IMG/VR virus record: IMGVR_UViG_3300036715_003363
Length of the DNA: 64,000 nucleotides
Direction: 5' to 3' (one strand)
Origin: a virus
Shown: positions 1 through 64,000 of the stretch, piece after piece
How positions within the stretch are numbered: the stretch's first letter is position 1
Layout: each line of letters begins with the position of its first letter
Program-made: the position numbers and the translations under genes
Notes under the pieces: model-generated
Databases searched by the model: none
What the model saw: the letters and a program-made list of their open reading frames with translations, nothing else
What the model was told of the DNA's origin: nothing

Positions 1-1
1 A

Positions 2-490
2 TTAACATCTCTAAATGGTTGTCCGGCTTCAGTTGGCAGAAACTTTTACTGTTCACGCAACCAATTAACATCTCTAAATGGTTGTCCTTCTTCAGTTGGT
101 GGAAGCTTTGACTGTTATGGCAACCAATTAACATCTCTAAATGGTTGTCCAGCTTCAGTTGATGGAAACTTTGACTGTTATAACAACAAATTAACATCTC
201 TAAATGGCTGTCCGTCTTCAGTTGGCAGAGACTTTAACTGTTCTAACAATCAATTAACATCTCTAAATGGTTGTCCGTCTTCAGTTGGTGGATACTTTAA
301 CTGTAATAACAACAAATTAACATCTCTAAATGGTTGTCCGGCTTCAGTTGGCAGAAACTTTCGCTGTTATGGCAACCTAAAAGATTTTACTGAACTAGGC
401 GTTGAAAACGCAATAAGAGCTAGTAGAATTAAAAGTAGTTTGAGCTCTCAAACCTTGGATACTTTCAGTGATATAATCGATGAACTATAA
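2..490 (+). CDS. LRR paralog, 5'-truncated by window edge (at least 6 repeats)
   Basis: Frame from nt 2 reads LTSLNGCPASVGRNFYCSRN... and ends FSDIIDEL-TAA at 488-490, the same C-cap as the following genes. Not in the ORF track because it lacks a start. Confidence 0.9.
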   Translation, partial: LTSLNGCPASVGRNFYCSRNQLTSLNGCPSSVGGSFDCYGNQLTSLNGCPASVDGNFDCYNNKLTSLNGCPSSVGRDFNCSNNQLTSLNGCPSSVGGYFNCNNNKLTSLNGCPASVGRNFRCYGNLKDFTELGVENAIRASRIKSSLSSQTLDTFSDIIDEL

Positions 491-493
491 ATT

Positions 494-1147
494 ATGAACT
501 TTAATAAACAACAATGGCTTAAAACTGTTAAGCACACAATTCACTCAGATGGAAGTATTTCTGTGCAAGGAGATGTTGATCTATATAATAAAAACCTGAC
601 AAAAATACCCTTTAAGTTTCGTAAAGTAACTGGAAACTTTAACTGTCACTACAACCAATTAACATCTCTAAATGGTTGTCCGGCTTCAGTTGGTGGAAAC
701 TTTAATTGTGCTCTCAACAAATTAACATCTCTAAATGGCTGTCCGTCTTCAGTTAGTGGAAACTTTTACTGTGGTAATAACCAATTAACATCTCTAAATG
801 GTTGTCCGTCTTCAGTTGGCGGAGACTTTAGCTGCTCTCACAACCAATTAACATCTCTAAATGGCTGTCCGTCTTCAGTTGGCAGAGACTTTCACTGTGG
901 TAACAACCAATTAACATCTTTAAACGGTGGTCCGTCTTCAGTTGGCAGAGACCTTCACTGTCCACGCAACCAATTAACATCTCTAAATGGTTGTCCGGCT
1001 TCAGTTAGTGGAAGATTTGACTGTTATGGCAACCTAAAAGATTTTACTGAACCGGATGTTGAAAACGCAATAAGAGCTAGTAGAATTAAAAGTAGTTTGA
1101 GCTCTCAAGCCTTAAATACTTTCAGTGATATAATCGATGAACTATAA
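494..1147 (+). CDS. LRR protein, 6 x 21-aa repeats
   Basis: N-cap MNFN..DGSISVQGDVDL..IPFKFRKV, repeats QLTSLNGCPSSVGGxFxCxxN, C-cap ..TFSDIIDEL. Confidence 0.9.
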   Translation: MNFNKQQWLKTVKHTIHSDGSISVQGDVDLYNKNLTKIPFKFRKVTGNFNCHYNQLTSLNGCPASVGGNFNCALNKLTSLNGCPSSVSGNFYCGNNQLTSLNGCPSSVGGDFSCSHNQLTSLNGCPSSVGRDFHCGNNQLTSLNGGPSSVGRDLHCPRNQLTSLNGCPASVSGRFDCYGNLKDFTEPDVENAIRASRIKSSLSSQALNTFSDIIDEL

Positions 1148-1150
1148 ATT

Positions 1151-1867
1151 ATGAACTTTAATGCACAACAATGGCTTAAAACTGTTAAGCACACAATTCA
1201 CTCAGATGGAAGTATTTCTGTACAAGGAGATGTTGATCTACGTGAACAAAACCTGACAAAGATACCCTTTAAGTTTCGTAAAGTATCTGGAAACTTTTTC
1301 TGTTCTCACAACCAATTAACATCTCTAAATGGTTGTCCTTCTTCAGTTGGTAGAGACTTTTACTGTCAATACAACAAATTAACATCTCTAAATGGTTGTC
1401 CATCTTCAGTAAGTGGAGGCTTTTACTGCTCTAGCAACAAATTAACATCTCTAAATGGTTGTCCTTCTTCAGTTGGTAGAGACTTTAGCTGTGATCACAA
1501 CAAATTAACATCTCTAAACGGCTGTCCGTCTTCAGTTGATGGAGACTTTTACTGTTCTTTCAATCAATTAACATCTCTAAATGGTTGTCCTTCTTCAGTT
1601 GGTGGAGACTTTAACTGTTCTCACAACCAATTAACATCTCTAAATGGTTGTCCGGCTTCAGTTAGTGGAGGCTTTAACTGTTCTTTCAATCAATTAACAT
1701 CTTTAAACGGCTGTCCTTCTTCAGTTGGTGGAGACTTTAACTGCACTGACAACCTAAAAGATTTTACTGAACTAGATATTGAAAACGCAATGAGAGCTAG
1801 TAGACTAAAAAGTAGGTTGAGCTCTCAAACCTTGGATACTTTCAGTGATATAATCGATGAACTTTAA
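1151..1867 (+). CDS. LRR protein, 7 repeats
   Basis: Same caps; 238 aa = 133 + 5x21. Confidence 0.9.
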   Translation: MNFNAQQWLKTVKHTIHSDGSISVQGDVDLREQNLTKIPFKFRKVSGNFFCSHNQLTSLNGCPSSVGRDFYCQYNKLTSLNGCPSSVSGGFYCSSNKLTSLNGCPSSVGRDFSCDHNKLTSLNGCPSSVDGDFYCSFNQLTSLNGCPSSVGGDFNCSHNQLTSLNGCPASVSGGFNCSFNQLTSLNGCPSSVGGDFNCTDNLKDFTELDIENAMRASRLKSRLSSQTLDTFSDIIDEL

Positions 1868-2510
1868 TGCACAACAATGGCTTAAAACTGTTAAGCACTC
1901 AATTCACTCAGATGGAAGTATTTCTGTACAAGGAGATGTTGATCTAAGTTGTAAAAACCTGACAAAGATACCCTTTAAGTTTCGTAAAGTAACTGGAGAC
2001 TTTTACTGTTATAACAACAAATTAACATCTCAAAATGGCTGTCCGTCTTCAGTTGGTGGAAACTTTGACTGTTCTTACAACCAATTAACATCTCTAAATG
2101 GCTGTCTGTCTTCAGTTAGTGGAGACTTTAACTGCTCTCACAACAAATTAACATCTCTAAATGGTTGTCCATCTTCAGTTAGTGGAGACTTTCACTGTTA
2201 TAACAACCAATTAATGTCTCTAAATGGTTGTCCATCTTCAGTAAGTGGAGGCTTTGACTGTTCTCGCAACCAATTAACATCTCTAAGTGGCTGTCCTTCT
2301 TCAGTTGGTGGAACCTTTAACTGTTTTAACAACCAATTAACATCTCTAAATGGTTGTCCATCTTCAGTTGGCGAAATCTTTTTCTGTTATGACAACCTAA
2401 AAGATTTTACTGAACTGGATATTGAAAACGCAATGAGAGCTAGTAGAATTAAAAGTAGTTTGAGCTCTCAAACCTTGGATACTTTCAGTGATATAATCGA
2501 TGAACTATAA
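1857..2510 (+). CDS. LRR protein, 6 repeats
   Basis: Same caps; start overlaps previous gene by 11 nt. Confidence 0.9.
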   Translation: MNFNAQQWLKTVKHSIHSDGSISVQGDVDLSCKNLTKIPFKFRKVTGDFYCYNNKLTSQNGCPSSVGGNFDCSYNQLTSLNGCLSSVSGDFNCSHNKLTSLNGCPSSVSGDFHCYNNQLMSLNGCPSSVSGGFDCSRNQLTSLSGCPSSVGGTFNCFNNQLTSLNGCPSSVGEIFFCYDNLKDFTELDIENAMRASRIKSSLSSQTLDTFSDIIDEL

Positions 2511-2513
2511 ATT

Positions 2514-2915
2514 ATGAACTTTAATGCACAACAATGGCTTAAAACTGTTAAGCATACAGTTCACTCAGATGGAAGTATCTCTGTACAAGGAGATGTTAAT
2601 CTATGTAATAAAAACCTGACAAAAATACCCTTTAAGTTTCGTAAAGTAACTGGAAACTTTAACTGTTCTCGCAACCAATTAAAGTCTCTAAACGGCTGTC
2701 CGTCTTCAGTAAGTGGAGGCTTTTACTGTCACTACAACCAATTAACATCTCTAAATGGTTGTCCGTCTTCAGTTGATGGATACTTTTTCTGTTATGACAA
2801 CCTAAAAGATTTTACTGAACTGGATATTGAAAACGCAATGAGAGCTAGTAAAATTAAAAATAGTTTGAGCTCTCAGACCTTGGAGACTTTCAGTGATATA
2901 ATCGATGAACTATGA
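2514..2915 (+). CDS. LRR protein, 2 repeats (shortest paralog)
   Basis: Both caps intact, 133 aa. Confidence 0.9.
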   Translation: MNFNAQQWLKTVKHTVHSDGSISVQGDVNLCNKNLTKIPFKFRKVTGNFNCSRNQLKSLNGCPSSVSGGFYCHYNQLTSLNGCPSSVDGYFFCYDNLKDFTELDIENAMRASKIKNSLSSQTLETFSDIIDEL

Positions 2916-3628
2916 ACTTTAATGCACAACAATGGCTTAAAACTGTTAAGCACTCAATTCACTCAGATGGAAGTATTTCTGTACAAGGAGATGTTGATAT
3001 AAGTGATCAAAACCTGACAAAGATACCCTTTAGGTTTCGTAAAGTAACTGGAAGATTTGACTGCTCTTACAACAGATTAACATCTCTAAATGGTTGTCCG
3101 TCTTCAGTTGGTGGAGGCTTTGACTGCTCTAACAACCAATTAACATCTCTAAATGGTTGTCCATCTTCAGTTGATGGAAGATTTGACTGTTATGGCAACC
3201 AATTAACATCTCTAAATGGTTGTCCGTCTTCAGTTAGTGGAGACTTTCACTGTGGTAACAACCAATTAACATCTCTAAATGATTGTCCTTCTTCAGTTGG
3301 TGGTAACTTTAACTGTTCTAACAACCAATTAACATCTCTAAATGGTTGTCCGTCTTCAGTTGGTGGAAACTTTGACTGTTATAACAACAAATTAACATCT
3401 CTAAATGGTTGTCCGTCTTCAGTTGGTGGAAACTTTGACTGTTATGACAACAAATTAACATCTCTAAATGGCTGTCCTTCTTCAGTTAGTGGAGGCTTTG
3501 ACTGTTATGACAACCTAAAAGATTTTACAAAACTGGATATTGAAAACGCAATGAGAGCTAGTAAAATTAAAAATAGTTTGAGCTCTCAGACCTTAGATAC
3601 TTTCAGTGATATAATCGATGAACTATGA
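2912..3628 (+). CDS. LRR protein, 7 repeats
   Basis: Same caps; ATGA overlap. Confidence 0.9.
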   Translation: MNFNAQQWLKTVKHSIHSDGSISVQGDVDISDQNLTKIPFRFRKVTGRFDCSYNRLTSLNGCPSSVGGGFDCSNNQLTSLNGCPSSVDGRFDCYGNQLTSLNGCPSSVSGDFHCGNNQLTSLNDCPSSVGGNFNCSNNQLTSLNGCPSSVGGNFDCYNNKLTSLNGCPSSVGGNFDCYDNKLTSLNGCPSSVSGGFDCYDNLKDFTKLDIENAMRASKIKNSLSSQTLDTFSDIIDEL

Positions 3629-4407
3629 ACTTTAATAAACAACAATGGCTTAAAACTGTTAAGCACACAATTCACTCAGATGGAAGTATTTCTGTACAAG
3701 GAGATGTTGATCTATGTGATAAAAACCTGACAGAGCTACCCTTTAAGTTTCGTAAAGTATCTGGAGACTTTAACTGCTCTTTCAACAAATTAACATCTTT
3801 AAGTGGTTGTCCGTCTTCAGTTGGTGGAGACTTCTACTGTGATCACAACCAATTAACATCTCTAAGTGGTTGTCCAACTTCAGTTGGCGGAGGCTTTAAC
3901 TGTTCTCACAACCAATTAACATCTCTAAATGGTTGTCCATCTTCAGTTGGTGGAGCCTTTTACTGTAATAATAACAACCAATTAACATCTTTAAATGGTT
4001 GTCCATCTTCAGTTGGTGGAGCCTTTTACTGTTATAACAACCAATTAACATCTCTAAATGGTTGTCCATCTTCAGTTGGTGGAGGCTTTTACTGTTATGG
4101 CAACCAATTAACATCTCTAAATGGCTGTCCTTCTTCAGTTGGTGGAAACTTTTTCTGTTCTAACAACCAATTAACATCTCTAAATGGTTGTCCTTCTTCA
4201 GTTGGTGGAGGCTTTTACTGTGATCACAACCAATTAACATCTCTAAATGGTTGTCCGTCTTCAGTCAGTAAAGACTTTTACTGCTCTGACAACCTAAAAG
4301 ATTTTACTAAACTGGATATTGAAAACGCAATGAGAGCTAGTAGAATAAAAAGTAGTTTGAGCTCTCAGACCTTGGAGACTTTCAGTGATATAATCGATGA
4401 ACTTTAA
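3625..4407 (+). CDS. LRR protein, 8 repeats (one with an extra Asn)
   Basis: 260 aa = 133 + 6x21 + 1; YCNNNNQL insertion. Confidence 0.9.
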   Translation: MNFNKQQWLKTVKHTIHSDGSISVQGDVDLCDKNLTELPFKFRKVSGDFNCSFNKLTSLSGCPSSVGGDFYCDHNQLTSLSGCPTSVGGGFNCSHNQLTSLNGCPSSVGGAFYCNNNNQLTSLNGCPSSVGGAFYCYNNQLTSLNGCPSSVGGGFYCYGNQLTSLNGCPSSVGGNFFCSNNQLTSLNGCPSSVGGGFYCDHNQLTSLNGCPSSVSKDFYCSDNLKDFTKLDIENAMRASRIKSSLSSQTLETFSDIIDEL

Positions 4408-5176
4408 TGCACAACAATGGCTTAAAACTGTTAAGCATACAGTTCACTCAGATGGAAGTATCTCTGTACAAGGAGATGTTGATCTATGTGATAAAAACCT
4501 GACAGAGCTACCCTTTAAGTTTCGTAAAGTATCTGGAGACTTTAACTGTGATTACAACAAATTAACATCTCTAAATGGCTGTCCGTCTTCAGTTGGCAGA
4601 GGCTTTTACTGTTATACCAACCAATTAACATCTCTAAATGGTTGTCCATCTTCAGTTGGTGGAGACTTTGAATGTGATCACAACCAATTAACATCTCTAA
4701 ACGGTTGTCCGGCTTCAGTTGATGGAAACTTTGACTGTTCTAGCAACCAATTAATGACTCTAAACGGTTGTCCGGCTTCAGTTGATGGAAACTTTTACTG
4801 TGCTTACAACCAATTAACATCTCTAAGTGGTTGTCCGTCTTCAGTTAGTAAAGGCTTTTACTGTGGTGACAACCAATTAACATCTCTAAGTGGTTGTCCG
4901 TCTTCAGTTGGTAAAGGCTTTTACTGTGGTGACAACCAATTAACATCTTTAAACGGTGGTCCGTCTTCAGTTGGTGGAAGCTTTGACTGTACTAACAACC
5001 AATTAACATCTCTAAATGGTTGTCCGTCTTCAGTTGGTAAAGGCTTTTACTGTGGTGACAACCTAAAAGATTTTACAAAACTGGATATTGAAAACGCAAT
5101 GAGAGCTAGTAAAATTAAAAATAGTTTGAGCTCTCAGACCTTGGAGACTTTCAGTGATATAATCGATGAACTTTAA
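4397..5176 (+). CDS. LRR protein, 8 repeats, last of array
   Basis: 259 aa, same caps. Confidence 0.9.
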   Translation: MNFNAQQWLKTVKHTVHSDGSISVQGDVDLCDKNLTELPFKFRKVSGDFNCDYNKLTSLNGCPSSVGRGFYCYTNQLTSLNGCPSSVGGDFECDHNQLTSLNGCPASVDGNFDCSSNQLMTLNGCPASVDGNFYCAYNQLTSLSGCPSSVSKGFYCGDNQLTSLSGCPSSVGKGFYCGDNQLTSLNGGPSSVGGSFDCTNNQLTSLNGCPSSVGKGFYCGDNLKDFTKLDIENAMRASKIKNSLSSQTLETFSDIIDEL

Positions 5177-5200
5177 CTGGATTTAGTTACAACAAAGTAG

Positions 5201-5206
5201 TAAATA
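5201..5206 (+). promoter_or_regulatory. T4-late-type promoter core TAAATA inside a 7-bp inverted repeat
   Basis: gtagtaa-atag-ttactac (5197-5214), 11 nt before ATG 5218. Confidence 0.5.
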
Positions 5207-5217
5207 GTTACTACCGA

Positions 5218-5526
5218 ATGCTAAACGAAAAAACTCTCGACAATTTTATCTTTCAGAATAATAGCTTAGAGCAAATCTGTACAAGGGAATATGTTTCCGG
5301 AGTACTAGCGTTTGGAGCATATCTGTCAATTCTAAATAATAAAAGGATTAATCCTTCCACTCTATTCACATCAGTTCTTGAAAATTTAGAACTACGCGAA
5401 CTGTTTATTATTATAACAGGAGCAGAAAATACAAAGGAAGCTCTACTTGGTCTCTTGCAATTATATCCAGCGCTTATAAAATCGAAGAATACTAAAAAGC
5501 TATTCAAAAAATCGATTAAAAAGTGA
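5218..5526 (+). CDS. hypothetical protein
   Basis: 102-aa ORF preceded by promoter motif, GTGA-coupled to next gene. Confidence 0.7.
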   Translation: MLNEKTLDNFIFQNNSLEQICTREYVSGVLAFGAYLSILNNKRINPSTLFTSVLENLELRELFIIITGAENTKEALLGLLQLYPALIKSKNTKKLFKKSIKK

Positions 5527-6176
5527 CACCAAACGAGAAACGAATTTATAACACGCACCTAGTTGTCTCCAGATCTGAAAGAGGAAAACCTTTCAGACTC
5601 AGAGATGATTTTAGTAATTTTGAAGATGACCCGAAATATAATGCAGTTCGACGTATATCAGTATTTGCAGCCAAATACCCTGACATTGATCTCAATGATT
5701 ATTTTAAAGCTCCTTATGTGCTTTATCCTGATACACAGTACTTCGACCTTGCGTACTTTGCATCGCCAAGAGCGATTAAAAGTTACACAATCTTTAAACA
5801 GGAACTAGAAAAGAAATCTCCTGATAGTATGGTTGAAGATGTAAAGAACAGCCTTCGTTTCATTGGAAACTTCTGTCTCAAAAATAACATTGATTATACG
5901 GAATATACAGATTTTGTATTATCAGGATTAGCGCCTGAATGGATGTATCATATTAAAAATCGCAATATAAATATATATGCACTTATGGAGTTCCCTGGAC
6001 TCCTTGAATGCATTAATAAAGTTGTTGAAGATGAGCAGTATTTACTGATTGGTCCAATATCAAAAAACTTTATTGATTATAAAAATAAATATCACTCATC
6101 ATTAACATTAAGACCCTTTCTTCAAGTTGCTCATGAAAAAGTCAAATTTTTTGTAGATAAAAACTTGAAAAAATAA
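5523..6176 (+). CDS. possible gp59-like helicase loader
   Basis: 217 aa directly upstream of gp32, as in the T4 59-32 order; only weak sequence resemblance. Confidence 0.35.
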   Translation: MTPNEKRIYNTHLVVSRSERGKPFRLRDDFSNFEDDPKYNAVRRISVFAAKYPDIDLNDYFKAPYVLYPDTQYFDLAYFASPRAIKSYTIFKQELEKKSPDSMVEDVKNSLRFIGNFCLKNNIDYTEYTDFVLSGLAPEWMYHIKNRNINIYALMEFPGLLECINKVVEDEQYLLIGPISKNFIDYKNKYHSSLTLRPFLQVAHEKVKFFVDKNLKK

Positions 6177-6192
6177 AAAACTAATACATAAT
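6165..6192 (+). promoter_or_regulatory. possible sigma70-like promoter for gp32 operon
   Basis: TTGAAA (6165) - 16 nt - CATAAT (6187); AT-rich context weakens it. Confidence 0.3.
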
Positions 6193-6212
6193 ATAACCAA
6201 CATAACCACTAT

Positions 6213-7100
6213 ATGACATTTAATACTAATATATTCAACGAAATCAAAGGCACATTAGCTAAGGCTGATAACAACTTCAAAGATATTTTGAAGTTCGAGC
6301 CAGGAAAGACCTACCAAGTTCGTCTCGTGCCTGATGTAAAAAACCCTCGCGGAACCATCAATCACTACTTCCATCACTCCTGGAAGAGTCTTCAAACAGG
6401 TCGATTCATTACTCACCTCTGTCCAACTACCTACGGAGAGGCATGCCCAATTGATCAGTATCTCATGAAGACGTTTAATGCAGGAGAAGTAACAACTGCA
6501 GAGAAGACAAAGCTTCAGAATATTTATCGTAATGAGTCCTTCCTTGTAAACGCCTATGTAATCTCTGATCCAACTAATCCTGATAATGAAGGTAAAGTTA
6601 AGATCATTCGCTACGGTAAAGAGCTTGCAAAGATTATTAACAGCGCAATTGACGGGGATGACGCCGATGAATTCGGTGCAAAGATCTTTGACGTTCAGAC
6701 CGGATCTACACTTCGAATTAAGTGTGAATCTCGTGCAAATTCCACAAGTTCAAGCGCAAAGAAATATACAACATATTCATCTTCTAAGTTCTTGACTCCA
6801 TCAAAGATTGACGTTGATGTTGACAAGATCTATAATGCAATTCACGATCTCACAAAGCTTTCAGGTCGTCGTGTAACGACAGCAGAGCTTCAGAAGTCTC
6901 TTGAGCAACACTATCACTGCATTCAGGATGCCCCTGAGATTACAGATGATGAATATCAAGAAGAGACAAATTACGCGACTCCAGCAGCCACAAAGTCGAC
7001 AATTAATATTGACGAAATCTTCAAGGGGGTTGAAACGGCTGGCGATCCAGTTGAACTTTCCGAAGAAGATGCTGGTCTTAAAGAGTTGCTTGATCTGTAA
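6213..7100 (+). CDS. gp32: single-stranded DNA-binding protein, gp32-like
   Basis: VRLVP..YFHH..CPTTYGEACPID Zn motif, KVKIIRYGK, IFD..G..LRIK, Y..SKF, acidic C-tail. Confidence 0.85.
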   Translation: MTFNTNIFNEIKGTLAKADNNFKDILKFEPGKTYQVRLVPDVKNPRGTINHYFHHSWKSLQTGRFITHLCPTTYGEACPIDQYLMKTFNAGEVTTAEKTKLQNIYRNESFLVNAYVISDPTNPDNEGKVKIIRYGKELAKIINSAIDGDDADEFGAKIFDVQTGSTLRIKCESRANSTSSSAKKYTTYSSSKFLTPSKIDVDVDKIYNAIHDLTKLSGRRVTTAELQKSLEQHYHCIQDAPEITDDEYQEETNYATPAATKSTINIDEIFKGVETAGDPVELSEEDAGLKELLDL

Positions 7101-7136
7101 TAGAAATAAACTATAATAAAACAAATAATAAAACAA

Positions 7137-7982
7137 ATGAGAAAACCCAAAAATAACCCGAAGACAAACGCAGATATTCCAGACATTCAAGCTGGAACAA
7201 CTGACTTTCACAAGAAATATATTCCTAAGGTAGGTACAAGAGATGCTTGTTTGCCGGTTAAAATTGTTCGCAAAGATGGAACAGTGAATGAAGGATCTGG
7301 TAAATTTAGCATGTATTCGGATCTAAGTGCAGACAACAGAGGTTCTCACATGAGTCGATATCGTCTTCTTATTGAAGAGGTTGTACAGAAAGACAGTTAC
7401 TTTATTCATGATGTAATTAAAGATCTGCTTACTGAGTGTAAGCAGCGTCTTAATTCTGATAATGCTTATGTAAAGATTAAGTTTGACTATTTTTTGAAGC
7501 GTAAAGCTCCAGTATCAGGTGTGACGTCACACATGGATTATCGCGGCAATATGGAGGGTCGTCTTATCAATGGAAAACAAAAACTATATTTAACGGTTCA
7601 CGTTATGTATGCATCTCTGTGTCCGTGTTCGAAAGAAATTAGTAATTATGGCGCACACAACCAACGTTCCGTCGCTGACGTAACAGTTGAGCTTGATGAA
7701 TCAAAGGGAATTTTCTATATTGAAGATCTCATTGATATTGTTGAGCAAAATGCATCTGCACCAATTATTAATGCTCTTAAACGAGTTGACGAAGCTTGGC
7801 AAACTGAGCTGATGTATGAGAATCCTGTATTTGTTGAGGATATTGTCCGAAATATTGCAGTTGACCTCGATAAGGAACTCGAGAATAGAATTCTCGACTA
7901 TTCAGTGGTTGTTAATCATTATGAGAGTATTCATACTTCTGTAGCATGTGCTTTTATTAACGCAGGTAGAGACCTAAAGTAA
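7137..7982 (+). CDS. folE2: GTP cyclohydrolase I type B (FolE2)
   Basis: PDIQ, RGSHMSR, SLCPCSKEIS..GAHNQRS, LKRVDE, YENPVFVEDIVR, YESIH motifs. Confidence 0.92.
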   Translation: MRKPKNNPKTNADIPDIQAGTTDFHKKYIPKVGTRDACLPVKIVRKDGTVNEGSGKFSMYSDLSADNRGSHMSRYRLLIEEVVQKDSYFIHDVIKDLLTECKQRLNSDNAYVKIKFDYFLKRKAPVSGVTSHMDYRGNMEGRLINGKQKLYLTVHVMYASLCPCSKEISNYGAHNQRSVADVTVELDESKGIFYIEDLIDIVEQNASAPIINALKRVDEAWQTELMYENPVFVEDIVRNIAVDLDKELENRILDYSVVVNHYESIHTSVACAFINAGRDLK

Positions 7983-7983
7983 T

Positions 7984-8394
7984 ATGGCTATTAGCGAGGA
8001 AGATTTTGCGGCAGCTTTAGTTGCTGGAATGACTGGACAGATCCTTAAGGATGTTGACAGAAATACAGTTCAGCAATCAAGCGCAGGACCTGCCAATAAG
8101 CTCGATCCAATGAGCTTTGTTCGTCCTGGTAGACAATCTACTCCTCAACAAGAAAATATTACAGCTCAGCTAAATGCGGAAGCGGAGAGATTATTTCCGC
8201 TTCCGGATCAGCCAATGCCATCAGCCCCCACTGGCGTTGCTCAGAGCGTTGCGCCTGCAGTACAGCAGATTCACATTAGACGAACTGAAGACGCTCCTGC
8301 TACGAACGATGATATCACGAAGACTTTAAAGTCAATTGACAGATCTCTTAGAAAGCTCGTAACAATAGTTGAAAAGAAGTGGACAACAAATTAA
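7984..8394 (+). CDS. hypothetical protein (Q/P-rich)
   Basis: 136-aa ORF tightly packed in the operon. Confidence 0.65.
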   Translation: MAISEEDFAAALVAGMTGQILKDVDRNTVQQSSAGPANKLDPMSFVRPGRQSTPQQENITAQLNAEAERLFPLPDQPMPSAPTGVAQSVAPAVQQIHIRRTEDAPATNDDITKTLKSIDRSLRKLVTIVEKKWTTN

Positions 8395-9119
8395 TACTAA
8401 ACAAGGATATTTTCGTATCGAAATTTCTGCAACCTATTAGCAAGATTGCAGATATTGTTTCGATATATCCAACAGATACAGGACTGTATGCGATCTGTAG
8501 CTCACAAGATGGCTCAAGTGTTGTACTATATGCTGAACTAAGACTTACAGTACCACTTAAAGGAGTTGTAAGACTCAATCTTCCTGATGTAAAAAAATTT
8601 GTTCGACTTGTTGAGTGTATTGAAGATAATGATCTTCAGATTACAGTGAAAGATAATCACCTCGCCTATGTTGGAGACGGAATTAAATTCAACTATTTCC
8701 TTCTTGAAGACAGCTATACACAGAGATCAACACTCAACCCTGATAAAATTAAAGCTCTTCAATATGATTCAACATTTGTTATTTCACAACAGAAGTTTAA
8801 TGAGGTATTAAAAGGAAGTTCAATTGCAACCGACTCTGATAAGCTGTATATTTTCACAAAAGATGATATTGTATATGCTGAATTGAATGACTTTGAGAGA
8901 CAAAATATTAGTAACATTACATATAAAATTTCAGATAGTTATACAGGAACGCCGATAAAAACAGCAATACCTTTTAACCTTGAAAGTATTAGACTGCTTG
9001 CAGGTCTTCGTGCAGAATCAATGACAGTGAAAATTAATCACAGTCTCAAAGTGTCGTTGTTTGAAGTTGAAGATGAAGACACAACAATTAAATTTATTAT
9101 ATCAGCACTTGTTAAGTGA
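8379..9119 (+). CDS. gp45: DNA polymerase sliding clamp, gp45-like
   Basis: 246 aa, two-domain beta-rich pattern typical of T4-like clamps, in replication block. Confidence 0.65.
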   Translation: MDNKLILNKDIFVSKFLQPISKIADIVSIYPTDTGLYAICSSQDGSSVVLYAELRLTVPLKGVVRLNLPDVKKFVRLVECIEDNDLQITVKDNHLAYVGDGIKFNYFLLEDSYTQRSTLNPDKIKALQYDSTFVISQQKFNEVLKGSSIATDSDKLYIFTKDDIVYAELNDFERQNISNITYKISDSYTGTPIKTAIPFNLESIRLLAGLRAESMTVKINHSLKVSLFEVEDEDTTIKFIISALVK

Positions 9120-9142
9120 GATGTACATGATTAAATTATAAT

Positions 9143-9484
9143 ATGTCTAACAAACTCACTACACTGGGATACAATCTAAAAAGATTTAGAGATAACGGAT
9201 ACTACACTCACAAGGTGTTTACAGATTATGCGCGACATGATCCGCGCGCATGGACGATTATGATTGATCCAGGTTGTGCATCAATTTTCTGTACTTGTTA
9301 TGTTAATGCCCCTGAGTATGGCGATTCGTATTTTGAGTTGTATGATGGAGGTCAGTTTATTCCCGGCAGACTAAAAATTAAAACAAATTCCTTTGAAGTG
9401 CTTGTTGAGCATCTCGTACGATACGGTATCAATAATAAAGCACCAGGATATGATGTTCGCAATGGCAACAGAGATAATACGTAA
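9143..9484 (+). CDS. hypothetical protein
   Basis: 113-aa ORF in operon. Confidence 0.7.
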   Translation: MSNKLTTLGYNLKRFRDNGYYTHKVFTDYARHDPRAWTIMIDPGCASIFCTCYVNAPEYGDSYFELYDGGQFIPGRLKIKTNSFEVLVEHLVRYGINNKAPGYDVRNGNRDNT

Positions 9485-9495
9485 TAAGTATTATT

Positions 9496-9822
9496 GTGTC
9501 AGACGAACCAGAAAAAAAGAGAAAGCTGCGTGCCAAAAAAGAAGAGGATGTCCCTCCGGCGATTGCAGATATCATTAGAGACGCAATAATGCGCTTTAGT
9601 GATACTGAATTACCAACAAAAAAAACTAAGCTAGAAGATCTTAAGCAGCTTGATGTAATTACTCAAGAGTATCTTAAGGCGTTTGTAATTCTTGGCTATG
9701 ATCTCAATGGCGAAAAAGTTCATATTATGCACGCACACACGCATCAAGATAAGGATGCGATAGTTGAGCATCTTCGCACAACACTAATTAATATCTTGCA
9801 TAATAACGGATCAAGCGATTAA
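9496..9822 (+). CDS. hypothetical protein upstream of terminase
   Basis: 108 aa; TAAGTA 5 nt upstream (9485-9490). Confidence 0.65.
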   Translation: MSDEPEKKRKLRAKKEEDVPPAIADIIRDAIMRFSDTELPTKKTKLEDLKQLDVITQEYLKAFVILGYDLNGEKVHIMHAHTHQDKDAIVEHLRTTLINILHNNGSSD

Positions 9823-9831
9823 TTATATATT

Positions 9832-11445
9832 ATGGTTAGTAAAGATAATCAGGATAATATTAATCCAGTAAATATTAAGCAGTGTTATAGAGGAGATAAA
9901 AATATTCCGACTCCTGATGCGGAATATAACTATACTCCTGCAATGGTTAAAGAGATTAAAAAGTGTAAGGAAAGCATTATTCACTTTGCTGAAAATCATT
10001 TTTATATTACCAACCTTGATCGAGGTAAAGAAAAGATTGAATTATATACTGCACAAAAGAGAGTGCTTCGTTCTCTAATGAATAATAGATTTGTTTGTCT
10101 TCTATCAAGTCGTCAGGCAGGAAAAGCGTTAGATGTTGATACTCCAATATTAACAGACAAAGGATGGGAAAAAATAGGAGATCTAAAAAATGGTGATTTT
10201 GTCTACGGTATCGATGGTAAAAAAACAAGAGTTGTTAAAGCACACGATATTCTTTATAAAAGAGATTGTTACGAAGTTGAGTTTGATAACGGCGAAAAAA
10301 TAGTAGCTGATGGTGATCACTTGTGGTTTACGCAATCACGATCAGAAAGAAAGAAAACAAAAGGAAGTGTTAAAACAACAAAAGACATTTTAAGTAATTT
10401 AAAAACATATAGCGGCGCGCCAAATCATAGAATTCCGATATGCATATCCGGCATTGAGAATTCAACAAAATTACTACCAATTGATCCTTACACGTTAGGA
10501 TTATGGCTAGGAGATGAAACAAACACATCAATAAGACTATCGTGCAAGACACTAAAGAAGAGTGAGAGTCTCACATCTATCATTAAAGAAAATAAACACA
10601 TTCCATCAGAATACTTCTTATCTTCGCGGGAGCAACGATTAGAATTATTAAAAGGTTTAATAGATTCAGATGGATATGTAAGACATGATGGAGGAACTTA
10701 TTTTTATAACACTAATCTCGAACTTGTTCAGCAAGTAAGAACACTTATTGAAGGCTTAGGATATAAAGTAACATATAAAGATTTTATACTCAAACCAAAC
10801 GGCGTTGAATGTACTCGATGCGGAATGATCACGTTTCAGCCGAGAGAGTTAGTTTGTACACTACCCTCTAAAACAAAAAGAATTAAAGTAGAACCTCAAG
10901 TGCATAACAGTAAAAAAAGAGGACATTATCACTATATTAAAAATATTACAGCTGTTAAAAGCAGACCTGTGAGATGCATCTCAGTTGATAATGAAGATAA
11001 TCTATATCTTGCAGGTAAACAATTAATTCCAACTCATAATAGTACTATTATGACAATCTATGCGCTTTGGCTTGCGTGTTTTTATTCTGATCAAAGAATT
11101 GTTATTGTTGCAAACAAAGAGAAGACTGCGACAAATATTTTTGGAAGAGTTAGAATGGCGTATGAACAGCTTCCAGGATACATTAAGCCTGGCGTAAAGG
11201 AATATCAAAAGACTGGTGTTATATTTGCAAACGATTCAAGTATCGGTGTATCAACAACAACATCTACTGCAGTAAGAGGAGAGTCAATTAATTGCTTGAT
11301 CTGTGATGAGCTTGCATTTGTGGAATGCGTGACAGGTGATTCGTTGATTGAGGTAAGAAACAAAAAAAACAAAGAAATTAAAAAAATAACAATACGTAAT
11401 TTTATGGAACTGTTATCAGTAAATAGTAACAGAGAAGGATTTTAA
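9832..11445 (+). CDS. gp17: large terminase fragment 1: ATPase N-part (Walker A RQAGK/ST, Walker B LICDE) with contiguous intein and C-terminal 39-aa split N-intein
   Basis: Y.G..N.P, EIKKC, SRQAGK|STI, VANK..TA, RGES.N.L..DE motifs of T4 gp17. Confidence 0.92.
   Translation: MVSKDNQDNINPVNIKQCYRGDKNIPTPDAEYNYTPAMVKEIKKCKESIIHFAENHFYITNLDRGKEKIELYTAQKRVLRSLMNNRFVCLLSSRQAGKALDVDTPILTDKGWEKIGDLKNGDFVYGIDGKKTRVVKAHDILYKRDCYEVEFDNGEKIVADGDHLWFTQSRSERKKTKGSVKTTKDILSNLKTYSGAPNHRIPICISGIENSTKLLPIDPYTLGLWLGDETNTSIRLSCKTLKKSESLTSIIKENKHIPSEYFLSSREQRLELLKGLIDSDGYVRHDGGTYFYNTNLELVQQVRTLIEGLGYKVTYKDFILKPNGVECTRCGMITFQPRELVCTLPSKTKRIKVEPQVHNSKKRGHYHYIKNITAVKSRPVRCISVDNEDNLYLAGKQLIPTHNSTIMTIYALWLACFYSDQRIVIVANKEKTATNIFGRVRMAYEQLPGYIKPGVKEYQKTGVIFANDSSIGVSTTTSTAVRGESINCLICDELAFVECVTGDSLIEVRNKKNKEIKKITIRNFMELLSVNSNREGF
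10126..11040 (+). mobile_element. contiguous class-3-type intein (305 aa) with eroded LAGLIDADG endonuclease
   Basis: Starts Ala (ALDVDTPILT), block B DHLW, block F VRCISV, ends PTHN/S; LGLWLGD and LKGLIDSDG motifs. Confidence 0.9.
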
Positions 11446-11792
11446 TTTTTATGGAGAACGAAAAGGAGGAATATATTGGTACAGATGAATGGGAGATTCT
11501 TACTCCATCCGGATGGCAATCATTTAAAGGTATTATATGCAGAGGTGTAAATGAAGTAAATAATGTCATTACAGAGAGCTCAAAAAAAATAAAAGTTACA
11601 GACAATCATGAGTTTATAAATCAATTAAATCATACAATTAAGTGTATAGATGCAAAAAATTGTTTTATTAAAACTGTTGATGGAACAGAGAAAATTACAA
11701 GCATTTTAAGCAGCGATGCTGAAGAAGTATATGATATAGTAGAGGTAGAAAACGGCAATATATTTTATGCGAACGGTATTGCTAACCACAAT
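11326..11792 (+). mobile_element. atypically split intein TerL-A: 39-aa IntN (11326-11442) + 114-aa IntC (11451-11792)
   Basis: CVTGDSLI...EGF-stop; next ORF has EILTPSGW, VTDNH, VYDIVEV, ANHN/C; splicing restores DELAFVE-CHLVEEFW. Confidence 0.85.
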
Positions 11793-12152
11793 TGCCACCT
11801 TGTAGAAGAGTTTTGGAACTCAGTTATCCCAGTTATTTCGTCCGGTAAGAAAACTAAAATTTTCGTTGTATCAACTCCTAATGGGGTTGCAAATAAGTTT
11901 TACGAAATCTATTCTGGAGCTGAAAAAGATGAAAATGGTTGGAAAGCAGAGAGAATTGACTGGTGGGAAATTCCCGGCAGAACTGAAAAATGGAAGGCGC
12001 AGATGATCGGTGCCCTCGGATCAGCGGAGAGTTTTAATGTTGAATTCGGAAATTGTGTAGAGGGATTATCTATTTTAAGCATAAATATAAACAACAAAAT
12101 AGAAAATATAACTATTAAAGATTTATATGAAACGTGTGAAAACAGATATTGA
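11451..12152 (+). CDS. gp17: large terminase fragment 2: IntC + 87-aa extein (motif III STPNG) + 32-aa IntN
   Basis: Extein CHLVEEFWNSVIPVISSG..STPNG..NKFY..WWEIPGR..EFGN is T4 gp17-like. Confidence 0.9.
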   Translation: MENEKEEYIGTDEWEILTPSGWQSFKGIICRGVNEVNNVITESSKKIKVTDNHEFINQLNHTIKCIDAKNCFIKTVDGTEKITSILSSDAEEVYDIVEVENGNIFYANGIANHNCHLVEEFWNSVIPVISSGKKTKIFVVSTPNGVANKFYEIYSGAEKDENGWKAERIDWWEIPGRTEKWKAQMIGALGSAESFNVEFGNCVEGLSILSININNKIENITIKDLYETCENRY

Positions 12153-12578
12153 AAAACAAATATCATGAATCACCTAAACAAACCGAAAAGGATTTAAAAC
12201 GACAAAAAATTATACAGGGCGAACCAAAATGTAATTTTATAATGTTAAGAGATTATGATAAAGCGTAATTATAAGAATGTTGAAGTTGTTACACCAACAG
12301 GTCTTAAAACCTTTTACGGTATTAGTAAGCAAAAAAAGGAATGTATTATTATTAATACAGAATTTAATAAATCTATTGTTGTATCAAAATTTCATCCGTT
12401 TATAGTTGGCGGTGACATAGTATTATCAAATGCGCTTAAAAAAGGTGATTGTCTTGAAAGCTATAACGGAAAATTTATAAAAATTCAATCGATTAAAGAT
12501 GTAGGAAAAAAAGACGTCTATGATCTAGTTGGTGTTGATGGTGACTGCTATTTTGCAAATGGTTTTCTTGTACATAAT
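12054..12578 (+). mobile_element. atypically split intein TerL-B: 32-aa IntN (12054-12149) + 108-aa IntC (12255-12578)
   Basis: CVEGLSIL...NRY-stop; next ORF has EVVTPTG, SKFH, VYDLVGV, LVHN/C; splicing restores VEFGN-CFLNSG. Confidence 0.88.
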
Positions 12579-13493
12579 TGCTTTCTTAATTCAGGTAACG
12601 CAGCAGTCGGCGCAGAAATTTTAGAAAAATTTAAACAGGAAAAAAAACCCGTAATTTGGGACGGCGAAGATGGAGGGTATAGAGTGTTTGAACTACCAGC
12701 TCCTAATAAAATGTATGTAGTTGGTGTTGATGTTGGAGAGGGTGTCGGCCGAGCATCTTCTGTTGCTCAAGTACTTGATGTAACAGATTTACAAGATATT
12801 AAACAAGTAGCGGTATACGGAACAAATAAAATAGAGCCTTATCATTTTGCTAATAAACTACATAATTTAGCAAGCTCTTGGGGAAATCCACCGATCCTAA
12901 TTGAGCGCAATAATTGCGGCGCGTCAGTTATTGACGCCTTATATCAAAATTTACACTACGATAAAATTGTAAGCTATTCAAAACTCTCAAATACTGGATC
13001 ATTCGCATCAACTCGTCATCTTGGCGTGTATAGTCACAACAATTTACGATTTGCATCTGTTGCTAATATGAGATATTGGCTCAATTTCTTGCAGGTTGTT
13101 CACATAAACGACATTGATACCATTAAAGAACTTGAAACATTTATCAGATATCCAAATGGCACGTATCGCAAACAAAGTGAAAAATTTTATGATGATCGCG
13201 TCATGGCTCTTGTGTGGTCTCTATTCATACTTGAAACAGATATATGTCAACAATATTACCAGGTTGACGAATACGACACCCAGAATAAGCCTCAAGTATT
13301 AAGTCGATATGCATATGAAGATATTAACCCTGATACGTATGTTTTACGAGATTTGACGTCAAAACTAGAGACTTCAATTGTATCTCCCACTGAGGGTCAA
13401 AAGTATAAATCGCTCATTAATAACGATGATTCGTATAATTCTTCTGAAGATGATCTGGATTCTCTATTAAGTAATGGTTGGACATACATGTGA
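12255..13493 (+). CDS. gp17: large terminase fragment 3: IntC + RNase H-like nuclease domain
   Basis: YVVGVDVGEGVG, LIERNN, DDRVMAL nuclease motifs. Confidence 0.92.
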   Translation: MIKRNYKNVEVVTPTGLKTFYGISKQKKECIIINTEFNKSIVVSKFHPFIVGGDIVLSNALKKGDCLESYNGKFIKIQSIKDVGKKDVYDLVGVDGDCYFANGFLVHNCFLNSGNAAVGAEILEKFKQEKKPVIWDGEDGGYRVFELPAPNKMYVVGVDVGEGVGRASSVAQVLDVTDLQDIKQVAVYGTNKIEPYHFANKLHNLASSWGNPPILIERNNCGASVIDALYQNLHYDKIVSYSKLSNTGSFASTRHLGVYSHNNLRFASVANMRYWLNFLQVVHINDIDTIKELETFIRYPNGTYRKQSEKFYDDRVMALVWSLFILETDICQQYYQVDEYDTQNKPQVLSRYAYEDINPDTYVLRDLTSKLETSIVSPTEGQKYKSLINNDDSYNSSEDDLDSLLSNGWTYM

Positions 13494-14086
13494 CAAATCC
13501 CACTCAACAATCAGTTTTAAACAGGGCAAGTACCGACAAGTTTATACTTGTATTAAACCTGCCAAACGTGCTTAAGAATCAGTTTATTACAGCTGGAAAT
13601 AAGATTTCAATTGATCCTCTTCAACTAAGCGTCTACGGGTCGATCGTGCCAGAAATCATAATTCCTGCAGTTCCAGTGTCATACTCCGGTCAGACATATA
13701 ATGTCTCGAGCCACACAAGACCAAATTATAATCCTCTAGTAGTTAACTTTATTGTTGACAATGAATTCCAGAATTATTATACAATGTGGGCGTGGCTAAA
13801 CGCACTAAATACAGCAGATGGAAGTATATATGGCGGCACTAGTTTTGATCAGCCGACAAGAAGAACTGCAGTTATTCCGCAAGGAAATATGAACGAGTAT
13901 CAGACAAACCTAACTGTTTATGGACTTAACGAATACAACCAAAGAGTCATAGAATTCACGTATTTTAACGCTTTTATTACAAATCTCGGAGGAATTAACT
14001 ACAACTATCAGGATCCTTCTCAAATAAATATAACTGCAACGTTTCAGTACAGCAAATTTGAAACTCTACTTATAAGTAACAACTAA
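13478..14086 (+). CDS. gp3: tail terminator / tube-fold protein, gp3-like
   Basis: VNFIVDNEFQNY...W, FTYFNAFITNLG.INY, ATFQY tube-fold motifs; start may be GTG 13490. Confidence 0.6.
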   Translation: MDIHVTNPTQQSVLNRASTDKFILVLNLPNVLKNQFITAGNKISIDPLQLSVYGSIVPEIIIPAVPVSYSGQTYNVSSHTRPNYNPLVVNFIVDNEFQNYYTMWAWLNALNTADGSIYGGTSFDQPTRRTAVIPQGNMNEYQTNLTVYGLNEYNQRVIEFTYFNAFITNLGGINYNYQDPSQINITATFQYSKFETLLISNN

Positions 14087-14120
14087 AACGCAAAAAGACG
14101 TCAGTAATATAGGTTAAGAG

Positions 14121-14162
14121 TATAAATACCAGTCGAAAAAATATAACGGAATCGATTAAGTA
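14121..14162 (+). promoter_or_regulatory. late promoters for tail sheath (TATAAATA 14121; TAAGTA 14157)
   Basis: Exact T4 late consensus plus variant 11 nt before ATG. Confidence 0.6.
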
Positions 14163-14173
14163 ATATTACACAT

Positions 14174-16306
14174 ATGGCACTTACTTTAAATTCTCCCGGT
14201 GTTCAGATCATTGAAACAGATCTTTCTCAAAATCTTAGCATCGTTAACGGTACATCAGTTTTTGCAGCAGGTTTTGCCGCTCAGGGACCAACAGATGAGG
14301 TTATTCAACTGACATCAAAGTCAGATCTCGATACAATCTACGGTACTCCAACGACACCAGCAGAGCGATACTTTTATTACAGCTGCCAGCAAGTGCTTAA
14401 CTCACAAGGAAACCTGTTGACAACACGTCTTCCGTACGGTCTTAGCAGTGGATACGGCTTTGCATCAAATCAATATTCAGCTCTATTCTTCCCGACAGCA
14501 TCAGCTTCAACAGGCTTTGCCCTTCTTCCTCCAACACACGTAACTGTTAGTGAATACGACTTCACTCGCCTCCTTCAGAAGAATTTTACATGGTCAACAA
14601 TTTCAACAACTTCTAGCGCAGCTGGATGGAATTCATCAACAGGAACAGCAACAGCCGGACTAATTATTCTCAACGACTCACAGACAACAGTCAATGAATA
14701 CTCCGAGGGATACTACGCCTCTATTACTGACAACAGCCAGTTTGGGCCAACTACAGACTTCGTAGCTGTTACTCAGCTCCTAACTCTCACATCAGCTGAT
14801 AGCTTCTACAGCGTTCCAACAACTCGCCTTGACTTCACTCTTTCAGCAGCTGCTGGATATGTAGGCAATCAAAGTGTATCACAGCAGATTGAACGTGCTT
14901 TTAGCTTTGACTTTAGTCAGCCTCAGTACAACGACTGTATTGCACTGAACCTCTTCAAGGTTAGAAATTCAGTATACAACCCATCACTACTCACAATTTC
15001 AACTGTTGAAACATACGTTGGCTCACTTAACGCTCAGCGTAATATTGCTGATACATCAGGAGGAACTCCAAAATCATTCTTTATTAGTGACATTGTCGAT
15101 AATGTGTCATCAAACATCACAATATACGTAAACCCTGCAATTGCAAACAGCGGTGCATGGACATCTTCAGCTCCAACAGTTTCAGCTCAGACATACAGTC
15201 TATACGCTGATGGCGTATATCAGCCATCATATGCAAATGCTAATAATAAGCAGATTGGTAATGTTGTAACAAAGATTAATCGCGCTCTTACACTTATCGA
15301 CTCCCCAGAGGTTGTTAAGCTTGACGTTGTGCTTGATTCAGGTCTTTCAACAATCTTTGCAAACATAGTAGGATCAACAGGTAATAATACATCTGGATTC
15401 AATGATGCTGCGTATTACGATGACAATGTTTACATTGACACAACATCAGACCCAATTACATCTTCAACAGCAGCAGTAAACCAGAAGTGGCTTGCAGTGT
15501 TTAATATTTTCGATACATTTGTATCTCAGACAAGAAAAGATTGCGTATTTATCGCTGATCCTCTTCGTCAGATATTCGTTAACGGACCTGACACAAAGAC
15601 ACTTGCAATCAAGTCAAATACATTTACTCAGAATATTTACTCTCCTCTTAAGGCAGTAGTTGGACAAATTAATACTAACTACTCAGCAATCTACGGAAAC
15701 TGGATTAAAATTTACGATCCGTATGCCGATGCATTTGTATGGCAACCCGCTTCAGGATTTGTAGGCTCAGTATTTGCTAACTCAGATGCAGCCTCTCAGC
15801 CATGGTACGCACCAGCGGGTCTAACTCGCGGTCTTATCAAGGGCGCAACGGATCTTGCAATCACTCCAAATCAAAAACAGAGAGATTATCTATACTTACT
15901 CTCAGTGAATCCAATTGCTTTCACAGCAGGTTCATACACAGTATACGGACAGAAGACAATGCAGTCTTCACCAACTGCGTTCGACAGAATTAACGTTCGT
16001 CGTTTGTTCCTTACACTTGAAAGAGCAGTACATAATACAGTTAAGTATTTTGTATTTGAGCCAAATACAGACTTTACTCGCACCCGTCTTATAAATACAA
16101 TTACTCCAATCTTTGAACTTGCAAAGAATACACAAGGATTGTACGACTATAAGATTGTCTGCGACGCAAGAAACAATACACCCGCTATTATCGATCAAAA
16201 CGAACTTGCAGTTGACATTTATATTAAGCCGGTTCGTTCAGCAGAGTTCATTTTGGTTAATTTTATTGCAACAACCACTGGGCAAAACTTTTCTGAGTTA
16301 GTCTAA
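14174..16306 (+). CDS. gp18: tail sheath protein
   Basis: SPGVQIIETD, QGP, PWYAPAG..RG, VNPI, YGQKT, AFDRINVRRLF, FVFEPN..TR, IKPVRSAEFI. Confidence 0.97.
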   Translation: MALTLNSPGVQIIETDLSQNLSIVNGTSVFAAGFAAQGPTDEVIQLTSKSDLDTIYGTPTTPAERYFYYSCQQVLNSQGNLLTTRLPYGLSSGYGFASNQYSALFFPTASASTGFALLPPTHVTVSEYDFTRLLQKNFTWSTISTTSSAAGWNSSTGTATAGLIILNDSQTTVNEYSEGYYASITDNSQFGPTTDFVAVTQLLTLTSADSFYSVPTTRLDFTLSAAAGYVGNQSVSQQIERAFSFDFSQPQYNDCIALNLFKVRNSVYNPSLLTISTVETYVGSLNAQRNIADTSGGTPKSFFISDIVDNVSSNITIYVNPAIANSGAWTSSAPTVSAQTYSLYADGVYQPSYANANNKQIGNVVTKINRALTLIDSPEVVKLDVVLDSGLSTIFANIVGSTGNNTSGFNDAAYYDDNVYIDTTSDPITSSTAAVNQKWLAVFNIFDTFVSQTRKDCVFIADPLRQIFVNGPDTKTLAIKSNTFTQNIYSPLKAVVGQINTNYSAIYGNWIKIYDPYADAFVWQPASGFVGSVFANSDAASQPWYAPAGLTRGLIKGATDLAITPNQKQRDYLYLLSVNPIAFTAGSYTVYGQKTMQSSPTAFDRINVRRLFLTLERAVHNTVKYFVFEPNTDFTRTRLINTITPIFELAKNTQGLYDYKIVCDARNNTPAIIDQNELAVDIYIKPVRSAEFILVNFIATTTGQNFSELV

Positions 16307-16311
16307 ACAAC

Positions 16312-16342
16312 ACAAGCCTTCATTATTGAAGGCTTGTTTTTT
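16312..16342 (+). terminator. rho-independent terminator after gp18
   Basis: acaagccttca-ttat-tgaaggcttgt followed by T run. Confidence 0.85.
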
Positions 16343-16368
16343 GTAAATTGCAGTATAAATATACATAG

Positions 16369-18225
16369 ATGAGCGAACAGGTCTTATGTAGTGAACAAAA
16401 TAGGAGTTTAATATTAGAATTGAAAACTTCATATCCAAAACACTACATCAAAATGATTAAAACAAGAAATTTTAAGCTCTGGCTTAAAATACAAGAATTC
16501 AATAAAGACATTGAATGTAGTTATGAAATAACAAACGCTCAAAAAGTATACAACTATTTGAATAATATAAAAATAATCCCTTTATGTCCTGCTACATCAA
16601 AACAGTTAAATTTTTTAAACACAAAATTTGAATATAGAAAATTCTGTGGTAGAGGGATATTCACAACAGAATTTACAAGAGATAGAGGATCTAAGCGAAC
16701 AGGAACGAAATATAATAAAAATATTATAGATTACAAAACACTCAAAACTGAGCTGACGTCTTTTAAAAGCATTTATCTTGAATATAAAAAAGTTTTATCA
16801 ACGTCTACATTTAATGCCGCTAGCCAGCTGCTATCAACTAAATATCCAAAATTAAAGAATGAAATTCACAACTATTTTAATTATTACGAACCTTTTCGAG
16901 CATGCTTATATTGTATAATCAATAATATTGAAGCAATACCAGTATGTGAAATAGATAAAGTTTCATTATGCACATTTTTAGGAGAGAAGAAAGGATTTAC
17001 AAAAACAGCAAACATTAATGCTCACATACTTAAAAGTATTAACGTTAAAAATAAAATTGATACAGCTAATGTTATCAATAAAGATGAGCTAATTGTGTCT
17101 CTTCGCAGTAAAATTTTAGAGCTAAAATCATATCAAAACTTGAAACAGAGCCTATTAAAGATTGATCCGGATATTGTTGCATCTGTCATTCATTATACGT
17201 CTCAACTAAAAAATATAAAAAAATTCAGTGAAAGATGTTATATTTTATTAAACGGAGTACCTCAAAAAAGTCGCGATAAAATAAAATTACATTATCAATC
17301 TTTTAATGAAGGGTATTATGAAAGATTTAAACATACAAACGAAAGCGTCGGAGAAAATGAAATTTTTAATTTTATTAACAGTGAATTAAATATACCTTGT
17401 GAAAAAATGCGTGACGCGTTTGAAATAGATATTTTTATTCCGTCAAAATCTATAGGAATTGAATATAACGGGGAATATTTTCATTCTAATATACACAAAG
17501 ATAAAATGTATCATTACATAAAAACTCAGCATTTTTTATCAAGAGGAATAAACATTCTTCATATATTTGAAACAGAGTGGTACAATAAAAAAGATATTGT
17601 TAAATCCATAATTTGCTCAAAATTAGGAATACATAAAATAAAAATTTACGCTAGAAAATGCAGACTAGTTGATATGACCTCATCTAATAAAAATGAATTT
17701 CTTAAAAACAATCATATTCAAGGAATTGATAAGAGTTTTGATTGTGCAGGACTTGAGTATAACGGTGAGATTGTATCAATAATGACCCTATGCAAAAGAA
17801 AAATTACAGGACGAAAAACAATTGAAATGTCGAGATTTTGTAGTGCGTTAAACACTCAGGTTGTTGGAGGTGCATCAAAATTGTTAAAATATCTATTAAA
17901 AAGAAATAAAGACATTCAAAATATTACAACTTATTGTGATGTTCGATACGGAGCAAATTCAAATGTGTATGAAACGCTAGGATTTACATTTAAACATATT
18001 AGCTCCCCTGATTATTACTACTTTAAACCAGCTATGCCAAAATATTGTAAGCTATTACATCGAAGTAATTTTATGAAACATAAGCTTGTTAGTAAGCTAG
18101 AAGTATTTGATTCCCTCAAGACAGAAAAAGAAAACATGGATTCAAATAAGTATCTCCATATATATGATTGCGGAAATAAAGTCTATGAGATGGTCAACCC
18201 ATACTACAAAAAACAGGAGAGTTAG
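16369..18225 (+). CDS. Hef-like free-standing endonuclease (Vsr/PD-(D/E)xK-like domain + GNAT-like C-domain)
   Basis: EIDIFIP..IGIEYNGEYFH, LHIFETEW, SRFC..VVGGASKLL, YCDVRY, VY..LGF, IYDCG; own TATAAATA at 16354. Confidence 0.7.
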   Translation: MSEQVLCSEQNRSLILELKTSYPKHYIKMIKTRNFKLWLKIQEFNKDIECSYEITNAQKVYNYLNNIKIIPLCPATSKQLNFLNTKFEYRKFCGRGIFTTEFTRDRGSKRTGTKYNKNIIDYKTLKTELTSFKSIYLEYKKVLSTSTFNAASQLLSTKYPKLKNEIHNYFNYYEPFRACLYCIINNIEAIPVCEIDKVSLCTFLGEKKGFTKTANINAHILKSINVKNKIDTANVINKDELIVSLRSKILELKSYQNLKQSLLKIDPDIVASVIHYTSQLKNIKKFSERCYILLNGVPQKSRDKIKLHYQSFNEGYYERFKHTNESVGENEIFNFINSELNIPCEKMRDAFEIDIFIPSKSIGIEYNGEYFHSNIHKDKMYHYIKTQHFLSRGINILHIFETEWYNKKDIVKSIICSKLGIHKIKIYARKCRLVDMTSSNKNEFLKNNHIQGIDKSFDCAGLEYNGEIVSIMTLCKRKITGRKTIEMSRFCSALNTQVVGGASKLLKYLLKRNKDIQNITTYCDVRYGANSNVYETLGFTFKHISSPDYYYFKPAMPKYCKLLHRSNFMKHKLVSKLEVFDSLKTEKENMDSNKYLHIYDCGNKVYEMVNPYYKKQES

Positions 18226-18249
18226 TATAAATAATAACATAAATAGATT

Positions 18250-18789
18250 ATGAGCCAAAATATCGCTGATTTTTACACAGTAGCCGCTGCAAATGACTTT
18301 GCACGTAAGTTTCAATTTCGTGTTGTACAACTTGCACAGACGAATTTTAATGAAAACGCTCTTGTTTATCTTGAGTCTGCAGCTCTTCCAGGTAGATTGA
18401 TCAACAACGTTCAAGTTCCTTTTGAAGGACTTCAGTTTAACGTTCCTGGAACTGCATCATATCCTGGCTCTGATAACTATTCTGTGACGTTCCGTTGCGA
18501 TGCAAGTTACAACATCCGTTCTATTCTCGAAGCTACTACATTCACAACATTTGACGAGAGCACAAGCACAGGTGACTATAGCCTTCCTGGACCTCAGTCA
18601 GTTATCACTCTCAATCTTCTTGACAAGCTTAATGTTCCTATTAAGCAATACAACCTCGTCGGTGCGTATGTTAAAGAGGTTGGTGAGATGGCATACGATC
18701 TTGGTGACGCCGGAACAGTTCAGACAGTTACTGCAACGCTTGCATATCAGTACTGGAATGTAATTAATATTGCCGCGGTTGGCCCCTAA
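18250..18789 (+). CDS. gp19: tail tube protein
   Basis: SAALPG, VPFEG.QFNVPG..Y, VTF..D, YNLVGAYV..VG, TLAYQYW; TATAAATA at 18226. Confidence 0.88.
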   Translation: MSQNIADFYTVAAANDFARKFQFRVVQLAQTNFNENALVYLESAALPGRLINNVQVPFEGLQFNVPGTASYPGSDNYSVTFRCDASYNIRSILEATTFTTFDESTSTGDYSLPGPQSVITLNLLDKLNVPIKQYNLVGAYVKEVGEMAYDLGDAGTVQTVTATLAYQYWNVINIAAVGP

Positions 18790-18822
18790 TTACGAAACTT
18801 CTAGTAATAAGTATTACTAGAG

Positions 18823-20076
18823 ATGCCAACGACTGATACTTTTACACCCACTAACATCAGCGTATACTTAGATCCTCAAAATACAGAGCTACTACGGGCT
18901 TTAGCTGCAGCTGCTGCAGCACAGTATACAGAATTTCAAGGACCAAACACAGGCAAAGCGCAGCCTTCATCACCAATGCCGGCAACAGATGCCGCAGACA
19001 CACAGACTGCAACGACGAACAACTCTCCAGTAGTAGATAGCGTATTTACAGCAAACTATACATCCAGTCCTGTAGCAAACAAAATATCCTTTGCTGCAGC
19101 AACTCTCCCAAATAACAGTCCTGACACATCCAGTCTTCAGTCTTACACTGATATTGGAATTCAAAATGCCAACGGAGTGTCGCCAATTAACAACGGATCA
19201 ATACTCAATCCCTCAATACCATTTCCAACAAACAATATAGGATTTAACAACTTAACTGCTGATACATCAAATCTACCACAGACATCTGATGCATTCACTA
19301 CTCAAGCAACTGATTCATACACAGGAATTCTTGCGTACGCAGGAGCACCTAACGCACAAGGCTCGTCAAACATTCGAGGAGATGCTAGAGAATTTGCAGG
19401 TAGAGTACCCTACTTTTTGTATAATGTGCTCTCACAACCCGCCGGAGCACTTCCAAAAGGTGCGCAGTGGGTGGTGATGTGGGCAGGAAACTCTAATCAC
19501 ACAAAAGGTCTTCCAAATACAATTAGAAATATTCCACTTTATGAGCCGAATGGAGGCACTCCATGGGCAATTGAAAATGCATTTCTCTCTTTGGCAACGG
19601 AAAGCTACAACGGCAATATGGGTTGTATGTTTGCTCAAAGTATTAATATTCCAGGTGAAGACAATAACGTTCAGCCAGACGGAATTGTGCAGATGAACGG
19701 ATACCTTCAGGGATATATTGGCCAAGGAAGACAAATTCCAAACAAGATGTCAATATCGTTCCTTGAAACAAATGTTGATTTTGTTGATAATATTATTCGC
19801 CCGTGGGTCATCATGACAGGACATCTTGGAATGATCAACCGCCCAGCTGAGCAAGAATATAGAACAGATATATTGTTTTATAAACTAGGCATCACAACTC
19901 CTTTCTATCCTCCAACAATTTTAGCAAAATACTCCTTTTACAACGCATGTCCAGTCAGTGTTACTGCACATGAATATACATACGATCCATATACAGCTCC
20001 AATTAGAAAAACAGCTGAGTTTGTATATCAGTATTATTCAGTTAATTCAAGTAGGAGTGCATTTGTAAACGCGTAA
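18823..20076 (+). CDS. tube-fold baseplate protein (gp54-like) with long low-complexity N-extension
   Basis: C-half AQSINIPGE, ISFLET, IRPW, FYNACPVSV, EFVYQYY. Confidence 0.55.
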   Translation: MPTTDTFTPTNISVYLDPQNTELLRALAAAAAAQYTEFQGPNTGKAQPSSPMPATDAADTQTATTNNSPVVDSVFTANYTSSPVANKISFAAATLPNNSPDTSSLQSYTDIGIQNANGVSPINNGSILNPSIPFPTNNIGFNNLTADTSNLPQTSDAFTTQATDSYTGILAYAGAPNAQGSSNIRGDAREFAGRVPYFLYNVLSQPAGALPKGAQWVVMWAGNSNHTKGLPNTIRNIPLYEPNGGTPWAIENAFLSLATESYNGNMGCMFAQSINIPGEDNNVQPDGIVQMNGYLQGYIGQGRQIPNKMSISFLETNVDFVDNIIRPWVIMTGHLGMINRPAEQEYRTDILFYKLGITTPFYPPTILAKYSFYNACPVSVTAHEYTYDPYTAPIRKTAEFVYQYYSVNSSRSAFVNA

Positions 20077-20110
20077 TTTGCAAATAAACAGGAAATATAC
20101 TAAATACAGC

Positions 20111-20929
20111 ATGGCTCAACTCAGTTATAAGGTACCCTTTATTACAAAGGAAGTGTATGCAAAAGAACTGTGCATGAAAGATTACAAAACATTATTGAAA
20201 GCGATAATAGGGAACGATTTAAATCATGATGTAGCAAATAATATAAATCAGATCATTGTTACAGCGACAAATCTTAAAAATATTAAAAACGTTCAGCATC
20301 TTAATGTAGTAGAATACTTTATTATTTTAACATTTATTAGAATGATCAGTATTGGTAATGTACTAAACCTCGTATCAACAAAAGATGATGTTCGAACAAA
20401 CCTTACACTAAATCTTAGCTCAACTATTAAGAATATTAGTGAGGCTCTAATAAAAGATTCTGAGGTGATACATAATAGCGACACGGTTGTGTGTGGAATC
20501 CCTCTTGTAAAAGACATAACTGAAAGTAATTTTAGTGTGGTCAACTATATTAAAAAAATTATAATTGATAATCATATTGAATTTGAAGGAGATGTGATCA
20601 AAAAAGCGGTTGAGTATATTACGCCTCTACATCTTTCAAAAGTTAAAGTTAATCACAAGAATGCCGCTGAAAAAATATACCAATGTCTATTCTTTGAAGC
20701 TCCTGACAAACAATTTAATATTCCTTTCTTTATTGATGCAGATACAATATACTATCTTATCAAGCTAATGTTCAGCGACAACTTAATGAACATATTCAGT
20801 GATATTTTTTCACTGAGTAAAAGATCAAACATATCCGCTGAGTATATCAATAGCATCACTCCCGGTGAATTTAAAATTTTTACAAAGCTACTCGAAAAAG
20901 AGCAGCACGAAGCACAAGAAACTTTATGA
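20111..20929 (+). CDS. baseplate hub assembly protein, gp26/gp51-like
   Basis: N-term KVPF..VYAKEL..KDYK.LL; C-term SLSKRSNISAEYINSITPGE resembles gp51; ATG 20111 follows TAAATA 20101. Confidence 0.5.
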   Translation: MAQLSYKVPFITKEVYAKELCMKDYKTLLKAIIGNDLNHDVANNINQIIVTATNLKNIKNVQHLNVVEYFIILTFIRMISIGNVLNLVSTKDDVRTNLTLNLSSTIKNISEALIKDSEVIHNSDTVVCGIPLVKDITESNFSVVNYIKKIIIDNHIEFEGDVIKKAVEYITPLHLSKVKVNHKNAAEKIYQCLFFEAPDKQFNIPFFIDADTIYYLIKLMFSDNLMNIFSDIFSLSKRSNISAEYINSITPGEFKIFTKLLEKEQHEAQETL

Positions 20930-21633
20930 AAGATATCAAACAGGCCCTAGAAGAAATTAATACACGTAGAGCGTATCCAATTACACTTACTAATAACAAA
21001 ATTATCAAATTTAAGCCTATAACAATTGAGCAGTTACAGGGAATGATTGCAAGCGTCACAAAGAATCCATATCTCAATATTGGATTTCAGCAAGAGTTAA
21101 CAAATCTAATTAGAATTAACAGTATTGCAGACTTTGACATTAACACAATCAATGAACTTGATAAGGTTATCATTGCCTTGCAGAGCAGAATTGTCGATAT
21201 TAGTTCAACTTGGGAAGGTACTCCAATTATGTACAATATTCCTCAATTACAGGAAGATCTTGATATTGTTATTGGTGACGTCAAGGTGACATGTAGTATT
21301 CCGGATCTCTATACAGAAGAAAGATACAATAATTTTACTATTGAGAAGTATGGTGAGCCCGCTTCAGAAGAGAACGCATTGAAGGATATCTTAAACATTA
21401 TGTTTGCAGCAGAACTTGGAAAGTATGTAAAGTCTGTTACAGTTTCAGGTACGGAGTATAACTCTAAAGATAGCTTTGCTGCGTGGACAACTGCGGTATC
21501 CGCACTTTCAACTGATTATCTTAAAGAAGTACTAAAATACGTTGATAACACAAAGGTCCTTAGGGACAACATGCTTAGAATTGATGATAATACAGCAGTT
21601 CAGTATGATATTAGAATTTTTACTGATTACTAA
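20926..21633 (+). CDS. baseplate hub protein, gp26-like paralog
   Basis: ITLTNNKIIKFKPITIEQ motif; position in baseplate operon. Confidence 0.45.
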   Translation: MKDIKQALEEINTRRAYPITLTNNKIIKFKPITIEQLQGMIASVTKNPYLNIGFQQELTNLIRINSIADFDINTINELDKVIIALQSRIVDISSTWEGTPIMYNIPQLQEDLDIVIGDVKVTCSIPDLYTEERYNNFTIEKYGEPASEENALKDILNIMFAAELGKYVKSVTVSGTEYNSKDSFAAWTTAVSALSTDYLKEVLKYVDNTKVLRDNMLRIDDNTAVQYDIRIFTDY

Positions 21634-21659
21634 GGATTAAGTTTGTTAAATAATAGTGT

Positions 21660-23069
21660 ATGTCTGAAACAACAGTTGAAAAGAGTGCACTTGATAAGTT
21701 AGTGGAGTTAAATTCCGCTACTCTTAACTTCTATAAGAATATTGAAAAAGGTATTTCATCTCTTGTTCAGAACTCTGCAGAGCTTGTCGATACCAGTAAG
21801 ATAATTGCTGATAATCGCGACGATAAACATTCTAGTATATGGGATAGAAATAGCTCAGGTAAAATTCCTAAAATTCCTGTAATTCCGGTGCGTATTGTCG
21901 GAAGTGACATCAAGACAGAAAAAGAAGATCAGAAACCAGAAATAGAATCACAACCAACGAGTCTTAGAGGCAACAATCTTTTTGAAAAGACGCTGCATTA
22001 TATGTTTCTCATGCATCAAGATTTATCTAAAAAGAAACAAGAAGTTAAACCAGAAGTTAAACCAAGAGAATCATCATTTATTGATAAAAAAAATCATTTT
22101 GAAGAAGAGGAAGATTTAATCTACACAGATGTTCATAGAATTTATATGCTTCTTAGTAAAGCGCTTAAAAAAGGCGGTGCATTCGGACCTCAAGATGAGC
22201 ATCCCTCAAAATCTACTGATGATAATCATGGCGATGCGTTTGGTTCCGGCATACTAGGCGGACTGCTAGGAATGCTAGGATTAAAAGCACTCTCCACTAA
22301 AAAACCAGAGACTCCAGTTGACAAAGAAGCGCCAACTGAAACAAAGACAAACGAAGCAGACGAAGTAGAATCAAAGAAAACAATTGAACCAAAGGCTGAA
22401 AAAGTTACTACTGGCGAGATTGCAGAGAGAGGAATTAAAGAAGTAACTGCTGACAGCGCAGTTAAATCAGTTACGGAAAAAACTGGTGTCATATCCGCTG
22501 AAAAACTAGGATCAAAAGCAATTGCGTACGCAGTTCCGCTCCTTGGAGATATCGCTCTTGGAGCACTAGCTGCTTGGGATGATCCAAAAAAAGACGCGAA
22601 CTGGCGGCACCGACTCGGACGCGGAGCAGCCGTAGCAGGAGGATCTCTCGCTGGTCGTGTAGCTGGTGGTGCACTGGGAACCGCCGTTGTTCCTGGGCTA
22701 GGAACAGCTGTAGGTGAATTTTCTGGCTCTGTAGGGGGAGCAATCGGTGCTGAAAAATGGTACGACAGCGATGACAAAAAAGATAGTGTAAAACCCGTTG
22801 AGCAAAAGCCGGTCGCAGAATCAAATTATGATAAACCTCTACAAGACATTTCAGATAGCACAAAATTAATTCAAGAATCTGTTAGAAATATTGAACAGAG
22901 TATGAATAAACTATCGTTTAGTGGAGGAGAAAGATCTGAAGATAAAAAACAGCTATATAATCTAATTTATCAGCCGCAATCATCAGAGTCTCCCACAGAA
23001 AGACCAGATATACAAGATCTTCATGGTCAAGCAAAAGATAAGAGATCAGATTTTTATCCGTTTAAATAA
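21660..23069 (+). CDS. tape-measure / gp29-like protein
   Basis: Gly/Ala-rich amphipathic segments (GAAVAGGSLAG..GGAIG) and charged low-complexity stretches, upstream of gp48/53-like genes. Confidence 0.45.
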   Translation: MSETTVEKSALDKLVELNSATLNFYKNIEKGISSLVQNSAELVDTSKIIADNRDDKHSSIWDRNSSGKIPKIPVIPVRIVGSDIKTEKEDQKPEIESQPTSLRGNNLFEKTLHYMFLMHQDLSKKKQEVKPEVKPRESSFIDKKNHFEEEEDLIYTDVHRIYMLLSKALKKGGAFGPQDEHPSKSTDDNHGDAFGSGILGGLLGMLGLKALSTKKPETPVDKEAPTETKTNEADEVESKKTIEPKAEKVTTGEIAERGIKEVTADSAVKSVTEKTGVISAEKLGSKAIAYAVPLLGDIALGALAAWDDPKKDANWRHRLGRGAAVAGGSLAGRVAGGALGTAVVPGLGTAVGEFSGSVGGAIGAEKWYDSDDKKDSVKPVEQKPVAESNYDKPLQDISDSTKLIQESVRNIEQSMNKLSFSGGERSEDKKQLYNLIYQPQSSESPTERPDIQDLHGQAKDKRSDFYPFK

Positions 23070-23072
23070 TAT

Positions 23073-24200
23073 ATGGCAACAATACTCTTTAATTATAGTT
23101 CAGACTCAGGAGTGCCTAATAGTGTCAATGGGCTAAAAGGATATGGCGCAACTGGTGAGCTCTTGCCAGGTCGTGGTGAAGGTCATGTTGACGTTGTTCG
23201 CAACTATCCCTGGACTCTATCACCTCCAGCTAGTCCTGCGCTCGATGAAGTACCGTATATACAATTAACTGAACATAGATACGATCAGAAGCAACTTGAC
23301 GCACAACTTTATATCTATGCAGCAGGATGGAAACAAAAAACAGATATTATAAATGGCACAGCGCGCTCTGATCCATATGAAAATTTATATAATCCTAACA
23401 GAACAGGATTTACATATACAATTCCTTACTTTGATGATACTGCGCACTCAATCGACAGTAGTTGGGACGGTTTAAATGCGCTTGACATATCAGGATTAAC
23501 TGACGTGTCAGGCGGCCTGATTCAGTTCGCTGGAGAAGAACGTATTCGTTCAAAAAAACTTAATACTGGAGGCCTTGCAGTGCTTGCAGGAGGATTAATA
23601 AAAAGTCTACCAGGTATTGTTCAACAAAGTACAACAATTGGTGCAGCATATTCCAATTCACAAATTGGAATTGTAGATAGACCCAAGTTGTTCTCTCGCT
23701 CTTCTGAACGATCATTTACAATTGAATTTCCTCTGTACAATACTATTACAACCTCTGGTCAGAGGTGGTCAGCAACAATTCAAAAAAATTGGGAGCTCTG
23801 CTATCTACTAACATATCAAAATCTGTTTTATAAAAAATCATTCTTTACTGCATCACCTCCAGTGTTTTATGATGTTTATATTCCTGGGTTATATCACACA
23901 AAAGCTGCAGTTGTATCTCGTCTTAAAATTACAAATAAAGGAAATATTAGAAGAATGACATTTGATTGGACAGGAAGAATGTTAGATTATAATATTCCAG
24001 ATTGTTATGTTGTAAGCATTACTCTTCAAGATCTACTTACACCAAGCAAAAATCTCATGCATAGTGCTGGCTCCGGTCCAGTGACAACAACATCAGCAGC
24101 TTTTAATAGTAACCTTAATACGACGACACTAATACAAGCAGCAGCGTCAGTACCAGCAGACGCAGCAGCAGCAGTAAGTAAGTATGTAAATCAAAAATGA
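23073..24200 (+). CDS. baseplate tail-tube cap, gp48-like
   Basis: FSRSSERSFTIEFPL, PP.FYDVYIPG, VVS.L.I, SITLQ..L. Confidence 0.5.
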   Translation: MATILFNYSSDSGVPNSVNGLKGYGATGELLPGRGEGHVDVVRNYPWTLSPPASPALDEVPYIQLTEHRYDQKQLDAQLYIYAAGWKQKTDIINGTARSDPYENLYNPNRTGFTYTIPYFDDTAHSIDSSWDGLNALDISGLTDVSGGLIQFAGEERIRSKKLNTGGLAVLAGGLIKSLPGIVQQSTTIGAAYSNSQIGIVDRPKLFSRSSERSFTIEFPLYNTITTSGQRWSATIQKNWELCYLLTYQNLFYKKSFFTASPPVFYDVYIPGLYHTKAAVVSRLKITNKGNIRRMTFDWTGRMLDYNIPDCYVVSITLQDLLTPSKNLMHSAGSGPVTTTSAAFNSNLNTTTLIQAAASVPADAAAAVSKYVNQK

Positions 24201-24535
24201 AGCAGAGCGATCTTTCAAATCTACCAACTCTATCACAGAGTAACTATGAAAATATCTTTAATATTTATCAAGATAAAGATAGCCGCTATTACTATAATCT
24301 GCTTCAAACAATCTCAATTCCGTCTAATATTCCTGACAGCTATTTTGACAGATATCAAGTAGTTGCAGAAGACACATTTCCGTTTATTTCGTGGAAAGTA
24401 TACGGAATAACTGAACTATGGTGGATAATTGCAGAGGTAAATAATATCATTGATCCAACTCAGCAACTAGAGCCAGGAACAACTCTAAAAACTTTAAAGA
24501 CGGATATAGTTTCACTAATTCTAAGTCAGATATAA
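24197..24535 (+). CDS. gp53: baseplate wedge subunit, gp53-like (LysM-like)
   Basis: DTFPFISWKVYG..ELWWII..VNNI.DP. Confidence 0.8.
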   Translation: MKQSDLSNLPTLSQSNYENIFNIYQDKDSRYYYNLLQTISIPSNIPDSYFDRYQVVAEDTFPFISWKVYGITELWWIIAEVNNIIDPTQQLEPGTTLKTLKTDIVSLILSQI

Positions 24536-24536
24536 A

Positions 24537-26207
24537 ATGGCATCGTTTGATATTTCTAGCATTACTATAAGAGATGGAGCAGTAGCTCCATCTCATAAAT
24601 TTACATACAACAACCAACAGTATGTCGTAAGGATTATTTTGAACAATTACGATGCATCTCAATCAGTGTTATTTTCTCCTGCAGCTATTATTGATTTAAC
24701 AATTGAAGATGGATTATCTAATTGGGTTGAAACAGGACAACTAACAGTATTTTGGAACAATGAAACCATTGAAAATAAACATGTTCTACGAAATGATGGA
24801 TACGATACACTTTTTATAACAATATATCCGACGAGAGAAGGAATTCCAAAACAAACAACAAGCAAGGATAGATTTCTACCTAAGTATGAAACAGCTGATT
24901 GGACAATTAACGGCATATATTCAATATATGAAATTGAAGACATACCTGCCCCTCCGGGAGCTTCTGGAACTAGTTCAAATACAACTAAGTGTAAAAGATT
25001 TTATTTTAGAGACATAAGATATCAGGACCTCTCAACACAGATTGTTGAATACTCAACGGCAACATCACAAAGTCAGCCAAATAAAAATAATATAACAGCT
25101 GGATCAACTGACAGCGAAAGAAGTCTTCCCACTGGTGTCATAATAAGCGACATCATAAAACAAAATCTCGGCGACAAAATAAACAATATTACAACTGATA
25201 CATCATCATGGGATAACGGAAAAACTAATTTATTTCTTACCTCTCCAGCAAATGCAACTGCATTTGATCTAATGATGTATGCATATAATCTACATATTGC
25301 ATCAGATTCTGAAGATTTTTGTGTGTTAACAATTAATAGAGGGCCAAAACAGTTTGATTTTGGTGAGTTTACACTCCGACCAATAAGAGAATATTTTAAT
25401 AGAGCTGGAAATGAAATTGACAATCCAGGCAATCTTCAAATAGAACACTTTTTTATTCAAGACGATCAAAAAGTTAAAGTTGGAATAAAAAGATCACCGA
25501 ATAAGCAGTCAGCAACAAAAGATTTATCTTTTACTGATTACAGTCTTATTAGAAGCTACGAGTATGTTGAAATATCACCGGAAACAAATGCTCGTGAATT
25601 TACAACAAGACCAGTTTACTCTTTTGATCTTAATAAGAGATTGTTTCGCGTTGAATTTGAAGATAATGATATACTAGCTGCATCAAAAATAATGAATAAA
25701 AATTATGTCCAAGGAGTAATGACTAGACAGGGATCAACTGCAAATAACCTTAACATTACTCTTGATGAACATAAAAAAGATAGAAATCTTACTCCTGTAT
25801 TTTCTCTTCATGGTCAAGCAGAAGACTACAACCCCATACGCAAAGCTGCTGGAATGGTACACCTTTTAAAAACAGGATTGTTTCAAAACGCATACATTAT
25901 TTTTAATGTACCTGGTCTTACATCTCGACAGTCAGGGACGTTTATTGCAATTGATAGAATAAGCGGTAGCACAGTTGATAATAACTTATTTGATGATAAA
26001 TTCTGTGGCCAATGGTTTGTACTTAGTGTTAAAAACGTATTTCAAGGAACTACATTTACGAATGAAATTGTTGCATGTAAAATTCATAGATACCAAACAC
26101 TTCCCATGACAAGCTCTCTGCCCTTCACAATTACAAATCCGATTGGTGGAATAGAACCTCGAGCAAACGACGCAACGGTTAATATCAGTGTTGCAAACAC
26201 AGTATAA
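24537..26207 (+). CDS. baseplate hub, gp27-like
   Basis: DLTIED...G.L, C-term VPG...R..G.FI.I, FCGQWFVLSVKNVF. Confidence 0.55.
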   Translation: MASFDISSITIRDGAVAPSHKFTYNNQQYVVRIILNNYDASQSVLFSPAAIIDLTIEDGLSNWVETGQLTVFWNNETIENKHVLRNDGYDTLFITIYPTREGIPKQTTSKDRFLPKYETADWTINGIYSIYEIEDIPAPPGASGTSSNTTKCKRFYFRDIRYQDLSTQIVEYSTATSQSQPNKNNITAGSTDSERSLPTGVIISDIIKQNLGDKINNITTDTSSWDNGKTNLFLTSPANATAFDLMMYAYNLHIASDSEDFCVLTINRGPKQFDFGEFTLRPIREYFNRAGNEIDNPGNLQIEHFFIQDDQKVKVGIKRSPNKQSATKDLSFTDYSLIRSYEYVEISPETNAREFTTRPVYSFDLNKRLFRVEFEDNDILAASKIMNKNYVQGVMTRQGSTANNLNITLDEHKKDRNLTPVFSLHGQAEDYNPIRKAAGMVHLLKTGLFQNAYIIFNVPGLTSRQSGTFIAIDRISGSTVDNNLFDDKFCGQWFVLSVKNVFQGTTFTNEIVACKIHRYQTLPMTSSLPFTITNPIGGIEPRANDATVNISVANTV

Positions 26208-26215
26208 ATATCTTT

Positions 26216-26467
26216 ATGATTAGCTACTTTACAACAATTGAAATACAAAACGGACAGTATGTGGGAGTTGCGTACAACCAAGGAAATAATTATGTAATTT
26301 ATCGTTCAAAGCCCTATCAAAGTCAATCAGCAGCTATCACTGATGTAAATACCTTTCTTAAAACTATGAAAGCGCCTGATGCACAAGCAGCTCCTCAACA
26401 AACAATTGTTAATACTACAGCCTTACAGCCATTTCAAGGACCGACTAAAAAGTGTTGTGGTCGCTAA
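26216..26467 (+). CDS. hypothetical protein ending KKCCGR
   Basis: 83 aa; TATAAATA at 26203-26210. Confidence 0.65.
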   Translation: MISYFTTIEIQNGQYVGVAYNQGNNYVIYRSKPYQSQSAAITDVNTFLKTMKAPDAQAAPQQTIVNTTALQPFQGPTKKCCGR

Positions 26468-27384
26468 GAAGCAAGTTTTAAAATACAGCTAAACCAGTTA
26501 ATCTCTTTGTCAACGACAATGCTGTCGCGATACATTGCTTCAGAAACTGTTAATAGATAAGAGCTCTTCGTCGTCTTTTCAACGTTATCAGCTTTAAAGA
26601 TTGACTCAAACATTTCTTTTAAAAGTTGGAGATAATCACTCGAAAATTCCTGCTCTCTTTCAATAATAAATTTTCTTATCTCAACAACATTAGTATTAGA
26701 TATAATCATTCCAAATACCTTATCAGCAAGATTCTTAACAAGGTTCGCCTTAATGCAAAGAGTTCCTGAATAAGAATACTTTTGAACATCGTTAATAACG
26801 CGGCGAATATCCGGATACCCGCTACGAATAAGTTCTATCAGCTTCGGCTTTTCTTCTACTGGGACAACAATTCCTTCCTGCTTAAGAACATGAACCACTC
26901 TCTTTAAAACTCCATCAAGAGGAGGATTTAAGTTGAAGATCTGACATCTTGACTGAAGAGCTGGAATAATTTTAAATAGATAATTACATGTAAAGATAAA
27001 TCTCGTATTTGTTGAATACTCTTCAATAACATTACGAAGAGCTTTCTGTGCATCTAGTGTGATTGAATCACACTCATCTAGGAATACAACCTTAAGCTTA
27101 CCGTCTAGAGATTTTGTCTGCGAAAACCCAATAACTTTTGTTCGGATTGTATCAATTCCGTTTTCATCAGAAGCATTAATGTATAGATACTGACAATCAA
27201 GAATATTTTTAACAATAATCTTTGAAATTGTAGTTTTACCTGTTCCGGGAGGTCCTGCAAACAGTAGATTAGGAATTTCACTCTTACTCTTTAAATCAGT
27301 AAAATACTTCCTATCTTCATCAGACAAGATTATATCTTCGACAGTCGCAGGTCTGTATCGCTCAACAAAAAGGTTATTAAACAT
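26464..27384 (-). CDS. gp44: clamp loader ATPase subunit (gp44/RFC-like)
   Basis: FVERYRP, GPPGTGKTT, INASDENGID, LDECD, ALQSRC. Confidence 0.95.
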   Translation of the reverse strand: MFNNLFVERYRPATVEDIILSDEDRKYFTDLKSKSEIPNLLFAGPPGTGKTTISKIIVKNILDCQYLYINASDENGIDTIRTKVIGFSQTKSLDGKLKVVFLDECDSITLDAQKALRNVIEEYSTNTRFIFTCNYLFKIIPALQSRCQIFNLNPPLDGVLKRVVHVLKQEGIVVPVEEKPKLIELIRSGYPDIRRVINDVQKYSYSGTLCIKANLVKNLADKVFGMIISNTNVVEIRKFIIEREQEFSSDYLQLLKEMFESIFKADNVEKTTKSSYLLTVSEAMYRDSIVVDKEINWFSCILKLAS

Positions 27385-27399
27385 AAGCTTATTATAGAT

Positions 27400-27882
27400 C
27401 TATTTGCCTGAACTGCCAAAACCAAATGCGCCGCGTGACGCTTCAGTAATTTCGTCTGTGAATGATGGTACCATATCAACAAGAGGATAAAAAGCTATCT
27501 GTGCAACCCTATCACCTTTTTTAAAAGTGTAATCTTTATAGCTAAAATTATAAATTTGTACGTCCAACGAACCTCTATAGCCTGAATCTATTACACCTAG
27601 ATGAGGTTGAAGTTGATGTTTAAACCCCAATCCGCTTCTTGGTAAAATAAGATACCAATATCCTGGAGCAATATCTGCAACTTGTAATCCTACAGGGACA
27701 ATACCATGAAGTCGAGAGCGGATAGTGATATCTTCAACGCAATATAAATCATACCCAGTATCAGTTTCATGAGCTTTTGTGGGTAATTGTGCGTCGTCGT
27801 GCGTTTTTACAAATTTAATAAAAGGTTTATTAGTAGCCGTTGCCGATTCAGAATAAATACTATGTGATGTAAGCATATACAA
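27400..27882 (-). CDS. dut: dUTPase (trimeric)
   Basis: GYDL, PRSG, GVIDSGYRG, GDRVAQ, RGAFGFGSSG motifs 1-5. Confidence 0.95.
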   Translation of the reverse strand: MYMLTSHSIYSESATATNKPFIKFVKTHDDAQLPTKAHETDTGYDLYCVEDITIRSRLHGIVPVGLQVADIAPGYWYLILPRSGLGFKHQLQPHLGVIDSGYRGSLDVQIYNFSYKDYTFKKGDRVAQIAFYPLVDMVPSFTDEITEASRGAFGFGSSGK

Positions 27883-27896
27883 GAGACTAAAATCTT

Positions 27897-28085
27897 CTAT
27901 TCGTTAATAAGTTGACGCCCAGTGTTTTCGCCGTTCTTTACTTCAGTGACGGGCTGTACAGTAACATTAACTGCATTGACCTTAAGCCATGAAATAAGTG
28001 AATCTTCTTTTTCTGATGGAACGACAAAAGTTCCGTATATTGTGTTAACTGTAATACTCATACTTGTAATATAATATACTAGCAA
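27897..28085 (-). CDS. hypothetical protein
   Basis: 62-aa ORF co-oriented with dut. Confidence 0.45.
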   Translation of the reverse strand: MLVYYITSMSITVNTIYGTFVVPSEKEDSLISWLKVNAVNVTVQPVTEVKNGENTGRQLINE

Positions 28086-28099
28086 TAAATAAAATCAAC

Positions 28100-28606
28100 G
28101 TGATTAACTCATTAGATACCCTTTTAAGCGAATTATCTGGATATAATCCAGTTCAACAAGCAGTTCGTGACACCTCAACACTTGCTGAAGAAGATGTAAC
28201 AAATTTCGTTATTAAAAAAGCAGGCGAATTAGTTAACATATCTCTAGATTCTGTGAGCGAAATGCGAGATATTGTTATTCAAGGACAAGACCCTGAAGAA
28301 ATTGCAGCTCTTGCAGGATTAATTTCATCAACAACCGGCGCAATTGAGGCATTGAATAAACTTGTGATTTTACAAAAAAGACAGAAAGGAGCAGAAAAAC
28401 TTGAACAAATAAAACTTGAAGGAAAGAAAGAAGTTGCGAGAATTCAAGCTACTGCGGCTGCTCCATTAACAAACACAACAAATAACACAACAAATAATGT
28501 GCTAGTTATGAATAGAGAAGAAATATTTAAAAAGTTCTTAAACGATGACAAAGAATCTGAAATCATTGAGCTTACTACTGAGATACTCCCTATAGAGGAT
28601 AAATAA
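28100..28606 (+). CDS. gp16: small terminase subunit, gp16-like
   Basis: Two long helices (..EEIAALAGLISSTTGAIEALNKL..LQK) then TNNTTNNVLVMNREEI, the pattern of T4-like gp16; TAAATA at 28086. Confidence 0.6.
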   Translation: MINSLDTLLSELSGYNPVQQAVRDTSTLAEEDVTNFVIKKAGELVNISLDSVSEMRDIVIQGQDPEEIAALAGLISSTTGAIEALNKLVILQKRQKGAEKLEQIKLEGKKEVARIQATAAAPLTNTTNNTTNNVLVMNREEIFKKFLNDDKESEIIELTTEILPIEDK

Positions 28607-28611
28607 TAGAT

Positions 28612-28866
28612 ATGGCTAATATTTTTTCACCGACCCTTCCTATAACAGGACCGTGGTATATCTCAAGTGATGACTGGATGGGTGATTCCTTGCAGTATTT
28701 TAATGCAAACGTAAATTATCTTGCAACTCTTATTAATACCCTTAGCGCACAGAGTATAAGTCAAACAACTATTATTAATACCCTTAGTACGCAGAATATA
28801 AGTCAAACAACTCTTATTAATACTCTTAGTACTAATCTTGTAGCGCTCAGTGCTTACGTCGGCTAA
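28612..28866 (+). CDS. small protein with 2.5 x 14-aa repeats
   Basis: 42-nt units at 28729, 28771, 28813 (LINTLSxQxISQTT). Confidence 0.65.
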   Translation: MANIFSPTLPITGPWYISSDDWMGDSLQYFNANVNYLATLINTLSAQSISQTTIINTLSTQNISQTTLINTLSTNLVALSAYVG

Positions 28867-29864
28867 GCACTGCAGCTCTCACAATTGAGAATATTTCTAG
28901 CTAATTCCTGAGCAGGATTACTTGAGCGCTGATAATAAAGACTCTTAATGCCTTGTTCCCAGGCGAAAATCATTAAATCACTGACATCTTTCGGCTTTGT
29001 TGTGTGAGGAATCATTAAATTCAGTGATTGTCCTTGATCAATAAACTTTTGACGAGCCGCAGCTTGTATTATGATCTCTTTTTGTGAAATTTCGCCAAAT
29101 GTTTTATAAACAGCCTTTTCATGATCGCTTAAAAATTCTAAATGCTGAATAGAGCCTCCGCGCTTAAGAATTGATTCCCATACTTCATCAGTGTGCTGAC
29201 TCTTCTCTTTAAGAAGAGCTTTAAGATGAGGGCTTCTAAAAGTAAACTTGCCTTTTGCAAGATCTTTCACAAAATAGTTTCCATTAAGAGGTTCAATTGA
29301 AGGTGAAACCTGCCCGAGAATGAATGACGAAGAAGTTGTTGGAGCAACTGCGAGAGTTGTAGTGTTTCGTCGTCCATATCCTTCTAATAGAGGCGGCTCA
29401 CCAAGAAGTTTTGCAAGCTCTTCTGTTGCTCTGTCAGCCTTTTCGCGAATTGTCTTCCAAATTGTTGAGTTAAGAATTTTTGCTTCCATTGATTCAAACG
29501 GAATTGATTTCGCGTGAAGAAGAGAATGCCATCCAAGAACCCCAACACCAAGAGCGCGCTGATTAATTGCAAACTTACGAGGTGCATCCATGAATTTCAT
29601 ATTTTCTGTCTTTTCAATAAATTCAGACATAACTGCATCAAGGAAGTACACGAGAGTTTCAACGGCATCAGTGTTTTTCCATTCTTCCCATTTTTCAAGA
29701 TTAAGAGAAGAAAGATCACACACAAAAGATTCATCAACTGAGTTTGAAAGAGAAATTTCCGCACAGTTGTGCACTAAAATTTTATTCGCGAAAAAGTTTG
29801 CAGTTTTTTCAACAGTGATGTCATAAACAGGTTCGGTTCTTTTGATTCGTCTAATTTTTATCAT
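28863..29864 (-). CDS. nrdA: class I ribonucleotide reductase alpha, C-terminal fragment with 33-aa IntC
   Basis: ILVHN/CAEI, CDLSSLN, LGVGVLG, VAPTTSSS, FIDQGQS, LYY, C-term CESC. Confidence 0.95.
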   Translation of the reverse strand: MIKIRRIKRTEPVYDITVEKTANFFANKILVHNCAEISLSNSVDESFVCDLSSLNLEKWEEWKNTDAVETLVYFLDAVMSEFIEKTENMKFMDAPRKFAINQRALGVGVLGWHSLLHAKSIPFESMEAKILNSTIWKTIREKADRATEELAKLLGEPPLLEGYGRRNTTTLAVAPTTSSSFILGQVSPSIEPLNGNYFVKDLAKGKFTFRSPHLKALLKEKSQHTDEVWESILKRGGSIQHLEFLSDHEKAVYKTFGEISQKEIIIQAAARQKFIDQGQSLNLMIPHTTKPKDVSDLMIFAWEQGIKSLYYQRSSNPAQELARNILNCESCSA

Positions 29865-30249
29865 GATTTGTAAGTATTAAATTGTTATTCTTTTTTATAG
29901 TTGCATGCAGTGAGATTATATAATCGGTCTAACTACAACTCTGTATAATATCCGTTTCTTCTAGTTCTTGTGCTTGAATATATCCTCTGTTTTGAGTAAA
30001 GATTAAATGCTCAGGTGTACAACGAACTATATTTCCTTTTTCGTCTTCAATTTCAATTAAATCTTCAGACTCACCGGTTTGTGCAAAGGCAGTAATACTT
30101 TCATATGTAACAGAAGATGAATCAATATCATATGATCTAACCTTAATATTACTATAAATTTTATTATAATATTCTAAATCTTTAATGGGTATTTCAAGAT
30201 ATGTAATATCATTAATAATTATTTCAATAATAGTATCACCTGTAACGCA
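29766..30249 (-). mobile_element. split intein in NrdA: 106-aa IntN (30249-29932) + 33-aa IntC (29864-29766)
   Basis: NSNL|CVTGDT..CTPEH..; MIKI..VYDITV..NFFAN..VHN|CAEI; 64-nt gap. Confidence 0.93.
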
Positions 30250-30999
30250 CAAATTACTGTTATGAATTACAAGTCCTTTATCTTTATATACTTGAGGGGC
30301 TTGGTTGTTAGCATTATCAGAAAAGAATATATAAGGATAACCAGACGCAAAGCGCTTCTTAATAATGAGACCCCAAATCTTACGTTTGTGTTTGTCTCCG
30401 TCAATTAGATCCTTCATCCACGCATCTGAAATACAAACCCCAATTGATACGTCTTGAATTGTGTTACCAACATCCTTAATTTGCAAAAATTCCTCAATGT
30501 CAGGATGATCAACCGGAAGGTATGCTGCAAATGACCCACGTCTAACACTTCCCTGTGAAATTACACTCATTAGACTGTCATAAAGCTCCATAAAGTGAAC
30601 AGATCCTGTTGATTCACCGCCTGATGAGATTGCGGCACCTCTTCCGCGAATTTTACCAAAATAAGCAGATGTTCCACCGCCAACAGCAGTCATAACACCG
30701 ATCTCAGATACCTTTTCGAGAATACTCTCAATAGTGTCATCAATACAGCTTCCAAAACAGCTTATTGGGAGAGCTCTCGATCTACCAAAATTAGCCCAAA
30801 TCGGAGAGCTTAGGCTATACATCCCTTCCTTCATATAACCAATAAATTTCTCCGCAAATCCTTTATAAAGGTATTTTTCAGCTGTGTTAGCAATTTCTTC
30901 AATTCTTTGTTCAGCTGTTTCACCATCTATAAGGTATCCGCGACTAAGAAATTTGCGTGAATCTTTGTTTAGCCAGTAATAATCGTGCGTATTTGTCAT
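29929..30999 (-). CDS. nrdA: class I ribonucleotide reductase alpha, N-terminal fragment (no ATP cone) with IntN
   Basis: SSPIWANFG, PISCF, GGGTS, SQGSVRRG..AAYL...HPDI..FL, GYPYI, SNL. Confidence 0.95.
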   Translation of the reverse strand: MTNTHDYYWLNKDSRKFLSRGYLIDGETAEQRIEEIANTAEKYLYKGFAEKFIGYMKEGMYSLSSPIWANFGRSRALPISCFGSCIDDTIESILEKVSEIGVMTAVGGGTSAYFGKIRGRGAAISSGGESTGSVHFMELYDSLMSVISQGSVRRGSFAAYLPVDHPDIEEFLQIKDVGNTIQDVSIGVCISDAWMKDLIDGDKHKRKIWGLIIKKRFASGYPYIFFSDNANNQAPQVYKDKGLVIHNSNLCVTGDTIIEIIINDITYLEIPIKDLEYYNKIYSNIKVRSYDIDSSSVTYESITAFAQTGESEDLIEIEDEKGNIVRCTPEHLIFTQNRGYIQAQELEETDIIQSCS

Positions 31000-31038
31000 T
31001 TAAAAAATTTATAATATGTTGTTCGACAAGAAACTATT

Positions 31039-32016
31039 TTAATCATTGAATAGAGAGTCTTCATCAAAACATTGATTGTGCTTTGCGTATTCTACAGGAC
31101 GCGTACTAAAAAAATCGCTCATATTATTGCCTAATAATTCCTCATCAAACCAGAGTGTAGGCTTAACGATTTCCTTATCAACTTCAAAAGCAGTCGGGAA
31201 TCCAATCTGCACTAGAGATTCATTAATTCTCTTCTTAACAAATTCTTTAAGAATAGGAGCTGATAGCCCTTCCTCACTTACACCATTGACCATCCAGTCA
31301 ATAATCTTTGATTCTGCTTCAAAAGCCATCCCAGCCTCCTGAACAATGCGCGCAATGAGCTCTTCATCAAACAGGTCGGGATGCTCTTCTCTGATTGTAT
31401 TGATAATTTTGATTCCAACAAGGGCATGAATGTTCTCCTCGTTGCGCGTATACTTCACCTGCTGGTCTGTGTCCTTAAGAACGTTTTTAAAGCGTGCATA
31501 CCAATTAATAACATAAAACTGTGAAAACAGACTGACATTCTCAACGAATAACGTAAAGAGAATCAATGCATACAGGTATTGTTTTTTTGAATCTTTATAG
31601 AACTTGTGTGTATACTTTTTAAGATACTTTACTCTTCCCTCAATCCACTCCAGCTTAAGATTTTCCTCAAAAATATTTTCGAGCCCGAGAACTGATATAA
31701 GTCTTTCATATGCATTATTGTGAATGACCTCCACATTAGCCATTACATATCCGAGATCCTGTAATGAAGGGTGAGGTAGATTGTCTCCTAGCCTGGCCCA
31801 AAAAGTTTTTACTGCAACTTCGATCTGACCAATAGCTGAAAGAGTTCTAATAACAATTTCTCTTTCCTGTTCTGTTAAATTTACCTTAAACTGTTGAATA
31901 TCAGATTTAAATGAAAACTCTTTATCTGTCCAAAATCCTGCATGCATTGAATCGATAAATTCATCCGTCCAAGGATAGTTGTTAGGTTTGCGGGAGATTT
32001 GTTCATCGAATATCAT
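31039..32016 (-). CDS. nrdB: class I ribonucleotide reductase beta
   Basis: FW...E, EV.H..AY, VENVSLFSQF, RNEEN.H, FF..RPVEY. Confidence 0.95.
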   Translation of the reverse strand: MIFDEQISRKPNNYPWTDEFIDSMHAGFWTDKEFSFKSDIQQFKVNLTEQEREIVIRTLSAIGQIEVAVKTFWARLGDNLPHPSLQDLGYVMANVEVIHNNAYERLISVLGLENIFEENLKLEWIEGRVKYLKKYTHKFYKDSKKQYLYALILFTLFVENVSLFSQFYVINWYARFKNVLKDTDQQVKYTRNEENIHALVGIKIINTIREEHPDLFDEELIARIVQEAGMAFEAESKIIDWMVNGVSEEGLSAPILKEFVKKRINESLVQIGFPTAFEVDKEIVKPTLWFDEELLGNNMSDFFSTRPVEYAKHNQCFDEDSLFND

Positions 32017-32083
32017 AAATTAGCAGTTGTTGTACATAGTTTGAGTGTGATTATTTTATACTGATTTTAGCGCATTGCTACTT

Positions 32084-32647
32084 TTACTTGTTGCGCTTAT
32101 TCTTTGGAAGCGGTTTCCAATCAGATCCTCCGCCGGGAGAATCCCCCCACTTCTTACCTCCTGGAATAGGAGCGTTTTTGTTTGTGAGATTTACTTCAGC
32201 TTTAAGATTATTGTTTTCCTTTGTCTTAACAGGCTCAGGTCCGTGAATCTTACTTTTACGCTTAACACTATCAGGAACTGGACCACGATTAATTCCATCA
32301 TCTTGAAGCTCGAGTGATTCAATAGGAACAGTCATTGGATTTCTATATAAACCAGGAGCGTATTCAATGATTACATCAACAAAGATATGATCAGGAGACT
32401 CAGTGCCACCTCTATAATTCTGAGTTGTTGTTGGATAGATGCTCTTAATTGCACTAACGCGAAGAGTAAGATCAAAACTCGGCTCAGACACTGTTTTCAC
32501 CATTTCGATGAAATTAGCCGCCTTATTTTTAAAGAAATCTAATTTTAGAGCATCTTTGCGGAATTTAACACGATCTCCGATAAGAAGACCACCTTGTTGG
32601 TATCTCTCAAGGAGATTTTCAAATAAAACGTCAAAATTTTTATTCAT
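32084..32647 (-). CDS. hypothetical protein
   Basis: 187 aa; minus-strand TAAATA at 32666-32671. Confidence 0.7.
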   Translation of the reverse strand: MNKNFDVLFENLLERYQQGGLLIGDRVKFRKDALKLDFFKNKAANFIEMVKTVSEPSFDLTLRVSAIKSIYPTTTQNYRGGTESPDHIFVDVIIEYAPGLYRNPMTVPIESLELQDDGINRGPVPDSVKRKSKIHGPEPVKTKENNNLKAEVNLTNKNAPIPGGKKWGDSPGGGSDWKPLPKNKRNK

Positions 32648-32665
32648 ATTTGCTTGTAGTGTTAT

Positions 32666-32690
32666 TATTTATGCGGTCAGCAACTAAATA
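32666..32690. promoter_or_regulatory. divergent pair of late-type promoter cores
   Basis: tattta (minus, 32666-71) and taaata (plus, 32685-90) between divergent ORFs. Confidence 0.45.
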
Positions 32691-32700
32691 ATAGAGAAGA

Positions 32701-33192
32701 ATGGCTATCAAGATAAAAAGTTTAGAGAAGCTTGCAAACTCTTATACGCAACAGCAACACATATATCAAGATCTTACCTTAGATATTGCACAAAATAAAA
32801 TTGTAACAAGAGGATTTCCATTCCCGGTTCCAGGAAAAGATATTGAGGTAAGTCTTGATTACGCAGCAATTAGAAACTCTCTTACAAACTTGTTTAACAC
32901 AATTCCTGGCCAGAGATTCTTATTTCCTGATTATGGCCTCGATTTAAGACAATTTTTATTTCTACCAATTACACGAAGCACTGCTCGACTAATTGGTGAC
33001 AGAATACATGAGTCTGTTTCAAATTATGAACCTCGCGTAAATATAATTAACGTTAACGTTCAGTCAGATCCCGACAACAACAAGTACAACATCAGTTTGA
33101 TAATGAGTTTTCCGACATTAAATACTACTAATACAGTAAACTACGCACTCGATATTAAAAATCAGTCGTTTATACTACTACCTTCTAACTAA
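32701..33192 (+). CDS. gp25: baseplate wedge subunit gp25
   Basis: AIRNSL.NLF.T.PG.R.L.PDYG.DL, YEPRV. Confidence 0.92.
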   Translation: MAIKIKSLEKLANSYTQQQHIYQDLTLDIAQNKIVTRGFPFPVPGKDIEVSLDYAAIRNSLTNLFNTIPGQRFLFPDYGLDLRQFLFLPITRSTARLIGDRIHESVSNYEPRVNIINVNVQSDPDNNKYNISLIMSFPTLNTTNTVNYALDIKNQSFILLPSN

Positions 33193-35000
33193 TGGCTATT
33201 ACACCACAGCAAAATCAATTTAATGTTCCAGCCGGAGGATATATTGCATTTGATGCAATGTCTCTTCGTCAAATTATCGTTGACAGATTAAACGAACAAG
33301 GAACATTTACAGACCAGAATTTCGTTGGTAGTAATTTGTCATCGATTATTGATATTATTTCATTTTCGTACAACACCCTAATTTATTATCTAAACAAAAC
33401 AAGCACAGAGTCAATGTTTACAGAAGCACAGCTGTATGAAAACATGAATCGTATTGTTAAACTTCTCGATTACAACCCAGTTGGTTTGCAGACATCAACG
33501 CTCTCATTTAATGCGTCAGCACAAAATGTTGGAATTGGACTATACACCATTCCGCGATATACATACACAAATGTTAATAGTATTGCATTTTCATTTACTG
33601 AAGACATTACTTTTGCAAAAACAACAAATTCAAGCACATTCGAGGCTCTTACAAATCTATCTCAAGAAAAATTTCTCTATCAAGGAAAATATCAGGAATA
33701 TCCTACATACACAGCTGCCGGCGATAATAATGAAATTGTAATACTCAACACATCATCTGTGCTTGTTGACCATTTCAATATTGACGTGTATGTATACTCC
33801 ACACAAGACGGAAAATGGTACCAGTATTTTCCTACAAAAAGTTTATACCTTGAGTCAAGCAGTGATGTAAAATATGAAATTAGACTTAACGGTAATATGC
33901 GTTACGAAATTAAATTTGGTGATGATATTAATGGAAAAAAACTCAATGTAGATGATAAAGTTGCAATATACTACCTTCAGAGTGACGGAGTGAATGGAAT
34001 TATTGGACCAAACGCTTTAAACCCTCAAACCACAAAACTTGTCAGTCTTAATACATCACAGCTTACAAGCATATTGAACGACACTGTAGGATCTCAATAT
34101 ACATTTTTAAACAGCTCACAAATTAGTAATGTATTAAGACTACAAAATACATCAAGCTCAACAGATATTCAAGCTCCTCAAACTGCAGAAGATATTAGAA
34201 AACTTGCGCCAACAAATTTTCAGAGTCAGTACAGACTTGTTACAACAAACGATTACGAGACATTTATATTAACAAATTTCGCAAATTTGATATCACATGT
34301 TAGAGTAATTAATAATACAGAATATCTCACAAACTACTTAAATTATTTCTATAATCTAGGAATAAATCAGCCGTCCCTAACTGAAAGAGCTCTTATTAAC
34401 CAAGCCTTATATGCAGATAGCTGTAATTTTAATAATGTTTATATCATATCAGTTCCTCGATCCACGAGCAATAATTTTAACTATCTAACACCAGCTCAAA
34501 AGCAGTTAATATCAACATCAATTGATGCATATAAAATTACAACGACGGAAACAACATTTATCGATCCTGTGTATAAAGCTTTTGCTCTTGGTGTTCAAAA
34601 ATACGGATCAGATATTAATCCGATAACTGATACAAGTTGTGTTCAACTACAAATTACAAAATTAAAAACATCAGCAAGAAGCAATCAATCAATTATTAGC
34701 GATGTTGCTAGTATATTTGTTCAATATTTTAATAGATCAAATTTGTCCCTTGGACAAACAGTTGATATTAAATCTTTAACACAAAGTATACTACAAGTTG
34801 ATGGAATTGCATCATTTGTAACTGCTCGTACTGACATAAACAATGCAGTAGTTGAAGGACTGTCAGTATTTGTATGGAATCCTCTGTATCCAACACGAGA
34901 TGCAATAGCAACAACTAATAATGTTACACTAAATCCGTTTGAATATCCATTCTATAATAATTTGACACATATATCAAATTATATTACAGTTACAAATTAA
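33192..35000 (+). CDS. gp6: baseplate wedge subunit gp6
   Basis: FTDQNFVGSNLS..ID..SY, E.MF..AQL, YEIKFGD...G..L, Y.QSDG..G, R.VT..DY. Confidence 0.9.
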   Translation: MAITPQQNQFNVPAGGYIAFDAMSLRQIIVDRLNEQGTFTDQNFVGSNLSSIIDIISFSYNTLIYYLNKTSTESMFTEAQLYENMNRIVKLLDYNPVGLQTSTLSFNASAQNVGIGLYTIPRYTYTNVNSIAFSFTEDITFAKTTNSSTFEALTNLSQEKFLYQGKYQEYPTYTAAGDNNEIVILNTSSVLVDHFNIDVYVYSTQDGKWYQYFPTKSLYLESSSDVKYEIRLNGNMRYEIKFGDDINGKKLNVDDKVAIYYLQSDGVNGIIGPNALNPQTTKLVSLNTSQLTSILNDTVGSQYTFLNSSQISNVLRLQNTSSSTDIQAPQTAEDIRKLAPTNFQSQYRLVTTNDYETFILTNFANLISHVRVINNTEYLTNYLNYFYNLGINQPSLTERALINQALYADSCNFNNVYIISVPRSTSNNFNYLTPAQKQLISTSIDAYKITTTETTFIDPVYKAFALGVQKYGSDINPITDTSCVQLQITKLKTSARSNQSIISDVASIFVQYFNRSNLSLGQTVDIKSLTQSILQVDGIASFVTARTDINNAVVEGLSVFVWNPLYPTRDAIATTNNVTLNPFEYPFYNNLTHISNYITVTN

Positions 35001-35003
35001 AGT

Positions 35004-38000
35004 ATGTCTATTGATGCACAGTTTACAGTCTCACCGGCCACTGGGGATGTATATGGTACCCCCTTTGTATTTACTAATACAACTACTGGTGATATTAAGA
35101 ACATTGTATGGGATTACGGTGATGGAAATATAGAATACGGAACTCAAAATCCGACGCACATATATAATTTTCCTGGAAAATACGCCGTAAGTCTATCAGC
35201 GTTTGATCAAATCGGTAATATCTCAACATATCAAACATTTCTTTCAGCAGATTATGTTTATAGAGATTATATTAACTTTGCGCAGTACCCAAGCGACTTT
35301 TCAATTCCAGGAGAAACTACATCGCAACCATTTGTAATTTCTGTTGTATCAGCGCAAATTGATCAGCCACTATATGTGCAGCTGTTTGCTTGTAATTCAC
35401 CGTCACAGCCAGAGATATTTTCACAAAATAAATGGAACTTTTTAACTCCTACATGGAACTTTGTAGATAAAAATGGAAGTAAGACAGATCAGCTTCTAAT
35501 TGATACTGTAAACCTATATAATTCACTCGGCAATGTGGTAGGCCTTTCTGGTACAGGGATGTTTTATTTTAAAGATGACGTCAGCATTGGAAATCCAGTT
35601 AACAACTGCCCTCTTATACTCGTTGCAACACTACAGACATCAGCTTTTCACGTTCCCACTGAAACAAATATATACAAATATCCAAGTTACAGTAACACCA
35701 CAGTGTCGCGTGCAGCTCTTGCTTGGCAAATTTACGACTACAGACCTGATTATCTACGAGTAACAGGAAATTACATTGACGACATATCTAAAAATAAGTG
35801 GCAGGGAGTAAAAATTCCTGTAATGATTACAGGTCACACTGATAAAAGCAAAAGATACACAGGAGTTACGTCTACAAGCAGCGGAATACTGTTTAATTAC
35901 CCGTCATCAAATGCAGCTGGTATTCTTAACCCTGTAACACTAACATTACAAACAAATACGATACCTAATCTATCTGCTTCAATTGACGAAGCACCTTTAT
36001 ATTTTCAGCAAACAGATATTAACGGTTACGACTCAGGTGGATATATATTTACAACAGTAACGCCGCTTGCAACTGCAAATAATGTTACAATTACTGCAAG
36101 TCTTAGTACAGATGAAAACGCGCAGGTAGATGAGTGGGAATTTCCGTATCCTGCAGGATACGGAGCATCACCAACCGGATGGATTTCAAATCCTGAAAAT
36201 AAAAGCATTGTAAAAGTGATTTCAATACCATATCCAGATAATTGCACTACAATCAATTACTATAAGCAAAATGGAACTCTTATTGATACAAGAATGACAC
36301 CAGTTGATACTCCAATTGGAATGGGAAGCACTTTTAACTATCAAACATCCGGGTATTCCGGTGTGTATAGTATGTCTGTATTCCCCGGCGACAATAGTGT
36401 CATTGCAACTGATGCAGAGCTTGATACATTATACAAATTTTCAAGTGTTGGAAATTTAATTTCAAGCGTCTCGCTTTCAAGTGTAACATTGCTTTTACCT
36501 CTTACGGCAGGAGCAACCCCAGCATATGCAAGCGTTGATCTCGAAGGGAGTATATGGGTTACGTTATATAACAGTGTATCAGTTTTAAAGTTTGACAACA
36601 ATTTTAATTTATTAACTGTCGCATGCCCAACAGGAATACCAATTGGGCCACTATCTTTCGATGACGATATTTTAAAGCCGGCCGCTGTTGAAACTGATTC
36701 GAATAATAATGCATGGGTAACATACACCCACCCACTTTGCAGTCTATTAGTAAAATACGATACCGCTGGCAACACTCTACTTGAAATTAGTCTCGGAGAA
36801 TATTCATCACCCGTTGGTCTTGCAGTAAATAAAAAGAATCAGGTTTGGGTTGCAAATACATACAGCACATATTCTTCAGGAGGAAGTATAAACCTGTTTG
36901 ACACAAACGGCGTCCTTCTAAGCACAGTTACAGGATTTTCAAGACCTGGATACATGACACTTGACAACAAAAATAATTTGTGGTTTACTCATGGTGTAAG
37001 AAATATTGCATATGTTGACCGAGTAACAGGTGCGTTGTCATCATGGTATATACAACAAATACCTGATGGTGAAAATACAGCAAATACATTTAGATCGTTT
37101 AATGACTCAACAACAAATTCAATAAATTATCCGTATCTTGATCCTGCATTTGCAGCCTCACAAGATGAAGAAATTGGTGGATTAGCATCTGATTGCTATA
37201 ATAGGCTGTGGGTTATAGATTCTGTTTCAAACAACACATATATTCTTTCGGCAACACCGTCATTTACTCTCGGCACAGTAAAATATTTTAAAGTTCAGCC
37301 GTGGACAAGCGTTGGTTATATAAACGATCAGTACAATACATTTACATATGCAATTACTGCACCAGGGATGAAGTCAGCGCAAGCAGTAGGCGACTGGACA
37401 GGAAATAAGTGGTTTCAAAAATATGCAAATTTTTCGGGAGTAATATCAGGTGTTTCTGTTCCGTTTAATATTAGTAGTTTTGATAATCCGTCTACATTTA
37501 GAACAGTGAATGAAAGTTTTGATACTGCAGGATATTATAAAAGTCTTGCTCTACCTGAAAATCTACAGCAAAACACAAATTTGTTTGATTCGTTTCTTGC
37601 AGCAATTGCAGGTACTGGTGAGCCAGATCAATATGAAGATATTGGACAAAAAATATATGAAAGAATTGCAAACTTCTTACAAAATCACAACGATGTTGAT
37701 ACTTGCAATATTGCACAGCTAATATCTCTTGCAGAATCTGTAGGTATTACTGTAAATAATTTTTGTGATGTGTATCCTGCTGAAATTTTAAGACTTATTA
37801 ATATTGCATCAATACCTCGGGCAAAACTCTGGGGACTTCAAGATTTAACGCCTGTCGCGACACAAACACTATATCAAAGTAGAAACAGCCAACTCAATAC
37901 ACAGACTGATTATGTTACGGCTGGTTCACAAATATATCTACAGAGCATATTTGATCAAAATATGGTACTGACAACTGTTCCGCAAATTCCAGAATACAGT

Positions 38001-38243
38001 GCAATATATCCTCTGTCATCATATCCTTCATATGGCTTAATTCCCCCAGTAACAATAAATTATAAGTTTTATAATTATAAACCTGTTTTCAGTGGCGAAT
38101 TTATTGAGAGTATTGTTGATTGGAACAGCCCTTATACTACAGTTAATATGAATTTATCAACATCTGATAATATCTATAATGACGGCGGTCTTATAGAAAC
38201 AATGTTTAACTACCTATTAACAAAGAATATAGTTGATAAATAA
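35004..38243 (+). CDS. baseplate/virion protein: PKD domain + beta-propeller repeats + gp7-like C-terminus
   Basis: WDYGDG..NPTHIY..PGKY.VSL (PKD); repeats D..N.AWVT, N..QVWVA, D..NNLWFT; C-term DVDTCNIAQLISLA. Confidence 0.55.
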   Translation: MSIDAQFTVSPATGDVYGTPFVFTNTTTGDIKNIVWDYGDGNIEYGTQNPTHIYNFPGKYAVSLSAFDQIGNISTYQTFLSADYVYRDYINFAQYPSDFSIPGETTSQPFVISVVSAQIDQPLYVQLFACNSPSQPEIFSQNKWNFLTPTWNFVDKNGSKTDQLLIDTVNLYNSLGNVVGLSGTGMFYFKDDVSIGNPVNNCPLILVATLQTSAFHVPTETNIYKYPSYSNTTVSRAALAWQIYDYRPDYLRVTGNYIDDISKNKWQGVKIPVMITGHTDKSKRYTGVTSTSSGILFNYPSSNAAGILNPVTLTLQTNTIPNLSASIDEAPLYFQQTDINGYDSGGYIFTTVTPLATANNVTITASLSTDENAQVDEWEFPYPAGYGASPTGWISNPENKSIVKVISIPYPDNCTTINYYKQNGTLIDTRMTPVDTPIGMGSTFNYQTSGYSGVYSMSVFPGDNSVIATDAELDTLYKFSSVGNLISSVSLSSVTLLLPLTAGATPAYASVDLEGSIWVTLYNSVSVLKFDNNFNLLTVACPTGIPIGPLSFDDDILKPAAVETDSNNNAWVTYTHPLCSLLVKYDTAGNTLLEISLGEYSSPVGLAVNKKNQVWVANTYSTYSSGGSINLFDTNGVLLSTVTGFSRPGYMTLDNKNNLWFTHGVRNIAYVDRVTGALSSWYIQQIPDGENTANTFRSFNDSTTNSINYPYLDPAFAASQDEEIGGLASDCYNRLWVIDSVSNNTYILSATPSFTLGTVKYFKVQPWTSVGYINDQYNTFTYAITAPGMKSAQAVGDWTGNKWFQKYANFSGVISGVSVPFNISSFDNPSTFRTVNESFDTAGYYKSLALPENLQQNTNLFDSFLAAIAGTGEPDQYEDIGQKIYERIANFLQNHNDVDTCNIAQLISLAESVGITVNNFCDVYPAEILRLINIASIPRAKLWGLQDLTPVATQTLYQSRNSQLNTQTDYVTAGSQIYLQSIFDQNMVLTTVPQIPEYSAIYPLSSYPSYGLIPPVTINYKFYNYKPVFSGEFIESIVDWNSPYTTVNMNLSTSDNIYNDGGLIETMFNYLLTKNIVDK

Positions 38244-38248
38244 TAGTA

Positions 38249-41200
38249 GTGGAAACAACAACTCTCCAACAGCTAGATAAATACGCGTCTCCTCGTAGTG
38301 CATCAAGTGCAGATAGTAGTGCACCATTTTCTTTTCAGCTGTGGTATTCATCACATCAAGGAGTTATCCCAGGCCAAGAGTATAAACAGTACGGTGAATA
38401 CCTTGTAAGATGGTATAGAGATGCAAATATTGAAAATAGTAGTAGAGTTAATAGAATTAAATTAAACTATTTCACGCTGTTAAATCAACTACAACTCTTT
38501 ATTCCGAGACAGGACCTTGAAGAGTGGTACAATCAGGTTAATATAAATGATGAAAAAGAGCTTCTTCTTTCAATTCCTTACTATGCAAAAAAGCTAAGAG
38601 ATATTGCGTTATACTATCAGCAAGTTAGAGAAAGCATTAAAAAAGCTAAACTTCAATACAATTTAGTGGGAACAAGCACTAGCATGCATCAAGGTATCAT
38701 TAGTGATATATTGAGTCAGTTTACACAGCAAGGAATAACAAATATAAGTGTTCCTGCATCTGTCTGGAACACAATTCCGTCATTAAGTGCAGTCAAGGAC
38801 ACAATTAATATTCAAATTGAAGAATTGTATGATTTTCAAAATTATCTCGGACAGAGTCCAACAGTTTCAGCTAGTGAATACTTTGATCTAACAGACCAGC
38901 AAACAAACGACTTTTTTGCGAGTCGTGGTCTTGCATTAAGTTCCTCAAACTGGTTGTATTCCACAGGTAATCTAGATCTTAGCATATCAACTGGCAACTC
39001 CAATATTGACGCACTACAAAATATATTAACCAGAAAGCTTATTGGTGAAAATAAGTATAATTCTTCAGCTCTTTTACTATCATCAAATTCTGAACATTTT
39101 ACTATTGCAATTAAAGCTGGAAATAACTTTTTTTATTGGCCTAGTGGTTCATATGAATCTATTGCAAGCACGAGAAAAGAATTTACACCTGTTCGAGTTA
39201 ATGAAGCAGGTATAACAGGTGCGCGCGCCGGACAAACTCTTCAAACCGCAGATACGATAATAGTAAAATCTGATAGCGGAATCGAAGGAGCGTGGTTTCG
39301 CTATATACCATATAGCGAATCAAACAATATAATGAGTGCAGCATTTAATGCAAACTCAAGAACATCATTTCGTTTTCCTTTCCCTGGATTCGGTCTATCA
39401 GGAGAAGATATTGATTGGACTGGTTATGGATTATCATCAACAAAATCATTTGAGTATCTCGATCCAGAATACAAACAAGCAGTTGAAAATGTTTACTGGA
39501 ATACAGCAACACTCAGTTCAACTACAACGCCAATAAAAATAAATGATACAACTCTTGCTATCAGTAAATCAAATGCAAGCCAGCAATACGAATTGGCTGA
39601 TAAAATAACAGTCTGGAGTAAGCCGCCCGCATATAATTCAAGTGCATACTCAGGAATCAGTCAAAAAGCATGGTTGTATAAAATGCTCAATACAGACATT
39701 CCTATTGCAGCAAACGCTCCAAATATTATTGTATGGCCGTATCAAAGGGTTGATATCGCCGCTCCATTCCCATCAAATATTCCAACTGATTATTCTGCAT
39801 GCAATCCAGTTGCATTAACGAGCGTATATATTGGCGGAGGAGTAGCATCAGATACAATTGATAATGCTGATAAAATATATAAGCTTGTAAACTACACAGA
39901 TACAATTGATAGTGCAGTTGAGTGTGCATGGCTTTCGGGCAGTACATTTATTACATCATCTTTGTCAGGGGTCAATCAGCCTGGATTGAGTATGGTATTG
40001 CCATCAGGACTAGTAACACGTTTTGTGTGGCAGGGTAGAAATAATGCGACACCAGGTGAATTATTTCCTTCAATCAATCACGCAAACGACTGCACCTATA
40101 CTCTTACCGCCAGTTCAACATATATTAATAGTGACATCTGCACCTGTCGATCAGTTCAGTTCTCTCCCTTTGGTCAGCCAGGAACTAGTTTTACTGATAA
40201 TAACAAGCTCACAGATTTTATTGCTCTTGATACACAGTCGCCAAAAAACTTTGATTTAAACACATGGGTTGGATCAGACGGAAGTCAATACACAAGCAGT
40301 AGAGACTTTACATGGTTTCAAACAAACACAAATATTGGATGGGGTGATGGAAGCTGGAATAATAACAATTTTGTATTACAGCAAGGAAAATCATATGTTT
40401 ATAGTAGAGCTAACGCAACAAACGTTAATACACCTCTACCAGACTTAATTGTAAGATATTCCTATTCTAACAATACAACACAGTGGATAAAATCCGTTCA
40501 GCAAAACGATAACTCATGGTCATCAGCTGACACACCTTCAGACATGGTGTTTAACTGTAATGACATTTTAAACTTTACTACAGTTGGTGCAACAGAATTT
40601 GATTCGTACAATCTTACGAACACACAAACAACTATTACAAATAACATTACGAGTATTTGGTCAGATTACGATTATGTAAGTATACATCAACAAGTGTTGG
40701 TGACATATCCATATACGACGTACACTGATGTCACAGCTTTAAACAGTCCAGATGCGTACGACCAATATCCAAGTGTTAACACAAGTATGATACAGCAGTA
40801 TACTGCGTGGTCACTAAAATCTCCCACTGGAAACACACTGTATTTTTACAACACACCAAGCTTTTCTTTTGCTCCTACTCTTACAGGATTATACACAATT
40901 GCACTGACTGCATTAACTGCAGGAGCAACACCAAGTCTGTCAGGTCTATATTATTTTAGTAATATTCCACCAATTACAGCAGTAAATCCAGTAACGCTGA
41001 CGGTTGGAGTGACATCAAATAATATAACAGTGCCAGGTTATGTGCTTAACACACCTCTTAAAGGATGGGGATATAATTCAGGTATCTTTGATAAAAACCT
41101 AACAGATGCACAGCCTGGAGCAAAACCTTTCTGGGCATTAGCATATAGCGCAAAATCAGCAAATACTAAATTTGGTGGTATTGACAGTTGGGGATCACCT

Positions 41201-42934
41201 CAAAAAATTGTCGACGGTCATAATATTGTAACTCAACCAGATATAAGCAACATTACGCTAAATGGAGGTGAATACTTTGAGTATGACAGACAATACCCAT
41301 CAACAATTACATGGAATCAGCCAATTACTGTTCAAACAGCAGTAAATGACAAAGAATGGTGTACTCTTCAAATATCAACAACAGGTATCGCGGCGCTATC
41401 AAAAGATATCAAGAATATTCAGACTGATCTTGAAGTTATTCCTCTCAATACAAGGTCATCTCTCGCTATTAGCAATTATGTTAACAATAAACCCGTTCAA
41501 GTTTATTATACTGCAGCATCTCCGTTTACGTGGAATATAACCGCGGTTCCTCTTGTGAGCGCTCTAATATTTCCAGTGACATCAATAACACCAACTATTG
41601 AAGCACTCAATCCGTGGAGTAATATAACAAATAGATTCTATCCAACAATTGCAACGACTCCATTTCTAGGCTCTCTTTCAAGTGAAAATCAATTTGGAGG
41701 ATTTTTCGCACCAAAATACCTCGGTGCTTCATTCTTTATTGATAAAGACTACACAATTACAACATCCGCATCAGGGTCCGCTCTCTCAGGTCTATTTGAA
41801 GATCCCGCTATTCACGTTGGTGGACGCGAATTAACAAAACAAGATCAATTAACACCATTTACAGTGTCAATTGAAAATAACGTGTGGATGAAAGAGCCTA
41901 TTTTATCAGGTCCTGCAGCTGGTAGTGTTAGAAAATCGGTTGCAAAAAAATATCAAAAATTTATTCCGTATCAGTCAAACTATGAAACAAATAGTCTCAA
42001 TCAGATGGGATTAATTACACCAACAAGCAGACAAACTCCTTGGGGCGGAGCAGATGACCAGCAATGGAGTGATCCACAAAATCAGCCAATGAGTTTTGCA
42101 GGAGTAGTTAGCGTTGACACATGGGGAGATTCTCAAGTATTAAAAGAGTATAGTAAACAGCTTGATAGTTGGGCGACAGATATTTTTGGTAACCAATACG
42201 GGCTATATAAAAATCTGAGCGGAGTTTCTGTAACTAGTAGACACGATATACCTGGGGATATATGGACCAGAAAAAATTCACAGATGGTAGATCCTGGATT
42301 TATATCACTATCCGGAGTGTTTAATACATACTCCAACACGTTTTTATACCCTCAACTTACCGGATCAGGAGTTAATAAGTTAGAAGTATTTTTTGACACT
42401 CTATATATTGAAACATCGAGTGCAATTTTCTTTGAAAAAATTGAGTACGACTATGAAACAGGCGAAATATATAGTGTTGCAGATAATGCGCGCTATATAT
42501 CTCTCGTAATGCCAGTCACCCCAACACTGAGTAGAGAGTTTAACGCGATTAGTTATGATACATTTAATCAACAGTATTCAAGCATTGCTCTTCCTGGTGA
42601 AACTTGGTTCTTTCCTCAGAAAAAGCAGGTTATTACGAGTGTGTGTGGATGCTCAGCGTTTAATATCAGTCCAGAACTATACAAAATTGATATCAACACA
42701 CATCAATTCAGCAAAGTGTTTCCAATAACACAAAGTGACACAAGCACAATTGCATTACTAACATCACTATCAGCAACACAAATTTCAAGACCAGTGTTGT
42801 CATACAATAATACAAGCAAAGAATATATATTTACAATTGACACTATTAGTGTACAACAGAAAAAGTCAATTATTGAAATTATAATTCAAGATTTGCCGGT
42901 GTTTACTATCAAAACAATCAAGGTATGGAGCTAA
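38249..42934 (+). CDS. large virion structural protein (baseplate/fibre-associated)
   Basis: 1561 aa, S/T/N-rich beta-type composition, TAAATA 6 nt upstream, within baseplate operon. Confidence 0.55.
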   Translation: METTTLQQLDKYASPRSASSADSSAPFSFQLWYSSHQGVIPGQEYKQYGEYLVRWYRDANIENSSRVNRIKLNYFTLLNQLQLFIPRQDLEEWYNQVNINDEKELLLSIPYYAKKLRDIALYYQQVRESIKKAKLQYNLVGTSTSMHQGIISDILSQFTQQGITNISVPASVWNTIPSLSAVKDTINIQIEELYDFQNYLGQSPTVSASEYFDLTDQQTNDFFASRGLALSSSNWLYSTGNLDLSISTGNSNIDALQNILTRKLIGENKYNSSALLLSSNSEHFTIAIKAGNNFFYWPSGSYESIASTRKEFTPVRVNEAGITGARAGQTLQTADTIIVKSDSGIEGAWFRYIPYSESNNIMSAAFNANSRTSFRFPFPGFGLSGEDIDWTGYGLSSTKSFEYLDPEYKQAVENVYWNTATLSSTTTPIKINDTTLAISKSNASQQYELADKITVWSKPPAYNSSAYSGISQKAWLYKMLNTDIPIAANAPNIIVWPYQRVDIAAPFPSNIPTDYSACNPVALTSVYIGGGVASDTIDNADKIYKLVNYTDTIDSAVECAWLSGSTFITSSLSGVNQPGLSMVLPSGLVTRFVWQGRNNATPGELFPSINHANDCTYTLTASSTYINSDICTCRSVQFSPFGQPGTSFTDNNKLTDFIALDTQSPKNFDLNTWVGSDGSQYTSSRDFTWFQTNTNIGWGDGSWNNNNFVLQQGKSYVYSRANATNVNTPLPDLIVRYSYSNNTTQWIKSVQQNDNSWSSADTPSDMVFNCNDILNFTTVGATEFDSYNLTNTQTTITNNITSIWSDYDYVSIHQQVLVTYPYTTYTDVTALNSPDAYDQYPSVNTSMIQQYTAWSLKSPTGNTLYFYNTPSFSFAPTLTGLYTIALTALTAGATPSLSGLYYFSNIPPITAVNPVTLTVGVTSNNITVPGYVLNTPLKGWGYNSGIFDKNLTDAQPGAKPFWALAYSAKSANTKFGGIDSWGSPQKIVDGHNIVTQPDISNITLNGGEYFEYDRQYPSTITWNQPITVQTAVNDKEWCTLQISTTGIAALSKDIKNIQTDLEVIPLNTRSSLAISNYVNNKPVQVYYTAASPFTWNITAVPLVSALIFPVTSITPTIEALNPWSNITNRFYPTIATTPFLGSLSSENQFGGFFAPKYLGASFFIDKDYTITTSASGSALSGLFEDPAIHVGGRELTKQDQLTPFTVSIENNVWMKEPILSGPAAGSVRKSVAKKYQKFIPYQSNYETNSLNQMGLITPTSRQTPWGGADDQQWSDPQNQPMSFAGVVSVDTWGDSQVLKEYSKQLDSWATDIFGNQYGLYKNLSGVSVTSRHDIPGDIWTRKNSQMVDPGFISLSGVFNTYSNTFLYPQLTGSGVNKLEVFFDTLYIETSSAIFFEKIEYDYETGEIYSVADNARYISLVMPVTPTLSREFNAISYDTFNQQYSSIALPGETWFFPQKKQVITSVCGCSAFNISPELYKIDINTHQFSKVFPITQSDTSTIALLTSLSATQISRPVLSYNNTSKEYIFTIDTISVQQKKSIIEIIIQDLPVFTIKTIKVWS

Positions 42935-42971
42935 AGCTTGTTTCTTTTGCAGCTTATGATAAATAACATAC

Positions 42972-44867
42972 ATGATAAATACTTCCGGCTCTTATAATAC
43001 GACAGGATCAGGTGGATCATCCGGGCCTACTAATTCAAGTGCCTACCCGCAGACGAGCCTATTAGGGGCATTTATATCTCGCCTCCCATATGCATACAGT
43101 ATTGTGGACAGCATGATTCAAAGGAACCCAAAGTTTTATGATTTTAAGGGTGTTGCTCCAAAAAGACAAGAATTAATTCAAAATCAGTCAGTATTTTTAA
43201 CAGATCCAACGACTAATCAATATGGAGACGGTTCAGCTCCTGGAAATATTGTAATTAACAAAGATTATCAGGCGTTTATCTATGCTAATATTGATAAAGA
43301 CAAGACTCGCCGTCTTCTAGACTATAGAAGAATGGCAGCCTACGCTGAATTAGCTGATTGTTTGGATGAAATCGCTGATGAATGTGTGGTAAAAGACGAA
43401 AATGATGATATTGCGACGTTCCAATGCCGCGGAGAGTGGACAAAAGAAGTAAAAGATTTACTTCAAAAAGAATTTAAAAAGTTTATTGTTATTTTTAACC
43501 TTGAAGATGACGGATGGGAATATTTTAGGCAGTTTCTCGTTGACGGAGAGCTATATTTTGAAAATATTATTGACAAAAACAAGACACATCTTGGAATTAT
43601 CGGTATTATTCAAATGCCAGCTGAGATGGTTAACCCTGTTTACTCAAATGTTCAAAATGAGCTTGTAAAAGGCTTCCTTCTTCGTAAACCAGCAACTGAA
43701 GCTGCAACATCTAACAACAGGAAAGATCAAGAAGATCTGTTTTTTATGGAAAAAGCGCAGGTGACGTACGTTCACTCAGGCACTTGGAATGAATTCAAGA
43801 CAATTCGTCTTCCATATATTGAAAATGCAAAAAGAGCATATCGTCAGCTCTCTCTTATTGAAGATTCAATCGTTATTTACAGGCTTGTTCGTGCACCTGA
43901 ACGCCTTAAATTTACTATTTACACAGGAACTATGCCGACGCCTAAAGCTGAAGCGTATGTAAAGCGTATGATGCAAAGTTTCTGGTCTAAAAAGAATTAC
44001 GATACATCTCAAGGACAGCAAGGAAGAATTACAAACATATATGACACTCAATCCATGCGTGATGCCTATTGGTTTGCGCAAGATGCACAGGGTAAAGGGC
44101 ATAATGTTGAATTAATGCCAGGAGGACAAAATCTCGGACAGCTAGATGACCTAAATTACTTCCTCAAAAAGCTATATAACAGTTTAAAAATACCAATAAG
44201 TCGTTTTCTCGTGTCAGATGCGTCGTTTACTGATGGAAACGAGATTACTCGTGATGAATTACGTTTTGCTCGCTTCGTTATTCGTATTCAGCGTCAGTTT
44301 GCGACAAGCATTCGTGAAACGTTTATTGCTCACCTAAAACTTAAGGGTTATTGGGATCAATATAAGCTTAAAGAGCGTGCAATGAATGTGGAGCTTAATA
44401 TTCCTACATCATTCATGGCAATGCGTGAGCAGCAGCTGCTTGATATCAAGTTTGACAACTTTTTAAAGATTACAGGCAACCAATCTGTATCAACATCATA
44501 CGCTCAGAAGTATTATCTCGGTCTAAACGACGATCTTATGAAAGAAAATCGTGAATGGCTCAAGAAAGACGCAGCTCTTACTTGGGAATTGTCACAAATT
44601 CAGAGTTCCGGTCCTAATTTTAGAGAGCAATTAGCTGCGCAAGGAGCAGCACAAGGCGATGGCGCCGAGATACCAGGAATGGCGGGAGGAGGCGGCGGAT
44701 CATCAGGTGACGGACCTGAAATACCTAACTTCGGAGGCGGATCAACAGTTCCCGGCGAAGAAGGCGAACCTCTCGGCGAACCTCCTAGTGAACCTCCTGG
44801 TGAACCTGCAGGCGGTGTCGGTGGCGATACAACTGCTCAAATGTCAGGTCCTCCGGGATCAGCGTAA
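42972..44867 (+). CDS. gp20: portal protein
   Basis: YRRMA...E...LDEI.DE, FRQFLVDG, YIENAKRAYRQL.LIEDSIVIYRL.RAPER..F.I..G.MP..KAE.Y, D..YF.KKLY.SL.IP.SR, EITRDEL.F. Confidence 0.97.
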   Translation: MINTSGSYNTTGSGGSSGPTNSSAYPQTSLLGAFISRLPYAYSIVDSMIQRNPKFYDFKGVAPKRQELIQNQSVFLTDPTTNQYGDGSAPGNIVINKDYQAFIYANIDKDKTRRLLDYRRMAAYAELADCLDEIADECVVKDENDDIATFQCRGEWTKEVKDLLQKEFKKFIVIFNLEDDGWEYFRQFLVDGELYFENIIDKNKTHLGIIGIIQMPAEMVNPVYSNVQNELVKGFLLRKPATEAATSNNRKDQEDLFFMEKAQVTYVHSGTWNEFKTIRLPYIENAKRAYRQLSLIEDSIVIYRLVRAPERLKFTIYTGTMPTPKAEAYVKRMMQSFWSKKNYDTSQGQQGRITNIYDTQSMRDAYWFAQDAQGKGHNVELMPGGQNLGQLDDLNYFLKKLYNSLKIPISRFLVSDASFTDGNEITRDELRFARFVIRIQRQFATSIRETFIAHLKLKGYWDQYKLKERAMNVELNIPTSFMAMREQQLLDIKFDNFLKITGNQSVSTSYAQKYYLGLNDDLMKENREWLKKDAALTWELSQIQSSGPNFREQLAAQGAAQGDGAEIPGMAGGGGGSSGDGPEIPNFGGGSTVPGEEGEPLGEPPSEPPGEPAGGVGGDTTAQMSGPPGSA

Positions 44868-44887
44868 CAAAAAGATTAAATAATATC

Positions 44888-45232
44888 ATGCTCACGTATG
44901 ATATTCCTGCTCACCTCCGCGGAGACACATGGAGTGGTATCAGCTCAATTGTTATTCAAACAGGAGGAGTACCAGTAGATTTAACAAACGCTATTATCAT
45001 CATGCAGGTCAGAGAAGAGGTCGACTCCCCTGTTGTGCTTGAGCTATCAACGACTAACGGCGCAGTGCAAATTGCTAACGATCCAACAATAGGCACCTTT
45101 TCATTTCTTCCGTTAATTGTAGATATTCCTTTTGATTCTTATATATACGACATTCAAATTACTCTTCAAACCGGATACGTAAAAACATATCTTACAGGAT
45201 CTTGGGAAATATTGCCAGATATAACTAATTAA
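44888..45232 (+). CDS. stand-alone fibre adaptor domain (BppU N-terminal-like)
   Basis: RGDT..., DLTNA.I.MQVR, Y.YDIQIT...G..KTYL.G; paralogous to N-term of 49678 ORF. Confidence 0.55.
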   Translation: MLTYDIPAHLRGDTWSGISSIVIQTGGVPVDLTNAIIIMQVREEVDSPVVLELSTTNGAVQIANDPTIGTFSFLPLIVDIPFDSYIYDIQITLQTGYVKTYLTGSWEILPDITN

Positions 45233-47658
45233 TGAGCGACTCAATTACAATTAATCTGTCAACTCAAGTAGTTACACTAAGCGTCTTTAATCAGAGTGGA
45301 TCAAACTGGGGATCCATTACTGGAAATCTTTCCACTCAAATAGATTTGTGGACAAATCTATCAGCTGTTAATGTAGCGCTACTATCAAGTGCTATATGGG
45401 ATGAAGCGTACACAAACATAATCACAAACTCAGCTGCATATCTAAGCAATATTGATTTAACATTTTTACAAGCACCTTCTGCTACATGGAACACAGCATA
45501 CATATCAACACTTGCTTTAAATCTTTCTTCGTCGTCATGGAACGAAGTATATACAACAGTTCAAAGTAATTCAGCATCTTGGGATACAACATCTTTAAAT
45601 CTTTCATCTGATTTGTGGAATGTTGCATATACAATTGCTCAAAACACTAGCGCAGCTGCTGATTATAACGGAACTGATATAAAAGCACTAACAGGCAGCT
45701 GGCAAAGTGCTTCAACAACTGTTCAAGATACTTCAGCAAATTGGAACACATCATACGTAATCAGTACAGCGTACCAGAGTGTATCTAGCTCTTTTGCAAC
45801 AAATACTCTTCTTCAGAGCACTTCTGCACTCTTAACGCCTCTTACACTCACTAATAATCTTACAAGCCAGCTTCTACAGACAAGTATTTATCAAAATGCT
45901 TCAAGTGGGTTTGTACTCAGTACTGCAATTAATGCTCTTACTGCAAATTGGAACAGTGCATATACGATAAGCAGTGCTTTAAATCTTTCATCTGCAAATT
46001 GGAACACAGCATACACGACAGTTCAGAATACATCTGCAAATTGGAACACAGCATATACAACAAGCAGTGCCTTAAATCTTTCTTCTGCAAATTGGAATAG
46101 TGCATATACAACAAGCAGTGCTTTAAATCTTTCATCTGCAAATTGGAATGGAACATTTACAACAGTTCATAATACTTCAGCAAATTGGAACAGTGCATAC
46201 ACGACAAGCAGTGCTTTAAATCTTTCATCTGCAAATTGGAACAGTGCATACACGACAGTTCAGAGTAATTCTGCAAATTGGAACGGAACATATACAACAG
46301 TTCAGAGTAATTCTGCAAATTGGAACGGAACATTTACAACAGTTCAGAATACATCTGCAAATTGGAATAGTGCATACGCGACAGTTCAGAGTAATTCTGC
46401 AAATTGGAACGGAACATTTACAACAGTTCAGAATACATCTGCAAATTGGAATAGTGCATACGCGACAGTTCAGAGTAATTCTGCAAATTGGAACACAGCA
46501 TATACAACAAGCAGTGCTTTAAATCTTTCATCTGCAAATTGGAACACATCATATACAACAAGCAGTGCTTTAAATCTTTCATCTGCAAATTGGAACAGTG
46601 CATACACGACAGTTCAGAGTAATTCTGCAAATTGGAACACAGCATATACAACAAGCAGTGCTTTAAATCTTTCATCTGCAAATTGGAACACAGCATATAC
46701 AATAGTTCATAATACTTCTGCAAATTGGAACACAGCATATACAACAAGCAGTGCTTTAAATCTTTCATCTGCAAATTGGAACACAGCATATACAACAAGC
46801 AGTGCTTTAAATCTTTCATCTGCAAATTGGAATAGTGCATATACAACAAGCAGTGATTTGAATCTTTCATCTGTAAATTGGAATAGTGCATATACAACAG
46901 TTCAGAGTAATTCTGCAAATTGGAACACAGCATATACAACAAGCAGTGCATATACAACAAGCAGTGATTTGAATCTTTCATCTGTAAATTGGAATAGTGC
47001 ATACACGACAGTTCAGAGTAATTCTGCAAATTGGAACACAGCATATACAACAAGCAGTGCTTTAAGTCTTTCATCTGCAAATTGGCAAAACGTGTATACA
47101 TTTGTTACAACCACAACAGCTACAACGTTTAATGTAAATGCGTTGGTAGCAACAGGGACAACAGGAGGAGCAGGCTATACAGGCGGTGTTGCTCTAGACT
47201 ATGTCAACGGAAACGGAAGAATTAGCACCGACATCAACGGCAGTATGACATTATATACTGGAGGAGTCGGAGTAACGCCACTTGTAACGTATCTTTCCGG
47301 CGGAAATGTTGGTATTGGTACAATCACACCAAATACAAAGCTTACTGTCATTGGCACAATTTCTGCCTCTGCCATAGTAACAGGAGGTGCTACACACGGA
47401 TACACAGCACAGATATCAAATTATTCTATACAACCAACAGATTATACTGTTAACTGCACTGCTAATAGTTTTACTGTTCAGTTACCTTTAGCATCTACTG
47501 TTTCTTATCAGCTTTTCAACATAAAAAATAGCGGAACTGGGAATATCACATTAAGTGGATATCAATCCGATCTAATAGATGGTATAAACACACAAATTAT
47601 TCAGAAATGGAATTCAATATCAATACAATCCACAGGAACATCTTGGATTATACTATAA
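45232..47658 (+). CDS. repeat-rich fibre protein
   Basis: SANWN repeats, GNVGIGT motif, C-term YTVNC..NSFTVQLP..NIKN..G.ITL...IDG..SIQS.G..W domain typical of fibre tips. Confidence 0.7.
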   Translation: MSDSITINLSTQVVTLSVFNQSGSNWGSITGNLSTQIDLWTNLSAVNVALLSSAIWDEAYTNIITNSAAYLSNIDLTFLQAPSATWNTAYISTLALNLSSSSWNEVYTTVQSNSASWDTTSLNLSSDLWNVAYTIAQNTSAAADYNGTDIKALTGSWQSASTTVQDTSANWNTSYVISTAYQSVSSSFATNTLLQSTSALLTPLTLTNNLTSQLLQTSIYQNASSGFVLSTAINALTANWNSAYTISSALNLSSANWNTAYTTVQNTSANWNTAYTTSSALNLSSANWNSAYTTSSALNLSSANWNGTFTTVHNTSANWNSAYTTSSALNLSSANWNSAYTTVQSNSANWNGTYTTVQSNSANWNGTFTTVQNTSANWNSAYATVQSNSANWNGTFTTVQNTSANWNSAYATVQSNSANWNTAYTTSSALNLSSANWNTSYTTSSALNLSSANWNSAYTTVQSNSANWNTAYTTSSALNLSSANWNTAYTIVHNTSANWNTAYTTSSALNLSSANWNTAYTTSSALNLSSANWNSAYTTSSDLNLSSVNWNSAYTTVQSNSANWNTAYTTSSAYTTSSDLNLSSVNWNSAYTTVQSNSANWNTAYTTSSALSLSSANWQNVYTFVTTTTATTFNVNALVATGTTGGAGYTGGVALDYVNGNGRISTDINGSMTLYTGGVGVTPLVTYLSGGNVGIGTITPNTKLTVIGTISASAIVTGGATHGYTAQISNYSIQPTDYTVNCTANSFTVQLPLASTVSYQLFNIKNSGTGNITLSGYQSDLIDGINTQIIQKWNSISIQSTGTSWIIL
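45940..47088 (+). repeat. 24 tandem units of two lengths (42 nt and 51 nt, one 69 nt)
   Basis: tctgcaaattggaa core; SANWNxAYTTVQSN (12x), SANWNxAYTTSSALNLS (11x). Confidence 0.9.
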
Positions 47659-47671
47659 ATAAATAAAGAAT

Positions 47672-49579
47672 ATGTCATATTTTGCAACATTAAGTAGCAC
47701 GCAGCTTGCACCAACACTAGGTCAAAAAACAATGGCCGGCTCAACGTCAATTGCCATTGCAAGCGATCAATCTTTAACTCTTGCAAGTGATAACTTTTTA
47801 TCTTCTACCCTGACTAGTCCGCTAATTTCTGCAACGGGAACTTACGGCCCTGTTCAAGCCACTCCAAACGGGTTTTATCTTATTAGTGTCGGTAAAACAT
47901 ATACAGCCGCCACAATATCATTTACATCATCAGGCGGCGCTGCCGGCCAGAACGTTATTACAACTGCAACTACACCAGCCAGTATTGCAATAGGTCAACA
48001 AATTGTTGGAACAGGCATTCCTAAAGGCTCCGTTGTTACGGCATTTGTGACAAATACATCCGTTACAATTTCTCTGCCTCTTACAGCAACTTCGTCCGGC
48101 ACAGTAACTTTGACCAGTGATTTAGTTAGTTTTACTTTCCAATCTAGTGTAGACGGATCTACTTTTCAGAATCTTAGCAGCATACTGCTCTCTAATCCAT
48201 CTCTTCAAACTCCAGCATCAACACAGTATTACAGCGGCATATATTTTGTACGGGCTCCTGTTGGACTATTACCATCCACTAGTATTCGTCTAGTTGTTAA
48301 TACTCTAACGAACGCTACTCTCAAGTGGTATATTGATGCATACCAGCAAGGACAGACAATTACTCTTCCGCTTAACCAGCCGAATGCTTTTACTCAAGCT
48401 AACTGGCCAACGGGTGCCTGTGTCCTTCCACTTATTGATAGAACATTTTTTCGCGAATTTACTTTTGATGTCCCAGTATTTTCAGGAACCAGTCAAACTG
48501 TCACATACTACCAGAGTGATGATACAAACTTTGCTGCCCCTCAAGGAAGCTATCACGTCCAGCAGACGTCTGCTGGTGGTGGTACAGGAAGTTCTTATAC
48601 AGGTGTTGGTATTTATAAATTAAAGCCGGTTACTAGATATTTCTGTACCGTTGAAACAGGAACAGCCCTCACTGGATGGACAATGTACGGAGGAGCGTCG
48701 ATTTCTTCATCGCCAGACCCGGAATTATCAGTATATGTTAATGGTTCAAACTTAACGCAGGTGGCATCAACAACACCAACACCAGTCCTGGCAAACGGAC
48801 AAACAAATAGAATGATAGGTGTGGCCATGGGTACATGCGCGGCTAATACTGATCAGTCCGCAACAGCTTTTGCTGGAGCAGGAAGAGTTAACGGAACAGT
48901 TGTTTCTACCGCTTACGGTGGCGGTGTTAGTATTGCCAGCGATATTAGCATTACATCACTTACGCTCGGCTCTGCAACAAGCGCAATTCCAGTGCTTCAA
49001 GAGTCATATGATAGCGGCACAACTTTTACAGATATGTGGGTAGGGTTTCCAATGACCTCAGCTACTCACCAAAGAATGCCAGCCATCCCAATTCAAGGAA
49101 GACGTAGATGGTGTATGCATTCCATTGGTGGAACATCAACGACAATTACAACAACAATAATCTCTCAAGAGCTTCCAGGTGTTAATGTACTACAGAGGCA
49201 GTTTGTTGACGTTTATAATGCAATAAATCCATTTTCAACAGTTATTAATGGAGCAACATATACATCAACGCTTGTGTCAACAGTCCTTAGTAGCACCGGT
49301 TCCGTTGCTGTTGTTGAAGGATGTAAGATTTTAACAATTAGTGGAGTATTCACAGGCGGAATTCCTTCAGTGGCTCCTGTATACACTCTTCTGCTATCAC
49401 AGGACGCAACAAACTGGGCATTTACACAAACAACTCTTTCTCCAACAGGAGCTGGAACATTTATGTCATCAACAACTAATAATATTTGTGCGAGATATGC
49501 AAAACTTTACGTCAGTACGGCATCGTCGGGTGGTACTCCGTATGGTGTGTTGTACACCGCCATCAACGGAACAAACTAA
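47672..49579 (+). CDS. T/S/G-rich virion-associated protein
   Basis: 635 aa, LGQKTMAGS.S..IASDQ N-term, beta-rich; TATAAATA at 47654. Confidence 0.55.
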   Translation: MSYFATLSSTQLAPTLGQKTMAGSTSIAIASDQSLTLASDNFLSSTLTSPLISATGTYGPVQATPNGFYLISVGKTYTAATISFTSSGGAAGQNVITTATTPASIAIGQQIVGTGIPKGSVVTAFVTNTSVTISLPLTATSSGTVTLTSDLVSFTFQSSVDGSTFQNLSSILLSNPSLQTPASTQYYSGIYFVRAPVGLLPSTSIRLVVNTLTNATLKWYIDAYQQGQTITLPLNQPNAFTQANWPTGACVLPLIDRTFFREFTFDVPVFSGTSQTVTYYQSDDTNFAAPQGSYHVQQTSAGGGTGSSYTGVGIYKLKPVTRYFCTVETGTALTGWTMYGGASISSSPDPELSVYVNGSNLTQVASTTPTPVLANGQTNRMIGVAMGTCAANTDQSATAFAGAGRVNGTVVSTAYGGGVSIASDISITSLTLGSATSAIPVLQESYDSGTTFTDMWVGFPMTSATHQRMPAIPIQGRRRWCMHSIGGTSTTITTTIISQELPGVNVLQRQFVDVYNAINPFSTVINGATYTSTLVSTVLSSTGSVAVVEGCKILTISGVFTGGIPSVAPVYTLLLSQDATNWAFTQTTLSPTGAGTFMSSTTNNICARYAKLYVSTASSGGTPYGVLYTAINGTN

Positions 49580-49677
49580 AGCTACTTTGTGTGACCAAAC
49601 CCTTGCATGTGTGAAATGACTGTCGAAAGATCAGTTGAACACATTTATTATACACTCACCAATTAAATAAGTATAAG

Positions 49678-52600
49678 ATGCTTATCTATAATATCCCCAG
49701 TCATTTCCGCGGAGACACATGGAACGGCATTAGCTCAGTAACAGTTAATTCAAACAGGGCTCCGTTAAATCTCGCAGGCGCATCCATTAAGATGCAGCTA
49801 AGAGAGTATATTGACTCACCAGTTGTGTTAGAATTTTCAACTACTGCAGGAAGCATTGTAATTGTTGATGCAGCTCAGGGAATATTTTCAATTCCAAGCA
49901 CTATTGTTGATATTCCAATTGGTGTATATAGCTTTGACATTCAAATTACTCAATCAAATGGAGTAGTCGGTACATATATCTCAGGTACATGGGAAATCAT
50001 TGCAGATATTGAGGGAGCAGTATTAACGGGGTCAGTTCCCCCAATAACAATAATAGTAACAGCATTAAACTATGATCCAGCAGGTGCAGCAACTATCGCT
50101 CAAGCTAATGCTCAGACATACTCAAATAGTCTATCATCCAGCTATGATCCAGCAGGCGCTGCAGCTGCAGCTCAAGCTAATGCTCAAACATACTCAAACA
50201 GCTTATCATCCAGCTATGACTTAGCAGGCGCTGCAGCTGCAGCTCAGAATAACGCCGAGGCATACGCAGATAGTCTTGCAGTAAACTATGACTTAGCAGG
50301 TGCAGCAGCAACAGCTCAAGCTAATGCTCAAACATACTCAACCAGCTTATCATCCAGCTATGATCCAGCAGGTGCAGCAACTATCGCTCAGAATAACGCT
50401 AAAACATACTCAAATAGCTTATCATCCAGCTATGATCCAGCAGGCGCGGCAACTATAGCGCAGAATAATGCTAAAACATACTCAAATAGCTTATCATCCA
50501 GCTATGACGTAGCAGGAGCTGCAACCATAGCGCAGAATAATGCTCAAACATACTCAAACAGTCTATCATCCAGCTATGACTTAGCAGGTGCAGCAACTAT
50601 AGCGCAGAATAATGCTCAAACATACTCAAACAGTCTATCATCCAGCTATGACTTAGCAGGTGCAGCAACTATCGCTCAAGCTAATGCTCAAACATACTCA
50701 AACAGTCTATCATCCAGCTATGACTTAGCAGGAGCTGCAACTATCGCTCAGAATAATGCTGAGGCGGCAGCTGTCGCTGCAAACCTCTCTCTCCAGGCTA
50801 CCGACGCGCAGGCCGTTGATTCCACTGATACCACTCACTGGATGTCTCCTCACGCCACGAGCCTTGCGATTGCTATTGACGCACCAAACAAGCTCTCCGC
50901 GCGCGTCATCTACGCATCACGTGCGGGGTGCGCTCTAAACAGCAATATTGATACAGGAGGGGGAACTGACGACACGGCGGCACTACAAGCCATTCTGGAC
51001 TTAGCTTCATCCAGTCCCATTGAGGTGGTGATTGACGGCGTTGCGCTCGTCTCATCAAAGCTAATCATCAAGGGGTCAACCAAAATCAGAGGGATATCTG
51101 GAGGGGGTGTTTTTCAGGCAGCAGGGACAAACGACCACATTCTCACTACCGCCGGTGTTTTTAATCCTTCAACGATTATTTCTTCTATTATTATAGAAAA
51201 ACTTGTCCTGAATGGGAATGGAAACAATCAGGCAAAATGGGTAGGTGGGTATGGATACACTTCCACTGGGGCGGTTGCAACAACACAAAGTGACTGGGGC
51301 TGGATTTTCGGCGTGTGGCTCGCTCGATACAGTCAGCTAGTCATGCGCGATGTCACTATTCGCAACGCGAAGACATTTGCTTTGACGCTGATGCAGGCTG
51401 GTGACGCTCATCTGACCAACATAAAGACATTATGGGATGATGGAGGCACTGGATTTATCGGCCAAAATCGTGACGGAATCCACCTATGGGGTGACCTCAA
51501 CAAAGTGCACGCGAAGGGATTTTCCAGCAATGGAGATGATGATACGATTGCTCTCAACACCTCCGAAAATGTTGGCTGGACAAATGCCGCATGGAGCCGA
51601 GGATCGTCTGGCGGCTATCTGGGCGACATTCTGTTTGAGGATGTTGAGTTTTTGAACGCTTCTAACGGAATCAGAACTTATTATGACGGATACTTGCCCG
51701 GTGCTAAGATAGGGAGATTTGTCCTCAGAAACGCTCGCGGGAATATTCTCACTGTGCCAATGCAAGCTGGGCTTGATTCTTCTCAGGTTGGTTATTTTGA
51801 GATAGACGGATGGGATGTAGGAGGGGCTCAAAATAGCATTCTTGTTAATGCCAATGAGGTAAGACTTAATAGCATTGCAAAAGGAGTCTCTGTTTCTGGC
51901 TATGCAGCTCTTGTGAGCGGAGATTACTTTTCTGAGCCTAGCAACGGATGGCTTGGCGTCGGCACGCCACAGAATTACCCCCAAGTCTCGGATGCAGGAA
52001 TAATCGACGGGACATTCCCAACCACTGCTCCAGCTGCAATCACCGCAGTAAGCATCAGCACGCTTGTTCAGCAGACCTTTCCTCCGACAATCGGAGCGAC
52101 ATCAACGACTGCTGTAGCAGGTAATGATCCTCGCTTGACTGATGATCGGACTCCGACCGTTCACGCTACCACTCATTCTACCGGGGGAAGTGATCCTATC
52201 ACCCCGTCAAGCATCGGTGCAGACGTAGCAGGAGCTGCAACTATAGCGCAGAATAACGCTAAAACATACTCAAACAGCTTATCATCCAGTTATGACGTAG
52301 CAGGCGCAGCAACTATAGCGCAGAATAATGCTAAAACATACTCAAATAGCTTATCATCCAGCTATGACGTAGCAGGAGCTGCAACTATCGCTCAGAATAA
52401 CGCTAAAACATACTCAAACAGCTTATCATCCAGCTATGACTTAGCAGGTGCAGCAGCAACAGCTCAAGCTAACGCTAAAACATACTCAAAAAGCTTATCA
52501 TCCAGCTATGACGTAGCAGGAGCTGCAACTATCGCTCAGAATAACGCTAAAACATACTCAAATAGCTTATCATCCAGCTATGACGTAGCAGGAGCTGCAA

Positions 52601-53184
52601 CTATCGCTCAGAATAATGCTATAGCAGCCATCCCTCCCCAGGTTGAGTCGGCAAATTTTTCAGCAGTTGCTGGGGGAAGATATATCACGACTGCTACCCT
52701 CACCATCACTGACCCTACTGGCGTCACCAATCAGAGCTTTGTTGTGATCGTGGCCAGCGGAACATGCACTATTGGTGGAGTTGCTTATTCATCCTCAAAT
52801 TTTCCAATTATCCGATACTACAATGGAACAGCTTGGGTAACTCTCCCCCAGACCCTCACGGGAGTCCTCACCACATCAGGCTTTGCGACTACCTCTCCAT
52901 CTATCGAGATAGTCAGCTCCCACTCCATCGCGTGCGCAGCAACCCTCGCTCTCTCGGGAATCTTAGCCAACGACATCGTCCTTACAGGTTCAGCGGTTGC
53001 TATTACCTCGATCACTGGCGGAACACTCGGGGGACTGTATAGCTTAAATAACCAGACGGGAGGGTCGGTGACTCTCACTAATAGCGCGAGCCTTATCTGT
53101 CAGACGGGTGCAAACATCTCTCTAGCAGTAGGGGCTTCTGTCTTTATTAGGCCGGCCTCCTCTACAGTTGTTTCCACTTTATAA
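49678..53184 (+). CDS. tail fibre/spike: adaptor domain + 24-aa repeats + beta-helix (pectate-lyase-like) domain + repeats + C-terminal tip
   Basis: GTDDTAALQA..D, NRDGIHL.G, GDDDTIAL beta-helix motifs; HATTHSTGGSDPITPSSIGA fibre motif. Confidence 0.75.
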   Translation: MLIYNIPSHFRGDTWNGISSVTVNSNRAPLNLAGASIKMQLREYIDSPVVLEFSTTAGSIVIVDAAQGIFSIPSTIVDIPIGVYSFDIQITQSNGVVGTYISGTWEIIADIEGAVLTGSVPPITIIVTALNYDPAGAATIAQANAQTYSNSLSSSYDPAGAAAAAQANAQTYSNSLSSSYDLAGAAAAAQNNAEAYADSLAVNYDLAGAAATAQANAQTYSTSLSSSYDPAGAATIAQNNAKTYSNSLSSSYDPAGAATIAQNNAKTYSNSLSSSYDVAGAATIAQNNAQTYSNSLSSSYDLAGAATIAQNNAQTYSNSLSSSYDLAGAATIAQANAQTYSNSLSSSYDLAGAATIAQNNAEAAAVAANLSLQATDAQAVDSTDTTHWMSPHATSLAIAIDAPNKLSARVIYASRAGCALNSNIDTGGGTDDTAALQAILDLASSSPIEVVIDGVALVSSKLIIKGSTKIRGISGGGVFQAAGTNDHILTTAGVFNPSTIISSIIIEKLVLNGNGNNQAKWVGGYGYTSTGAVATTQSDWGWIFGVWLARYSQLVMRDVTIRNAKTFALTLMQAGDAHLTNIKTLWDDGGTGFIGQNRDGIHLWGDLNKVHAKGFSSNGDDDTIALNTSENVGWTNAAWSRGSSGGYLGDILFEDVEFLNASNGIRTYYDGYLPGAKIGRFVLRNARGNILTVPMQAGLDSSQVGYFEIDGWDVGGAQNSILVNANEVRLNSIAKGVSVSGYAALVSGDYFSEPSNGWLGVGTPQNYPQVSDAGIIDGTFPTTAPAAITAVSISTLVQQTFPPTIGATSTTAVAGNDPRLTDDRTPTVHATTHSTGGSDPITPSSIGADVAGAATIAQNNAKTYSNSLSSSYDVAGAATIAQNNAKTYSNSLSSSYDVAGAATIAQNNAKTYSNSLSSSYDLAGAAATAQANAKTYSKSLSSSYDVAGAATIAQNNAKTYSNSLSSSYDVAGAATIAQNNAIAAIPPQVESANFSAVAGGRYITTATLTITDPTGVTNQSFVVIVASGTCTIGGVAYSSSNFPIIRYYNGTAWVTLPQTLTGVLTTSGFATTSPSIEIVSSHSIACAATLALSGILANDIVLTGSAVAITSITGGTLGGLYSLNNQTGGSVTLTNSASLICQTGANISLAVGASVFIRPASSTVVSTL
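50071..50760 (+). repeat. 72-bp repeat block 1 (9 full + 1 partial)
   Basis: YD(P/L/V)AGAATIAQNNA(K/Q)TYSNSLSSS. Confidence 0.9.
52219..52620 (+). repeat. 72-bp repeat block 2 (5 full + 1 partial)
   Basis: Same unit as block 1. Confidence 0.9.
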
Positions 53185-53186
53185 TC

Positions 53187-53966
53187 ATGTCCGCAAGAGC
53201 CACAACACAATCACAAGTCGATACTCAGGGATTCCTCAACAGAGTGGCGGTTGGCTCTGGAGTGATCTTGTCGACTCTTGACGCCATCAATCACTTGAAC
53301 TTCGCTCTTGGGATGGAGGCTCTAGGATACTGGCAATATATCACCTACTGGACACTTCTGCCCTCCCAGAATGCAGGGACGGGGACGGTTGCCTACAGTG
53401 CAGGAGGGGGAGGAATCTACGACGGGACACTGACTGCCGGCGCATCGTGGGGAGCAGATGGCCTATATACGGAAGGAGGGGGGATGACTATGCCAGTATG
53501 TTATAAAGATTATTCGAGTTCTACTTTTTTTATACAAAAGCCAACTGCCCTCAACGACTCGATAGCTGTCATGATGACTAATGGGGACAATAATGATGGG
53601 TTTAATGACATGACACAGGGCTGGATCAATAATGAATCCAATATCTCTTATTCCACTCTCTATCGTAGCTTCGGCGAGGGTCTTCCGATCCCACAAGATG
53701 TATATTCTGCGTGTGGTGCAAATCTGATAAATGATAGCTCTCTCATTACGTGGGTAAATGGCGTCATTCAGATACAAGGGGGAAGCAATTGTGATCCCTC
53801 TGCTCTCGAGACGCTTATTTCTGCCTTAGGTCAATCCACTAACGGCGATTACATATACACTGGTTATTTCCCCTTTGCCCTCATTGCCCGTGGTGTAGTC
53901 ATTAACTACGATTCTGTTTATGCTCTGTATAAATCCACGTTAGGATCCTCCCTCGTTCTCCCATGA
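53187..53966 (+). CDS. hypothetical protein, possibly lectin/LamG-like fibre partner
   Basis: 259 aa directly after the fibre gene, same GC-richer composition. Confidence 0.5.
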   Translation: MSARATTQSQVDTQGFLNRVAVGSGVILSTLDAINHLNFALGMEALGYWQYITYWTLLPSQNAGTGTVAYSAGGGGIYDGTLTAGASWGADGLYTEGGGMTMPVCYKDYSSSTFFIQKPTALNDSIAVMMTNGDNNDGFNDMTQGWINNESNISYSTLYRSFGEGLPIPQDVYSACGANLINDSSLITWVNGVIQIQGGSNCDPSALETLISALGQSTNGDYIYTGYFPFALIARGVVINYDSVYALYKSTLGSSLVLP

Positions 53967-54136
53967 TCCACTTCTCTCCTATTTGCATACTTTTTGAACT
54001 AATGAACAAACTCACCAAAAAGAAAGACTACACTCAATCACATTACACAAAAATGATCCGCCCTCGCCGCTGCATATTTCTGACAATATTAGGCCTTGTC
54101 CTCCTCTTGATTATCGTGTCATATTTTACCTCGTAG
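53963..54136 (+). CDS. possible small membrane protein (57 aa)
   Basis: ATGA-coupled ORF with RPRR followed by a hydrophobic stretch CIFLTILGLVLLLIIVSYF; below the track length cutoff. Confidence 0.3.
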   Translation: MIHFSPICILFELMNKLTKKKDYTQSHYTKMIRPRRCIFLTILGLVLLLIIVSYFTS

Positions 54137-54318
54137 TACAACTCAGCACTCTGCACTCCCCTCCCGTTTCTTTGTACTTGTAAATATCAAAGGTTGGGTA
54201 TTTTCACATAAGTAACTACAGATGGATTCAGTAATATCTAAAATCATTAATAGTGAGAGCAGCTGCAGTTTTATCTCTTTCTTCTATTACCTGAGTGATT
54301 TAACCAATAAATAACTAT

Positions 54319-55182
54319 ATGGGAGCACTACCACGCAATTTTGTTGGATCTACAAACACAAATCCAAAGATTGTTACGTTTGATTCTCTTGCACAACGTA
54401 TTCGCCGACAACTCGGTGAACCTCTTGTTGAGGTTGAAATTGCAAATGAGCAAGTATACGACAATATCTCAATTGCAATTGAATTGTTTACTAAATATGC
54501 TGGATATACTGAAGAGTATCTTGTGTTTAAATCAGATTTATACGTGACAGGATATGGATTAGACGTTGCAACGATGATTAATCATACCCCTGAACTTGCA
54601 AGTACTGCTTATAACGGAGTTTCTGCGGGATTTGATGTAGATCTTAACGATTACAGAAGAGTTGTTGATTGCTTTGAGTTTAATTATGGTGAATCAACTG
54701 GTATTAACACTTTGTTTACTCTTGAACAGGCCATGGCGCAGCAGGTGTACTCATCATACATGGTTGGTAATTTTGGATTCGACTTAACCTCATGGGAAGT
54801 ACTGAAAGAGTTTATCAAGGATAGAGATATTTCGCTCGCTCAACGTCCTCGCTTTCGTTTTGACTTTAGAAAGCAGGTATTAAAAATTATTCCTGAGCCC
54901 ATTCCACAACAGCAGTATGTCGGAATTGTTGGTTGTTATATTGAGCGACCAGTTAATGAATTAATTACTGAGAGATGGGTATTTCGTTATGCAACTGCGC
55001 TTAGTAAGATTTCTGTGGCGAATGTCCGTGGTAAATACAAAGGAACAGGCATGTTTGGTGGAGGAAATGTCAACTCTGATGATTTTATGAGTCAAGGTAT
55101 TAGTGAAAGAGATAAACTTGAAGAAGAACTAACAACATCTTATGCAGACACCCTTGGTCCGTGCGGTTTGTGGCACGGTTAA
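54319..55182 (+). CDS. gp13: neck/head-completion protein, gp13-like
   Basis: LAQRIRRQLGEP...VEI..EQ..D.I..A...F, W...Y..AL.K......R.K. Confidence 0.85.
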   Translation: MGALPRNFVGSTNTNPKIVTFDSLAQRIRRQLGEPLVEVEIANEQVYDNISIAIELFTKYAGYTEEYLVFKSDLYVTGYGLDVATMINHTPELASTAYNGVSAGFDVDLNDYRRVVDCFEFNYGESTGINTLFTLEQAMAQQVYSSYMVGNFGFDLTSWEVLKEFIKDRDISLAQRPRFRFDFRKQVLKIIPEPIPQQQYVGIVGCYIERPVNELITERWVFRYATALSKISVANVRGKYKGTGMFGGGNVNSDDFMSQGISERDKLEEELTTSYADTLGPCGLWHG

Positions 55183-55230
55183 TTTACATTAAGCTAGTTG
55201 ATACATAATAATCCAGAGCATAAATATAAT

Positions 55231-57312
55231 ATGCTCAAAAATATACAAAAAAAGTGTGAAGAATTATGGTTTGTAACAAAACCGGCTAGAATAAGAAGAA
55301 GAGAAAAGATCTTTCTTCCGGAAGAAGAAGAAATTATTTTGTCAACTAATAAGTGGACATACTGTACAGATTTTAAAGAAAAAGTAATGCTGTTAGCGTT
55401 CAATATATACGAACCGCTAAAATGTCCTATAACAAATAATATCTTCTCTTATAAAAAACCTCTATATAGACTACATTACACTGACGCACACATCAGGAAT
55501 AGGTGTTTTATGTTTAAGAAAAATACAAATATAATAAAAAACATATACACTGATTATAATATTAATGAGATTGAAACAATTCTGAGAAACACTAAACCTA
55601 CACAAATAATACAATACCCTCTTTTAATAAACCACTGCTTTGTAATGCTAAAAAAAGCAGGTATTAATATAGACGAGATAACAAGTAGTGAAGAAGCTTG
55701 TTATCTATATGCTAAAAATTATACCAATATACCTAAATGTCCAATTACAGGAAAGAACTGTGTTTTTAAAATATTATCAAACAAATACACAAAATTCGCT
55801 TCCACAGAGGTATCTCATATTGCAAACGGATTAAAAAATAAAAATAAAAAAAGATCTATTGAAGCAATCAGAAAACAGACTGAGACATTAATTACAAAAT
55901 ATGGTGCTAAAAGTGCTTTTAATATTAAGGGAGTGTATGAAAGAGGGCTACAAGTGCGTAGGGCAAATGCAGTTAATAAGAAGATTAATAAAGAACATGA
56001 AAAATCTCTTGATATAAGAACAACAGAGCAAAAAAGACTCGATACAATTAAAATTAAGTATGGAGTGAGTTCAATAAAAGAATATCACAAAAAATATCCT
56101 TTATCTGTGGAGAAAACTTTTATTAGAAAAGAAAAACAAAAAGAGTCTTGTATAAAAAAATACGGAGTATCAAATATAGGAAAAGTAAAGAGTGTTAGAG
56201 ATAAAATAAAAGACACCTGTATTTTAAAATACGGTGATCTCTGTGCTTTAAATACCGATGAACAAAAAGAGAGAAGAGCTCATAATAAAAAGATAGACAC
56301 ATATATTAATTTTAAAAGATTTGCGAATATATGTATGCCGATGTTTACTCTTGAAGAGTGGATATTAAAGTGTGAAGAAAAACTCCCATGGAAGAAAATA
56401 AAAACAGGAGAGATTTTTGATTGTAAATACTACGGGTATCCTCCCGTTGGGAGATTTAAAGGCACGACATTAGAGGAAACAATTTACGACATGCTTGATA
56501 TACTATCTGTTGAATATATCAAGCATGATAGAACAATCATTGCACCTCAGGAAATAGACATTTATATTCCAAGCATAAAATTAGGCATTGAATGTAATGG
56601 AGAATATTTTCATTCAGAGATTTCAAAAAGCGCAAGTTATCACATTGATAAGACCAATAGTGCAAAAAAAGCAGGTGTTCGACTTATACATTTTTTTGGA
56701 AAACATATTACACAGAATTCTAAAGTTGTTTACAACATCTTAAGATCGATTATAAAAGGAAATAATATTAAAATAGCGGCACGAAAATGTGAAATAGTTA
56801 ATTTATCTCAGGTAACAGCAAGAAATTTTTTTGAAAAATATCACTTAAGCGGATTTTGTGGAGCAAAAATACATTTAGGTCTAATGTATAAAAACAGGCT
56901 AATATCAGCGTTATCAGTAGGCAAAGATAGATTTAACAAAAATAACGAACTTGAAATTATTAGATATGCAATAATGAATAATGTTACCGTTGTTGGAGGT
57001 TTCGAAAAACTGCTATCACAGATTAAAAGAATATATACAGGTGTAATTTTACACACATATGCTGATATAAATGTGTTTACAGGGAATGTTTATCGTCGCG
57101 CTGGTTTTAATTTTGTTAATACTACACCTCCTGATTACTACTATGCAAAAGGTTGTCAATATTTATCTCGCTATAAAACACAGAAACATAAATTAAATAA
57201 ATTGTTGAAAGACAAATTTAATAAAAATGAAACTGAGGAAGAGAATATGAAGAGGTGTGGATTCTACAAGGTTTATGGGTGCGGCAGCACTCATTACACA
57301 ATACAACTGTGA
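55231..57312 (+). CDS. Hef-like free-standing endonuclease, second copy, with KYG repeats
   Basis: QEIDIYIP..KLGIECNGEYFHS, KIAARKC, IRYA...VVGGFEKLL, YAD, VY..AGF, VYGCG; ATG 55231 follows TAAATA 55221 (track starts at TTG 55198). Confidence 0.7.
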   Translation: MLKNIQKKCEELWFVTKPARIRRREKIFLPEEEEIILSTNKWTYCTDFKEKVMLLAFNIYEPLKCPITNNIFSYKKPLYRLHYTDAHIRNRCFMFKKNTNIIKNIYTDYNINEIETILRNTKPTQIIQYPLLINHCFVMLKKAGINIDEITSSEEACYLYAKNYTNIPKCPITGKNCVFKILSNKYTKFASTEVSHIANGLKNKNKKRSIEAIRKQTETLITKYGAKSAFNIKGVYERGLQVRRANAVNKKINKEHEKSLDIRTTEQKRLDTIKIKYGVSSIKEYHKKYPLSVEKTFIRKEKQKESCIKKYGVSNIGKVKSVRDKIKDTCILKYGDLCALNTDEQKERRAHNKKIDTYINFKRFANICMPMFTLEEWILKCEEKLPWKKIKTGEIFDCKYYGYPPVGRFKGTTLEETIYDMLDILSVEYIKHDRTIIAPQEIDIYIPSIKLGIECNGEYFHSEISKSASYHIDKTNSAKKAGVRLIHFFGKHITQNSKVVYNILRSIIKGNNIKIAARKCEIVNLSQVTARNFFEKYHLSGFCGAKIHLGLMYKNRLISALSVGKDRFNKNNELEIIRYAIMNNVTVVGGFEKLLSQIKRIYTGVILHTYADINVFTGNVYRRAGFNFVNTTPPDYYYAKGCQYLSRYKTQKHKLNKLLKDKFNKNETEEENMKRCGFYKVYGCGSTHYTIQL

Positions 57313-57764
57313 TGGCAGGTAAAGCTCGATCAAGATTTAAACAAGGATTATTCCAGATCCAAAATAAAGACAAATATAAAGGAACAACTCCGATTATTTA
57401 TAGGTCAAGCTATGAGCTAAAATTTATGAGGTGGGCAGATGCAAATCCTAATGTTGTTCAGTGGGGATCTGAGTCAATTATCATTCCGTATCACAATCCT
57501 CTCACTGGAAGAGTACATAGATATTTTGTTGACTTTAATATCACGATTAAACAGAATGATAGCACCCTTAAAAAATTTCTTGTTGAAATAAAACCTGATA
57601 TTCAAACAAGACCTCCCATTGCAAAAAGACATTGTAAGGGATTGCTTAGAAAGCAGGCAGAGTATGTAAAAAATAAGGCAAAATGGATAGCAGCCGAAGC
57701 GTTTGCAAAAAAACACAATTCGGAGTTTCACGTTATAACTGAAAAGCATCTTAACATTAAATAA
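57312..57764 (+). CDS. gp4: head completion protein gp4 (TnsA-like nuclease fold)
   Basis: N..KYKG....I.YRSSYE..FM.W.D.NPNV..W.SE...IPY..P...HRYF.DF, EIKP, N.AKW.AA; ATG overlaps upstream TGA. Confidence 0.9.
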   Translation: MAGKARSRFKQGLFQIQNKDKYKGTTPIIYRSSYELKFMRWADANPNVVQWGSESIIIPYHNPLTGRVHRYFVDFNITIKQNDSTLKKFLVEIKPDIQTRPPIAKRHCKGLLRKQAEYVKNKAKWIAAEAFAKKHNSEFHVITEKHLNIK

Positions 57765-57861
57765 TACATCAGTCCAGAAGATTATAAAAAAGAATAAGTA
57801 TATGTTTTATAAGGTAAACCGTGAAATTGATCACATCTTGTATAAATAAGTATATAAACAT

Positions 57862-58536
57862 ATGGGACTTAAATTCTTAGTTGAAGATTGTCATGAAGGT
57901 CTCGATTTCTTAATCGAGGAAAAAAATAAAGACGCAGAACGTAAAGTTTACATTACCGGCGTCTTCATGATGCACAGTAAACAAAATCAAAACGGTCGTA
58001 TCTACGAAAGCGTAGAAATGACCAAGGAGGTCGAGCGTTATACTAACCAAATGATCAAAACTCGCCGCGCAATTGGCGAAATGAATCACCCTCAATCAAC
58101 TGAGGTTAATCCAATCAACGCATGTCACCTTGTTACTGAGTTAAAACAAAAGGACAACTATTTTCTTGGTAAGTCTCAAGTGCTCTCTACTCCAATAGGA
58201 CAATTGCTAAAGTCACTTATTAGTGATAATATTCAGATGGGTATATCCACAAGAGGTCTTGGTAATGTTACTGAATCAGTATCAGGAAAGAATGTAAAAG
58301 ACTTTCACCTTATCTGTCTCGATGTTGTTCATCAGCCATCTGTTCAAGATGCAATGCTTGAGTCCATTATGGAGTCAAAAGAGTGGATGGTAAAGCCTGA
58401 TGGATCAATTATCGAGTGCGCAGAAAGATCTTATAAAGAGCTTGAAAGAAATCTTCAGAGTCTACCTAAACACGGAACAGATCAATTCTTAAAAGAATCT
58501 CTTCTTCATTTTATTAACATGCTTAAGGCAGCCTAA
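57862..58536 (+). CDS. gp21: prohead protease
   Basis: I.GVFM......N.NGRIY, A.GEMNHP, GISTRGLG, DVV..PS..DA; TATAAATA at 57841. Confidence 0.95.
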   Translation: MGLKFLVEDCHEGLDFLIEEKNKDAERKVYITGVFMMHSKQNQNGRIYESVEMTKEVERYTNQMIKTRRAIGEMNHPQSTEVNPINACHLVTELKQKDNYFLGKSQVLSTPIGQLLKSLISDNIQMGISTRGLGNVTESVSGKNVKDFHLICLDVVHQPSVQDAMLESIMESKEWMVKPDGSIIECAERSYKELERNLQSLPKHGTDQFLKESLLHFINMLKAA

Positions 58537-58540
58537 ATTT

Positions 58541-58693
58541 ATGTCACAACAAGAAACAAAAGCAATCAAACAATTTATTGGCGACATCGCCCGTAAAGAT
58601 TATTCTCAAGCACAAGCTAGCCTGCAAGCATGTGTAGTTGAAAAAATTAAAACAAAAGTGCGTAATTCAATTGCAATATCTGCTAAAAATTAA
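58541..58693 (+). CDS. small prohead-core-like protein (50 aa)
   Basis: MSQQETKAIKQFIGDIARKDYSQAQASLQACVVEKIKTKV..., helical, between gp21 and gp22; not in the track. Confidence 0.45.
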   Translation: MSQQETKAIKQFIGDIARKDYSQAQASLQACVVEKIKTKVRNSIAISAKN

Positions 58694-58726
58694 CTACTCA
58701 GGCATAAATAATATTACACTATAAAT

Positions 58727-59674
58727 ATGAACTTTAAGTCAATTCTCAAGGAGCAATTTAAGGACCTCATCACAGAGGAAACTCTTACAGCCGTACACGA
58801 AGCGTTCGAAGCCGCTGTAAAAGAGAAAGCAAAACTTCAGTTAGAAGATTATTCTGTTCGTCTAGACGAAGAACACTCCGAAAAACTTCAGTCGCTTGTT
58901 GAGGCTATTGACGCCGATCACACTGCAAAAATGCAGAAGCTTGTTGAGACAATTGATTTTGATCACTCACAGAAGTTTCAAAAAGCAATTACAAAACTTG
59001 ACGAAAAGCACACTGGTATGCTTCAGCAGATCGTTAAAAAGTACCAGATAATTTTGAAGGAAGAAGTTGAGACATATCGCACAACATTAGTTGAGGGTGT
59101 TTCAAATTACATCGATCTTTATCTTGAGAAAGCTATTCCAGCTGATCAGATTAATGAAGCAGTGGAGAATACAAAAGCTCGCAAGACTCTTGTAGCTATT
59201 CGCCAGCTTGTATCCATCGATGAAGAGTATATTGACAATGAAGTCAGAGAAGCTCTTCAAGATGGAAAGAAAACAATTGACTCTCTTAAGAGAGAGTTGA
59301 ATGAGTCAGTAGAAGCAAATGCTAAAATCAACAATAAGTTGAGCAAAGCAGAGGCTTCCTTGCTTATTGAAAGCAAGACTAAGGACCTACCTACAAACGC
59401 AAAAGCATATGTTACTAAGCTTTTGAAGGGTAAGAGCCCGGAGTATATTCAAGAGAACTATCAGTACGTAGTTGAGATGTTTGAGAGAGAGATCTCCGAA
59501 CAAGAAGACAGTGCCCGCGAGGGTATTGCAGATCGCATCGTTAAATCGGTGGATCGTCCGGAAACGGACCTTCTTGAAGAGGAAATTTCTTCCTATCCGC
59601 AAGCCCTTGAGCCTGCGGTAGGCGGATATCTGAATGAGATGAAGCGCATCGACGGATCAAAACTCCGCAGATAA
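58727..59674 (+). CDS. gp22: prohead scaffold protein
   Basis: Acidic coiled coil, FEAAV, V..YLD.Y.E pattern, directly before gp23. Confidence 0.85.
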   Translation: MNFKSILKEQFKDLITEETLTAVHEAFEAAVKEKAKLQLEDYSVRLDEEHSEKLQSLVEAIDADHTAKMQKLVETIDFDHSQKFQKAITKLDEKHTGMLQQIVKKYQIILKEEVETYRTTLVEGVSNYIDLYLEKAIPADQINEAVENTKARKTLVAIRQLVSIDEEYIDNEVREALQDGKKTIDSLKRELNESVEANAKINNKLSKAEASLLIESKTKDLPTNAKAYVTKLLKGKSPEYIQENYQYVVEMFEREISEQEDSAREGIADRIVKSVDRPETDLLEEEISSYPQALEPAVGGYLNEMKRIDGSKLRR

Positions 59675-59742
59675 TTTAACGTTCATCTTTACACAGGTCG
59701 AAAACTCTTCTTATGAAGAGATAAAAGAAAACTATTTAAACT

Positions 59743-61191
59743 ATGGAAAATCTCCTTCACATTAATAAAACAGCTGCAGAGCGTCTTGTAGAGAAGTGGA
59801 GCCCAGTTCTGGACTACACATCAAACAAGGTTTCTGCAATTGAAAGCGATCACACACGTCTGAACACTGCTATTCTTCTGGAAAACCAGGAGAAGTGGTG
59901 CTTTGAGGCTAGCAATGCCGCAGGTGGATCTGGATCAGTATTCGGTGCTAACACTGGATATGCAAATTCAACAATCCCAACCAGCGATACATATGCTACT
60001 GGTGATGCACGTCTGCCAAAGGTTCTTATCCCAATGATTCGTCGTACTTTCCCTGAGCTCATCGCAAATGAGATCGTGGGTGTACAGCCAATGACTGGGC
60101 CAGTTGGATTAGCATTCGCAATGCGTTATAAGTACGAGAGCTCAGCTCTCGGATACCCTTCTAACGGCGGCGATGGTAACAACGCAAGCGGACCAACAGC
60201 AGGTGCAACAGCTTCCTCACAAGGTAAAGAAATCGGGTATAACTACCTGAACACTGCCTTCACAGGAACTTCATCAGCATCCCTCTCAGGACTTCCTGGA
60301 GTTTGGGACAACATTTCTGAAGATGCCGGCGTAGCCGCTATCCTCAGTCAGTTTGAGCTCAGCTCACAGATTCCTCAGATGACTGTATCGTTCGAAAAGA
60401 CCGCAGTTGAAGCCGGCACACGCCGTCTCGCAGCTAAGTGGTCTGTTGAACTTGAACAAGATTTGAAAAACATGAATGGTATCGATATCGATGCTGAGCT
60501 TACAAACGCAATGTCCTACGAAATCCAGGCTGAAATCGACCGCGAGATGATCGCGCGTATGATTCAGACCTGCCTAAACGCTGGATCTGGTGTTGGTTAC
60601 TCAACTTGGTCCGCGATCTCGGCTGATGGCCGTTGGTCCGGAGAGCGCGCTCGTGACTTCTACAACAGAATCGTTGTTGAGGCTAACCGCGTTGCTGTTC
60701 GCAATCGTCGTGGTGCAGCTAATTTCATTATTGGCACACCTCGTATCTGCGCGATCCTCGAGACTCTACCAAACTTCACATGGCAGCCCGTAACTGGCTC
60801 TGTTAACACTACACCTGTTGGCATTGCTAAGGTCGGCGCAGTCGGTGGACGTTTCCAAATCTACCGTGATACCCGTACAGAAGCTGAAGTCAACTCTGGA
60901 TACAATCCAGCTGGCAAAGGCTACGGAACAGTTCGCAGCAATCCTATCGATTACGCACTCTTGGGCTATAAAGGTCCAGAGTATTATGACACCGGAATTG
61001 TGTACTGTCCGTATATTCCTGTAATGGTACAGAGAACAATTGGTCCTAATGACTTCTCACCAAGAGTTGGTCTCTTGACACGTTATGGTGTCGTAGATCA
61101 CATCTTTGGCGCAAATCTATATTACCACCTTGTTATCTGCACCGGTCTCGGTCAACAGTTCACACCTGGGTCAGTCGCTGTCTACTTGTAA
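59743..61191 (+). CDS. gp23: major capsid protein
   Basis: KW.PVL, TA.LLENQE, LIPMIRR.FP.LIA..I.GVQPM.GP.GL.FAMR, EK..VEA.TR.L.A.WSVEL.QDL, YCPY.P, F.PRVG..TRYG. Confidence 0.98.
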   Translation: MENLLHINKTAAERLVEKWSPVLDYTSNKVSAIESDHTRLNTAILLENQEKWCFEASNAAGGSGSVFGANTGYANSTIPTSDTYATGDARLPKVLIPMIRRTFPELIANEIVGVQPMTGPVGLAFAMRYKYESSALGYPSNGGDGNNASGPTAGATASSQGKEIGYNYLNTAFTGTSSASLSGLPGVWDNISEDAGVAAILSQFELSSQIPQMTVSFEKTAVEAGTRRLAAKWSVELEQDLKNMNGIDIDAELTNAMSYEIQAEIDREMIARMIQTCLNAGSGVGYSTWSAISADGRWSGERARDFYNRIVVEANRVAVRNRRGAANFIIGTPRICAILETLPNFTWQPVTGSVNTTPVGIAKVGAVGGRFQIYRDTRTEAEVNSGYNPAGKGYGTVRSNPIDYALLGYKGPEYYDTGIVYCPYIPVMVQRTIGPNDFSPRVGLLTRYGVVDHIFGANLYYHLVICTGLGQQFTPGSVAVYL

Positions 61192-61223
61192 TTCAACGAG
61201 TTACAAAGTAACACAAATCAAAG

Positions 61224-61256
61224 AAAGCTCCTTCGAAAGAAGGAGCTTTTCTTTTT
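61224..61256 (+). terminator. rho-independent terminator after gp23
   Basis: aaagctccttc-gaaa-gaaggagcttt followed by tcttttt. Confidence 0.88.
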
Positions 61257-61363
61257 GTATAATATCATAATATCACCAAAGAATTTAAATCATTAATTGT
61301 GTAAAGATAAATATAACATATAATATTATTTTAAGAATTATCATCACTAAAGAATTTAATAAA

Positions 61364-62266
61364 ATGCAAAATAATAAAAACCACACCAAAGAATTTAAAT
61401 CTGATAAAGAAGGTCACAAATTTACAAAAGAATATAAACTTAGAGTTGTTGCCTATCATGAAGAACATGATAAAGATTTAGCAGAAACAATTGAGTGGGT
61501 CAGAATTAAACATCCTTGTGCGAGTAATCATATTATAAGATCTTGGGTTGATCCTGTCTTTGCTGAAAAAGTAAGAGTACGATCGAACGCAGCAAACAAA
61601 AAATGGCAGATTAAAAATCCTGTAAAGTATGAAGATTATTGTAAGGGTAGAAAATTTTCCGAAGAGTATAAAAGCTCTGTTAATGAGTTTTATAAAAACA
61701 ACAATAACAGTATTGCAATAACAATAAAGCATGTAAGAGATCAATTCCCTGGTACTAATACTAGAACGGTAAAAATGTGGATTGATAAAGAATATGCAAA
61801 AAAGGAGTATGCAAAACTTAAAAAATATAATCAAAATTGGAATAATCAAAATAAAGATCGTGTTCGCGAATATGACCGCCTAAGGCGAGCTGCTAACCCT
61901 GGCAAAACTTTAGCTCGAATAAAAGAGCGTAAGAAAATTGATATAGGATTTAGAATACTTGAAAATATGAGAGTATATCTATACCAACAGCTTAAAAGAG
62001 CACACGGAGGAATACCAATTAAAAAATCGCAGAAAACTATTGAATATATTGGATGTACAAGAGATGAGCTTAATGAACATTTACGTAAACAATATAAGCT
62101 GGGTATGACAGATGAAAATTACGGGTCTTGGCATGTTGATCATATTATTCCATGTAGCTTGTTTGATTTGACAGATTTTGAGCAAGCAAAGAAGTGTTTT
62201 CATTATACTAATCTCCAACCACTCTGGGCTGTAGAAAATCTTAAAAAATCAAACAATATATTGTAA
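61364..62266 (+). CDS. HNH endonuclease with N-terminal HTH-like repeats
   Basis: NYG.WHVDHIIPC..FDL.....CFHYTNLQPLWA.ENLKK. Confidence 0.85.
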   Translation: MQNNKNHTKEFKSDKEGHKFTKEYKLRVVAYHEEHDKDLAETIEWVRIKHPCASNHIIRSWVDPVFAEKVRVRSNAANKKWQIKNPVKYEDYCKGRKFSEEYKSSVNEFYKNNNNSIAITIKHVRDQFPGTNTRTVKMWIDKEYAKKEYAKLKKYNQNWNNQNKDRVREYDRLRRAANPGKTLARIKERKKIDIGFRILENMRVYLYQQLKRAHGGIPIKKSQKTIEYIGCTRDELNEHLRKQYKLGMTDENYGSWHVDHIIPCSLFDLTDFEQAKKCFHYTNLQPLWAVENLKKSNNIL

Positions 62267-63345
62267 TGGCATATACTGAAAAATTTAAAAAAGAAGTTAT
62301 AAGATATTTAAAATTAAATAGTATAACAGACACAGCTAAAAAATTTAATATTAGCCCTGATACTATTAGATATTGGACTAATCCATTACACAGAGATAAG
62401 ATTATAAAGAAAGAAAAAGAAAAATACAATAATCTATGTGTTGTAAGAAAAAAAGTGCCTTATTCAACTGAAAAAAGAGCATATTTTAGAGAATATCAAC
62501 AGAAAATAAAGCTATATAAAACAATTCCTTCTATTTCATATACTGAAGATCAGTGTAAATACGAAATACGAAAACTAGAGTCTTCGCTGGGGAACTATCT
62601 TTCAATTCCGAACAATAATAGGTGCGTGCTGACATTTCAGCAACACTTTTATGAAAAGGAGCGAGAGTTATGGCAAAATAGAGATGTTCAAGATAGAATT
62701 ATTAGTAATAGATGCAAATATCTTAATAAAACTCTAAAAGAACTAACACCAGGAGAAATACTACGCGGGTTTAAAATTTCCGGAGAGCATTACGGGTTTT
62801 CGCATTTTTCGTCTTTATGGTTTAAAGCCTTTATTAATGAATTTAGTATTAAATCGGTATATGACCCGTGTGGAGGATGGGGACATCGAGCACTAGGTGT
62901 ATTAGGAACTGATACTACTTACTATTATAATGATTTCGATCAAAGAACTTGCGAAGGAGTACGAAAAATAGTAAATCTTGCAAATCTTAATAATAAAGTT
63001 GTGATAACTAACAACAAATCTGAAGAATATATATTACCATCTAACGTTGATGCAATTTTTACATGCCCTCCATACTATAATAAAGAAAAGTATAATAATT
63101 CGTCGTTTAAATCATATGAAGATTTTGAACAATGGTGGAATAAAACGGTTCAAAACTGCTTAAAAACAAAATGTAAATATTTTGCTATTATAATTGATAA
63201 TGACAACATTAAATGTATAAAGAACTCTTTGCAATCGTGTCATTTAATTAGAGAACAACAAATGTTTAAAAATCATAGTCACTTTAATAGGGATAATATC
63301 CCGAAGTCATATGAATCACTGTACATTTATGAAATTATCACCTAA
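62266..63345 (+). CDS. amino-type (N4C/N6A) DNA methyltransferase with N-terminal HTH
   Basis: VYDPCGGWG (motif I) and FTCPPYY (motif IV); N-term YTEKFK.EV....ITDTAKKFNIS..TI..W HTH. Confidence 0.8.
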   Translation: MAYTEKFKKEVIRYLKLNSITDTAKKFNISPDTIRYWTNPLHRDKIIKKEKEKYNNLCVVRKKVPYSTEKRAYFREYQQKIKLYKTIPSISYTEDQCKYEIRKLESSLGNYLSIPNNNRCVLTFQQHFYEKERELWQNRDVQDRIISNRCKYLNKTLKELTPGEILRGFKISGEHYGFSHFSSLWFKAFINEFSIKSVYDPCGGWGHRALGVLGTDTTYYYNDFDQRTCEGVRKIVNLANLNNKVVITNNKSEEYILPSNVDAIFTCPPYYNKEKYNNSSFKSYEDFEQWWNKTVQNCLKTKCKYFAIIIDNDNIKCIKNSLQSCHLIREQQMFKNHSHFNRDNIPKSYESLYIYEIIT

Positions 63346-63365
63346 GTTACCTTAAATAACATACA

Positions 63366-63731
63366 ATGGCAACTGTATATAACTACGAGGCACAAGTTAC
63401 AAAAACTGCAATTAACGGAATAAAGATGTTATCTGCAACGAACGTATTAAAGGTATCATTCAATAATCCTAAAGTCGCTCTTACAACCAATGTATTCTCT
63501 ACTGCATCTTTTATTGATACAACAGGTCTATCAAAAACATCAGGTAGCGGAACAATCGTATTTGATAATGCACACCACAAAAATACAATTAATGTTCACC
63601 TCGCTGATCGCACATCTTTTTCAGCTGTATTGCTGAGTGCAACTGTAACAACTCAGGTCGCACTAACTTCTGCGGGATTTAGTTCATGGGGTCCAAGTGA
63701 AAGACGTCTCCGCTCTCTTGGATATTTTTAA
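63366..63731 (+). CDS. hypothetical late protein
   Basis: 121 aa; TAAATA at 63353. Confidence 0.65.
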   Translation: MATVYNYEAQVTKTAINGIKMLSATNVLKVSFNNPKVALTTNVFSTASFIDTTGLSKTSGSGTIVFDNAHHKNTINVHLADRTSFSAVLLSATVTTQVALTSAGFSSWGPSERRLRSLGYF

Positions 63732-63757
63732 TCTATCTGATTAAATAAATATATAAT

Positions 63758-64000
63758 ATGGCAACTGTATACAATTACGAAGATCTGAAAGGCCCTCTAT
63801 ACACTAATGGAGTTAACCTTGTTTCATCAACAACAAACGCAGCAGTAAGATTGCTTTTCAATGCACCAGTAATTGCACTAACAAACACTGCATTTACAAC
63901 GGCAACATTTGTTAATACTGCTGGAGCTGGACTTTCATCCGGAGCAGGAACAATTGTTTATGATAATGCATATAACAACAGACCCGCTTATCTAATTCTT
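63758..64000 (+). CDS. paralog of preceding gene, 3'-truncated by window
   Basis: MATVYNYE..FNAPVIALT.T.F.TATFVNT.G..SG.GTIVYDNA aligns with the 63366 ORF. Confidence 0.7.
   Translation, partial: MATVYNYEDLKGPLYTNGVNLVSSTTNAAVRLLFNAPVIALTNTAFTTATFVNTAGAGLSSGAGTIVYDNAYNNRPAYLIL

Follow-up and report, generated by a model that had tools for sequence, protein, structure and literature searches.

An array of LRR genes in a T4-like phage

The DNA analysed here (the window, 64,000 nucleotides in full) is 64 kb of the ~184-kb genome of a T4-like phage, and its first 5,176 positions (1-5176) hold eight LRR genes in tandem, which between them have 57 variable segments. Segments were re-extracted from the eight ORFs with the motif G/R/K-x3-F/L-x4-C-x5-x6-N, and the number of repeats ranges from 3 to 9 per gene. 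The genes of the array are:

2..490, + strand: LRR gene with its 5′ end truncated by the window start; 6 variable segments (starting at 38, 101, 164, 227, 290 and 353), then a C-terminal tail
494..1147, + strand: LRR gene, 217 aa; N-cap, 7 variable segments (632-1010) and a C-terminal two-helix tail
1151..1867, + strand: LRR gene, 238 aa; 8 variable segments (1289-1730); its product was used for folding
1857..2510, + strand: LRR gene, 217 aa; 7 variable segments (1995-2373); its start overlaps 1151..1867 by 11 nt
2514..2915, + strand: LRR gene, 133 aa; 3 variable segments (2652-2778)
2912..3628, + strand: LRR gene, 238 aa; 8 variable segments (3050-3491)
3625..4407, + strand: LRR gene, 260 aa; 9 variable segments (3763-4270); an additional Asn codon past 3952 makes one repeat 22 residues long
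4397..5176, + strand: LRR gene, 259 aa, the last of the array; 9 variable segments (4535-5039), with the segment K-G-F-Y-C-G-D-N present three times

A megablast search of the array against a phage collection returned no match, and the PHROGs matches of the LRR proteins were to families of unknown function only. The AlphaFold2 model of the 238-aa product of 1151..1867 (pLDDT 93.6) is an LRR solenoid with an N-cap, a regular pattern of two strands per repeat and two C-terminal helices. Its best PDB matches in Foldseek are the LRR domains of IpaH, SspH1/2 and YopM together with hagfish VLR, with TM values of 0.58-0.64 for IpaH7.8, SspH1 and IpaH1.4 and with VLR A29 at rank 15. Sequence comparison with phmmer likewise matched the LRR domains of SspH2 (E = 9.5e-17), InlJ, SspH1 and IpaH, and the Pfam LRR_4 profile scored 23.6 bits, under its 27-bit cut-off. 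The array proteins are LRR proteins of the LPX-like bacterial subtype, with tandem LxxLxLxxNxL repeats that build a solenoid whose concave side carries a parallel beta-sheet. IpaH, SspH and YopM LPX LRRs and the lamprey and hagfish VLRs, the best matches by both sequence and fold, bind their targets through this concave sheet. The array proteins differ from the bacterial effectors in having no NEL ligase domain and no secretion signal, and from VLRs in that there is no somatic assembly, the diversity being germ-line and spread across paralogous genes. They carry no signal peptide and are encoded between a DnaB-like helicase gene on one side and gp32 on the other, and therefore probably act within the cell.

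Third bases are fixed at four hypervariable codons

The original prediction held that the variable codons radiate from AAC or AAT with a fixed third base whatever the amino acid, resembling adenine mutagenesis by a diversity-generating retroelement (DGR). Recounting all 57 segments reproduced the claimed third bases at x3 (C in 54, A in 3), x4 (C in 55, T in 1, A in 1) and x5 (T in 52, A in 3, C in 2); at x6 the pattern stands with C in 55 and T in 2, rather than the 56 of 57 first given. Tabulation of the same segments also bore out that Tyr, Asp, Gly and Phe codons end in C at x3, x4 and x6 and in T at x5, and that each of the six codons one step from AAC at positions 1-2 is present, along with the double changes listed. 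The proposed origin of x5 from AAT did not survive, as AAT accounts for just 2 of 57 codons there and TCT (19) and TAT (15) are the commonest. The NNC spectrum at x3, x4 and x6 is very uneven: 122 of the 171 codons (71%) are NAC, ACC occurs twice and ATC once, GCC and CTC are rare, and CCC, GTC, TCC and TGC are missing from the 171. At x4, position 2 is A in 88% of units. Most patches are distinct (76 of 90), and residues within them are not independent, either between x5 and x6 (p = 0.0005) or between x3 and x4 (p = 0.0025); together with a codon spectrum drawn from few residues, this dependence points to heavy selection or common ancestry.

Change is concentrated at hypervariable positions 1-2

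Column statistics over the 49 internal 63-nt units of the window array separate the hypervariable patch sharply from its framework. Minor alleles make up 42% of cells in hypervariable columns, 6.7% in framework columns with a non-A consensus and 1.7% in framework A columns, the framework adenines being the least variable bases of the unit. Twelve such adenines occur per unit and are nearly invariant; for the six silent ones (columns 3, 6, 9, 15, 33 and 42) 4 of 294 cells are minor, in agreement with the near-invariance noted at the outset. Framework variation is chiefly G/A and T/C at columns with a non-A consensus. Mean pairwise diversity in the window at codon positions 1, 2 and 3 is 0.63, 0.44 and 0.10 for hypervariable codons and 0.09, 0.04 and 0.14 for framework codons, and hypervariable positions 1-2 change ~6-10 times faster than silent sites. 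Deaminase-type editing was considered separately and rejected because all four bases are found at columns 49 and 58.

Aligned paralogous segments give the same contrast: positions 1 and 2 of hypervariable codons differ at 27 of 62 sites and their third bases at 2 of 33, while 63 of the 1344 other sites differ; the best of these segments are already 4-7% diverged, so that they yield a rate contrast and no stepwise mutation spectrum. Across five metagenome samples, contigs of this array hardly differ, with 1 mismatch over 2365 nt, 1 over 1931 nt and none over 1296 nt. Two SNPs separate samples, one of them GGC/GAC at an x3 codon, and position 2032 in gene 1857..2510 is A in the window (CAA, Gln) and T in another sample (CTA, Leu).

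Searches for RT, Avd and template

For this phage, the search for RT and template covered the window. Profile searches found no RVT_1 domain in any window ORF of at least 160 aa and a Pfam scan of window ORFs gave no Avd (PF05635). No copy of the repeat lies off the array in the window: a 23-nt framework word (up to 3 mismatches) has 48 matches there, all within 59-5019, and matches to AAC-TTT-AAC-TGT-AAT-AAC (up to 2 mismatches) are confined to the array, leaving no off-array template and confirming the original observation that the window holds neither RT nor template repeat. Across the family, RVT_1 was found in none of 45 viral records that carry these LRR genes, with control genomes positive; most of the 45 share the frozen-third-base signature and 6 are at least 90% complete. 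Avd was absent from 4 complete viral records of the family, its control likewise positive, and the signature occurs in 4 complete phage genomes with neither RT nor Avd. One complete RT-free record is a T4-like relative of 238,814 bp (G044), whose capsid protein gp23 is 66% identical. The complete cultured Vibrio phage VB_VaC_SRILMA, which carries a homologous and less variable LRR gene, also has no RVT_1 and no Avd.

The same signature marks related arrays

At least 576 stretches in IMG/VR and more than 3,500 proteins belong to this LRR family, and the carriers of the pattern are very different phages, with sizes between 39 and 597 kb. Third bases frozen position by position recur in dozens of further viral contigs of the family, with letters that differ between arrays. 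Third bases at x3/x4/x5/x6 read T/T/C/C in array L034, T/T/T/C in L068, C/T/C/C in L077, C/C/C/C in L035 and L081, and T/T/T/T in L002. Arrays with diverged frameworks have mixed third bases (L059, L065, L078 and L080), and positions 1-2 of the hypervariable codons in the youngest arrays approach saturation with silent sites barely changed (0.56 versus 0.08 in L034). Over 53 arrays, third-base diversity averages 0.231 in hypervariable and 0.247 in framework codons, and the two are correlated (Spearman 0.69, p = 1e-8). The hypervariable third base thus behaves as any other silent site of its array, and since its diversity tracks that of the framework, a fixed third base reflects the youth or homogenisation of the array.

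In 834 repeats from 120 family proteins, hypervariable residues are mostly D, N, S, G, Y and H, with K, E, Q, M and W together contributing 5.5-9.4% as compared with 16.8% in the other proteins of the window. Purine-ending codons make up 7% in young arrays and 17% in old ones, which leaves a small probability of a mutational bias toward positions 1-2.

Weighing the explanations

Ordinary mutation combined with strong diversifying selection on young, homogenised repeats, with no RT or template involved, is probably the explanation of the array. Codon usage or chance alone is hardly credible: the AT-richness of the genome in general, and nothing more, speaks for it, and codon usage was rejected as the cause because x3, x4 and x6 end in C against a genome that prefers T. 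Across 26 further window ORFs the share of C among two-fold Y-ending codons is 0.20-0.46 and GGC makes up 16% of Gly codons, whereas at x3/x4/x6 such codons end in C in 135 of 138 cases and Gly is GGC in 18 of 18 (binomial p = 5e-15), while x5 is T-ending.

A classical DGR, with its RT, Avd and template elsewhere in the genome and the template rewritten into many repeats, has several points in its favour. The array resembles the Bordetella phage BPP-1 system (Mtd/bRT/Avd) in its NNY codons, which have a fixed third base like derivatives of AAY template codons (PMC7826257) and include no stop codons, and in variable residues that lie where a phage protein binds its ligand. A uniform framework would likewise be explained by a homing template, and ~120 kb of the genome lies beyond the searched window. 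However, the Bordetella phage DGR misreads all 22 of its coding template adenines at 28-76% (PMC7826257), and mutation of every template adenine is incompatible with the 12 near-invariant framework adenines in each unit, which include six silent ones and vary less than the non-A bases. The x5 consensus of TCT/TAT rather than AAT, the retention of A at position 2 of x4 and the narrow, NAC-dominated codon spectrum argue in the same direction, as do the absence of RT and template from the window and the identical signature in complete genomes free of RT and Avd. The array further differs from BPP-1 in having at least 57 short patches in many genes as targets, rather than one C-terminal region, and in its LRR fold, which is neither C-type lectin nor Ig. 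A DGR is therefore very unlikely, and the reading of the locus as the product of a DGR-like mutator falls for want of adenine specificity, of RT or template in the window and of RT in any of the 45 family records.

Two further accounts dispense with RT. Old polymorphic cassettes could have been shuffled by recombination, with a gene-converted framework, balancing selection on the cassettes and no recent rise in rate; the variable repeat number, the recurrence of certain patches, the association within x5-x6 pairs and the 45-nt framework blocks as possible recombination sites are consistent with this, but old cassettes should have diverged third bases within patches, as in L059, L065, L078 and L080, and the window is 95% uniform with most of its patches distinct, which makes shuffling improbable. 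There is also little chance that an undescribed RT-independent process diversifies the LRR family by raising the mutation rate in the 18-nt patch, or at positions 1-2 of the four variable codons in each 63-nt repeat, with selection only pruning the outcome. Near-saturation of positions 1-2 where silent sites have hardly moved (L034, L068, L077 and the window), the rarity of purine-ending codons in young arrays and the fall of one of just two cross-sample SNPs in a hypervariable codon would fit it. Against it, neither a candidate enzyme nor a conserved cis element turned up, phages of such different genome sizes would each need the mechanism, few amino acids dominate the spectrum, residues within patches are non-independent, and consensus sequences are stable across five samples. 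The claim of a new mutator is thus unlikely, and selection is probably what lies behind the excess change at positions 1-2.

Under diversifying selection on homogenised repeats, the array would encode a phage set of small stand-alone LRR binders, each with a solenoid of the IpaH/SspH/YopM type that is capped at its N-terminus and ends in two helices. It would have expanded on the spot through tandem duplication and unequal recombination, which acted both on 63-nt units and on entire genes. Owing to the youth or continual homogenisation of the repeats, silent sites, hypervariable third bases included, would be nearly uniform, and those third bases would retain the letters of the founder repeat (C, C, T and C in the window). 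Point mutations at codon positions 1-2 of x3-x6, on the concave face, would be fixed faster through selection for new binding specificities. A strong amino-acid filter would favour N, D, Y, H, G and S and admit some F and R; since every one of these has NNY codons, purine-ending codons (K, E, Q, M, W) would remain rare. Strong positive selection on a homogenised repeat had been the other option offered by the original prediction, and it is this option that the data support, with positions 1-2 outpacing silent sites in the window and across 53 arrays. Framework third-base diversity (0.14) well below that of hypervariable positions 1 (0.63) and 2 (0.44), the spread in repeats per gene and the like behaviour of the 53 arrays place the locus among concertedly evolving repeats with hypervariable binding positions.

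Relation to other repeat families and implications

Fungal HIC repeats are under positive selection. Like Dictyostelium LRRs, the HIC repeats of fungal NLRs resemble the array in near-identical DNA repeats, few hypervariable positions and shuffled repeats, although both are eukaryotic and of other repeat types (WD40/ANK/TPR; 22-residue FNIP) and were compared by paper description rather than by sequence. In Dictyostelium LRRs (FNIP/IP22) the hypervariable residues are mainly Y, D, H and N, that is, NAY codons (PMC10392669), a repertoire like that of the array which there arises without any DGR. A bacterial counterpart is the LRR locus of Flavobacterium psychrophilum, where up to 19 tandem genes each encode 2-14 LRRs of ~22 residues, with a conserved scaffold, hypervariable positions on one face and evidence of recombination between copies (PMC10392669). 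Its products are secreted (signal peptide and T9SS signal) and reach the cell surface (PMC10392669); by contrast, the array is phage-encoded, its proteins have no signal peptide, and its cap, tail and LPX-like repeat subtype are different.

The DGR-like codon signature of this locus was a tempting false positive, now removed: in young repeats whose preferred residues (N, D, Y, H, G, S) all have NNY codons, an NNY signature does not by itself count as evidence of a DGR. We found no description of phage LRR arrays in the literature and, as far as our searches show, this large phage LRR family is undescribed. If an RT-independent targeted process that rewrites just positions 1-2 of the four codons did prove true, the arrays would amount to a germ-line, VLR-like binder repertoire evolving faster than selection on ordinary mutation allows. 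The family carries one of the clearest footprints of diversifying selection, replicated independently in dozens of phage genomes. Its proteins are natural scaffolds for binder engineering, and the arrays are candidate phage-encoded binder repertoires against variable host proteins.

A hypervariable LRR gene array in a T4-like phage

Eight head-to-tail LRR ORFs occupy window positions 1–5176, the first of them truncated by the window edge. Each encodes 3 to 9 repeats between a conserved cap and a conserved tail, both about 45 aa long, and the 21-aa (63-nt) repeat unit follows the consensus QLTSLNGCPSSVGG-x-F-x-C-x-x-N, in which the four x codons (x3, x4, x5 and x6) are hypervariable and the remaining columns form the framework. 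At 3952–3978, in the gene at 3625–4407, an extra AAT (Asn) yields a 22-residue repeat that reads N-N-N-N-Q and slips the 63-nt register by 3 nt. Junctions between neighbouring LRR genes are overlaps of 4 or 11 nt (1857–1867, 2912–2915, 3625–3628 and 4397–4407) or gaps of 3 nt, and the start ATGAACTTTAA lies within the last codons of the preceding LRR gene, an arrangement that suggests translational coupling and a recombination-friendly junction.

On its gene content we assign the phage to the T4-like myoviruses; the phage collection held no close relative at the DNA level. Pfam matches in the window include the virion proteins gp23 (major capsid protein), gp20 (portal), prohead protease, scaffold, tail sheath and the baseplate proteins gp25 and gp6, together with gp32, the gp44 clamp loader, ribonucleotide reductase (with inteins), dUTPase and FolE2. 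The genes for terminase and the ribonucleotide reductase large subunit are divided into several ORFs with intein/HINT signatures (9832–13493 and 28863–30999), a pattern resembling split or multiple inteins. A FolE2-type GTP cyclohydrolase I gene adjoins gp32 (7137–7982) and fits a 7-deazaguanine DNA-modification pathway. The array starts directly 3′ of a DnaB-like helicase gene, which bears an intein in this phage, and Vibrio phage VB_VaC_SRILMA carries one homologous LRR gene at the same location (L011:528–3727, in a contig from a sister sample, and L001:4293–6585). The placement of LRR genes beside the helicase is conserved synteny within an early/replication gene region.

The predicted fold of a 238-aa LRR protein is a capped LRR solenoid with two C-terminal helices (pLDDT 93.6). 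Its nearest counterparts by sequence and fold are the LRR domains of SspH2, SspH1, IpaH and YopM, and a hagfish VLR is among its matches. Alignment with SspH2 places x3-F-x4-C-x5-x6-N opposite the corresponding SspH2 LRR stretch, and we read this segment as the probable LxLxxN motif of the LRR consensus. On that reading, the variable residues are presumably the solvent-exposed ones of the concave sheet, as is established for LRRs in general.

Third bases of hypervariable codons are frozen

Re-extraction of the variable segments from the eight ORFs gave 57 segments with a near-constant third base at each position, as originally counted except at x6, where C occurs in 55 rather than 56. At x3, x4 and x6, 135/138 two-fold pyrimidine-ending codons end in C, against a C share of 0.20–0.46 in the rest of the window, and Gly is GGC in 18/18 cases against 16% elsewhere (p = 5e-15), so the pattern is real and non-random. 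The proposed spread of NNC codons around AAC proved narrower than described: 71% of x3/x4/x6 codons are NAC (Asn, Asp, Tyr, His), GGC comes next, ACC and ATC hardly occur and four NNC codons do not occur at all. Codons at x5 centre on TCT and TAT and do not radiate from AAT as had been suggested. With 33 further repeats of this phage from contigs L011 and L012, which presumably cover the opposite end of its genome, the total rose to 90 and the picture was unchanged.

The LRR protein family is very large, with more than 3,500 matches among 8,000 scored candidates and at least 576 stretches in IMG/VR. Among 53 arrays with at least 8 repeats, every array shows a third base of its own for each of the four hypervariable codon positions, so the frozen third base is a general signature whose letter is lineage-specific.

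Third bases at x3/x4/x5/x6 in the window and in arrays on other contigs
Window: C 54/57, C 55/57, T 52/57, C 55/57
L034: T/T/C/C
L068: T/T/T/C
L077: C/T/C/C
L035 and L081: C/C/C/C
L002: T/T/T/T
L040 and L053: A at x5

The x5 third base is mostly A in L040, L053, L055, L070, L072 and L073, so an NNY rule is not universal at x5. In L068, a 43-kb complete viral record, repeat units lie on both strands of one stretch (5400–6700).

Framework adenines are nearly invariant

The original prediction likened this pattern to the A-to-N mutagenesis of a diversity-generating retroelement (DGR). In a Bordetella phage DGR, misreading affects all 22 coding template adenines, at 28–76% and irrespective of sequence context, and leaves other bases at baseline (PMC7826257). 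A DGR template holding the repeat would by this behaviour scramble framework adenines, yet these are the least variable columns of the array.

Minor alleles by column class in 49 internal 63-nt units
8 hypervariable columns: 42%
43 non-A framework columns: 6.7%
12 framework A columns: 1.7%

Six of the framework adenines are silent third bases; already noted as almost invariant, they vary in 4/294 cells. Framework variation is mainly G/A and T/C in columns with a non-A consensus (codons 13 and 14, and third bases of Gly, Pro and Cys). Position 2 of x4 is A in 43/49 units, x3 varies almost exclusively by transitions, and x5–x6 and x3–x4 are statistically associated across the 90 repeats, all of which is at odds with adenines being randomised independently.

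As first reported, no reverse transcriptase or template was found in the window: no ORF of at least 160 aa matches Pfam RVT_1, and every copy of the repeat framework within the window lies inside the array. RVT_1 was likewise found in 0/45 viral records carrying the LRR family, six of them with a completeness of 90% or more (39, 43, 172 (with terminal repeats), 239, 363 and 597 kb), and was absent from the complete Vibrio phage VB_VaC_SRILMA. The accessory protein Avd was absent from the five most complete genomes tested; control genomes were positive in both searches. The 239-kb record belongs to a T4-like phage related to that of the window (gp23 66% identical). A DGR-like interpretation of the array is therefore not supported, and with framework adenines so stable and RVT_1 lacking from the family-bearing records tested, a DGR encoded in the part of the genome outside the window is extremely improbable.

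Probable selection on young or homogenised repeats

Across the 53 arrays, mean pairwise third-base diversity is 0.231 at hypervariable codons and 0.247 in the framework, with a correlation between them (Spearman 0.69, p = 1e-8). Where the framework has diverged (L059, L065, L078 and L080), hypervariable third bases are a mixture of C and T with some purines, and where it is uniform (the window, L034, L068 and L077), they are frozen. Because it tracks framework diversity in this way, the fixed third base is an ordinary silent site of a young or homogenised array. By contrast, diversity at hypervariable positions 1 and 2 is high in all 53 arrays (means 0.58 and 0.43; window 0.63 and 0.44), even where silent diversity is 0.08–0.14, a rate excess of about 6–10-fold by our own estimate from a simple multiple-hit correction with no fitted model. 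Aligned paralogous segments differ at 27/62 hypervariable position-1/2 sites, 63/1344 other sites and 2/33 hypervariable third bases.

Contigs with the same array from five metagenome samples, perhaps not independent, differ at only two sites, showing no rampant consensus-level turnover: one mismatch in 2365 nt, at a framework Leu/Gln codon (window 2032), one in 1931 nt, GGC/GAC at an x3 codon, and none in 1296 nt. At 2032 the window has A (CAA, Gln) at a conserved framework Leu and the contig of sample 3300035182 has T (CTA, Leu); either the A is a rare variant or the window's record was misassembled at this base.

Hypervariable positions are also under a strong amino-acid filter: across the family, D, N, S, G, Y and H predominate, K+E+Q+M+W make up only 5.5–9.4% versus 16.8% in the window's other proteins, and even within NNC codons there is little Thr, Ile, Ala, Val, Pro or Cys. 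The favoured residues all have pyrimidine-ending codons, so the third base stays untouched. Hypervariable LRR residues of Dictyostelium purpureum are similarly dominated by Y, D, H and N, as in the phage array, without a DGR (PMC10392669).

Old cassettes shuffled among repeats and a targeted mutational process of an as yet undescribed kind are each very unlikely sources of the diversity. The pattern is most probably explained by strong diversifying selection acting on repeats that are young or homogenised, combined with the amino-acid filter, in line with the alternative offered originally, positive selection on a homogenised repeat. Diversifying selection would drive change at positions 1 and 2, far faster than at silent sites, silent third bases would stay near-uniform among young or homogenised repeats, and the filter would keep the hypervariable codons pyrimidine-ending.

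Follow-up and report, generated by a model that had tools for sequence, protein, structure and literature searches.

The large terminase of this virus is coded by three separate open reading frames (Table 1), found by ORF analysis in the 64,000 nucleotides of DNA that were analysed as a whole (the window). The gaps between them measure 5 and 102 nt, and neither contains an ORF. An earlier reading made from the sequence alone had described three polypeptides carrying two atypically split inteins and one cis intein; its three ORFs and all its lengths were reproduced to the residue, and the anatomy it proposed holds. The three-ORF layout is thus confirmed as real.

Table 1. Features of the terminase locus. 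Positions are those of the window; a slash within a sequence marks a junction between extein and intein.
Feature	Position	Strand	Length	Characteristics and basis
ORF1, terminase piece 1	9832..11445	+	537 aa	N-extein, cis intein, extein with Walker B, IntN1
Extein 1a	9832..10125	+	98 aa	C-terminal end is Walker A SRQAGK; gapless against P0005 (SSRQAGKST), intein-free at that point
Cis intein	10126..11040	+	305 aa	In P-loop, LAGLIDADG domain; GK/ALDVDTPIL...PTHN/ST; Pfam and PDB matches
Extein 1b	11041..11325	+	95 aa	C-terminal end is Walker B LICDELAFVE; extein alignment
IntN1	11326..11442	+	39 aa	CVTGDSLIEVRNKK..., net charge +3; junction DELAFVE/CVTGDS; homologous to L016 IntN
Stop codon ending ORF1	11443-11445	+		Directly after IntN1
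ORF2, terminase piece 2	11451..12152	+	233 aa	Order IntC1, extein, IntN2
IntC1	11451..11792	+	114 aa	Net charge -10; block B TDNH, block F VYDIVEVENGNIFYANG, block G IANHN, +1 Cys; junction ...IANHN/CHLVEEFW
Extein 2	11793..12053	+	87 aa	ATPase motif III (VSTPNG) and subdomain II; T4 gp17 structures 2O0H, 3CPE, 3EZK, E about 1e-6
IntN2	12054..12149	+	32 aa	CVEGLSILSININNK..., net charge -2; junction VEFGN/CVEGLS
Spacer	12153..12254		102 nt	No ORF; free-standing gene at this place in relatives
ORF3, terminase piece 3	12255..13493	+	412 aa	IntC2 and nuclease domain
IntC2	12255..12578	+	108 aa	Net charge +5; block B SKFH, block F VYDLVGVDGDCYFANG, block G FLVHN, +1 Cys; junction ...LVHN/CFLNSG
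Extein 3	12579..13490	+	304 aa	RNase H-like terminase nuclease domain; Terminase_6C weak, tblastn, motifs

Joining the exteins in silico gave a continuous chain of 584 aa, with 67% identity to the relative P0005, which lacks the first two inteins, and without gaps at the first two junctions. The motifs of a T4-type large terminase (gp17), SRQAGKST, LICDE, VSTPNG, VGVDVGEG, IERNN and DDRV, are found in one chain after intein removal, as had been anticipated in the sequence-only reading, and alignment to relatives revealed no frameshifts or stops within the exteins. In tblastn searches, piece 1 matched T4-like terminases over residues 14-501 (E 1e-88) and piece 3 matched the terminases of cultured phages. 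The Terminase_6C match of extein 3 is weak (E 0.0094, below the Pfam cut-off), and its motifs VGVDVGEG, IERNNCG and FYDDRVMAL were read from the translation. No match was obtained when the terminase region was compared at the nucleotide level with 50,697 phage records, ORF2 peptide patterns sought in IMG/VR retrieved no relative, and no second terminase was found in the 64-kb window, which is part of a larger genome. The complete ATPase core is present in no single piece: it is cut between Walker B and motif III, where an unbroken chain would be expected to matter.

The intein inserted at Walker A matched Pfam families LAGLIDADG_3 (E 1.9e-7) and Intein_splicing (E 2.6e-6). Its best PDB matches were 6RIX, 6BS8 and 6RIY, all of them 'Replicative DNA helicase' chains (E 3e-24 to 2e-23), which we take to be structures of DnaB inteins. 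In the alignment with 6RIX (E 3e-24), HQW, RCVEVDN and PTHN pair with GDHLW, VRCISVD and PTHN/S of the cis intein. Class 3 inteins are defined by a non-nucleophilic residue 1, Trp in block B, Cys at block F:4, Thr at block G:5, and Ser or Thr at position +1 (PMC2807308). The cis intein has Ala1, HLW, RCISVD, PTHN and a +1 Ser and is, by this sequence signature, a class 3 intein. Terminase inteins homologous to it exist in the cultured phages ECD7, kvi, RaK2 and K64-1, and in Synechococcus phages B3 and B23.

For the two split inteins, the HINT blocks required were Cys or Ser as residue 1, (T/S)xxH in block B, block F, H-N in block G and a +1 nucleophile. All are present in pair 1 (C1, TDNH, VYDIVEVENGNIFYANG, NHN/C) as well as in pair 2 (C1, SKFH, VYDLVGVDGDCYFANG, VHN/C), and the catalytic blocks are conserved in both (alignments A1 and A2). 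The S2 split position lies after the first helix, so that the IntN part measures 25-40 aa and the IntC part exceeds 100 aa (PMC13014065); with 39 and 32 aa for the IntN parts and 114 and 108 aa for the IntC parts, both inteins conform to it. The most similar match of both IntC halves was CatC (PDB 6DSL), with full-length alignments to 6DSL_B (IntC1, E 2.1e-8, residues 7-116; IntC2, E 3.2e-8, residues 1-109). This agrees with the kinship to inteins of the AceL-TerL and GOS-TerL kind that had been proposed from the sequence, Cat being an engineered consensus of these atypically split terminase inteins. AceL-TerL was reportedly presented by Thiel and co-workers in 2014, and GOS-TerL is said to come from Dassa and co-workers (2009) and Bachmann and Mootz (2015). 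The predicted complex of IntC1 with IntN1 scored 0.79, against 0.31 for the best control, and passed a mark that 58 of 80 solved complexes also pass, as do 2 of 110 mismatched pairs. At least 86% of contacts were shared between runs, partner pLDDT was at least 66, and blocks B, F and G adjoin Cys1 in the model. This result may reflect mere likeness, since a like complex, 6DSL, has already been solved.

Both insertion sites are also occupied in related phages. Insertion sites were classed with regular expressions, a crude procedure in which many Walker B sites were mislabelled as site 2, and only the sequences themselves were used. At site 1, the relative L016 has an IntN of 34 aa, homologous to IntN1, then a 391-aa ORF, and then the IntC (50% identity) with the rest of the protein. 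At least 10 further clusters begin with the IntC at this site, 6-16 residues before a conserved WEILTPxGW strand, as occurs here. At site 2, an intein at EFGN/C, the same position as that of IntN2, was found in L006, P0004, P0005, P0009 and P0013, and empty alleles exist among the closest relatives (P0006, P0011 and P0021, which read EFGN-TFLDPGNSAVGA). The relatives L006, L008 and L011, the latter with 7 contigs from several samples, are three-piece terminases with endonuclease genes between the pieces, and have an ORF of 189-315 aa where the window has the 102-nt spacer. In related phages, the sites homologous to 1 and 2 are split by whole endonuclease genes.

With a gap of only 5 nt, junction 1 might be no true split: a homopolymer error or a very recent deletion in the TTTT run at 11440-11443 could have broken a contiguous mini-intein, so that the true gene would consist of two pieces, with splicing in cis at site 1 and in trans only at site 2. 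One extra T opens the frame ...NREGF-LIF-MENEKEE and fuses ORF1 and ORF2, and a cis form is structurally possible at site 1 because contiguous inteins of the same family exist there (P0041, P0035, P0037 and P0157). However, both breaks are found base for base, TTTT run and spacer included, in the separately assembled contig L007 (JGI sample 3300035661), which over 4210 bp shows 2 substitutions relative to the window and may share its sequencing technology. This identity makes an assembly slip at junction 1 unlikely. In addition, the distance between the ATG of ORF2 and the WEILTPxGW strand is that seen in more than 10 clusters of split homologues, and IntN1 has the same end point as the IntN of L016, in which a 1.2-kb gene splits the intein. 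A run of four bases is not error-prone on Illumina either. We consider a contiguous intein at this site unlikely, and still less probable is a fusion of ORF1 with ORF2 during translation by ribosomal -1 frameshifting in the T-run, which would produce a cis intein without genomic change and a ...REGFLIFMENEK... peptide. ORF2 is indeed in the -1 frame with respect to ORF1, directly after GGA-TTT-TAA, but the site lacks an X-XXY-YYZ slippery heptamer, a tRNA-Phe slipped back would pair with ATT, and such a route is impossible for the homologues with whole genes between the halves.

The anatomy, the homology, the intact catalytic residues and the conservation of the split points were established from the sequences; the expression of each piece, the splicing itself and the orthogonality of the two pairs are inferred. 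Most probably, the locus represents a genuine large terminase spread over three genes, in an uncultured myovirus that is distantly T4-like, and its product would be assembled into 584 aa by two trans-splices and one cis-splice. The three pieces would be translated separately. IntN1, with which piece 1 ends, would dock onto IntC1, with which piece 2 begins, and so complete a HINT fold; protein trans-splicing of the standard class-1 type (Cys1, block B T-x-x-H, terminal H-N, Cys+1) would then link DELAFVE to CHLVEEFW, about five residues past the Walker B glutamate. Independently, docking of IntN2, on piece 2, onto IntC2, on piece 3, would lead to the joining of VEFGN with CFLNSG at the ATPase/nuclease boundary, while the class-3 LAGLIDADG intein would cut itself out of the Walker A loop in cis, leaving a terminase with all its motifs. 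The sequence-only reading had spoken of an ordered ligation; nothing in the sequence imposes an order, the two reactions being chemically independent. The terminase inteins with an atypical split (AceL-TerL, GOS-TerL, Cat), to whose family both split inteins belong, spread with free-standing homing endonucleases, and since such genes between the halves are absent here, the split state would persist without its mobility gene.

There is little probability that the pieces are not covalently joined, be it that the gene is decaying (in a defective phage, or in one with another terminase outside the window) or that the intein halves hold the fragments together non-covalently. The search for a second terminase covered only 64 kb of the genome, and non-covalent assembly of the product of a fragmented phage gene has a reported precedent in NrdA of Aeromonas phage Aeh1 (PMC3045599). 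Against this, Cys1, the block B His, the terminal HN and Cys+1 are intact in both pairs, the exteins keep their identity to relatives with no disruption, the design is found again across many lineages, a single N-piece and a single C-piece are present in cultured Campylobacter phages, and the breaks cut the ATPase core at a point where continuity would be expected to matter. In Campylobacter phage CP30A, the only N-piece and the only C-piece are 25 kb apart and on opposite strands, and two-piece terminases were also found in the cultured Providencia phage PSTRCR_127 and Vibrio phage VP-1. Viable cultured phages such as CP30A thus depend on such splits.

Signals at the start sites cannot confirm initiation at ORF2 and ORF3, because Shine-Dalgarno sites are hardly ever used in this phage (one was seen at 1 of the 47 starts of the window), and an argument for ORF2 based on them was dropped for the same reason. 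In a promoter/terminator scan, promoter-like sites were fewer than in shuffled sequences, and no + strand terminator-like site was found between the terminase pieces.

Among the 150 best representatives of clusters at 50% identity, at least 19 are middle pieces with the order IntC, extein, IntN. Judging from these sequences, three-piece terminases are not rare but frequent in metagenomes and common in uncultured phages, and the locus in the window is one example rather than a unique discovery. The sequence-only reading knew of no previous description, and this stands as far as the literature was searched: no description of natural double trans-splicing of one protein or of a three-piece terminase was found, which does not prove its absence. 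Candidate precedents (MIJ3, a survey of actinobacteriophage inteins, Barth et al., TaPaz and magroviruses) were irrelevant on checking.

The layout of the middle piece, with IntC first and IntN last, is the one used in the laboratory to cyclise peptides, so nature would have had to solve the problem of cross-reaction. The two split inteins share 38-44% identity, and their charge polarity is reversed, with +3/-10 (IntN/IntC) in pair 1 and -2/+5 in pair 2; mutual orthogonality is plausible on these two grounds. As a general rule the reversal failed in part: it holds in the window and in L011 and is unclear in L006. Tentatively, and with considerable doubt on our side, the two inteins could be a co-evolved natural orthogonal pair in which polarity codes for pairing, directs the assembly of the three fragments and prevents the middle piece from cyclising or being skipped. 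The split, fixed after the loss of both endonuclease genes, could then serve the phage, for instance by holding back the terminase until three late products accumulate. If orthogonal, the inteins of such loci would be a ready source of short-IntN pairs for three-segment semisynthesis and labelling. A natural enzyme built by two independent trans-splices and one cis-splice would, if true, be a clear case in biology of tandem protein ligation, which with two split inteins has so far been an engineering construct. The locus also bears on the extent to which mobile elements can fragment an essential gene of a phage. Such fragmentation is missed by annotation pipelines, as in CP30A, PSTRCR_127 and VP-1, where the pieces are labelled as separate or hypothetical proteins.

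Among known systems, AceL-TerL, GOS-TerL and Cat share with these inteins a T4-like large terminase as host protein, the Cys1/Cys+1 chemistry and the short-IntN split. The differences are that two such inteins are present in one gene, with a middle piece that has IntC first and IntN last, that no endonuclease gene separates the intein halves, and that intein 1 apparently lies at another site, after Walker B; site 2 is at most one residue from the site of a Cat-like intein in L011. The cis intein resembles class 3 P-loop inteins, with mycobacteriophage Bethlehem DnaB as prototype (PMC2807308), in Ala1, the Trp-Cys-Thr triplet, the +1 Ser and the P-loop insertion, and is an ordinary member of the class, particular only in sharing a protein with two split inteins. 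In fractured genes (Dassa et al., 2009, PMC2677866), the free-standing gene of a homing endonuclease lies between the split intein halves. The genes described there are each fractured once, a DnaE locus has in addition a portion of a further in-frame intein, and none has two split inteins; one gp17-like terminase locus is listed, with a long C part of 122 aa. The pieces in the window, on one strand and with intein halves at the breaks, are similar, and the layout is exact in the relatives L016, L006 and L011 and in PSTRCR_127 and VP-1, but both intervening endonuclease genes are missing in the window, where the halves are 5 and 102 nt apart. Finally, in engineered tandem trans-splicing a protein is assembled from three segments by two non-cross-reacting split inteins (PMC12707363, PMC7090010), and the need for orthogonal pairs in such assemblies has been stated (PMC12707363). 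The terminase shares with these constructs the three fragments and two split inteins that must not cross-react; the laboratory constructs combine inteins of different sources, whereas here the pair is natural, belongs to one phage gene and has a short IntN in both of its members.

The large terminase (gp17-like) of this uncultured T4-like phage is encoded in three consecutive ORFs (see table). The N-part of one split intein ends ORF1 and its C-part opens ORF2 (IntN1/IntC1, site 1, after Walker B), and a second pair is shared in the same way by ORF2 and ORF3 (IntN2/IntC2, site 2, at the ATPase/nuclease boundary); the gap between ORF1 and ORF2 is 5 nt. The ORFs and the intein and extein lengths of the sequence-only reading were reproduced exactly, with junction motifs placed by script, and Pfam located an intein splicing domain and LAGLIDADG in ORF1 and, where expected in ORF2 and ORF3, C-terminal intein blocks. 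When joined in silico, the four exteins give 584 aa, and Walker A, Walker B, motif III (VSTPNG, matching T4 gp17 structures) and the nuclease acidic motifs are all present in this predicted spliced product. The complete ATPase core is in no single piece.

Coordinates of features in the window and in the comparison loci (L numbers); slashes mark intein borders
Feature	Coordinates	Strand	Length and make-up
Three terminase ORFs	9832-13493	+	
ORF1	9832-11445	+	537 aa: 98-aa extein ending SRQAGK; 305-aa intein ALDVDTPIL...PTHN; 95-aa extein STIMTIY to LICDELAFVE; 39-aa IntN1 CVTGDSLIEVRNKK...REGF, then stop
ORF2	11451-12152	+	233 aa: 114-aa IntC1 ...FYANGIANHN; 87-aa extein CHLVEEFW...VEFGN; 32-aa IntN2 CVEGLSILSI...
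ORF3	12255-13493	+	412 aa: 108-aa IntC2 ...FANGFLVHN; 304-aa C-extein CFLNSGNAAVG...
Extein IN-C-LICDE	11290-11325		ESINCLICDELAFVE
Span of contig L007	9396-13605		4210 bp
Tail-tube family (phrog_45) ORF	13478-14086	+	202 aa
phrog_3339 homing endonuclease	16369-18225	+	618 aa; Vsr/MTES_1575-like domain at residues 348-418
Tail-tube family (phrog_45) ORF	18250-18789	+	179 aa
nrdA, two ORFs	28863-30999	-	356-aa N-piece ending NSNL/CVTGDTIIE..., IntN ~100 aa; 333-aa C-piece opening with 33-aa IntC (...ILVHN/CAEISLS)
Tandem array	1-5176	+	
CP30A terminase N-piece	L002 1480-2196 (~49.5-50.2 kb)	-	238 aa ending IFIDE/CVAGDTKITVRNKK..., 31-aa IntN
CP30A terminase C-piece	L001 3498-4826 (~74.6 kb)	+	IntC and rest of terminase
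PSTRCR_127 terminase	L005 1157-4089		
VP-1 terminase	L004 846-4188		
First split intein of L006	5001-5342		ends GILNKQ/C

The intein borders were checked against relatives. Residues 19-281 of the joined exteins align with P0005, a metagenomic relative in whose N-terminal piece both Walker A and the surroundings of Walker B are free of inteins, at 67% identity and without gaps, across QAGK-ST (the cis junction) and AFVE-CHLVEEFW (the first split junction) and up to the EFGN-C that the two have in common. P0006, P0011 and P0021, the relatives closest in their exteins, read straight through site 2 as EFGN-TFLDPGNSAVGA and are empty-site alleles. The extein Cys in IN-C-LICDE sits exactly at the +1 Cys of another split intein (N/C-hhh-DE) of L006, P0008 and P0010, a position occupied by Ile or Ser in intein-free relatives; it may be the footprint of a lost intein, or a coincidence.

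The sequence-only reading had warned that ORF1 and ORF2 would become a single frame with an extra T at 11440-11443. No such base is seen in L007, a second JGI contig of the same locus (sample 3300035661) that was assembled separately and differs from the window by 2 substitutions and no indel, both junctions being identical base for base. Stronger evidence for the first break comes from other phages, in which homologous site-1 inteins are unquestionably split: in locus L016 the N-piece ends ...DEASHIE/CMHSSSMVTIRNKITNEIKTVTIKNLSRLLSHKA and is followed by a 391-aa free-standing ORF and a gene whose opening IntC shares 50% identity with IntC1 and ends NHN/THLLEEFW. At least 10 further 50%-identity clusters open with IntC at site 1, their start codons preceding the conserved WEILTPxGW strand by 6-16 residues, as in the window. 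Contiguous inteins of the same family are known at site 1 (P0041, P0035, P0037), so a cis form is structurally possible at junction 1, and this would suit an artefact or a read-through in place of a true split; against the L007 junction and the homologues split at the same site, we regard that as very improbable. Break 2, with its 102-nt gap, lies at a position (EFGN/C) common to L006, P0004, P0005, P0009 and P0013.

Both IntC halves have as best solved relative the "Consensus engineered intein CatC" (PDB 6DSL chain B; E 2.1e-8 and 3.2e-8, whole length), Cat being the consensus of the atypically split terminase inteins. The aligned IntN halves show the pattern C-x-x-G-D/E-S/T, strand, RN, EI, TI strand and short helix, and the IntC halves an opening strand E-I/V-L-T-P-x-G-x-x-S-F-x-G-I followed by block B His, block F and block G HN. 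AceL-TerL and GOS-TerL are split after the first helix, with an IntN of ~25-37 aa (PMC13014065), and a gp17-like locus with an unusually long C part of 122 aa was already listed by Dassa et al. (2009; PMC2677866). A complex model of IntC1 (125 aa) and the ORF1 tail (58 aa) scored 0.79 (best control, 0.31), a mark that 58 of 80 solved complexes attained, as did 2 of 110 mismatched pairs; runs agreed in at least 86% of contacts, partner pLDDT was at least 66, and the IntN residues around Cys1 make contact with the opening strand of IntC and with blocks B, F and G. Since 6DSL is a complex of the same kind, the result speaks for likeness rather than for binding by this copy.

The cis intein, inserted in the P-loop, starts with Ala and is followed by Ser at +1; its block B reads HLW, its block F has a Cys (VRCISVD) and its block G a Thr (PTHN). 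This combination is the class 3 signature of Tori et al. (PMC2807308). Among solved structures the intein is closest to 6RIX, 6BS8 and 6RIY (named "Replicative DNA helicase" and presumably DnaB intein structures; E 3e-24 to 2e-23), with the signature residues aligned. It is an ordinary member of its class, and homologous terminase inteins occur in phages in culture, namely ECD7, kvi, RaK2, K64-1 and Synechococcus B3/B23.

Most likely, the three pieces would be translated separately and two mutually independent trans-splicing reactions plus one cis reaction would yield the terminase. The ligation had been described as ordered, which is unsupported, since nothing in the sequence imposes an order. 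As the middle piece has an IntC in front and an IntN behind, cross-reaction would cyclise or skip it. The two split inteins are paralogous but diverged, with 14 of 32 aligned residues (44%) shared by the IntN halves and 38% identity between the IntC halves. Charges are reversed between pair 1 (IntN +3, IntC -10, of which -5 in its first 35 aa) and pair 2 (IntN -2, IntC +5, with +5 in its first 35 aa), as they are in L011 and not clearly in L006, which makes orthogonality through electrostatics plausible. Both intervening endonuclease genes are absent from the terminase locus of the window; the split may have come about together with an endonuclease that has since disappeared, or a cis intein may have broken in two.

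A large homing endonuclease gene (phrog_3339, E 9e-90), free-standing, is located 3 kb downstream of the endonuclease-less split terminase, between the sheath and tail-tube genes. The two separate phrog_45 ORFs flanking the sheath and endonuclease genes could be paralogues, or tube and tube-like proteins. A third split intein, of the canonical long-N/short-C type, divides nrdA (ribonucleotide reductase large subunit), whose pieces are separated by a 64-nt gap with no endonuclease gene. The tandem array consists of at least seven paralogous genes, 75-79% identical, with 21-aa leucine-rich-type repeats (NQLTSLNGCPSSVGGxFxCxx) between constant caps and near-identical DNA upstream of each gene. 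The G+C content of the window is 37%, and its sheath protein shares no more than ~43% identity with the sheath proteins of T4-like phages in culture. Of 47 + strand start codons just one, that of ORF2, is preceded by a Shine-Dalgarno-like motif, and leaders are often A/T-rich and TAAATAA-like, which hints at a host with Shine-Dalgarno-independent initiation, e.g. Bacteroidota.

The three-piece terminase is not rare. In the 225-kb contig L006, a GIY-YIG gene lies between piece 1 (with IntN) and the 245-aa middle piece, and a 315-aa ORF between the middle piece and piece 3 (with IntC). L011 (7 contigs, several samples) has a Vsr-like gene between its 124-aa piece 1, which ends GK/C with IntN, and a 323-aa middle piece, and a GIY-YIG gene between the latter and piece 3, whose IntC comes close to the Cat consensus; L008 represents a third type. 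An exhaustive HMMER search with ORF2 over 1.84 billion cluster representatives gave 2181 matches, and 19 of the best 150, scanned with HMMs from the two alignments, have an IntC at the start and an IntN at the end, as probably do several more short proteins. Insertion sites of the family, which has cis as well as split forms, are found at Walker A, around Walker B (at least four positions) and at the ATPase/nuclease boundary (two or three neighbouring positions). In L006, the first split intein ends in Lys-Gln, not His-Asn, and several family members have a terminal Q.

Two-piece terminases occur in cultured phages. In Campylobacter phage CP30A (NC_018861) the pieces are 25 kb apart on opposite strands, with the intein directly after the Walker B Glu, a layout also found in ~45 similar records; no second copy of either part was found in CP30A, only the C-piece is annotated as a packaging protein, and the split terminase goes unmentioned in the Campylobacter phage literature examined. 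In Providencia phage PSTRCR_127 (MW358927) and Vibrio phage VP-1 (MH363700) the fracture is at site 2 and of the short-IntN type, and the halves are separated by a GIY-YIG gene, which in VP-1 forms an in-frame fusion with IntN; the terminase pieces of both are annotated as hypothetical or 'terminase like'. The viability of these three phages shows that split terminase inteins with a short IntN function in vivo. A full-text literature search, beyond whose reach some highly relevant papers lay, returned no description of a natural protein assembled via two split inteins. The parts that make up the three-piece terminase are not new, and public data often contain them in this combination.
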